Notes: generated by a model not told the origin, from the sequence alone. A stretch of DNA of 38,237 bases from a bacterium (GCA_044869275.1 JBIOXB010000249.1:1-38237); one strand, 5' to 3'. Positions 1 through 38,237 are shown, counted from the stretch's first letter. A program made the numbers and translations.

Positions 1-253
1 TCATCTCCACCAGAGCATTCTTTGGCAGAACCTTGGCGCGGCGAGCCAGCGCGCGCGGCGAGAGACTTTCGGCGGCTTTGCGATAGGATGTGGAATTCTT
101 GCTCAAGCTCTGCGGTCCCTTGTCACGAAAAAATACCCATACTTTTTGTCGTTCGGCATTCGCAGCGCTTTGCGCAAAAATGAAAGTCTGGTTAATAATT
201 GCGGCAGTGAACATAAGGGCTATAAAAAAGAAGGGCGCGCCTCGATGCTGCAT
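1..253 (-). CDS. Secreted S8 (subtilisin-like) peptidase, N-terminal part, runs off the window edge
   Basis: Not in the ORF track. Manual translation gives MQHRGAPFFFIALMFTAAIINQTFIFAQSAANAERQKVWVFFRDKG...LSPRALARRAKV: a signal peptide plus a 'WVFFxDK...LSxRALxRR' propeptide as seen in FCB S8 proteases. The catalytic domain is outside the window. Confidence 0.7.
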   Translation of the reverse strand, partial: MQHRGAPFFFIALMFTAAIINQTFIFAQSAANAERQKVWVFFRDKGPQSLSKNSTSYRKAAESLSPRALARRAKVLPKNALVEM

Positions 254-454
254 GCGTTCACCTTTGCTGGTTAGATGTGAGCGTACTACTGAAACTACGA
301 CGTTGAAATTGTCTCGGATTTTCAAAGCAGAAAGTAGCGAAAATGACTCGAAAAATCAAGCGCATTTCCGAGCCGGACGCGGCGAAACTCGTACATGGAG
401 GACGGATTGGCAGTTAAACGCACGAAACGCAAAAGCGATTCCAATTTTTGCAAC

Positions 455-500
455 AAAAAACCTCGCGACTTCCAGGATGAAAAGACTGGAAATCCGAGGC
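455..500 (-). terminator. Probable intrinsic terminator after the receiver-domain gene
   Basis: On the minus strand, cctcg/ttccag...ctggaa/cgagg forms a stem followed by T6. Confidence 0.5.
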
Positions 501-540
501 TTCGTTTAAGCTGTGAAAATTCGAGTTGCCCGGCCGGGAT

Positions 541-963
541 TTACGCTTGCGCCTCGAAATCGGCGTCTTGAAAGGTGACGGTGATGGGCGGCGCGGAAAT
601 CAGCAGCCGATCGATGCGCTGCATCAGCTCGTCGCCGTCAATCAGATAATCCGCCCATTCATCGGCGCCATGCTGGCACAGCGCGCGGCCATGTGTTTCG
701 TTTTCCGCATGTCCGATCGCCAAAATGCGTAAACGGCTGTGTTTGTGCTTGATTTTTTCAATCAACTTTCCCGCGGATTTGCCATTGTGATTGAACCGGC
801 TGTGATGCGCGTCCAAGATCAGCAGTTGCGGGCGCTTGCGGCGAATCAGCCGCATCAAGGCAATTTCGTTTTCCGCGATCTCGATCCGGTAGCGCGGGCA
901 AAGAGCCAAATACATCCGCATCTGGGATTCCAGGTCGTCGTTCAGCATGATGATGCGATACAT
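541..963 (-). CDS. Single-domain (atypical) response-regulator receiver protein
   Basis: MYRIIMLNDD...RPQLLILDA...ALCQHGADEW follows the CheY fold pattern. ATG at 963 chosen over the TTG start. Confidence 0.7.
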   Translation of the reverse strand: MYRIIMLNDDLESQMRMYLALCPRYRIEIAENEIALMRLIRRKRPQLLILDAHHSRFNHNGKSAGKLIEKIKHKHSRLRILAIGHAENETHGRALCQHGADEWADYLIDGDELMQRIDRLLISAPPITVTFQDADFEAQA

Positions 964-1165
964 AGTTGCAGCCCAGGGTCTCAAATCGTCGATCTCTTCT
1001 TTCAAATTGTTGACGCTTGGCGTGTGGCGCGCTTGGGCGGTGAGGTATTGGCGCTGTACATCTGTTGCGCGGCGGTGACACTTTTTGCGAGTGCCCAGCG
1101 AGGTCAGCCGCTGATATCTTACCCAAAAAGTAGAAGCAAGCTGATGAAAATGCGGAAATAGACGC

Positions 1166-2011
1166 TTAGCGATCGAAGGTGGAAAGCGGGGTGTTCAGAA
1201 GCGTGGGAATTTGTACGTCTTCCTCGCAAAAGCGGAAAAAAACCCGCAGCCCGAAGGCAACGATAAGCAATGCGCCGATCAAAATTGCGGGATGCAGATG
1301 CCCGTTCCAATCGAGCATGCCATAGCCATGTTCCGGCGCGAAGTTGCTGAGCAGCACCGCGATGAAGTTGTTTTGCGCGTGCACGATCGCGCTCGGCACG
1401 ATGGAATCGCTTTTCCACGCCAAGATGCCGAGAAACATCGCGATAAACATCAATTGCATGATCCACCAGGGCAGGAGATGCGCAAAGCCGAAAAGCACGG
1501 CGGTGATGAAAATGGCAGACAGGGGACCATGACCCTGCTCGAATGCGTTTTGCACGAACCCGCGAAACAGCATTTCTTCGAACATGCCCGCACAGAGCAC
1601 TGCCGCCAGCAGAATAAAAATCCAATCCTGCGCGGTCTCTGCTTTCAAGGTTTGGCGCAAGGTCTGCTCCAATACCTCGGGGAAGGGCATGACAATATTG
1701 ACGAGCTGGTCGAGCTCGATCGCCAGTGCGGTAATCGCGAGCCCCAGAATAAAACTCATGGCCACGACACGCCTGCTCACGGCTTTCAACCGGAAGACGG
1801 TGCGGGTGTTGAAGCCATGCCGCCGCATGTAGATATAGGCCGGCAAGAGCAGAGCCAGCTCGCCGGCCAGCATCGCCCATTTTTGAAAAGCAAATTGTCC
1901 CAGCAAGCTGGCGAGCAAATAAAGCAGGATGGTCCACAACAACACCCGGACGACGCCGCCAAGAGCAGGGTATTTTTCGGAAGGGAGCTTGTGCTCTGCG
2001 TTGTTCTGCAT
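1166..2011 (-). CDS. CPBP/CAAX (Abi) family intramembrane metalloprotease
   Basis: Motifs EEMLFRG, FGFAH and HAQNN; multiple TM helices. ATG at 2011 lies just after the TrmH stop. Confidence 0.93.
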   Translation of the reverse strand: MQNNAEHKLPSEKYPALGGVVRVLLWTILLYLLASLLGQFAFQKWAMLAGELALLLPAYIYMRRHGFNTRTVFRLKAVSRRVVAMSFILGLAITALAIELDQLVNIVMPFPEVLEQTLRQTLKAETAQDWIFILLAAVLCAGMFEEMLFRGFVQNAFEQGHGPLSAIFITAVLFGFAHLLPWWIMQLMFIAMFLGILAWKSDSIVPSAIVHAQNNFIAVLLSNFAPEHGYGMLDWNGHLHPAILIGALLIVAFGLRVFFRFCEEDVQIPTLLNTPLSTFDR

Positions 2012-2012
2012 A

Positions 2013-2795
2013 TCAACGGCACATTTCTGCCAGCAAAATCGCCGCGGCAATAGCGACATTCAACGATTCGCCGCCGCCGCGCTGGGGAATGGTGATGCGG
2101 TGATGGATAATTTCTTTCACGCTCGGCGACAGGCCTTCGATCTCATCGCCCAGCACCAGCACTTTTTTCGAAGCAAAACGCAAGGTGGTATAAGGAAAAT
2201 CGCCGGTTTGATCGGCGCCGTAGAGCACGGCGCCGAACATTTGAAATTTGCGCAGCAACTCGGTGAATTCGGTGACGTCATGAATGGCCAGGCGGAAAAT
2301 GGAACCCATGCTGGAACGCACGACTTTGGGGTTGTAGACCTCCACGCAGTTCGGGCCGATGATCAAGCCGTCCACACCCATCCAATCCGCCGTGCGCAGG
2401 ATGGTGCCGAGGTTGCCAGGATCGTGCAGCTTCTCGATCGCCACCAACAAACAGCGTGGCGATTGCCGCAAATGCTCCAGCGGATCGCTTTCCGGGTGAC
2501 GGCGATGCACCACCGCGACCAGGCCCTGCGAATTGATGGTGTCTGAGATGTTGACAAAGTCGTCGACCGGGACCTCGGAGACCGGCAGCTGTTTTAGCTG
2601 GGCCAGCTTGAGAGCCTGGCGGGCGCGCAGGGAGTGCAGAAAGGAAGAGCAATAGACGATGTGTTCGATGGGCCAGCCAGATTGAATCGCTTCTTCGCAA
2701 AGACGGCCGCCTTCTGCCAAAAAGCAATTGGTCTCGGCGCGATATTTTTTTTGCGTCAGGCGAGTAATCGACTTGATGTCGTTTTTGGTTAGCAT
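2013..2795 (-). CDS. TrmH/SpoU family RNA 2'-O-methyltransferase
   Basis: SPOUT motifs DPGNLGTILRTA, KVVRSSMG, LGDEIEGL and ESLNVAIAA. Confidence 0.95.
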   Translation of the reverse strand: MLTKNDIKSITRLTQKKYRAETNCFLAEGGRLCEEAIQSGWPIEHIVYCSSFLHSLRARQALKLAQLKQLPVSEVPVDDFVNISDTINSQGLVAVVHRRHPESDPLEHLRQSPRCLLVAIEKLHDPGNLGTILRTADWMGVDGLIIGPNCVEVYNPKVVRSSMGSIFRLAIHDVTEFTELLRKFQMFGAVLYGADQTGDFPYTTLRFASKKVLVLGDEIEGLSPSVKEIIHHRITIPQRGGGESLNVAIAAAILLAEMCR

Positions 2796-2828
2796 GGGAG
2801 CAACAGAGTCCGCGTCCTCTGAACCTCG

Positions 2829-3299
2829 TCAAATGTCGTGATACTTGTCTTCCTCGCGGCTGATCGCGCCGAAAGCGTCGGCGGCATTGGCGGCCGTGGC
2901 GAGGCGCTGGCGGAAATCGGGTTTGTGCACCAGGCGGGAAATGCGGCTCAAGGCCTTCAAATGCGGGCCGGTTTGGTGCGGCGGCCCGACCAGGAGCCAC
3001 ACCAGGGTGACCGGCTTGTCATCAATCGCGTCGAACTCCACCGGCGCATGCGCGATGCCCAGCGCGGCCACGATCTCCGGGGCGGCTTCGGCTTTGCCGT
3101 GCGGAATGGCGACACCGTCACCCACACCCGTGCTCATCACCGCTTCACGATCGAGTATGGCCTTGAGGACTTCGTCTTTGTTTTTGATGCGTCGTGCTGT
3201 GACCAGCATCTCGACCATCTCTTCGATGACTTGTCGTTTCTCCCGGCTCGCGAGCGGAACTTTGATGAGTTCTTCCGAGAGAATATCTTTCAACTTCAT
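2829..3299 (-). CDS. PTS EIIA component (Fru/Ntr-type, PtsN-like), stand-alone
   Basis: REAVMSTGVGDGVAIPHG (phospho-His), FDAIDDKPV and HLKALSRISRL; SD gaaggag upstream of ATG 3299. Confidence 0.93.
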   Translation of the reverse strand: MKLKDILSEELIKVPLASREKRQVIEEMVEMLVTARRIKNKDEVLKAILDREAVMSTGVGDGVAIPHGKAEAAPEIVAALGIAHAPVEFDAIDDKPVTLVWLLVGPPHQTGPHLKALSRISRLVHKPDFRQRLATAANAADAFGAISREEDKYHDI

Positions 3300-3543
3300 T
3301 GAAATTCTTTCTCCTTCACAGTACGGCTTGTCCGCGCGCAACATCTCTCCTCCTGAGCTGAGCATTCATGGGACTGGCGTCGGGTTGAGCAAGAGGAAGT
3401 GGCCGGCCGTCGTGGGGGGCATTCCTGGTTTGAGCCAAGGGCGCAGCAGCCCGAGGCTCTTATCGTTTCATCCTTTGCAGACGGCAGTCATCGTCAGGTC
3501 TGCGGCGGGCAATTTATCCTCAGAAAGGATAGCCGATTGAAGC
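3300..3543 (-). ncRNA. Candidate structured 5' leader / cis-regulatory RNA of the EIIA gene
   Basis: Several stems (tatcct/aggata, gcagac/gtctgc, gagcc-gggc/gccc-ggctc, ctttctgag/ctcaggagg). The 5' end cttca..cggct pairs with agccg..tgaag, which overlaps the SD. Confidence 0.4.
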
Positions 3544-3549
3544 GCGTCA

Positions 3550-3578
3550 AATTTAGAACGGTTAAGGCAATTTTGCAA
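3550..3578 (-). promoter_or_regulatory. Sigma70-type promoter TTGCAA-N17-TAAATT
   Basis: Direct reading; 17-nt spacer; predicted start near 3543. Confidence 0.55.
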
Positions 3579-3579
3579 A

Positions 3580-6243
3580 TCATTTTTCACGGTGAGCTTT
3601 CTCCTGCACGCTGCTTCCTGCTTCACGGTTTTTCGGCCGCTCCTGTCGCCAGCCCAGTCCGAGGCACGATAAAGCCACCAGTAATGCGCTGATACTGGCC
3701 GTGGCGCCGAGTGTAAAGGCGGAGGAGGAGTAACGGAATTCCACCACATGTTTGCCGGACGGAATTTCAACCGCGCTAAAGGCGTGATTGGCGCGCAAAG
3801 TTTTCACAGGTTGGCCGTCGATAAAAGCTGTCCAGCAGATTGGGTAGTAATTATCGCTCAACACCAATATTTGCGGAAATTGGCAGGCGGTTTCGACAAT
3901 TATTTCATGCAACCCATAGCGCTTGATTTCAGACTGCGCCGTCGTATCCGGCAGCGGCGCCGTGGCTGGTTTATCCGATAACAGCACGGTACGATGCGGA
4001 TCGAAATCGCCGGCGCGCAGGCGCCGCAGAATCTCTTGGTCACTTGCCACATGCTCGTATTGTCCCACCAAATACGCGCGCGGGAGCACCGACATGTTCT
4101 CGTAAATCAGCAGAGGCCGTGCGTTGCCCCCCTGCTCATAGGTGACGGGTTTGCGAATCTCCCAGCCCAGTTCGGGCAGCGGATAAAATGAAAGAATGTA
4201 TTTCACGTTCAACAAATCCAGCAGCCGGCGATTGGCGCGATGCCGCTCTGGCGGCAGCTCTTCGGGCGCCAGCGCTTGCAGCGCGCGCCTGCCATTTTGA
4301 TTGACGCCGCGGAAGTAGTCATTCACAAAACCAGTCTGCAATTGCGTCGCGTCGAGCACATCCTGATAGCGCCGCGGCTTGGCGGGATGATAACCGCCCA
4401 CGCTGGCGAGGGCTTGTGCGGACCAGCGCAGCTCGCCGAACAATTCCGCCACCGGAAAAATGCGAAACACGCCTTTATCTTCCTGCAGGAAACGCGTGGC
4501 TTCATCAGGCTGCAGCAAAGCGGAAATATTTTTCCGCGGCACCGGGGCCTCGCCGATTCTTTTGTCGACGATCCAAAGATCGAGCACAGTCAAGAACGTA
4601 ATGGCCACGGCCGCGGCCGTGGTGGAAATTTTTTTCGAATACGCCAGCGCCAGCATGCTCAGGCCCGTGCACAGTATCAATCCCACCAGCCACAGGTCCG
4701 CCAGCAGTTTGTTGAAGCGCATGGTATCGAGCTGCAATTGTGTCGGCGCTTCATAAAGGTCGGGATAGAACCCGCGCATCAATTCAAAAAAGGGGCTGCG
4801 CCCGAAAGTGAACAACAGCATGACGCCGAAGACCGCCAGCGCCGCCGTCCACAGCCGCTTGGCCAAAGCCGCGTGGCGCGCGCCGGTTTCGCGATCGACC
4901 TTTTCCGTGAGCGGCTGCAGCAAAGCCTGCAATCCGAGCCCGGCGAGAATCGCAACGGAGCATTGTACCAGAATCAAAATCATCACCGGCACGCGAAATT
5001 TGTTGAAGTAGGGAAAATAGTTATAAAAGATTTTGTAGAACCAGGCAAAGTGGTTTCCGAAAGAAATCAGCAACGCCAGCAGAATGGCCGTGCCGAAGAA
5101 TCCCGCCAACGGCACGCGCTTAACCAGGGCCACCACGGCGAGCGCCAGCACGAGAATGCCCATGTAATTGGGATAATCCGTGAATGGCATGTTGCCCCAA
5201 TACGTGAAGCCGCCGAAGCCGTAAAAAGAAGGAAGGACGAAAGTCATCATCTCGCCCGGCGAGAACGACCATTGTGTGGCATAATCGAATCCCACGCCCG
5301 TGCCGGTGTTTTCCGCCGCGGCTTCCAGCGCCGGAGCCGAGCCGCGAATCGAATACGGCGTGTATTCTTGCACCGGCAAGTACAGGATGGCGGCAAGCGC
5401 AAAGGCCAGGATCACAGCGCCGGAAAAACCTCCGATTAATGGCAGTATTCTGTTGTTCTCCTTCCGCCGCAGCGCCAGCAAGAGGTGGTAAAGAAAATAG
5501 AGGCCGAGCAGCATCAATCCGTAATAGGCTATTTGCACATGCCCGCGTTGCAGCATAAATCCCATCACCAAACCGGCGGCACCGAGATTGAGCAAAGATA
5601 ATTTTTCGAACAAACGATCAACGGACCAAAGCGCAAGCGGAAGATAGGCGGCCGTCATCAGCTGCGTACCGTGGCCAAAAACGGTCATGGTGATCATGTA
5701 AGGCGTGAGCATGAAAGCTAGGCCGCCGGTGAGCGCCGGCCAGAGGCCGGCGCCTTTGCGGCGGAGAAACAGGAAAAGACCCAAACCTGCCAGCGCATAA
5801 TACAATCCCGGAAACACTGCTGCTCCCAGAATGCCTCCCAGGGGCGCCAAAACGACACCGGGGAAGTAAGAGTAGGGCGCGTAAAGCAGACTACCGGCGG
5901 TGGGCATGCCGGCAAAGAGGTATGGTACCCATTGCGGCAATATGCCCTCCTGCTCGTGCGCTTTGATCAAAGGCGCGGTAATCGCAGCCGGCGCTTGCGC
6001 ATCCGGAGAGGTATAAGTCTTGCCGGCAAAGATGATCTCAAAGAAGAAAATGAAACTGATCGCCGTCAAAACGCCGAACACCGTGAGCACCGGATGTTTC
6101 GCCATCCAGGCTGCAACACCCTTGCGGGAAGGCTGGGATTTGCCCAGCGCCGGCGTAGCGAGGGGGGAAGGTTTATGCTGGACTGCGCCAGCATGCGGTT
6201 TCTGAGTCTTTTTTTTAGCCATTGGTTTTTTCATTTGGTTCAA
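3580..6243 (-). CDS. YfhO-family polytopic membrane protein (GT-C type glycosyltransferase)
   Basis: PQWVPYLFAGMP, GHVQIAYY, YWGNMPFTDYPNYMG, FNKFRVP, DLLNVKYI and the C-terminal 'LVLSDNYYP..WTAFIDG....LRANHAFSAVEIPSGKHVVEFRY' are typical of YfhO. Confidence 0.88.
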   Translation of the reverse strand: MNQMKKPMAKKKTQKPHAGAVQHKPSPLATPALGKSQPSRKGVAAWMAKHPVLTVFGVLTAISFIFFFEIIFAGKTYTSPDAQAPAAITAPLIKAHEQEGILPQWVPYLFAGMPTAGSLLYAPYSYFPGVVLAPLGGILGAAVFPGLYYALAGLGLFLFLRRKGAGLWPALTGGLAFMLTPYMITMTVFGHGTQLMTAAYLPLALWSVDRLFEKLSLLNLGAAGLVMGFMLQRGHVQIAYYGLMLLGLYFLYHLLLALRRKENNRILPLIGGFSGAVILAFALAAILYLPVQEYTPYSIRGSAPALEAAAENTGTGVGFDYATQWSFSPGEMMTFVLPSFYGFGGFTYWGNMPFTDYPNYMGILVLALAVVALVKRVPLAGFFGTAILLALLISFGNHFAWFYKIFYNYFPYFNKFRVPVMILILVQCSVAILAGLGLQALLQPLTEKVDRETGARHAALAKRLWTAALAVFGVMLLFTFGRSPFFELMRGFYPDLYEAPTQLQLDTMRFNKLLADLWLVGLILCTGLSMLALAYSKKISTTAAAVAITFLTVLDLWIVDKRIGEAPVPRKNISALLQPDEATRFLQEDKGVFRIFPVAELFGELRWSAQALASVGGYHPAKPRRYQDVLDATQLQTGFVNDYFRGVNQNGRRALQALAPEELPPERHRANRRLLDLLNVKYILSFYPLPELGWEIRKPVTYEQGGNARPLLIYENMSVLPRAYLVGQYEHVASDQEILRRLRAGDFDPHRTVLLSDKPATAPLPDTTAQSEIKRYGLHEIIVETACQFPQILVLSDNYYPICWTAFIDGQPVKTLRANHAFSAVEIPSGKHVVEFRYSSSAFTLGATASISALLVALSCLGLGWRQERPKNREAGSSVQEKAHREK

Positions 6244-6272
6244 AACGAGAAAAAGAATGCCTCAGCCATTCC

Positions 6273-7400
6273 TCATGTTTTTGCCAGGTCTTGAATCAGC
6301 GCACCGAACCGGTTGGCACTCACCTTCCAATCATTGGCGGCGGCCAGTTGCCGGCGGCGGCCGACATGTTCATGGGCAACGGCGACGGCTTCGTCGATCC
6401 GGCGCACAAAAGTATCATGATCGTTTGCCAGAAAGATCTCGCCCTGATGGGCATTCACTTCCGGAGATACATCCACACTGACGACCGCTTTGCCGGCCGC
6501 GAGATATTCATACAGCTTATTGGGATTCAGCACCGCGGTCAAAGCATTTTTTACGAACGGCATCAAACACACCTCCGCGGCGGCAAGATACTGCGCAATG
6601 CGATCGTGGCTGATCTCTCCCAGAAAGCGGGTGTTCGATTTTTGCAGAAGCCGGTCAAGCGCCGGACGTACCCCCGGCGCCACTGGACCAATCAGCACCA
6701 AAGATTTGTCGGGATGGGCTTCGGCCACGCGCTGCAGCAATGGCATGTCGATCCATTCCGAGAGCGCGCCCAGATACATCAGGATCGGCCGCGGCAAGCT
6801 CTGCAAGGCTTCCGGCGTCCCCGCGCAAGTCTGCAGGAAGAGGCTGGTATCCACGCCGTTGCCGATGACGACCACTTTGCCCTGGTGTTCGCGGGGAACG
6901 TTTTGGGCGAGCGCCTGCGAGCAGCACACGATGCGGTCCGCGCGCCGGCACAGGGACCCATAATAGCGCCTGGCCCATGGCGGCGTCATGGGAAAGGCCA
7001 AATGATCGTCATTGCGATCGTAGATCACCGGAATTTTTCTGAACAACAGCCGGAGCAGCGGAGCGTAATAGATATTGGAAACCACCAGCACCTGAGGCCG
7101 GCGAAATCCACTGGCTTGCAGGACGAACCACAGCCAGCAGGCATTGGCGATGATCACCGCGGCTCGTACCGGCGCGAAGCTCAAAAACTTTTGCAGCCAT
7201 GCTTGTGGAAAGTTCTTGAAATAAGGCACGGTAATGTACGAGACGTTGTTTTCATGCCGGCGGGTGAAGCGGTTTTCCCGGCCAACGGCGTAAGGTTCCA
7301 CAAAAAGAATCTGCCAATCTTGGGGGAAGCGCCGGACGAGCTGCTGTTTGCGTGTGCGCAGGTATCGCCATTTGAGCTCGCTTAAGAAGATGATCTTCAT
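6273..7400 (-). CDS. GT4 (GT-B) glycosyltransferase, TuaH-like
   Basis: IYDRNDDH, VIGNGVD, YLGALSEWID and NPNKLYEYLAAGKAVVS. Confidence 0.92.
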   Translation of the reverse strand: MKIIFLSELKWRYLRTRKQQLVRRFPQDWQILFVEPYAVGRENRFTRRHENNVSYITVPYFKNFPQAWLQKFLSFAPVRAAVIIANACWLWFVLQASGFRRPQVLVVSNIYYAPLLRLLFRKIPVIYDRNDDHLAFPMTPPWARRYYGSLCRRADRIVCCSQALAQNVPREHQGKVVVIGNGVDTSLFLQTCAGTPEALQSLPRPILMYLGALSEWIDMPLLQRVAEAHPDKSLVLIGPVAPGVRPALDRLLQKSNTRFLGEISHDRIAQYLAAAEVCLMPFVKNALTAVLNPNKLYEYLAAGKAVVSVDVSPEVNAHQGEIFLANDHDTFVRRIDEAVAVAHEHVGRRRQLAAANDWKVSANRFGALIQDLAKT

Positions 7401-7406
7401 GAGAGA

Positions 7407-8204
7407 TTAGTGCCCAGGTTTTCTGCATATCATCATTTCCGTGGTCGGGCTCTCCTTCATGAAGAAAACACAGATCAACTCAACCGGATACAACGTCGCT
7501 CCGGCGAGAAAGCCTGCAAGCTCATGTACAGCAATTCCTTTTGTCAATATTCGCCAGAAAGATTTTAGCATCCGGCTATTGGAATCAACGGGGTTGTTCA
7601 TCAAGAACAGCATGGGCACTCTTTTTACAATCTCGAAGCCCACGGCGTCGAGTGTTTGGACAATACCGTCGAGCGGCCGGCTCACCTGATAAGTTGCAGT
7701 TATCGCCTCCCCGTGAATAAAGTTGTCGGAAAAAACGAAGAGCCCGCCGGGTTTCAACAGGGAATAAATATTCCTGATTGCGGTTTCGAATTGTACCTCA
7801 TCGACAATATGAAAGAGAACGTCAAGAGCAGAGACAATGTCAAACTCGTGTTTTGGCAGCTTGGTTACCTCCCTCCCAATGTCCAATTGATGGAACTCAT
7901 CATCGGGATACTTTTTTTGCAGCTCTTCTATCGCAACATTGGTGAGATCCGTTCCGATCACTTTTCTGGCACCAAGCCGCTTCCAACACTCGACATAAAA
8001 GCCGCTTCCCGAGCCGACGTCCAGAACTTTGACACTGTCAAAGTTTATCCCCATGGATCTCATGCGACTAAAAAGCACTCGCTTTCTGACTCTATAAAGC
8101 CAGTCATTGTATTTTTTTCCCAAACCGATGTAGCCTGTTCCATGCAAGCCAAAATTATCTTTGAGCCGCGTTTCCCAGTAATTTTTTGGATCAAAACCCT
8201 TCAT
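7407..8204 (-). CDS. Class I SAM-dependent methyltransferase
   Basis: VLDVGSGSG, FDIVSALDVLFHI and LLKPGG. Start placed at MKGFDPKNYW. Confidence 0.9.
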   Translation of the reverse strand: MKGFDPKNYWETRLKDNFGLHGTGYIGLGKKYNDWLYRVRKRVLFSRMRSMGINFDSVKVLDVGSGSGFYVECWKRLGARKVIGTDLTNVAIEELQKKYPDDEFHQLDIGREVTKLPKHEFDIVSALDVLFHIVDEVQFETAIRNIYSLLKPGGLFVFSDNFIHGEAITATYQVSRPLDGIVQTLDAVGFEIVKRVPMLFLMNNPVDSNSRMLKSFWRILTKGIAVHELAGFLAGATLYPVELICVFFMKESPTTEMMICRKPGH

Positions 8205-8279
8205 CTTTTCTGTCTCACAAGTTCTGGTGTGCATCCAGCTTTCATATCAAATCCAATGTTGATCGCACGGCAGCGAGGC

Positions 8280-9500
8280 TCAGTTTGATGCCGTTTTTGA
8301 GGGAACCAGGCGGTGATAAAGCTGTAAGAAGCATCGCGCGCGTTCGGCCCAAGTATGTGTATGAGCATAGGCCACCAAATTCTGTACATTCCATGTTTTG
8401 TTGAGTGCCGCGCGCATGGCAAGTGCCAAGGCCTCAGAGTCGGCGGGTGGGACCAAGATGCCAAGCTCGGGAGAAGTTAAAATCTCTTGAACTCCACCTA
8501 CCCGGCTGGCAATCGCCGGCGTGCCACAGGCCAGGGCCTCTAAGATCACCAAGCCGTAACCCTCGCTCAAACTTGGAAGCAGGAGAAATTCGGCTGCGGA
8601 CATCCAAAACGGCATTTCTGCATAAGGCCTCTGGCCGGCCCATATGATTTGCCGGCCGATTGTCAATTGCTCTGCTTGGCGCTTTAATGCCATTTCCAAT
8701 ACGCCGCTGCCAATCATGACGAGCGTTGCTGGTGCAACGCGGGTGGAGGACTCCTGTTCAAGGAAGCGGGCAAAAGCGTTTAGCAAGAATTCGAGCCCTT
8801 TGACTTGAACCAAATTTCCCACAAAAAGAAAGCAAACGCCAGTCTGCGGCAGTTGAAGTTGCCGGCGTAGGTCAAATTTTTTCCCGCGAGGGTAGAAAAA
8901 CGTTTCCCGAATACCATTGGGGATAACCGTGATGTTCCGGTCGGGGACACCCAAGCCCGAAACTTTGTTTTTGAGATCTTCGCTGACCACAGTCACGGCG
9001 GCAGCATGCCTAAGCCCCCAAATTGTCATGCGCGCAGCCACAACAGTTCTTGGATGACGCCGGGTGTAGACATTGATGTCGCTCCCGTGCGCCGTTATGA
9101 TGACGGGGAGGCCGAATCGTTTGCCGGCAGAGACTGCAGCGAATCCTGCAATATAAGCAAAATGAGCGTGAATTAAATCAAATCTTCCTTTTTGTTGGAT
9201 AAGAAAACGCCTCAGCACACTCCGAGCTTGCAGACTATTGACATATTTGCTCAATTCGGGGATCGTGCGGTAATGCAGATAATAGACCTCGACGCCTTCT
9301 CCCAATTCTGGCATGCAGCAAGGCCCAAAGGATTTGTTCGCATGTGGTGAACGTTGAGCGCGATAACGCGGCAAATTGGGTGCATGCGGCACCAATACAG
9401 CAACTGTAACAGAAACGAACGGGGCTACGGCTTTTATTTGTTCAAAGACAAAGGAGCCCGAAGCAGGTGGCCAAAGCTCGGATACCGCTAAGATCTTCAT
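8280..9500 (-). CDS. GT4 glycosyltransferase, TuaC-like
   Basis: DLIHAHF, ITAHGSDI, VIPNG, FVGNLVQVKG and EGYGLVILEALACGTP. ATG 9500 overlaps the upstream stop. Confidence 0.93.
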   Translation of the reverse strand: MKILAVSELWPPASGSFVFEQIKAVAPFVSVTVAVLVPHAPNLPRYRAQRSPHANKSFGPCCMPELGEGVEVYYLHYRTIPELSKYVNSLQARSVLRRFLIQQKGRFDLIHAHFAYIAGFAAVSAGKRFGLPVIITAHGSDINVYTRRHPRTVVAARMTIWGLRHAAAVTVVSEDLKNKVSGLGVPDRNITVIPNGIRETFFYPRGKKFDLRRQLQLPQTGVCFLFVGNLVQVKGLEFLLNAFARFLEQESSTRVAPATLVMIGSGVLEMALKRQAEQLTIGRQIIWAGQRPYAEMPFWMSAAEFLLLPSLSEGYGLVILEALACGTPAIASRVGGVQEILTSPELGILVPPADSEALALAMRAALNKTWNVQNLVAYAHTHTWAERARCFLQLYHRLVPSKTASN

Positions 9501-10111
9501 TTTGTCGCGAGCAGTATAATGTTTGCGTAATTGCGCCAACCGAGTTGATAAGCCCACTTATGAATACGCAAAGCGAGATTCAAGGGGAGTCTTTTTGATC
9601 CTTTGATATATCGTGGCTCTTCCACGACTCGAATGTCCTTGAATCCCACATCATAAGCGATCATGTGCAAACTTTGTCTTCCAAAAGGGCGGATATGAGT
9701 ATAGTCATCGCGCCAAAATTGCAGTTTCCAGCGCATGATGTCAGGAGTCAAGCAAATGATACGGCCGCCGGGTTGCAGCACTCTCTTGCACTCTTGTAAA
9801 GCCAGAAACGGCTCTCGCATATGCTCCAAAACTGCATGCATGTGGATCACGCTAAAAGTGTTATCGGGAAAAGCCATTCCCGAACAAATATCCTGCCTTG
9901 AAACCTGATAACCATTGCCCCTGGCGATGCGGAGAGCATCGATATCGATGTCAATGCCGATGGTTTGATCATGAGCTACTCTTAAGAATCTACCGGCGCT
10001 GCATCCCACTTCCAAAATCTTGCCTTTTGTTTCGCCAAGAAATTGATGCCAGTAAAAAATCTCCGTGTGCGACAAGGGTAATTGTTCATAGTGTTGGGCA
10101 TAAAAACTCAT
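9497..10111 (-). CDS. Class I SAM-dependent methyltransferase (Methyltransf_11-like)
   Basis: ILEVGCSAG, AVLEHM, RVLQPGGRIICLTP and DDYTHIRPF. Confidence 0.88.
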   Translation of the reverse strand: MSFYAQHYEQLPLSHTEIFYWHQFLGETKGKILEVGCSAGRFLRVAHDQTIGIDIDIDALRIARGNGYQVSRQDICSGMAFPDNTFSVIHMHAVLEHMREPFLALQECKRVLQPGGRIICLTPDIMRWKLQFWRDDYTHIRPFGRQSLHMIAYDVGFKDIRVVEEPRYIKGSKRLPLNLALRIHKWAYQLGWRNYANIILLATK

Positions 10112-10124
10112 ATTCTTTCACCAA

Positions 10125-10375
10125 TCATAATGAAGAGACATTATTTGAATGAAAAAATCGTTCTGGTTCCAGGACCAGTAACTCTTTCGTCAACACATTT
10201 GCTCCCACTTGCAGACGATACACGTAAGCTCCCGCAGCCACCGGAATTTTTCTGTCGTCTTCGCCATCCCACGCCACGAATTGGTCGCCCGGTCTTTTTC
10301 TGAATTCTCCCAAAACCGCAACTGCCGGCCATGTAGATCATCAATGATGCGCTCCACGTGATGGCGCGGCGACAA
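10125..10375 (-). pseudogene. Frameshifted remnant of a FlgD-Ig / secretion C-terminal domain
   Basis: HVERIIDDLHGRQLR in one frame continues as PGDQFVAWDGEDDRKIPVAAGAYVYRLQVGANVLTKELLVL in another. Confidence 0.65.
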
Positions 10376-10394
10376 CGCAAGAGGCCATCAATAA

Positions 10395-11735
10395 TTAGAA
10401 AATCATAGGTCGGGACATGGCATCCAGCTTGGCCCAGATGATCCGCGCAAAATTCAGAGGATCCCCGCGGCGGCGCCAAATGCCCGCAAGACTCAACTGC
10501 ACAGTTTTGTGCATTTGCCGAGCTTGGATGACAGCGGCCAAGAGCAGGCTCAATGCCATTGCAATGGCAGCCCCCAGAATCCCGAGTTGGGGGAGTAATA
10601 CCCAATTGGCGAAGGCGTTGAATAAGGTGACCATCCAGGCGAACCGGAAATTGATCTTCGGCTCGCCCAAGCCGAGCTGCAGTATCGAGCCCACGACTCC
10701 CCAAGGCAAAACCAGCGCTCCAACGGCGAGCCAGCGCAGCAGGGGGGCGGCTCCGCTGTACTTGCCGTGATAGAGAATCTCGAGCAGGGCTTCGCTACCG
10801 GCAAACAAGAGCAGGTGAAAAGGCAGCAAGGCAAGAAACAGAAAGCAGATGCTCTTTTCTGCCAGTACTCGAATTTCTTCGCGCTGGTGCAGCGCATGGA
10901 AGCGTGAGACCAAAGGCAATAAAACAACCTGTGCGGCTTGCGAGACCAAGTTATAAAAGCGGAAGATGATTTTTCCAGCACTGTAAATCGCGACCTGCAC
11001 CGGGCCATAGAAATAGCCGATCAAAATGGCGTCTAACTGCGCGTAAAAGGAATTTGCCAAACCGGCACCAAATGAGTATTTCCCAAAAGACCAAAATTGC
11101 CGAACGCGTTGCCCATGCAGTTTCCAGCCGGCCCGGTACAGAACTTTTCGTGTCAGTATTCCGGCGGACAGCGAAGAACCGGCAGCGGCAATAACATTGA
11201 TCCAAATGACCTGGCGGGCATCCGCGAGCGCGCTAAACCTCTGCCAGAGCATGAGCAGCAAGAGCGAACCCAGAAAATAAACGGCGTCGATAAAGAACAG
11301 GTGGCGAATGGCATGGCGGGCGATGCAAATTTGGCTGGCAAGATTTTTCCAATAAAATGCGATCAAGAGAAACGGCATCAGCCCAAGCAATCGCTGCAAA
11401 TCCGGCGTTCTCATTAAGGTAGCAATGAGCGCAGCGCCCCCAAAGCCAGCAAGCGCGAAAATTGACAACAACAAGAAACTCAACAAAAATGCCGTCGGAA
11501 TGGCCCATTCCGCTCCTTCCCCTTCGGCCAGAAATTTTGCCAAGGGGACGTGCACCATGGTGGTGTCCACCATCTGCACAAAAAAAAAGACTGACTGAAA
11601 CAACACCAGCAGGCCAAACTCACTCGCGGGCAATACGCGCACAACGGCAAAAATGAACCCTAAACCGTAAACGACAGGCAGCGCTTTGTCCAAACCCGCC
11701 CACATGCTCTGCCTGAGATAGTTGGCCAATTTCAT
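10395..11735 (-). CDS. Wzx-like oligosaccharide flippase (MOP superfamily)
   Basis: About 12 or more TM helices; RVLPASEFG, QLDAILIGYFYGPVQVAIYS and LLPQLGILGAAIA; first gene of the glycosylation operon. Confidence 0.9.
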   Translation of the reverse strand: MKLANYLRQSMWAGLDKALPVVYGLGFIFAVVRVLPASEFGLLVLFQSVFFFVQMVDTTMVHVPLAKFLAEGEGAEWAIPTAFLLSFLLLSIFALAGFGGAALIATLMRTPDLQRLLGLMPFLLIAFYWKNLASQICIARHAIRHLFFIDAVYFLGSLLLLMLWQRFSALADARQVIWINVIAAAGSSLSAGILTRKVLYRAGWKLHGQRVRQFWSFGKYSFGAGLANSFYAQLDAILIGYFYGPVQVAIYSAGKIIFRFYNLVSQAAQVVLLPLVSRFHALHQREEIRVLAEKSICFLFLALLPFHLLLFAGSEALLEILYHGKYSGAAPLLRWLAVGALVLPWGVVGSILQLGLGEPKINFRFAWMVTLFNAFANWVLLPQLGILGAAIAMALSLLLAAVIQARQMHKTVQLSLAGIWRRRGDPLNFARIIWAKLDAMSRPMIF

Positions 11736-12146
11736 AGCTTCAAACGAATATGAGTTTCTCCACGAGAAAGATTCTAATCATGTCTCGCACCAAGTTTCAC
11801 GTGAGTTGGATTGAATTAAAAGGTATGCAATTTCTTCAACGCCAAAAGCAAACCAGCAGGCTGCTATTACGCAGTACACCGATTGAGCCCGTATCCTAAC
11901 CTCGAAGCCGGATGGCACACGCTTCTAAATGGTCGAAATCAAATGACTTGTTTCTACACTGCGCGAGATCTTATATTCATAAGATGGTATGGAGAGGCTA
12001 CACTGTAAAAACCGTACCGCTTTACAAAAAGGTACGAAATTATTTTGCTATAAACAAATCAAAGTAGTGGGATAGCACTTGCCATCATTTTATGAGCGCT
12101 CTCCTCGACGTTTTCAAGAAGTTATTTTTCACATCCGGGAGAAAAA

Positions 12147-15100
12147 ATGAAAATCAGCACCCGCCGAGCTCTCGCCGTGATAATGTGTTCTACTGCACAT
12201 TTTACTTTTGCTCAAACTGCTTGGCAAAAATATCAAGGCAATCCCGTGCTTACTCCGGCTGCCGGCTGGGAAGCCGCTGGTGTTTTCAACCCGCGGGTCT
12301 TGAAGGTGGATCAGGTGTATAAAATGTGGTACACGGGCATGGGCCAAAACTGGCAAATCGGATTGGCAACTTCACAGGATGGTGTCAATTGGAACAAATC
12401 ACCTGCCAATCCCGTCTTGCGTAATGGGCAGGCGGGTGATTTCGATTTCCAGCATGCCTATATCAGTATGGTTATTTTTCATAACAACCAATACTGGATG
12501 TGGTATTCTGGTCATGATGGAGCGAAGTGGCAGATTGGCTTAGCTACCTCGCCTAATGGCGTGAATTGGACAAAGTACTCCGGCAATCCGGTTCTAAGGG
12601 TGGGCGACAGCGGAGAATGGGATGAGAGCAATATTTACTCTCCCTCTGTTGTTTTTGATGGTCAGTCATTTAAGATGTGGTATAATGGCTCAAGTCCTAA
12701 ATTTACGGCTGCCAGCGGGCTCGCGACCTCTGCCGATGGCATTCATTGGGAAAAGCATCCTGAAAACCCGGTGCTGGCGCCTCTTCCGAATTCCTGGGAG
12801 TCGCATGCGGTAGGACTAAACGTTCCACTGCTTATCGATGGTATTTATCATGGCTGGTACGGAGGATATGACGCCTCACAAGCCACGCAGCTTGGCTATG
12901 CTACTTCTGATGATGGGGTGCATTGGCAACGCTACCCCCACAACCCCGTCATGTCACCCGGAAGCAACGGAACCTGGGATAGTGGCAAATTGGGCGGCTT
13001 ATCGGTCTTATTCGAAGACAATCGGTACAAAATGTGGTATGGTGGCTATGGCAGCACCTGGCAAATCGGCTACGCCGAATCCGCTGCTGGTGAGGCGGAT
13101 GATTTTGCTCTGCAATTCGACGGCGTGGATGACCGCGCCAGCTTGCCCAAAAACTTCGTCAGCACGCCGGATGCGATCACTATGGAAGCTTGGGTCAAGT
13201 ATGCTTCGCATAAAGGCTACCTGCAGGCGGTGAATTTAGAAGGCGCGTATGTGTTATCTCTGAATCGCTTTGCTGCGGGCACGTTCACGCCCTTCTTCGA
13301 TGGCGCAACCATCAATGGCAATGATTTCGCCTACGGCGCGAATTTGAACGACAATCAATGGCACCATCTCGCTGCCGTGCATGCCCACGGGACGCTGCAG
13401 GTATTCATCGACGGCGTTGGGGTTGGTGGTGTACAGGAGGCTCTTTATGACATCAACTTGCTGGATCGCGCCTCCACAATCGGCGCGCAATTCGACGGCT
13501 CGGAATTCCATTTCGAAGGAATCGTTGATGAAGTGCGCGTGTGGAATGTGGCGCGCACGGTGGGCGAGATTCAAGACAATATGCATCGTGCTCTCAAAGG
13601 CAGTGAACCGGGGCTGATCGGCGATTGGCGGCTGGGCGAGGGTCAAGGCCAGTTCATACAAGACAGCAGCCCCTCCGGATTTCATGGCCACCTTGGTTCT
13701 TCTCCACAAAGCGATGCTTCGGACCCAACATGGGTTTTGGCGAATCGTGACGCTAGCGGTTGCACGGGCATTCCCCTGCCTGCCGCCGAAGCATATGGCA
13801 ATCTCAACAATCAAAATCAATCTCATCCCGACAAAGTCAGCTATTGCTTTCCCGGCCAAACCGGCGACAAATACCTCACTTTCGAGGTTTTTGATATCGA
13901 TCAACCCGATGAAGTCGATCTGCTGTTGAACGGTGCACACGTTTTGGATATTCCCGTGACCGCCAACAACGGCTGGAGCGCACTGATTGGCGTGTTGCTG
14001 TCCAATGCGCAAATGCACGACGCTCTGGACAATGAACTGGTATTCGACAACAAAAAGAATCCGCCCAATTCGTGGCGCTGGGGCGTGCGCCGTGTTTCCC
14101 TCGATCCGTTTTATGCCCTGCCTTCGCCCGCGGCCTATGGCAGAATTCGCAACGGCGACCAAACGCATGTTGACAAAGTGGTTTACTTTTTCTCCGGCAG
14201 GCCCGGCGATCTCAATTTGTCCTTTGAGGTGTATGACATCGATCACAGCTACGAGGTCGAGGTGTGGCTCAACGGAGTGAAAACTCACGACGTGGCGACT
14301 ACACCAAATGAAAGTTGGAGTGCAGCATGTACGCTGCTTTTGCCGGACGATTGCGTGTATGATAATGCCATCAATGTGCTCATTTTCGAAAACACGCAAA
14401 ATCCTCCGCGCGAATGGTTCTGGGGCGTAAGAAATGTCGGTCTCGCACCGGCCGCAGGTTCTTCCATGACCATCAACCCCACGGCGACCATGCGCGTGAG
14501 CGGCAGTGGCGTTAAAGACAGCGAGTATTTGCTGGATGGACGAGTTATGCCGTTGGCGCGGCCGCAGGGAGACGTGGGCGAGCCTTCAGATCCGAACGAT
14601 TATGTGATCGAAGGTGCCACCACCATTGCACCCAACGGGCATGCGATGGTCGAATTTCCTTTGGCGCAGCGTTTTGATTACCTCGCGCTTGATCCGGAAT
14701 GGCATTCCAATCGTTATTTCAGCTATCGCGTTGAAGCTTCCATGGACGGCAATACTTGGCACACGATACTTGACCGTAGCCAGGTTTTCTCGCATGGGTC
14801 GCAACTGGTATCTTTGCCCAATACGCACGCACGTTTTGTACGGCTGAGCGGGACAAGCTGTGTGGTTAACGTCGATTCGCTGCAGGCATTAGGCTTGAGT
14901 GAAGAAGCGTATTGGCAGGCACACGCGGCCTTGCTGCGCCGGGCTGCGCCGCAAGATTTAGCCCTGGCAGAGTTGGCTTTCATACAAACACGCTCGACCG
15001 TGGAAGTGCGCGAACCCGTTGCCGCGCCCCCGGCAGCTTTTCATTTGGCGCAAAACGTACCGAATCCATTCAATCCCTCGACGCAGATTCGCTTCGATCT

Positions 15101-15296
15101 GCCGTTTGCCGGTCACGTGCAGTTGGCGGTTCATAATCTGCGCGGCGAATTGGTGCGCAAGCTGGTCGCCGGAGAATTGCCGGCAGGCAGCCACAGTTTT
15201 GTGTTCGATGGAAGCGGTTTGGCCTCGGGAATTTATCTCTATCGCTTGCAAGCAGAAGGATATGCGGCCGTGCGCAAGATGTTGCTGGCAAAATAA
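12147..15296 (+). CDS. Secreted multidomain protein: 5-blade beta-propeller glycosidase-like + LamG + duplicated beta-domain + discoidin-like + secretion tail
   Basis: Signal peptide; five 'YxMWYxG...IGLATSxDGxxWxKxxxNPVL' blades; LamG motifs (QWHHLA, FEGIVDEVRVWNVART); 'SYRVEASMDGNTW'; tail QNVPNPFNPST...SGIYLYRL...RKMLLAK. Confidence 0.85.
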   Translation: MKISTRRALAVIMCSTAHFTFAQTAWQKYQGNPVLTPAAGWEAAGVFNPRVLKVDQVYKMWYTGMGQNWQIGLATSQDGVNWNKSPANPVLRNGQAGDFDFQHAYISMVIFHNNQYWMWYSGHDGAKWQIGLATSPNGVNWTKYSGNPVLRVGDSGEWDESNIYSPSVVFDGQSFKMWYNGSSPKFTAASGLATSADGIHWEKHPENPVLAPLPNSWESHAVGLNVPLLIDGIYHGWYGGYDASQATQLGYATSDDGVHWQRYPHNPVMSPGSNGTWDSGKLGGLSVLFEDNRYKMWYGGYGSTWQIGYAESAAGEADDFALQFDGVDDRASLPKNFVSTPDAITMEAWVKYASHKGYLQAVNLEGAYVLSLNRFAAGTFTPFFDGATINGNDFAYGANLNDNQWHHLAAVHAHGTLQVFIDGVGVGGVQEALYDINLLDRASTIGAQFDGSEFHFEGIVDEVRVWNVARTVGEIQDNMHRALKGSEPGLIGDWRLGEGQGQFIQDSSPSGFHGHLGSSPQSDASDPTWVLANRDASGCTGIPLPAAEAYGNLNNQNQSHPDKVSYCFPGQTGDKYLTFEVFDIDQPDEVDLLLNGAHVLDIPVTANNGWSALIGVLLSNAQMHDALDNELVFDNKKNPPNSWRWGVRRVSLDPFYALPSPAAYGRIRNGDQTHVDKVVYFFSGRPGDLNLSFEVYDIDHSYEVEVWLNGVKTHDVATTPNESWSAACTLLLPDDCVYDNAINVLIFENTQNPPREWFWGVRNVGLAPAAGSSMTINPTATMRVSGSGVKDSEYLLDGRVMPLARPQGDVGEPSDPNDYVIEGATTIAPNGHAMVEFPLAQRFDYLALDPEWHSNRYFSYRVEASMDGNTWHTILDRSQVFSHGSQLVSLPNTHARFVRLSGTSCVVNVDSLQALGLSEEAYWQAHAALLRRAAPQDLALAELAFIQTRSTVEVREPVAAPPAAFHLAQNVPNPFNPSTQIRFDLPFAGHVQLAVHNLRGELVRKLVAGELPAGSHSFVFDGSGLASGIYLYRLQAEGYAAVRKMLLAK

Positions 15297-15311
15297 TGCC
15301 CTGCATCTATG

Positions 15312-15419
15312 GATTTGCCACAGTGTGGCAAATCTTCTGGCGCTGTGAGTGCCATACACCGATGAAGTTCCCTTGAAATTCAAGGTTTACGCGTGTTTTT
15401 CGCCTGGTACGGCCTTTGT
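15312..15419 (+). promoter_or_regulatory. Perfect palindromic operator plus sigma54-like element upstream of the OMP gene
   Basis: gatttgccaca-g-tgtggcaaatc (15312-15334), ccttgaa-a-ttcaagg (15371-15385) and TGGTAC-GGCCT-TTGT (15405-15419). Confidence 0.4.
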
Positions 15420-15441
15420 AGAAATGATCGGCAGCAAGATA

Positions 15442-15556
15442 TAACCCGGAGAAACCGGAAACGAAAAACCCAAAGCCCAAAGCCCAAATTTGGTATTGAA
15501 TTTTGCGCTTTGGATTTTGGATTTCTTTGCTCAAAAAGCACAGATTTCACAGATAA
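15442..15556. repeat. Intergenic heptamer-period palindromic repeat with ccggaNaaNccggaa tag
   Basis: cccaaag-cccaaag-cccaaat...ttttgcgctttggattttggattt; related to 32546-32716; followed by cacagattt-cacagat. Confidence 0.7.
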
Positions 15557-15597
15557 TGGAATAGTTCCTAGATGATGAATACCTCAGGAGGATCATC

Positions 15598-16209
15598 ATG
15601 AAGATAGCGAAACTGCTTTCGGCTGCCGGTGTGATCGTTGCGATGCTCGGTCCACAGAGCGCCACGGCGCAAGACAAGTCCGAACCGCAAGAGAAATCCG
15701 AGCCAAAATATTCCAACATCGGCTTGAAGCTCAATCTCGGCCTGGGTTCGCAAAGCTTTACCGCGTCGCAGGAGCTGGAAGAAAACGGAGCGGCTTCGTT
15801 GAGCCTGGGTTACGGTGTTTCGCAGCGTGTGACGCTGTGGCTGGGCGCGCAAACCGGCGAATTTCAACATGTGCAGGATCCGCTGTACAAGAGCGATTGG
15901 GTTGGTTTGGAATTCGACGTGCAATACAAGCTGCAACCGGGGAAAAGATTCCGTCCGTACGGAAAAATTGGCCTGGGTACGGCTTTTCTTGGCGACGATG
16001 AGACCAAGGACGTGCTAAACGGCGGCGGTGTGGCTTGGGCGCTGGGTGCGGAGTATCGCCTTGCCCGCTTTCTCTCCGTGGGCGCGGAGCTTTATTGGAA
16101 GGATTTTGAGTACACCCAAAAACAGGTTGGCGAAGACGACTTCACGGATTTGCCGAGTGCCTTGGAAGGGAATACCCGCGGATTCATGCTGAATTTCACC
16201 TTGCATTAA
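15598..16209 (+). CDS. Outer-membrane 8-stranded beta-barrel protein (OmpA/porin-like)
   Basis: SD aggagg; signal peptide; amphipathic strands FRPYGKIGLG and LGAEYRL; C-terminal strand LNFTLH. Confidence 0.8.
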   Translation: MKIAKLLSAAGVIVAMLGPQSATAQDKSEPQEKSEPKYSNIGLKLNLGLGSQSFTASQELEENGAASLSLGYGVSQRVTLWLGAQTGEFQHVQDPLYKSDWVGLEFDVQYKLQPGKRFRPYGKIGLGTAFLGDDETKDVLNGGGVAWALGAEYRLARFLSVGAELYWKDFEYTQKQVGEDDFTDLPSALEGNTRGFMLNFTLH

Positions 16210-16243
16210 AATGTGCCCCGTGCGCGGGTTTTATCATAAATCG

Positions 16244-16280
16244 AGGCCGGAATGCGTGTCGCATTCCGGCCTTTTTATTT
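16244..16280 (+). terminator. Intrinsic terminator
   Basis: 12-bp stem aggccggaatgc/gcattccggcct followed by ttttattt. Confidence 0.85.
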
Positions 16281-16341
16281 TCGGAAAAGTTGTTTACTTT
16301 TTCTGCCGTGTGGCGTATAAGGCTAAAAGATTTGGAGCAGA

Positions 16342-16467
16342 ATGTTCTTGATCATCTGGCAATTTGAAATTGACGGAGCGCACGCCGAAGAGTATCTCCG
16401 GCTCGACCAGCGCTGCGAGGCACTCACCAAGCACGAGACCAAGATCGGCGAATTCACGCTCGACTGA
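16342..16467 (+). pseudogene. 41-aa internally deleted ABM (antibiotic biosynthesis monooxygenase)-like ORF
   Basis: ggag RBS, then MFLIIWQFEIDGAHAEEYLRLDQRCEALTKHETKIGEFTLD*. The two halves resemble the two ends of ~100-aa ABM proteins. Confidence 0.55.
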
Positions 16468-16518
16468 TGTTTTCGCTATAACTTCCACACTGGCGCTTTT
16501 TATCACACGAGGGTGACC

Positions 16519-16848
16519 ATGCAACTTTCCATGACGACCACGACTTTCAATCTCGACGGCTATCGCGTGACCAGAAATCTCGGTGTAGTGCGCGGCATTA
16601 CCGTGCGCTCGCGCTCGATCTTCGGCACCATCGGTGCCGGTCTGCAAACCCTGATCGGCGGCAACATCAGCTTGTTTACCGAGCTCTGCGAAAAGACGCG
16701 CAATGAAGCGTTCAGCATGATGGTGGCACATGCCGAGCAGCTCGGCGCGAATGCGGTTATCGGCGTCCGCTACGACGCCAATGAGATCATGCAGGGCGTG
16801 ACCGAGGTGCTCTGTTACGGTACAGCCGTGTATGTCGAGCGCGCCTGA
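16519..16848 (+). CDS. ybjQ: YbjQ (UPF0145) family protein
   Basis: TTT...[17 protein letters not shown] and EVLCYGTAV. Confidence 0.93.
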
Positions 16849-16981
16849 ATGTTTCGGGCAAGATGATTTGGTGGCAAAATAAGCTCAAATAACCAACCAA
16901 TGTTAAAGTGAAATATTTAACGTCTTAGGCTCTGCCGGCTGATTTGATCTGCTTGGCACATCATACTGCAAAACACTCAGC

Positions 16982-17090
16982 AGACAGAAAGATGAAGGGC
17001 AGAAAAATGTTTGCCCCAGCTTCATCTTGTCGCTTCAACTTGCCTGACATGATGCCAACCGCCATTTTTCTGACTCTCATTTTTCTGTCT
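16982..17090. repeat. Inverted repeat pair of cagaaaaatg units
   Basis: 16982-17009 and the reverse complement of 17063-17090 match at 24/28 nt. Confidence 0.75.
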
Positions 17091-17149
17091 TGGCTTTAGT
17101 TCAAGCCAACTCAACATTGTCAAACTGATTCCAGCATAGCTGTTTTGCC

Positions 17150-17288
17150 CTAACAGGTTGCTGAAGAACTCACAAATCACCCAAGATTGTCATTCCCGCG
17201 AAAGCGGGAATCCATGATTTCCTTGCATTTTCTGGATGCCCGCTTTCGCGGGCATGACATCAAAAAGTGTTTTTCAGCATCCTGCTAA
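17150..17288. mobile_element. MITE-like element with CTAA target duplication enclosing a REP doublet
   Basis: ctaa|caggttgctgaagaac...gtttttcagcatcctg|ctaa; inner inverted pair tgtcattcccgcgaaagcgggaatcca (17188-17214) / tggatgcccgctttcgcgggcatgaca (17233-17259). Confidence 0.75.
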
Positions 17289-17333
17289 ATAGTTTTGCTT
17301 TCTAATCTGCACCTAAATTGTAATGTTCATCTC

Positions 17334-17699
17334 ATGAAAAGTGCACGCGCGAGAAATAAGCTTTTGACTTTGACAATTTCATTGTTGCTTGCCGCCGGGA
17401 GCAGTGCATGTGAGTTTCAATGGCCAAAAGCCGCGCCGCCCATAGCCACTGCCAAATTCGCGCAGGTGTATGTAGGATTGTTGCAAGCTACAGTGGGAGA
17501 CAGCTTGGCGCCGGCCAGAGCCGACTCGGTATTTCAGGCCCATGGTGTGGCACGGAAAGATTTCGCAGCCGCTTCGCAGTATTACAGCGAAAAAGCCGAG
17601 CAATGGGGCGAGGTTTTGAGGCTCGTGGTGGCGCAGCTTGATTCACAAATGGCCGGAGAAACGCGAAGGGCGCCGCAGGATTCTGTCGGGCGGGAATGA
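17334..17699 (+). CDS. Small lipoprotein, DUF4296-like
   Basis: Hydrophobic signal ending GSSAC; 'DSVFQAHGV.RKDF..ASQYYSEKAEQW.EV...VV..LDS' pattern. Confidence 0.6.
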   Translation: MKSARARNKLLTLTISLLLAAGSSACEFQWPKAAPPIATAKFAQVYVGLLQATVGDSLAPARADSVFQAHGVARKDFAAASQYYSEKAEQWGEVLRLVVAQLDSQMAGETRRAPQDSVGRE

Positions 17700-17911
17700 T
17701 GGTTTTCGCGGGATGATGAAAAAGGCCAAAATGGTTTGTAGTTTGTTGAAAGATTTATCGTTCGGAACAAGGTCGATCCGCATCTTATAAGTCCTGTCGA
17801 AAACAACGCGGCCGCCCAGGGGCATATGTTTTCAGCTCGTCTGAAAATCCGAGGTTGCCAAATTTTTAGGCATAAACTCCTCTGGTAGAATTGAGGACTC
17901 TCCCCAACATC

Positions 17912-17957
17912 AAAACGAAAGGCCTATTCACATTCTGAATGAATGCGAATAGGCCTT
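17912..17957 (-). terminator. Terminator of the tol-pal operon
   Basis: aaggcctattc(g/a)cattc inverted repeat followed by ttcgtttt on the minus strand. Confidence 0.7.
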
Positions 17958-17979
17958 GCAGATTTTTCTCAAAGAACCC

Positions 17980-18801
17980 CTACAAATCCTTTAGCCTCGC
18001 ACGGGCTAACTCCGCTTCTTGCGAATTCGGATACTTTTTGATCAGCTGCTCCATCAACGTGCGCGCTTCGGGGCGCTTGGACATGGAAATCATCGCAAAG
18101 GCGCGCTTGAGCATGGCGGCCGGCACTTTGTCGCCGCCGGCATGTTTTTCCATGACCTCGGCAAACTCGGCCGCGGCGCGCGCATATTGCTGCTGCGAAT
18201 AATAGCTCTCACCGATCCAGTACTGCGCATTATCGGCGAGCGTGCTTTGGGGATAGCGCCGCAAGAATTCCAAAAATCCTTCGCGTGCCATGTCATATTG
18301 CCCGCGCACCAAATCCTGATAGGCCGTGTCGTAAAGCTTGCTGAGGTCATTCGCACTGGCTTTTTCCGTGGCATTGCTGCCTTTAATGGCCGCGGCCTCG
18401 GAGTTTGGCGCCGGCTCCTTGAGCGAGGGTTCGGTCGAAGTTGCAGGCGGCGGCGAGGAGGCCATTCTGTCGGCAGCCACACGCAGCTTGTTGGGCATGT
18501 TGGTGACGCGGTTGTCGAGGTCATCGACGCGATCGTTGAGCACGCGCATTTGCTCGGCGAATTGATTCAAGCGCAGCTCCGCGTCCGCGCCGGCGCGCAA
18601 GGCGGTTTCTTGGGCCTGCAAAGCCGGCATTTCGGTTTTGGCGAGCGTGCTGCGCAAACGCTCGACTTCCAGTTGCAGCGAATCGACTCGTGTACGCAAG
18701 TCGGCGTTCTCATTTTCCATTTTGCGCACTTGTTGGGGCGTGAGGCAGCCCCCGGCCAGCAGGCTCATGCAGCACGCGGCGAAGATCATGAACGCTCGCA
18801 T
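17980..18801 (-). CDS. cpoB: Tol-Pal system protein YbgF/CpoB
   Basis: Lipobox LLAGGC, coiled coil, TPRs (YPQSTLADNAQYWIGESYY, DKVPAAMLK); directly downstream of pal. Confidence 0.92.
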   Translation of the reverse strand: MRAFMIFAACCMSLLAGGCLTPQQVRKMENENADLRTRVDSLQLEVERLRSTLAKTEMPALQAQETALRAGADAELRLNQFAEQMRVLNDRVDDLDNRVTNMPNKLRVAADRMASSPPPATSTEPSLKEPAPNSEAAAIKGSNATEKASANDLSKLYDTAYQDLVRGQYDMAREGFLEFLRRYPQSTLADNAQYWIGESYYSQQQYARAAAEFAEVMEKHAGGDKVPAAMLKRAFAMISMSKRPEARTLMEQLIKKYPNSQEAELARARLKDL

Positions 18802-18817
18802 ATTTTCCCTCGCCCGT

Positions 18818-19372
18818 TTAGCGATTGACGATTTTGAATTCGGCGCGGCGGTTTTTGAACCAGGAGCTCTCACTATGCCCGTAATCCAGGGGCCTCTCCT
18901 TGCCGTAACTGATGGTGGACAAGCGCGATCGTTCGACGCCCAATGAGGCCAGATAACGCGAAACCGCGTCCGCGCGCCGTTCACCCAAGGCGAGATTGTA
19001 TTCGATCGTGCCGCGCTCGTCGCAATGCCCCTCAACCAAGATTTTGACGCCCGGGTTGTCGCGCAACAATCGCGCATGATTGGCGAGCAGATCGCGCGCC
19101 GTCGCGGTGAGCTCGGATCTGTCATAATCAAAATTCACATTGTCAAACACCAGCGGCGCCGGCTCGCTGCTTTCCTCGCGCACCGCTGCTTTGGGCTCTT
19201 CCGGTGGTTGCTGCGCCGGCTCCGCGCGCTCACGCGGGGCGGGTTCCTCTTCCGGCGCGATATTGGTCGCTTTTTTCGAGCAGCCGGACAGCAAAAGTGC
19301 GGCACCTGCCAGAACCAAAAATGAAATCACTCCCCGGGTAGACGAGATCGAACGAATCATCTTGTTCTCCAA
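18818..19372 (-). CDS. pal: Peptidoglycan-associated lipoprotein Pal (start may be ATG 19360)
   Basis: Lipobox LLSGC; FDYDRS, EGHCDERGTIEYNLALGERRA, ISYGKERP and KNRRAEF. Confidence 0.96.
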   Translation of the reverse strand: MENKMIRSISSTRGVISFLVLAGAALLLSGCSKKATNIAPEEEPAPRERAEPAQQPPEEPKAAVREESSEPAPLVFDNVNFDYDRSELTATARDLLANHARLLRDNPGVKILVEGHCDERGTIEYNLALGERRADAVSRYLASLGVERSRLSTISYGKERPLDYGHSESSWFKNRRAEFKIVNR

Positions 19373-19380
19373 ACTTGAGT

Positions 19381-20706
19381 TTACTTCTTGCAGTCAAAAA
19401 ACTCTTTTGGCCGGACGTTGGCGGACCACGCCGGGCTGGTACAATTACCGCGATGCGTGAGGCGGCGCACGTTCTCGCCGTTCCATTCCATGCTGTACAA
19501 ATCAGATTTGCCCTCGCGCGTGGAGCTGAACACCAGGCGATAGCCGTCGGGCGACCAGTTCGGGTCCTCGTTGGTACCCGTTGAAGCCGTGAGTTGCACG
19601 GCATTTTCGCCGGTAACGTCCACCGTCAGAATTTGAAACCGGCCCTCGAGGCGCGAAACGTAGGCAATCTTGTCGCCCTTGGGCGACCACGCGGGAGAAT
19701 CGTTGTAATCGCCCAGCAGCGTCAGGCGGCGCACGTTGCTGCCCTCGGCATCCATGATGAACAATTGCGGCGTGCCCAAGCGATCGGAGGTGAACACCAG
19801 CTCTCGGCCGGTGGGCGACCAGCTCGGCGAAGTATCGGTGGCCGGATGGATCGTCAGGCGCTGCAGCTTGGAGTTGCCGGGATTCATGAGGTAAATCTCG
19901 GCATTGCCTTCGTGCGTGGAAGTGAACGCAACGCGTTTGCCGTCCGGCGACCATACCGCAGCCGATTGCAGTCCCGCCTGTTTCAAATGAAAGGAGGTTT
20001 TGCCGGACAACGCTTCAATAAAAAAAAGATCCGGCGATCCGAATTGATAAGTCGTAAACGCGATCGTGCGGCCCTCGGCCGACCACGCCGGCGACAAATT
20101 CAGGCTGCCGTTTTGCGTGAGCTGTTGCAAGTTGGTGCCGTCGTAGTCCATCACGAAAAGCTCTTTGGCTTGCAGGGCCTGGGCGGTGAACACGATGCGG
20201 CTTTGTGCAATGCCTTTTTGGCCGGTGAGCGTTTCGACGATGTCGTCCGCGAGAGAATGCACGAGCAAACGCAGATTGTCGCGGCAGCCGCGGTAGGTCT
20301 TGTCGGCAAGCACGAGTTGGGAGCGGCCGTCGCGCAACTTTGCGGCCAGCGTCACTTCGCTGCCTTCGACCTCGATCTCAGGCTGTACCGTCAACCGGAA
20401 CGGTTCGCCGCTGCCGCGCGCGGCCAATTCCAGCCACGGCGAATTCTGGCCGGCCAACTGCTCGTCGGTGCGGTAGGAGGCGATGACGCTGGACATCCAC
20501 AAATCATTATCCAAAATATCCAGCACGCGCGACGATTCCATGATGCTGGCCTGTTTGCGCGGTGTGCAGTTCTTCAGCTCCACCGGAATGCGCGAGAAAG
20601 AATTGGTTTCCACGCGCAAGCGGACTTCACTTTGGCCCAGTACGGTTTCCGCGATTATAAAAATTGCGAAGAGAATCCAGCATCCTATTGGTTTGAAGAA
20701 TCGCAT
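19381..20706 (-). CDS. tolB: TolB beta-propeller protein
   Basis: HSLADDIVETLTGQKGIAQSRIVF, MDYDG, and PD40 repeats (PxWSPDG). Confidence 0.95.
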   Translation of the reverse strand: MRFFKPIGCWILFAIFIIAETVLGQSEVRLRVETNSFSRIPVELKNCTPRKQASIMESSRVLDILDNDLWMSSVIASYRTDEQLAGQNSPWLELAARGSGEPFRLTVQPEIEVEGSEVTLAAKLRDGRSQLVLADKTYRGCRDNLRLLVHSLADDIVETLTGQKGIAQSRIVFTAQALQAKELFVMDYDGTNLQQLTQNGSLNLSPAWSAEGRTIAFTTYQFGSPDLFFIEALSGKTSFHLKQAGLQSAAVWSPDGKRVAFTSTHEGNAEIYLMNPGNSKLQRLTIHPATDTSPSWSPTGRELVFTSDRLGTPQLFIMDAEGSNVRRLTLLGDYNDSPAWSPKGDKIAYVSRLEGRFQILTVDVTGENAVQLTASTGTNEDPNWSPDGYRLVFSSTREGKSDLYSMEWNGENVRRLTHRGNCTSPAWSANVRPKEFFDCKK

Positions 20707-20732
20707 CTATTGTCTGTTACTCCACGATACTG

Positions 20733-20790
20733 ATTGACCATTCACAATTCACAATTGACAATTGATAATTGTGAATTATCAATTGATAAC
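20733..20790. repeat. Heptamer-period palindromic repeat (attcaca/attgaca/attgata) between tolA and tolB
   Basis: attgacc attcaca attcaca attgaca attgata attgtga attatca attgata. Confidence 0.75.
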
Positions 20791-20914
20791 TAGTACTACA
20801 ACGTTAAGTTCGCGTATTTGCACAAAAAGCAGCACGCAGCGTCATCTTATCCTACTCCTCCAAACCCGCGCCGGCAAATATTTTGACGACATTTCCAGCT
20901 AATGGCTGTACCAG

Positions 20915-21670
20915 CTACCAATTTGCAACGAAATCAAAATGAACGCCCAGTGTTTCCGTGCCCACGCCTTCGGGAAGTGGAGGCAGGGGATTGGCGTTGT
21001 GCACCGCACGCAAAGCGGCTTGGTCGAATGTAAAATTGCCGGACGATTGCTCGAGCTCCGCTGAGAGAATTTTACCGCTCTTGGCGATGACGAAATGCAC
21101 CGTTGCCAGAAATTGCCCGGCACCGAGATAAGCCGGCTGCCATTGGTTTTCAATGCGAAATTGCAGCAACGCGATATAATGCGGAAACGGAAACTCCGGC
21201 CCGTCTACACGCGCCACACCACCGGTGCCGCTGCCCGCACCGATCCTGCCGCCCCCGCTCCTCGCCGCAGGAGAGCTTGTGGAAGCCGGTGCAGGGGTTC
21301 CGCTGCCGGGAGTTTTCTCCTGCTCGACCTTTCTCTTCTGCGCCGGCGGCGGGCTTTTTATGGAAACGGCGCGGGTGGCATTTTTATCCACACGCTCCTT
21401 GGCAACCTCCGGGCGGGGCGTTTCTTGCTTGGGCGGCTCGGCTTTCTTCTCGGCCGGCGGCTGCGGTGCGGTGACACTCGCACCTGCCGGCGCCGGATTC
21501 GCCCCGGACGGCGCCGTACCCTTCGCACCCTTGGGAACGAGCACGGCCGAGATCGTGCGCGGATAGCCGCGTTGGATGGGACGCCATTGGCTCGCCTGCA
21601 TCACGATGACCAGCAACAGCATGTGGCCGGCGGCGGAAACCGCAAATGCTTTTTCAGTTGATCGGCGCAT
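20915..21670 (-). CDS. TolA/TonB-family energy transducer
   Basis: N-terminal TM with SAAGH (SxxxH) motif, Pro/Ala/Gly-rich linker, TonB_C domain (QSSGNFTFDQAALRAV...PLPPLP); in tol-pal context. Confidence 0.88.
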   Translation of the reverse strand: MRRSTEKAFAVSAAGHMLLLVIVMQASQWRPIQRGYPRTISAVLVPKGAKGTAPSGANPAPAGASVTAPQPPAEKKAEPPKQETPRPEVAKERVDKNATRAVSIKSPPPAQKRKVEQEKTPGSGTPAPASTSSPAARSGGGRIGAGSGTGGVARVDGPEFPFPHYIALLQFRIENQWQPAYLGAGQFLATVHFVIAKSGKILSAELEQSSGNFTFDQAALRAVHNANPLPPLPEGVGTETLGVHFDFVANW

Positions 21671-21692
21671 TTCAAATATCAAAGTCGGTTTT

Positions 21693-22106
21693 CTAGCGTG
21701 GCAATTCCTTGGCCGTCGCGGATTCCAACACCAGCGCGACATTTTCGACGCCGGCCTGCCGGATCATGTCCATCACGTGCATGATGTTGCCGTATTCCGC
21801 TTTATTGTCGCCTTCGATCAAGACTGGCAGACCGGGAGAGCGTTGCAGAGCCGCGGCCACTTTCGCGCCGATTTCGGACAAAGGTACACGATCGGCATTC
21901 ACGAACGCCTGGCCGGCGCGATCGACGGTCACCAGCACCGCGCGCTGCGATTGCGGCTGGCGCACCACGGCGCGCGGCAAATCCACCTTCGCACCCGAGC
22001 GCAAAAAAGGCGAGGTGATGATGAAAATGATCAACAACACCAATACCACGTCAACGAGCGGCGTCACGTTGATGTCCGAGACGGCTTTCGATCTTTGTTT
22101 TCTCAC
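21693..22106 (-). CDS. tolR: TolR/ExbD
   Basis: SDINVTPLVDVVLVLLIIFIIT, VDLP and GD..AEYG.IMHVMD. GTG start assumed. Confidence 0.92.
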   Translation of the reverse strand: MRKQRSKAVSDINVTPLVDVVLVLLIIFIITSPFLRSGAKVDLPRAVVRQPQSQRAVLVTVDRAGQAFVNADRVPLSEIGAKVAAALQRSPGLPVLIEGDNKAEYGNIMHVMDMIRQAGVENVALVLESATAKELPR

Positions 22107-22836
22107 GGAACCAGCTATGCGTGAAATAAATGTCCAATTCGATGTGCAGCCGGGAAAAATGGTCTTCGATCTTCGCCAGCCGCGTATTGAGGTGATTGTT
22201 GCACGCCAGCGCAGGAATGGCAACGACCAACCCCGCGATCGTGGTGATCAACGCTTCCGCGATGCCCGGCGCCACCACGGCGAGCTCGGCGCTGCCGGTC
22301 TGGCCGATGCTCAAAAAAGTGTACATCACGCCCCACACCGTTCCCAGTAAACCCAGAAACGGGCTGATGGCGGTGGTGGTACTCAGAAATCCCAGGCCGC
22401 TGCTGAGGTGAGAAATCTCGTTATCCAAAGTGGCCTGCAAACGTAAATGAACATCCCGCTCCGGCGTAGGGGTGGCAGAGCCCAGCGTGGTATCCGCGTA
22501 ACGCGCCTTGCCTGGTGCCTCGAGAAAAGCCATCAATGTCAAATAACCCTCTTCGAAGATTCTCCCGGAGGGTCCTCCTATTTCTTTGACGAGCTTGCCG
22601 TAGAGCGCTTGCAGGTCGGCGTTCGGGCGCAAAATGTTGATGGCGCGCATGTACGATTCGAGCGCGGCGCGGAACTGCCAGTGTTTGTTTAAGGTAATGG
22701 CCCAACTGGCGACGGAGAGCAGCAGCAGCAGAAGGAGAATGGTCTTACTGAAGAGACTGCTATTGGCAAGAAAATGCCAGATGCCGATTTGTGACAATGA
22801 AATAATACTCCTTTGAAATAGCGCGGAAGATTCCAA
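22051..22836 (-). CDS. tolQ: TolQ/ExbB/MotA proton channel
   Basis: SPFLGLLGTVWGVM, VAPGIAEALITTIAGLVVAIPA. Confidence 0.93.
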   Translation of the reverse strand: MESSALFQRSIISLSQIGIWHFLANSSLFSKTILLLLLLLSVASWAITLNKHWQFRAALESYMRAINILRPNADLQALYGKLVKEIGGPSGRIFEEGYLTLMAFLEAPGKARYADTTLGSATPTPERDVHLRLQATLDNEISHLSSGLGFLSTTTAISPFLGLLGTVWGVMYTFLSIGQTGSAELAVVAPGIAEALITTIAGLVVAIPALACNNHLNTRLAKIEDHFSRLHIELDIYFTHSWFREKTKIESRLGHQRDAAR

Positions 22837-22899
22837 GATTTTTAAAGGTTAGAAATCCCGGCGTTCAAATGCAAGAATATTTTCATCAGGAAGGGAAAT

Positions 22900-23532
22900 T
22901 TGCAGAAACTCTCCCCACGTGATTTGTTTGCGCGCTGCGCGGCCACGCCCAATGATGAAGCGGCCTGGCAGGAGTTTTTACGCCGCTATCGCCCGTCTAT
23001 TCTTTCTGCCATTCATCGCATTCTGGGCCATCCCCCGGCGGGCCGGCACGCGCATCTTTTTCAAGACGCGCTGCAGCGCTTCCATTTGCGTCTATTGGAA
23101 AATGACCGGCGCGCGCTGCATCGTTTTAGCGGCGAAAGCGAGAGCACCGCACAGGCTTATTTGCGCAAAATCGCGGCCGGCGTGGCGTTGAAGATGCTGC
23201 CGCGCAAGGGTGTATTCCAGCTGCCGCTCGAGGCTCTGGCGGAGGAAACCGGCCGCTTCCGTGGACCCGTTTTTCCCGAGCCTGCCGGCGCTCCGGAGGA
23301 TTATCTCACTTTGTTGCACGACCTCGATGCTGGCCTCGAAAAAATTCTGCGCGGCCGCAAAAGATATCGCAATCTGCTGATTTTCAAACTGGCCTTTTTT
23401 TACGGTTTTTCTCCGGATGACATTGTCCGGGTGCTGGGATTGAAAATCAACTCGTGCCACGCCATCGAGCAACTCACGCACCGCACGCGCGCGAAACTGG
23501 CTCATCATCTGCGCGCGAGAGACGGAGCGTGA
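22900..23532 (+). CDS. ECF-type sigma-70 factor-like protein
   Basis: DEAAWQEFLRRY, AYLRKIA (region 2), YGFSPDDIVRVLG...HRTRAKL (region 4); TTG start; coupled to a zinc-finger gene. Confidence 0.75.
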   Translation: MQKLSPRDLFARCAATPNDEAAWQEFLRRYRPSILSAIHRILGHPPAGRHAHLFQDALQRFHLRLLENDRRALHRFSGESESTAQAYLRKIAAGVALKMLPRKGVFQLPLEALAEETGRFRGPVFPEPAGAPEDYLTLLHDLDAGLEKILRGRKRYRNLLIFKLAFFYGFSPDDIVRVLGLKINSCHAIEQLTHRTRAKLAHHLRARDGA

Positions 23533-23906
23533 CATTATTCATGCTGTTGCCGCATCGTACCTCGCCGGATGAGATTGAAATCGAAAAGCATTTGAAAAGT
23601 TGCGTTGACAAGGCAATCGCCGTGGCCCCGACGAATGACGTGGGCCGCGCCTCCACGCTCGCATCGCACGCCATGGACCTGCGATCATCTTCTGCGCCGG
23701 CATCCGTGCAGGCAGCGAGCCCGTGTCTGCCGCTCGACCGAATTGGCATGTTCGTCAAAAATGAACTGATCGAGTCCGAGCGCCTGCGCGTGGAAAAGCA
23801 TTGCGCTTTGTGCACGCCCTGCCGCGAGCAGTTGGTTGAATTCTTGCGCCTGCTCACTTTACCCTTCGGCACATACCGGCAACAAAACTTGCCTTGCAAC
23901 GTTTAA
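23529..23906 (+). CDS. Zinc-binding anti-sigma (zf-HC2/ZAS)-like small protein
   Basis: GTGA overlap with the sigma stop; 'CLPLDRIGMFV...ERLRVEKHCALCTPCREQL' contains HxxxCxxC. Confidence 0.65.
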   Translation: MTLFMLLPHRTSPDEIEIEKHLKSCVDKAIAVAPTNDVGRASTLASHAMDLRSSSAPASVQAASPCLPLDRIGMFVKNELIESERLRVEKHCALCTPCREQLVEFLRLLTLPFGTYRQQNLPCNV

Positions 23907-24101
23907 GCCAAATCATTGCTTATTGCAGTCCCATTACATTAGAATAGATGCATAAATTCTAATTCATGGTGCTGGGAATTGCACCACTCTATGGGTTCGC
24001 GTGTTCACTATGTCATGAGTGGCCCGAAAGCCGCCCACGCAAGGAGCCCGCGAATGCAGCAGTTCAAACGAGTTTTCGTTCAGATGCAAGGAGAATGAGT
24101 T

Positions 24102-25637
24102 ATGAGTGTCTCAAGAAAATATTCCAGCATGATTTTTTTACTGATTGGCATATCCATCGGCGCGCTGGTTTTTTCACAATTCAACGAGCATTCGCAGCCT
24201 CGTGTTTTCAGTTCGCCGGTGGCGAGCGAATCCCAACCTGCTGCGGTACAACCCGCGCGCGACCGTGCCCTAAACTCTCTGCGTGACTTGAGCAATGCCT
24301 TTGTAGAAATCGCTGAAGTTGTCAACCCCACGGTGGTTACGGTGTTCACGGAAAAAGTGACACGCGTGCGCACGACGGCGAACCCTTTTTTCAACTTTGG
24401 CGATCCGTTCCGGGAATTTTTCGGCGAGGGCTCGCCCCGCGGGCGCCAACGCGGCCCCGAACGCGAGTTTCGGCAGCAGGGCCTGGGTTCCGGCGTGATT
24501 GTGCGGGAAGATGGCTATATTCTGACCAATAATCATGTCATTACGCAAACGGACAGCATTTATGTGCGCTTGCTGGATCGCCGCACGCTGCCGGCCAAAG
24601 TGATCGGCGCCGATCCTCGCACTGATCTCGCGGTCATCAAGGTCGAGGCGAGACATCTGCCGGCAATCAAGCTCGGCGACAGCGAGCAATTGCGCGTAGG
24701 GGAGTGGGTGCTGGCGGTGGGTAGCCCGTGGGGCGAGGAGCTGGCGAACACCGTGACGCAGGGCATTGTCAGCGCCAAGGGCCGGTCACAGGTGGACCTG
24801 GCCGTGTATGAGGATTTCATTCAAACCGACGCCGCGATCAACCCCGGCAATTCCGGCGGTGCGCTGGTGAATCTCGATGGCGAGCTGGTGGGCATCAACA
24901 CGGCGATCGCGACACGCAGCGGCGGTTTTCAAGGCATTGGTTTCGCGGTGCCGGTGAACATGGCGCACCAGGTGATGGAAGCGTTGATCACATACGGCAA
25001 GGTCGTGCGTGGTTATTTGGGGGTCCGGCCGCAGAGCGTGAATGAGGCGCTGGCAAAATCATTGGAGCTATCGGATACCGACGGCGCGCTGATCAGCGAG
25101 GTGCTCGGCCATTCGCCGGCGGAAAAAGCCGGGCTGCGCGAAGGCGACGTGGTGCGCAAACTGAACGGCAAGAAGATTTTGAACGATCGGCAATTGCGCA
25201 ATGAAATTGCGGCGACAGCCCCTGGCACGGAGGTGCAGTTGGAAGTCTGGCGTGAGGGCAAGCCCAAGAATTTTACCTTGCGTCTCGACGAGCTTCCCGC
25301 CGATGAGCAGCAAGCGCAGGCGCCGGGCCGGGAGGAAAAGCCCCAGGGCGCCGAAGATTTGCTGCGCTTTTCCGTGGCGCCGCTGGATCGCGAATTGGCC
25401 GGGCAATACGATATCGACCCGGAGCTCAGCGGTTTGGTGGTGGTGGATATCGACCAAAACAGCACCGCCTATCGTTCCGGTTTGCGCGAGGGTGATGTGA
25501 TCCGCTCGGTCAATCGCAAACGTGTGGAAAGCCTGGCACAATTCCAGCAAGCGATTAAGACCATGAACAGCGGCGATTCCATTTTGCTGCAAGTGGTGCG
25601 CCCCAGCGGCAGTTTTTTCCTGGCGTTCAGTTTATGA
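24102..25637 (+). CDS. degP: DegP/HtrA (Do family) serine protease with two PDZ domains
   Basis: GSGVIV, TNNHV, TDLAVIK, QTDAAINPGNSGGAL, and two PDZ domains. Confidence 0.96.
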   Translation: MSVSRKYSSMIFLLIGISIGALVFSQFNEHSQPRVFSSPVASESQPAAVQPARDRALNSLRDLSNAFVEIAEVVNPTVVTVFTEKVTRVRTTANPFFNFGDPFREFFGEGSPRGRQRGPEREFRQQGLGSGVIVREDGYILTNNHVITQTDSIYVRLLDRRTLPAKVIGADPRTDLAVIKVEARHLPAIKLGDSEQLRVGEWVLAVGSPWGEELANTVTQGIVSAKGRSQVDLAVYEDFIQTDAAINPGNSGGALVNLDGELVGINTAIATRSGGFQGIGFAVPVNMAHQVMEALITYGKVVRGYLGVRPQSVNEALAKSLELSDTDGALISEVLGHSPAEKAGLREGDVVRKLNGKKILNDRQLRNEIAATAPGTEVQLEVWREGKPKNFTLRLDELPADEQQAQAPGREEKPQGAEDLLRFSVAPLDRELAGQYDIDPELSGLVVVDIDQNSTAYRSGLREGDVIRSVNRKRVESLAQFQQAIKTMNSGDSILLQVVRPSGSFFLAFSL

Positions 25638-25705
25638 TTTTTGCACGACAAAATGGCAGGCTCCCACGCCGCATTGCAGCACATTCTTTTTGTCGAGTGA
25701 CCCCC

Positions 25706-25748
25706 AAAAGCCTTCCGGATTTCAGCGTCCGGAAGGCGCGTTATTTTT
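25706..25748. terminator. Intrinsic terminator, possibly bidirectional
   Basis: 10-bp stem gccttccgga/tccggaaggc; A4 before and ttattttt shortly after. Confidence 0.7.
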
Positions 25749-26224
25749 AGGTTAATTTTTTTGTAGATTTTTTCCGCACCCCGCGCGAGAAGTTCGTACT
25801 GATTTTTCGTCTTTTATTTTTCGACAACCTCACTGTTTCTCATTGAAACAGACGGTTCGCTGTGAGCCAGGCAACGGCGCTCACCTCTTTCCCGCTCCTG
25901 GCCGGGATCGGCTCTTGCCGGTCTGCGCACATGCGCGCCCCGGCCCGGCTCGTGACTGAGGCGAGCTCATTTGGCTGCATTCAAAGCGCGATTCAAGATC
26001 ACCTCCTGTCAATTCCCCCAAAAGTATTCCGCTTTTCGCACATTCTTGTTCGAGGCAGCCGCCATGTCCTGAGCAAGGGAAACGTATTTCTATCACCGCC
26101 ATCGAGGTTTCTCTTGCTTGCTACCACGCACACCGTGGCCTTGCACTTTAGGCAGGAAGCGACTGCTTTCTTTGTACAAGGACGTCCTAAATTTTTTTTG
26201 GCTTGACAAAGAAAGGAGATATTT

Positions 26225-26617
26225 ATGCTGCAGCGGAAAATCGAGGATGATCAGAACTTCACGATTAACATTTCGGCGAACCCGGGTCGTGAAATGGAAG
26301 AATTACCAAGCGTGGCGAGCATCATTTCGCCGGAGCAGCAAAAACGTTTTCTCAAAAAACTTTTCCGGGGAGACGCCAGCGGCTATAGCCGCCTGCTGGC
26401 GGAGATCGATACCATTCCGATTTGGGCGGAAGCGCTCCGGCACTTGGAGGAGTATTTCCAACAGAATGGCATCAATTCTTATCATGACGAAGCCGTGCGT
26501 TTTTCCGACGCCGTCTATCGCAGGTATTTTCCTCAAGACATCTATGTTTATTCCGTGCACCGAGATTTTGCCCAAACGGATTTGCATTTTTTGCCGTTTC
26601 TCCAACCGTTGCATTGA
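26225..26617 (+). CDS. Hypothetical helical protein
   Basis: SD aaaggag; protein-like 'QKRFLKKLFRGD...W.EA..HLEEYF...GINSYHDEAVRF' sequence; no function recognised. Confidence 0.75.
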   Translation: MLQRKIEDDQNFTINISANPGREMEELPSVASIISPEQQKRFLKKLFRGDASGYSRLLAEIDTIPIWAEALRHLEEYFQQNGINSYHDEAVRFSDAVYRRYFPQDIYVYSVHRDFAQTDLHFLPFLQPLH

Positions 26618-26783
26618 GCGCTTCTCCCGCCACGTTCAAATCTTTGTCCTCGAATGCCGGAATCTCCCGCGTCACGCGCGGTGATTCCGGCTTTCCAGGC
26701 GGTCGCGGCGCCGGCGAGCGCGTGGATTTTTAATCCCGGCATCGCCCAGGATCCGCATCACGGTGACGGTCTGGAAATAACCG

Positions 26784-27317
26784 CTACCCCTGCTTTTCAG
26801 CGCCGCCAGCGTGACCCCTGCCTTGCGTGCACACGTATCGCCTCAACAAAAAAAAAGCCAGCATGATTCCAATACCGTTGAGCAGCAGGATCGTACTGCG
26901 TGCCAGCGCCATGTTTTGACCGGCCGCCATCCGCCCCACCCAGCCCGTCCAGCCTGCAACTTGCCCGGGCATCCACTCGCCGCCAGCGGCTTCATATATA
27001 ACCCCTCCGGTGATCAGGCTTATGAGCGGATTGAAAAAAGGAATCAACAGGTAAAACAGGGTATCTTCCACAAAACTGGCGAAGAGTACGGCCACCGCTA
27101 GCACCGGTAAAAAATTGCGCGCACGCGCATAGCACCATGACATGGCCCCCGCCGTGACCATCCCATATGCCAATTGATGGACATTGTTCAAGCGTTGATC
27201 GAGCGCCGTGAAGCCGTCGCTTTTGAGCAGCGCCGCGATCGCACCGCCGATGATCACATCATACACGGCGAGCCCGAGGAAGATCAGCAACGGCAGGAGC
27301 GAGGGAGATTTTTTCAT
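26784..27317 (-). CDS. Hypothetical membrane protein
   Basis: Four to five hydrophobic segments; an EDTLFY motif. Confidence 0.7.
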   Translation of the reverse strand: MKKSPSLLPLLIFLGLAVYDVIIGGAIAALLKSDGFTALDQRLNNVHQLAYGMVTAGAMSWCYARARNFLPVLAVAVLFASFVEDTLFYLLIPFFNPLISLITGGVIYEAAGGEWMPGQVAGWTGWVGRMAAGQNMALARSTILLLNGIGIMLAFFLLRRYVCTQGRGHAGGAEKQG

Positions 27318-27418
27318 TTTGGGTGTCTTGCTTCTTCCGGTGAGTTTTGGTAATTTGCCCGCAAATCGGAAACGATCCGTGTTGTTGGCGTCATACTTCG
27401 AATCAAACGAGGAATAAA

Positions 27419-28186
27419 ATGCTGCTGCACGACAAAATTGCCCTTATCACCGGAGCTTCCAGTGGCATCGGCAGGGCTACGGCCGTGGTATTTGCGCGCG
27501 AGGGCGCCCGGCTGGCTTTATTGGGACGAGATGTCAAAGCGTTGCAAGCTTTTGCAAAAGAAATGCCAGGACATGAACAAAAAACGCTGATCGTTCCAGC
27601 GGACGTGACGCGCGCCGCAGACTGCCAACAAGCCGTGCAACAGGCGGCCGAGCATTTCGGCGAGCTCGATGTGCTCGTCAATGCCGCTGGCATTATCGGC
27701 AACGGCACGATCAAAAACACGACGCGGCAGGGCTGGAATGAAATGATGGAAGTGAATTTGAACGCGGCTTTTTACATGATGCAATACGCCGTTCCCCATT
27801 TGGAAAAAAAACGCGGCAACGTCGTGAACGTTTCCAGCGTCACCGGCCTGCGCGCCTTTCCGAATGTGCTGGCCTATTGTGTGAGCAAAGCCGGCCTGGA
27901 TCAATTGACGCGCTGTGCCGCACTGGAATTGGCGGCTGCCGGCGTGCGCGTGAATGCCGTGAACCCCGGCGTCGTGGTCACCAACCTGCATCGCCGCAGC
28001 GGCATGGATGAAGGCAAATACGCCGCATTTTTGGAACACAGCAAAACGACGCATCCCCTCGGCCGCGTCGGAGAGCCGGAAGACGTTGCTGAAGCCATTT
28101 TATATCTCGCCTCCGAACGCGCGGGCTGGATCACCGGCGTAACGTTGAGCGTGGACGGCGGGCGTCAGCTCACGTGTGCGCGGTGA
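27419..28186 (+). CDS. Classical SDR oxidoreductase
   Basis: TGASSGIG, NAAG, catalytic S and YCVSK, RVNAVNPG and VDGG. Confidence 0.96.
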   Translation: MLLHDKIALITGASSGIGRATAVVFAREGARLALLGRDVKALQAFAKEMPGHEQKTLIVPADVTRAADCQQAVQQAAEHFGELDVLVNAAGIIGNGTIKNTTRQGWNEMMEVNLNAAFYMMQYAVPHLEKKRGNVVNVSSVTGLRAFPNVLAYCVSKAGLDQLTRCAALELAAAGVRVNAVNPGVVVTNLHRRSGMDEGKYAAFLEHSKTTHPLGRVGEPEDVAEAILYLASERAGWITGVTLSVDGGRQLTCAR

Positions 28187-28214
28187 GGCCCCGGAGGAAA
28201 GTGCAGAGCACTGC

Positions 28215-28556
28215 TCATTCTTGATGCGGGTTAATTTCGCGAATTTCGATCGCGCCGCCGCAACTCAAGTGTGGACACTCTCTGGAAATCTCGGCGGCTT
28301 CCTGGAGATTCTGGGCTTCGATCAGAAAATAACCGCCGACGACTTCTTTGGTCTCCGTGAACGGACCGTCAACCACTTTGCCGTTTTTCACGCTCACCAG
28401 GCGTCCGCCGTCTCTTAATTCATCGCCGCCGTGGTATCGGCCCTCGCTGCGTAATTTGTTTCCCCAGCCAAAGTAACGCTCGACGATTCTCTGCATCTCC
28501 TCCGGAGAGTATTGTTTGAACTCTCCACCACGAAGCAACAGCATGTACTGTGCCAT
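28215..28556 (-). CDS. YciI/DGPF family protein
   Basis: VVDGPFTETKEVVGGYFLIEA...CPH...GAIEIREI. Confidence 0.92.
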   Translation of the reverse strand: MAQYMLLLRGGEFKQYSPEEMQRIVERYFGWGNKLRSEGRYHGGDELRDGGRLVSVKNGKVVDGPFTETKEVVGGYFLIEAQNLQEAAEISRECPHLSCGGAIEIREINPHQE

Positions 28557-28832
28557 AACCAGGCTCCCTTTTTGAATACCGTGCAAAGTCTTGAGCTCCG
28601 GGCAAATTTGTGGCGTGATTCCACTTTTACCCAATTTGATCATATGACGATCAGTGAAATAAAAAATCGACAGATTTCTTGTGCAATTTGGAGTCTTTGG
28701 TTAAGTGAAGGCGGGTGGGGGAACCCGGCAATGCCGGGCGTCGTTCGGAAGAAGATCAATCCCAATGCCGAGGGCTGCTCGCAGCCTATTGCAGTGCTAC
28801 CTAAATGGCAACTCTATCTGAATTTGCGGAGT

Positions 28833-29150
28833 TCAATACCTCGGCATTGTGGGATCGACCTCTACGGACCATTGCTTGATGCCGCCGCGCAGATTCAAAA
28901 CGTTGGTGAACCCATTGGCTTCCAAAAATTGGCAAACTCTGAGGCTGCGGCCGCCGACGTGGCAATAAACCACGATGGTGTCGCTCGGATTCAATTCCTG
29001 CAACCGTGAGGGGATCTCGTTCATGCGGATGTGCACCGAGTCCGGAATGCGGCAATACGCCACCTCGTTCGGCTCGCGCACATCCAGCAATACCAATTGC
29101 TCGCCCGCCTCACGCCGGCGTTTTACTTCTAGTGCTTCGATTTGCTGCAT
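28833..29150 (-). CDS. Single-domain rhodanese / sulfurtransferase
   Basis: LLDVREPNE, YCHVGGRS and NLRGGIKQWSVEVDPTMPRY. Confidence 0.93.
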   Translation of the reverse strand: MQQIEALEVKRRREAGEQLVLLDVREPNEVAYCRIPDSVHIRMNEIPSRLQELNPSDTIVVYCHVGGRSLRVCQFLEANGFTNVLNLRGGIKQWSVEVDPTMPRY

Positions 29151-29481
29151 GAGTTCTACGCCTCGTTGAACATTTTCAAAAGCTTTGCCAAATTCCTCAG
29201 ATTTGTTTACTTTGAAAGTGCACAAAAACCGCCGCAAAGTCAAGCACAGGAGAAGCTTGCCGCCCTCAGACCTCATCTCTCCTTGTAACTATTCTTCTCA
29301 AAAGATGCGGTACACCTTTCGCGTCCCTGGCGGTACGTTCCGGGACTTTTCATAGCCATCAGTAATTGAATTTGAGCTTCAGATTATTATCTTTCGCTTG
29401 GCAAACATGTTGCGTGAATAAGTGATGATGGCGAGTTGGCAATGGCAGGAGGAAGATAGTTTCATTCGAAGGACAAGGATT

Positions 29482-30036
29482 ATGGAAAAGAAAACTTTGC
29501 GCTTCGCGCTGCTCTTGCTGTGTGGCCTATTTGTCGTGATTGGCATCCATCGCGCCACCCATGGCGATGCCGCCACAGAAATTGCAGAGCCTGGTGTCAC
29601 CGTGTATATTTTTCTGGCAGAAGATTGCCCGATCTCGCAAAGCGCGACGCTCGTGCTGAAGCAGCTTCATCACGAATATGCACGGGGCAAAATCAAATTT
29701 GCCGGCGTCTTTGCCAATGCGGCTTCAAATGAAGCAAGCGTGGCACAATTTCAGAAAAAGTACGAGCTCCCGTTTCCGGTGCAACTCGACGGTGAAAGCC
29801 GGTTGATGAAATCTCTGGGGGCGCGAGTCACGCCGGAAACTTTTGTCGTGGATCATTCTTCCCAGCGCGTTTTATATAAAGGACGAATCGATAACAGCTT
29901 CGCGCACCTGGGACAGAGACGGCAGGTGATCACGGCGCACGAATTACAGGATGCTTTGGCTGCCATTTCCAAGGGCCACGCAATAGCGGTGAAAGAAACG
30001 CAAGCCATAGGTTGTTTCATTACCCCGCGAAAGTAA
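29482..30036 (+). CDS. Exported redoxin (thioredoxin-fold, AhpC/TSA-like)
   Basis: FLAEDCPIS, GARVTPETFV, YKGRID and AIGCFI; N-terminal signal. Confidence 0.88.
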   Translation: MEKKTLRFALLLLCGLFVVIGIHRATHGDAATEIAEPGVTVYIFLAEDCPISQSATLVLKQLHHEYARGKIKFAGVFANAASNEASVAQFQKKYELPFPVQLDGESRLMKSLGARVTPETFVVDHSSQRVLYKGRIDNSFAHLGQRRQVITAHELQDALAAISKGHAIAVKETQAIGCFITPRK

Positions 30037-30158
30037 AAGAGGGCATTTATCGAGGTGCCGCGTTCGGCAGAATAAATTGAAGCTGTCATGGCGGGAGCAC
30101 GCAGTTCTTGGGTGCTTCGGCAAAGCTCCCGTCCTCACCTTTTACGCAGGAGCGTTAC

Positions 30159-31724
30159 ATGAAAAAACATGCCATTGTTCTGCTCGGTCTCGCCGCAAGC
30201 ATTAGCCCGCTGGCGGCGCAAACGGTCAATTTCAGCGAACACATCTCGCCGATCATTTACAACAATTGCACGAAGTGCCATCGCCCGGGCGAGATCGGGC
30301 CCTTTCCGCTGACGAATTATAACGAGGCGGCGACGCGCGCGCAAATGATCAAGTACGTCACCGGTATCCACTACATGCCGCCCTGGATGCCGGACCGCAG
30401 CTACAGCAAGTTGCTCGACGAAAGATTTTTGACCGACGAACAAATCCAGCTCATTGCGCAGTGGGTTGACGCCGGGGCGCCGCAAGGCGATCCGAACCTG
30501 GAAGCGCCTTTGCCCAGCTTTCCCACGGGTTCGCAATTGGGCACTCCGGATTTGGTGCTGTCGATGAGCCAGTCGTACACCATCAAAGGCAATAATGTCG
30601 ATGAGTATCGCATTTTCGTTCTGCCTACCGGCTTGACGCAAGACCAGGACATCGCCGCGGTGGAGTTTCGCCCCGGCAATCGCAAGATCGTGCATCATGC
30701 CTTGATCGCGATCGAAGTCAATGGCCAGGGACGTCTGCAAGATCAACAGGATGCGGCATATGGTTATCCCTCTTATGGCGGCTTCGGCGTGGCGATCCAA
30801 GGGCAGCTTCCAGGTTACGCGCCGGGCACGGTGCCGCGCTTTTTTCCCGCCAGCATCGGGCAGAAAATTCCAAAAAATGCCGATCTGCTTCTGCAAATCC
30901 ACTACGCGCCGCGACCGGTTGCGGAATCGGATTCCTCTTCGCTCAATATTTTTTTCGCCCAAAAACCGATCGCACGCTATCTGCAGGTGCGCATCATGCT
31001 GCCTTTCGATTTGGTCAACGGCCCCTTCATCATTCCAGCCGGCGAAGTCAAACAATTTCACGGCATCGTCAACGTGCCCTTCGATGTTTCGCTGCTGTCG
31101 TTCTGGCCGCATTGCCATTTGCTGGGGAAAGCGTGGGAGCTGTACACCGTCGATGCGCAGGGCCAGCGCACGAATCTCATCAAGATCAATAATTGGGATT
31201 TCAACTGGCAGGGAGGTTATTCGCAGGAACATTTGATCAAAATTCCGGCGGGCGCGCAGGTTCATGCGTTCGCGACTTACGACAACACCGTCAATAATCC
31301 GCGCAACCCGAACCATCCTCCCAAACAAGTGACCTGGGGAGAGAAAACCACGGATGAGATGTATTATTTTCCGCTCGCCTTCGTGCCGTATCAACCCGGC
31401 GATGAAGACATTTTGCTGACCGGCGTCAAGGAGCGCGAAGAGCGTGCCGCACAGATTTCAGGCTACGCTTTGGCGCAGAATTATCCGAATCCTTTCAACC
31501 CCATCACCTCGATCAAGTTCTCCTTGCCGCGCCACGAGCGCGTGCAACTGGTGATCTATGACCTGCTGGGAAAGAAAGTTGCGACGTTGATCGATGACGA
31601 AATGCTGCCGGCCGGCGAGCACGTGCGTCATTGGGAGGCGAGCGGCGCTGCGAGCGGAGTTTATTTCTATGCTCTGCAAACGGAGAATCTTCGGTTAATC
31701 AGGAAAATGGCGCTGGTCAGGTAG
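30159..31724 (+). CDS. Secreted cytochrome c + copper type II (PHM/DBM-like) monooxygenase with secretion tail
   Basis: Signal peptide; CTKCH; MPPW; VHH, QIHY, PHCH and DEM; WDFNWQ; tail QNYPNPFNP...RKMALVR. Confidence 0.85.
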   Translation: MKKHAIVLLGLAASISPLAAQTVNFSEHISPIIYNNCTKCHRPGEIGPFPLTNYNEAATRAQMIKYVTGIHYMPPWMPDRSYSKLLDERFLTDEQIQLIAQWVDAGAPQGDPNLEAPLPSFPTGSQLGTPDLVLSMSQSYTIKGNNVDEYRIFVLPTGLTQDQDIAAVEFRPGNRKIVHHALIAIEVNGQGRLQDQQDAAYGYPSYGGFGVAIQGQLPGYAPGTVPRFFPASIGQKIPKNADLLLQIHYAPRPVAESDSSSLNIFFAQKPIARYLQVRIMLPFDLVNGPFIIPAGEVKQFHGIVNVPFDVSLLSFWPHCHLLGKAWELYTVDAQGQRTNLIKINNWDFNWQGGYSQEHLIKIPAGAQVHAFATYDNTVNNPRNPNHPPKQVTWGEKTTDEMYYFPLAFVPYQPGDEDILLTGVKEREERAAQISGYALAQNYPNPFNPITSIKFSLPRHERVQLVIYDLLGKKVATLIDDEMLPAGEHVRHWEASGAASGVYFYALQTENLRLIRKMALVR

Positions 31725-31781
31725 ATGGGCTGGTGGCACTCGCAGGAATGACAGCCAGTGAGAGCTGCAACACATTGAACG

Positions 31782-31809
31782 AAAAAGGCATCCACGCGGA
31801 TGCCTTTTT
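31782..31809. terminator. Bidirectional intrinsic terminator
   Basis: aaaaa-ggcatcc-acgc-ggatgcc-ttttt between convergent genes. Confidence 0.85.
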
Positions 31810-31814
31810 CGCTT

Positions 31815-32528
31815 TTATGCCAACTTGCGCGCTTGATGCGGCTCCATGTAGTTTTCCGTGACCACGTGCCCGTCGAACAAATGCACCACCCGGTGCGCGA
31901 ACTCGGCGTAGGCGGGCGCGTGCGTCACCATCACGATGGTGGTACCGGCCTGGTTCAAATCTGTGAGCAGCTTCATCACTTCGTCGCCGTGCGTCGAATC
32001 GAGATTGCCGGTGGGCTCGTCCGCGAGAATGAGCTTGGGCGTGCTCACCACCGCGCGCGCCACCGCGACGCGTTGTTGCTGGCCGCCGGAGAGCTGTTGC
32101 GGGAAATGGTTGCGGCGATGCATGATTTGCATGTGCTCCAGGGCCGCTTCCACTTTTTTCTTGCGCTCCGCCGAGGACACGCCGAGATACAACAACGGCA
32201 GCTCGACATTTTCAAACACCGTGAGCTCGTCGATCAAATTGAAGCTCTGAAACACGAAGCCGATGTTGGATTTGCGCAAATTGGCGCGCTGGCGTTCGGT
32301 GTATTTCGAGACTTCGTGTCCGACGAAATGGAATTCGCCGTCCGACGGGTTGTCGAGCAGGCCAAGCAAATTCAGCAACGTCGATTTGCCGCAGCCCGAG
32401 GGCCCCATAATGGCCACGAATTCTCCGGCATTCACTTCCAGATTCACGTTGTTCAGGGCCGTGGTTTCCACTTCTTCCGTGGTGTAGACTTTTTTGAGGT
32501 TGTTGGTTCGAATCAGAGCGTCGGCCAT
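31815..32528 (-). CDS. ABC transporter ATPase (MacB/LolD type)
   Basis: [29 protein letters not shown] and VTH. Confidence 0.96.
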
Positions 32529-32545
32529 GAGATTCTCCCTTGTGT

Positions 32546-32716
32546 GAAAAAATTCAAAACCCAAAGCTCAAAATTCAAAGGCACATTTGGATTTTGCGTT
32601 TTTAATTTTGGGTTCCCGCTTGTCCGGGTCATACGAAAAATTCAAAATCAAAGCTCAATATTCAAAGTCACGTTTTGAATTTTGTGCTTTGAATTTTGGC
32701 GTTCCGGCTTGTCCGG
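32546..32716. repeat. Tandem duplication (about 89-nt unit) of a palindromic heptamer repeat ending gttcc(c/g)gcttgtccgg
   Basis: The units at 32546-32627 and 32635-32716 align along their length. Confidence 0.85.
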
Positions 32717-32726
32717 CATGCGTAAA

Positions 32727-33977
32727 TTACTTCAAAACCAGCTTATCATTATCGCCGAAACTGTCATAGGTTGACGTAATCACCTGCTCGCCCGGCTGCA
32801 AGCCCTCCAACACCTCGAACACTTGCGGATTTTGCCGTCCCAGGCGAATCGCGCGCTTCGTCGCCGTTTTGCTGGAGCCTTCCAAAACGTAAACCCATTG
32901 CCCGCCGGTTTTTTGATAAAAACCGCCGCGCGCCAACAGCAGCGCTTCGGAAAGATCACCCAGCTCCAAACGAATATGCAGCGTTTGCCCGCGGCGAATG
33001 CCTCCCGGCTCCTCACCTTCAAATTCCAAATCGACGTCGAAACGGCCGTCGCGAATTTCGGGATAGACTTTGCGTGTGATCAATTTATAAGTTTTGCCGG
33101 CAAAGTCAAATGCGCCCGCCTGGCCGACGTTGATGCGCGCCAGGTAATGCTCGTCAATGCCCGCGCGCACCTTGAAGCCGTCGAGCACGTCGACCTGGCC
33201 CAGCCGCTCGCCCTGCGCTTTCGACTCGCCAATCTCGGCGTTGAGTGAGGTCAATTGTCCCGTCACCGGCGCGCGCAGAACCAAGCTCTCTTGTTTCTGC
33301 TTCACCACCCCGAGATTGTTCTGCATTCTCTTCAAAGAAGATTCCAACTGCTCGATTTGCAATTGCCGAAAAAGGGAATCTTGCTTGAAAGATTCTTCGG
33401 AAAGTTCTTTGCGCTTCTGATGATAGTTGTACTCGTCCCGCACTTGCTCGAATTCTTGCTGTGAAATCAAGTTCTTCTTCAATAATTCCAGGCTGCGTTC
33501 GTGCAACCGTTTCAATCTTTGCAGTTGATACTCTTGCTCGACCAATTGCTGGCGCAACGTCAGGCGATTTTGTTCCATCAGCAGACGCGTGTTGCGCAGA
33601 TTGTTGCTCTGCTCGAAAAACTGCGCCTCGCGAAACATGATGTCGAGCACCAAATTGGTATTGGCCAGTTGCAAAATCGGATCGCCCTCGGTGACCATGG
33701 CGCCGGCTTCGATGAGCTTTTTCTCCACGCGCCCGCCTTCGATGGCATCGAGGTAAATCGTCTTGATCGGGATCACCGTGCCGGTGACGGGAATGAATTC
33801 TTGAAACGGTCCCTTGTTCACGGTTGAAATCGTGATCTTTTCGGCTTCCACGTTCAGCTTCGAGCTGCTGTCGCCAAACATGAAACTGTAAAGCGTGAAC
33901 AAAACGAATACGGCGCCGCCTGCCAGTATCGCGATCTTTTTCGGAGGCCACTTCTTTTTTTCTAACTTGCGATCCAT
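32727..33977 (-). CDS. Efflux periplasmic adaptor (HlyD/MacA family)
   Basis: N-terminal TM, LDAIEGGRV, long coiled coil, LRAPVTGQL and EVLEGLQPGEQVI. Confidence 0.93.
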   Translation of the reverse strand: MDRKLEKKKWPPKKIAILAGGAVFVLFTLYSFMFGDSSSKLNVEAEKITISTVNKGPFQEFIPVTGTVIPIKTIYLDAIEGGRVEKKLIEAGAMVTEGDPILQLANTNLVLDIMFREAQFFEQSNNLRNTRLLMEQNRLTLRQQLVEQEYQLQRLKRLHERSLELLKKNLISQQEFEQVRDEYNYHQKRKELSEESFKQDSLFRQLQIEQLESSLKRMQNNLGVVKQKQESLVLRAPVTGQLTSLNAEIGESKAQGERLGQVDVLDGFKVRAGIDEHYLARINVGQAGAFDFAGKTYKLITRKVYPEIRDGRFDVDLEFEGEEPGGIRRGQTLHIRLELGDLSEALLLARGGFYQKTGGQWVYVLEGSSKTATKRAIRLGRQNPQVFEVLEGLQPGEQVITSTYDSFGDNDKLVLK

Positions 33978-34024
33978 TCAAACTTCCTTGACAATCGATG
34001 TGAACATCTCGGTAAAAAATATTT

Positions 34025-34122
34025 TCAAGAAGTGTACCAACTTTGTTTTATAGAAAGTTAAGCATATTTTTTGACGGATGCAAGTATCCGCGAGCGTTAC
34101 ATGGGGTGTACGACAGCGAACG
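34025..34122 (-). promoter_or_regulatory. Sigma54-like promoter with possible upstream activator sites for the HlyD-ABC operon
   Basis: TTGGTAC-ACTTC-TTGA on the minus strand (34025-34040); dyad tgtacg-N4-cgaacg at 34107-34122. Confidence 0.4.
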
Positions 34123-34137
34123 ATGAGGAATTCCCGC

Positions 34138-34166
34138 TTGACAACCGAGACATGGTTTTGTATCAT
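34138..34166 (+). promoter_or_regulatory. Near-consensus sigma70 promoter TTGACA-N17-TATCAT
   Basis: Direct reading; lies upstream of the 34272 gene. Confidence 0.75.
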
Positions 34167-34271
34167 GTTTTTTATTCATGTTTGTGAATGCTTTCAAAAT
34201 ATCCGCACGGCGGCTTGTGCGCGTCTGGCATCGCGTTTTCCGGTATCCTCGGCCGCACCAACGGAGGGAGA

Positions 34272-36107
34272 ATGGCCACCAAGATTCCGCCGGCCAAAAT
34301 TTTAGTAAATCGCAGCATTGATTTCCAGGCGTGCCGGCATCCGCGGGAAAAATTTCTACTGCGTCTCATTATTTTTTGGAGTCTCCTCACTGCTGCCGGT
34401 ACCATCGGGCTGGGCTTGCGCTTCCCGAGAATCTTCGTGATCACGGCGGGATCGCTCATATTGCTCGTGCTCCTGGTTTTTCTAAAAAGAAGATTCTCCT
34501 TTGCCCGGCTGCTCGGCAACAGCTTGCAAGCCAGCGCAGACAACTTTCCGGAAATGCAATATATCAAAACCGTCGTTTCCAAGGCATTGGAGGAGGCGCG
34601 GCCATGGGAGATTCACGTCTCGGACTCCGCGCCGCTCGCGCCGCGGGCATGGCAAGCAGCCGGGCGAGGCCTGCTGCTTTTTAATGACCGGATGGCGGGC
34701 GCCATGCTCAACCGCCATGACATTGGCCAGATGATCTGGTTGATTGGGCGCATGCTCGCGCTTCCGGCGAAACGCCGCAAAGTCGGGCTGCCGGTGCGCG
34801 GGCTATTGTTTCTGGCTGGTGTCAATCCCTTGGCCTGGCCTTTTTTGAATCTCTATCGCCGCCTCGAAGAATTCTCTGCCGATCGCATGGGGCTGGCACT
34901 CAATCTTTCTCTCATCGATGCCGCCGAAGCCTTCAAGAAAATGATGAGCGGCACCGGCCTGTTTGCGCGCGCGAATTTTGCGCAAATGGACGGGCAGGCC
35001 GCCGCGCTTCGCCGCAGCGGGCTGGCTTTGTTCGGTGAAATTGTTTTCGGCCGACCGGCGCTGGCGCGGCGTTACGCGGATCTGATCGACTTTTGCCGCG
35101 TGCAATATCCCGATCTTTACGCTGATTTCGAAATCCATCGCCAGTATGCGCTCAACGTACTGCCGAGCTATCGCGAAGTGCAGGAATTTTCCGAAGGCAA
35201 GGAAGAAGAGAAGAAGATCTTGCGCGATCTCGGCAAGCTCGTTTACGAGTTCATGAGTGCATTGCCGCCATTGAACGAAGCGGACACCATCAGCCGCAGT
35301 TTTCTGCAATTGCATCGCAATCGTGATGCCGCCGCAGAGTTGGAGGCCAAGATCAAGCGTTTGGACACGGCCAAAGGCGAATGGCAAAGCGTCGTTGCCA
35401 AAATCGAGGGGGCGGAGCAGAAACGTGAGAACGCCAATCGCGCGCTGGAGGCCAACTATCGGGAAATCGGCCGTGTTGCCTTTGCCAGCTTGGCGGAAGA
35501 AATTGGCAAGCTGCCTGCGCTGCAGAAGATTTTTGCGAAAGCACAGCAATACCAGGTGGTGATGCGCGACCGCGAAAGCGAAATCGCGCGGTTGGAGACG
35601 GCGGTAGGCGGCATGCTCGATAAATCCAAACGCAAAGTCGAAACTCTGGCGCTGCGCACGCAGATTGCGAACGACGGCAAGCGCATGCAAGCCGCGGCCG
35701 AAGCCGCGGGTGAAGAATTTTGGAAATATTTCGCCGACCATTTCACGCATGACGAGCTGGAGCCGATCAAGCTGCGCATCACCGGCGTGATTGCCGAGCT
35801 CGAACGCCGGCGCGTGGAATTGGAAAATCTGCACGCGCAAAAGCGCGAAATCGAAAAGCGCCTCGAGCCCGAGGGTCTGCCCTCCACCACCAAGCCTGAC
35901 ATTGACATTCCGGTATTCATTGAGCAGCTCAAGAACCAGGCTCGCGCCGCCAATGCGTTGCGCCCGCGTCTGCTCGAGAATCTCGGCAAAGCCTATTGGC
36001 AACACGAGCGCGATTATCATCCGGACACGCGCGGGGTGATCGAGCAGTTGAATGATTTGAAGAAGAGGATAAGGGGGTTTGAGCAGGAAGAGAATTCGAC
36101 GAACTGA
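34272..36107 (+). CDS. Membrane-anchored inactive M48-peptidase-like domain fused to a long coiled coil
   Basis: SD ggaggg; two TM helices; EEFSADRMGL resembles the M48 ExxAD motif, but the HExxH position reads GRMLAL; about 300 aa of heptad-rich C-terminus. Confidence 0.7.
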   Translation: MATKIPPAKILVNRSIDFQACRHPREKFLLRLIIFWSLLTAAGTIGLGLRFPRIFVITAGSLILLVLLVFLKRRFSFARLLGNSLQASADNFPEMQYIKTVVSKALEEARPWEIHVSDSAPLAPRAWQAAGRGLLLFNDRMAGAMLNRHDIGQMIWLIGRMLALPAKRRKVGLPVRGLLFLAGVNPLAWPFLNLYRRLEEFSADRMGLALNLSLIDAAEAFKKMMSGTGLFARANFAQMDGQAAALRRSGLALFGEIVFGRPALARRYADLIDFCRVQYPDLYADFEIHRQYALNVLPSYREVQEFSEGKEEEKKILRDLGKLVYEFMSALPPLNEADTISRSFLQLHRNRDAAAELEAKIKRLDTAKGEWQSVVAKIEGAEQKRENANRALEANYREIGRVAFASLAEEIGKLPALQKIFAKAQQYQVVMRDRESEIARLETAVGGMLDKSKRKVETLALRTQIANDGKRMQAAAEAAGEEFWKYFADHFTHDELEPIKLRITGVIAELERRRVELENLHAQKREIEKRLEPEGLPSTTKPDIDIPVFIEQLKNQARAANALRPRLLENLGKAYWQHERDYHPDTRGVIEQLNDLKKRIRGFEQEENSTN

Positions 36108-36409
36108 GGCAACAATTCAATTTTGTTTGTTTGCTCGTAACTATTCAGACTTTTTAGAAAAGCAAAACGATTACAGGTCAAACTATTGAAAAACTCTGGG
36201 CAAGATAATTTGATGGCAAAATGATTTCAAATTTCTGCCTTGACTCGGGTACAATGCCGAGTTCACGCCCTAGTGCCGGATTTACCAAGAGGTCTTCTGC
36301 GTGACAGAACGAGGATTTCGGACGGGCTCAAAGCCGCAATGCGTTTGGTTAGCAAGCCGAATCGCAGCGCACGCGGAATGCCACAGAATAAACCTGAAAA
36401 ATCGCCAGA

Positions 36410-36763
36410 TCAGCAGGTCACATGAAGAAGTGCCCGAACCTTCTTACCTTCCTCGTTTGAAATAAGCCGACAGGCCTCCTCAGTGGGTACGGCGACGATC
36501 TCGATGCCGCGTTGCTTGGCCTCAGCAAGAATTTCAGGCATGATCGGCAATTTCCCGTAGGCACCCGTGCCGACGATCAAGCGCTCGCCGCCCCATGGGA
36601 TTTCCTCATCAACCGATAATGGCGTGTGTCCGTACTGGTCACGATAAACCTTGGAAGGCTTCTTTTTCCGTTTGCGGATCCCGATTTCGTCTATGATCAC
36701 GTCATAGTCGTAGCGCTGGCCGTCAATTTCGATCTCGCCAAAATCGACAAACCGTGCATTCAA
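36410..36763 (-). CDS. Mth938-like (DUF498/DUF598) domain protein
   Basis: FGEIEIDGQRYDYDVII, YGHTPLS, LIVGTGAYG, PTEEAC and ALLHVTC; SD aggagg with TTG start. Confidence 0.88.
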   Translation of the reverse strand: MNARFVDFGEIEIDGQRYDYDVIIDEIGIRKRKKKPSKVYRDQYGHTPLSVDEEIPWGGERLIVGTGAYGKLPIMPEILAEAKQRGIEIVAVPTEEACRLISNEEGKKVRALLHVTC

Positions 36764-36876
36764 GATCTACCTCCTGCTCGTAAAGAGAGCATTATTTGAA
36801 CACCCTTCAGAATAGCTGATTTTCAGAAAAACAACAAGCCACAGAGCGTCAGGCCCTTTTTTGAAAACCCCCGGGC

Positions 36877-36904
36877 AAAAAAAATCCCCGGCTTGTGCTG
36901 GGGA
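36877..36904 (-). terminator. Intrinsic terminator downstream of the candidate ncRNA
   Basis: tccccagc-acaa-gccgggga followed by T8 on the minus strand. Confidence 0.75.
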
Positions 36905-36967
36905 AATCTTTTAGTTGCTGATCGATTGATTCTAATAATAGCAAAGTGATGGAGGAAAAAATCGACA

Positions 36968-37126
36968 TGGAGCGCGGGACAATGCCGCAAGTTTGGGGAA
37001 CGGCGCTTCGTCTCTCTCGCATGCAGCTAAAGAGCGAACGCCTATAAAAAAAGTGGCTCAAGATGAGCAAAGCTCACCTTGTCCAATTGCGATGGACTCG
37101 CAATAAGGCGGTCTTTTGTCCCGCGC
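36968..37126 (-). ncRNA. Candidate 159-nt structured ncRNA with an 11-bp closing stem and 3' U-CCA
   Basis: GCGCGGGACAA (37126-37116) pairs perfectly with TTGTCCCGCGC (36982-36972), followed by TCCA; three internal hairpins; own promoter and terminator. Confidence 0.6.
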
Positions 37127-37133
37127 GGTTGCA

Positions 37134-37162
37134 AACTTAAGAAACAGAAAATGAAAAGGCAA
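37134..37162 (-). promoter_or_regulatory. Sigma70-type promoter TTGCCT-N17-TAAGTT
   Basis: Predicted +1 at about 37127, at the 5' end of the closing stem; A-rich sequence upstream. Confidence 0.6.
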
Positions 37163-37262
37163 ACTATTTTTTATGTCATCAGTTCGCCCGCATTTTGACC
37201 AAGGCACGAACACCTGAGAACGGATCTATTGCGAATACCAATACCCGCCTGCGGCGTCTGAA

Positions 37263-38024
37263 TCAGTTCTGGATCTTCGTCAGCTCTATTCGGCTGCCCC
37301 CTGCTTTGGGCTGAACTTCCAACACCTGACCTACTCCAGGCGCGTAGAATTTGAACTCACGCGCTCCTGGTTCAAGCGGCGTCCACTCCACCGTTTGCAG
37401 GCATTCTTCGTATGTCCCGTAGGGCACCTCGGCTTCCTCGGAAAGACTCACCACCTTCGCCATATCTTCGGCCACACCCTCGGCGAGCTCTTGCTGGTAC
37501 TTCGTCCCTACGGTTGGATTGGCCAGCATGATGATGCCGGGCTGCGCTCCATTAACGCCAGCCTCCCACGAACCCGCGGTGCTCACGACTTGGCCATCTT
37601 GGATTTCTTTGGAGTCCTCGCCAAAATACCAGACATTGCCATCTATGTCCTGGGCGAACCAATCGAAGGTATCTTCGATGAGCTCCCCATTGAGAAACGC
37701 CTGATCGTGCACGACGGTTGTGACCACCCCAAGGATGGTCTTGGTCTGCTTCGTCACCTCGACCACGATCTGCTCGAGGCCATCCTCGGTCTCGCCTTCG
37801 TACGTAAACACTTTCCCGGGCGTGAACGCGAGATAGGCGTTATCGATCACTGCGACGAAATCCTCGGGCTGGGGGAGCTCTGGCAGGCTTCCGGTGGACC
37901 CTGCTCCGGTTGGCGGTGTTAGGGGTGAGTTGACGGTTGAGGGGGTCGAGGAATCGGTCCCACAACTCGCAAGAAACGCGCTCGTTAGGACCGCCAGAAT
38001 GATCATGAACACGTTGCGATACAT
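37263..38024 (-). CDS. Uncharacterised lipoprotein
   Basis: SD aggagg; lipobox FLASC; Ser/Thr/Pro linker; beta-rich domain with IDNAY..., EDTFDWFAQD..GNVWYFGE, GSWEAG and KFYAPGVG. Confidence 0.85.
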   Translation of the reverse strand: MYRNVFMIILAVLTSAFLASCGTDSSTPSTVNSPLTPPTGAGSTGSLPELPQPEDFVAVIDNAYLAFTPGKVFTYEGETEDGLEQIVVEVTKQTKTILGVVTTVVHDQAFLNGELIEDTFDWFAQDIDGNVWYFGEDSKEIQDGQVVSTAGSWEAGVNGAQPGIIMLANPTVGTKYQQELAEGVAEDMAKVVSLSEEAEVPYGTYEECLQTVEWTPLEPGAREFKFYAPGVGQVLEVQPKAGGSRIELTKIQN

Positions 38025-38112
38025 TGCTTACCTCCTGTAATCTTGTGTGAAGATGAACGTCATCAATTCCCTCACTCTGGCTTTATCATTACCCTCGCAA
38101 AGCATAGACCAC

Positions 38113-38237
38113 TGTAGTGCACCCCATTTTTTGGACACAAAAAAGCCGGTTCTTAATGAACTTTGACTTCCGATTTGTTTTTTTGGTTCCAAACGGTTTC
38201 AAATTCGATCGGCGTCAAATAACCTAGAGCCGAATGA
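38113..38237 (-). mobile_element. Right end of an IS3-family insertion sequence (partial)
   Basis: Transposase C-terminus HSALGYLTPIEFETVWNQKNKSEVKVH* (38236-38153); terminal repeat tgtccaaaaaatggggtgcactaCA ending at 38113. Confidence 0.88.

Follow-up and report, generated by a model that had tools for sequence, protein, structure and literature searches.

The question raised by this locus is whether the stretch that runs on the minus strand from about 37178 to 36877 is a gene for a structured RNA and, if it is, to which kind of RNA it belongs. The window, that is, the whole stretch of DNA analysed, is 38,237 nt long and corresponds to contig C249 of genome G000; coordinates without a contig name refer to it, and the RNA is read on its minus strand. 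The initial annotation had proposed a stand-alone structured gene of the stable-RNA type without a known family, and this general idea is supported by the fold, by the conservation of the whole cassette and by the blank Rfam searches. The reading that we favour, with a probability of about 0.6, is an independently transcribed, lineage-restricted gene of ~250 nt (~37126-36878, minus strand) for a structured, trans-acting small RNA (sRNA) that belongs to no described family.

Direct reading of the sequence located every element that had been claimed for the minus strand at its place (Table 1). The TTGCCT-N17-TAAGTT promoter layout is present, with 7 nt from TAAGTT to G37126. The hexamers and their spacing thus hold, but not the consensus strength, given that by our own count only 7 of the 12 hexamer positions match; in a generic scan of 36300-37500 no sigma-70-type promoter was listed, the TTGCCT/TAAGTT site scoring under the threshold. 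In alignment A1 of the three copies of the RNA, one in G000 and two in the congeneric genome G001, the -35 hexamer reads TTGCCT, TTGATT and TTGCCT and the -10 hexamer TAAGTT, TACTTT and TAGTTT; the 17-nt spacer is kept in all three, the first G of the closing helix P1 sits 6-7 nt past the -10 hexamer in each, and CATAAAAAAT is retained in the A-rich stretch upstream. TTGCCT also serves as the -35 hexamer before a tRNA-Met gene in G000, and TTGACT-N17-TAtatT is the promoter at its 6S gene and at several of its tRNA genes. A sigma-54 promoter built on an upstream TGGCAT was rejected, as its spacing is wrong and G000 reads TGACAT. As a separate observation, T-rich stretches in which TTTGC/TTTTGC motifs recur lie ahead of at least eight G000 tRNA genes (Thr, Tyr, Trp, Met, Leu, Asp, Ala and others), in place of TTGACT-N17-TAtatT; these stretches could represent another type of promoter or else an upstream element.

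Table 1. Features of the RNA locus, with positions in the window
Feature	Position	Strand	Basis or detail
A-rich stretch, 5' of the -35 hexamer	37163..37178	-	5' edge of paralogue similarity (blastn)
Promoter-like site	37134..37162	-	TTGCCT 37162-37157, 17-nt spacer, TAAGTT 37139-37134
Folded core, 155 nt, closing helix and three hairpins at a four-way junction	36972..37126	-	MFE, centroid and RNAalifold consensus folds; covariance model R1
P1 5' arm, GCGCGGGACAA	37116..37126	-	Predicted transcript start at or just before 37126
P1 3' arm, UUGUCCCGCGC	36972..36982	-	Perfect pairing with the 5' arm
P2 hairpin, 7-bp stem, 5-nt loop	37086..37104	-	AUUGCGA-GUCCA-UCGCAAU
P3 hairpin, 3 + 10 bp, UUU loop	37054..37085	-	CAAGGUGAGC-UUU-GCUCAUCUUG
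P4 long hairpin, 41 nt, single-A bulges	37002..37042	-	Folds
UCCA directly 3' of P1	36968..36971	-	Among the copies, in G000 only
Trailer, mostly unstructured	36905..36967	-	Contains the invariant AUCGAUCA block
Intrinsic terminator, 8-pair hairpin (36904-36885) and U8 (36884-36877)	36877..36904	-	3' edge of paralogue similarity

The perfect 11-bp stem that was said to begin at G37126 is there without a mismatch, and the ccgc/gcgg helix, the three hairpins and the U7 run in the linker are all present as described. Inside P1, one more G-C pair and then the CCGC/GCGG helix are common to the MFE, centroid and consensus folds; within the core, an 11-nt U-rich linker joins P3 to P4 and a 13-nt C-rich linker follows P4. 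On the same strand, the trailer of ~65 nt and, after it, a hairpin with U8 could be confirmed. The P3 hairpin and the U7 run (37056-37068 and 37043-37053, minus strand) were themselves flagged as terminator-like within the RNA; this linker U run is shorter in the G001 copy on contig C26 and absent from that on contig C157, and a short transcript of ~80 nt ending after P3/U7 is possible in G000 only.

The predicted fold is far more stable than expected from composition: the folding energy of the 167-nt stretch is -73 kcal/mol, compared to -47.8 +/- 4.3 kcal/mol for shuffled sequences (z -5.86; 0 of 200 shuffles as good), and that of the 253-nt unit is -95 kcal/mol (z -6.93; none of 200 shuffles equal). 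The plus strand is also stable (-67.6 kcal/mol, z -5.71). The claim that the G-U pairs are possible on the minus strand alone proved overstated: the core has six G-U cells in favour of the minus strand, but also three A-C cells that would pair on the plus strand only, and the wobble cells of the terminator stem comprise one G-U versus two A-C, with a minus-strand A-C mismatch in two of the three copies. Wobble pairs prefer the minus strand slightly, without a clear choice of strand, and the assignment to this strand is made mainly from the U8 tract and from the fact that the promoter-like hexamers are conserved. On the terminator itself, we observed that the scan used reports the 36904-36885 hairpin on the plus strand, where it pairs fully with a G-U, the A-C mismatch of the minus strand being that of G000 and G001 C157; with an A tract on one side and a U tract on the other, this hairpin may act bidirectionally.

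All comparative evidence comes from one congeneric genome, G001 (unpublished), the sole other genome of the genus. G000 has one copy of the RNA and G001 has two, with 76% and 74% identity to the G000 RNA in a DNA search; among 61 related genomes, that search gave matches in two, G000 and G001. Likewise, covariance model R1 matched 2 of 19 genomes of the family, 2 of 125 of the class and 2 of 151 sampled from the phylum, and these were always G000 and G001. The copy on G001 C26 is syntenic with that in the window, with a shortened upstream lipoprotein gene before it and a DUF498 gene after it. The copy on G001 C157 stands behind an FtsX/MacB-type permease and is followed by small, unrelated ORFs and a protein with a P-loop, and the similarity of this contig to the window (blastn) is restricted to 37178..36879, i.e. 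from promoter to terminator. The DUF498 protein itself occurs in 3 of 19 family genomes, and a synteny search gave no further RNA loci. In the metagenome collection, two pattern scans found no copy; the one of the genome collection returned two stretches, L024 and L025, which are apparently the two known G001 copies and not independent ones. Plasmids and phages gave no match, and 84 viral stretches with a 16-mer pattern were set aside as chance, with no covariance-model match at E<=1 in the 80 that were fetched.

Some features of the surrounding genes are recorded here in their own right. A 253-aa lipoprotein-like ORF without a Pfam match lies 5' of the RNA (37263-38024, minus strand). Its G001 C26 counterpart (L002:1102-1392) is a 96-aa ORF in which the N-terminal ~8 residues are joined to the C-terminal part; this indicates a putative internal deletion in the G001 gene. 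On the plus strand, 34188-36107 encodes a 639-aa ORF, also without a Pfam match, whose C-terminal part is conserved at the syntenic place in G001. Downstream of the RNA in G001 C157, L024:4170-6044 encodes a protein that exceeds 625 aa and combines a P-loop (GESGAGKT) with transmembrane-like segments; two small ORFs without a Pfam match precede it, and this region may be variable or of a defence type.

Sequencing runs were examined as Logan contigs (n=4, one RNA and three DNA), and the soil/sediment runs among them include close relatives. A contig from a related strain (X7) spans 36881-37031 with eight differences, all of them in 36913-36966 and none in the part of the core that it covers (36972-37031). 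Soil run X4 yielded several partial pieces with unlike flanks and with loose ends at 36985 and 37020. The contigs of the RNA run (X20) fall on 37304-37396 only, within the neighbouring coding gene, at 89-95% likeness.

The core is the better conserved part of the three aligned copies: in G000 it is 82% and 76% identical to that of the two G001 copies, compared to 65% in both for the trailer. Variable columns make up 16 of 98 paired versus 40 of 65 unpaired positions (Fisher p 4e-9), for a structure that was derived from the same three sequences, and standard pairs account for 95.9% of the pair cells versus 31-45% when the partners are slid. Two-sided changes occur in 2 of 49 pairs, and 51 of 500 shuffles do likewise for three sequences; covariation is weak and without significance at this number. 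Helix by helix, the first 9 bp of P1 are invariant in all three copies; the P2 stem is also invariant, with a loop that varies as GUCCA, GUACC or CUCAA, a variation on which the alternative GUCCA/UGGAC pairing was rejected; and P3 shows one compensatory change from A-U to G-C, together with a 7-nt insertion in the loop of G001 C157. No ORF is common to the three copies, and each of them has a terminator hairpin with a U tract.

Could the RNA nevertheless belong to a class that is already known? In Rfam 15 there was no match in the window at the gathering score, and at E<=10 the six matches to 36600-37400 all had E>=0.52 and at most 18.5 bits, none of them plausible. The initial annotation had likened the helix end to the acceptor of tRNA-Gly, a minihelix whose GCG...CGC-U-CCA end would be read by GlyRS, the CCA-adding enzyme or RNase P. 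The equivalents of G1-C72, C2-G71 and G3-C70 are invariant in all three copies and in G000 a U-CCA stands directly 3' of the helix, but the homologues do not keep it: UCCA in G000 is GUCA in G001 C26 and ACUA in G001 C157, so that the discriminator is U, G or A and CCA is found in one copy of three, compared to U73 in all three tRNA-Gly genes of G000. The lack of an encoded CCA is not decisive by itself, because most G000 tRNA genes are also without it (by our own reading of their tails, only ~7 of 47 encode CCA). The folds, however, contain neither a T arm (5 bp, 7-nt loop) nor an anticodon arm, let alone a cloverleaf, and P1, with 11 bp and then 5 further pairs, differs from the 7 + 5 stacked helix of acceptor and T arm; moreover, ARAGORN detected no tRNA or tmRNA gene in the window. 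In the portion of the GlyRS study drawn on here, the determinants for the bacterial enzyme are G1C72, C2G71, C35, C36 and U73, the enzyme requires the arms and the L-shaped tRNA as a whole, and U73A lowers or abolishes charging (PMC10464925). Of the determinants given in that portion, the RNA has none past the first three pairs, with C35/C36 and the L-shape missing, and a mimic of tRNA-Gly is highly improbable. The proposal of a divergent 6S RNA that sequesters RNA polymerase was refuted, and what likelihood it retains is negligible. A size of ~160-250 nt, in the range of stable RNAs, and a long terminal helix made by the 5' and 3' parts are a loose fit to 6S; the Rfam 6S model (RF00013) also drew a blank across the whole of G000 at genome-search sensitivity, and, with matches in only 4 of 18 family genomes, it left room for a diverged 6S. 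Nonetheless, RF00013 does not match the locus even at E<=10 and G000 has a bona fide 6S of its own on contig C90: six 6S queries from related genomes all match C90 ~3223-3413 (75-85% identity, E down to 1e-51, blastn), and C90:3228-3416 (minus strand; L026:1229-1417) aligns with RF00013 end to end (1-187 of 187) at 34.6 bits and E 6.9e-5. The RNA described here, furthermore, folds as a branched four-way junction and not as a single long helix with a central bubble. We observed in passing that the 34.6 bits of the C90 gene lie under the Rfam gathering score of 46.4 and that at E<=0.01 RF00013 had matches in 36 of the 61 related genomes, of which 16 exceeded the cut-off; as its 4 of 18 family genomes reflect, 6S is systematically under-called in this lineage. 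Other housekeeping RNAs of G000 are encoded elsewhere, namely RNase P on C210 (212 bits), SRP RNA on C171 (64.9 bits) and tmRNA on C24 (182.7 bits). Bacterial Y RNAs of the YrlA type, finally, combine a tRNA-like module with a Ro60-binding stem. The RNA resembles them in the long terminal stem around a multi-helix domain and, superficially, in the acceptor-like helix end, but it has neither a hairpin like the T arm nor an Rfam Y-RNA match at E<=10, and the zero matches to TROVE/Ro60 (PF05731) in G000, which is 94.4% complete, speak against a Y RNA.

The inverted repeats formed by the two arms of P1 have a bearing on two further explanations, and the downstream gene on a third. An orphan retron-like msr/msd, reverse-transcribed by an RT encoded elsewhere, would share with retrons the 11-nt terminal inverted repeats and the order of two short hairpins and then one long one, and G000 does encode RTs (three PF00078 matches, on C154, C184 and C137), that on C137 being best scored as retron-type (PADLOC RT_VI, 231 bits). 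Of what the annotation had advanced here, the terminal inverted repeat stands and the retron reading falls: no RT (PF00078) is found on C249, G001 C26 or G001 C157, that is, on any contig that carries the RNA, the eight matches in G001 being elsewhere. Known retron RNAs are co-transcribed with their RT. The present RNA has its own terminator, is followed by DUF498 in the window and is seen with two unrelated sets of neighbouring genes; the C137 RT is itself directly preceded by a pair of 8-nt inverted repeats, 158 nt apart; and the invariant G that lies 2-3 nt past the repeat, a candidate for the unpaired branching G of retrons, is predicted to be paired. We hold this explanation to be remoter still than the tRNA mimic. 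The C137 locus deserves mention by itself: a 316-aa RT is encoded at ~2647-3597 (L117:1148-2098), with inverted repeats at L117:907-1080, and RT and upstream repeats together are a candidate retron with its own msr/msd. A DNA-level element in place of an RNA gene, either MITE-like or some other inverted-repeat element or a site for recombination or binding, would account for the perfect 11-bp terminal repeats on a 155-bp core, the presence of more than one copy in G001, the partial pieces with unlike flanks in soil run X4, and the near-equal folding of both strands with its weak wobble signal. This is, however, very unlikely, considering that the similarity between paralogues passes the inverted repeats into the promoter-like region, the trailer and the terminator, that copies are few (one in G000, two in G001), that the repeats are flanked by CAACC and TCCAT without a duplication, and that plasmids, phages and the 80 viral loci are blank. 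The third explanation is a cis-acting leader, a riboswitch or attenuator in which the core would respond to a signal and thereby govern whether transcription passes the U8 terminator into the DUF498/Mth938-like gene. Its order of promoter, multi-helix domain with P1, terminator and, 114 nt on, a same-strand ORF, identified as DUF498 (PF04430, 44.7 bits), is what one expects of a leader, and is identical at the syntenic copy on G001 C26. On the other hand, G001 C157 has the whole cassette without DUF498 downstream, the next same-strand ORF being an unrelated one of 108 aa ~250 nt off; DUF498 follows two of the three copies, and those two are orthologous loci; and, in the interval from the terminator to the start of DUF498, G000 and G001 share a conserved promoter-like stretch. 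Ligand pockets of riboswitches are formed by junction and loop nucleotides; the junction and loop nucleotides of the core are its most variable parts, and no Rfam riboswitch matches at E<=10. A leader function is unlikely on this evidence.

The explanation that we prefer is therefore that of an independently transcribed, trans-acting sRNA; that the locus is an RNA gene in the first place is probable. A sigma-70-type promoter would set +1 at the first base of the long closing helix, a start position predicted from the spacing to the -10 hexamer. The closing helix would enclose a four-way junction with three hairpins, together the 155-nt core, and would be followed by the ~65-nt, mostly single-stranded trailer and by the intrinsic terminator; the unit that appears to have been conserved and duplicated is this cassette from promoter to terminator. 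The RNA would then act in trans, with the folded core as the functional module, most likely as a platform that binds a protein or another macromolecular partner. The core is cast in this role on account of its conservation, which is the highest of any part and extends to the sequence of its helices, and we propose the partner-binding mechanism tentatively. The trailer, with its invariant AUCGAUCA, may provide a secondary contact or a base-pairing segment. That the RNA is a classical base-pairing sRNA is somewhat doubtful. Duplex folding of the trailer with 8,494 crudely defined translation-start regions gave only unrealistically long, large-loop duplexes and no coherent top matches, and was set aside as uninformative. 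A bolder version, which we regard as quite unlikely, is that the four-way-junction core founds an undescribed class of folded RNA in a self-contained, duplicable cassette, acting in trans by ligand binding or catalysis or as a decoy for tRNA-processing enzymes; in the decoy variant, these enzymes would act on the GCG/CGC end of the helix, which resembles an acceptor and coincides exactly with the predicted +1.

Trans-encoded sRNAs with their own promoter and Rho-independent terminator are the closest parallel. The RNA is like them in being a compact intergenic cassette with no conserved ORF, with promoter-like hexamers, a U-tract terminator hairpin and a single-stranded segment before the terminator. 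It differs in its four-way-junction core, which, closed by a helix of 11 bp and 5 further pairs from the predicted +1, is far more elaborate than base-pairing sRNAs typically are, and in that the best-conserved region is this core and not the single-stranded part. Altogether, it is probably an orphan bacterial sRNA and, on present evidence, not a new kind of system. The outcome is mostly negative, in that the tRNA-mimic, 6S and retron readings fail and the RNA is left as an orphan with three sequences in one genus. We know of no RNA biology described for the lineage of uncultured soil bacteria from which it comes. The closing helix at the predicted +1 and the duplication of the whole cassette offer clean experimental handles and, if expressed, the RNA would count as a novel small RNA of unusual elaboration and as a candidate for a new Rfam family.
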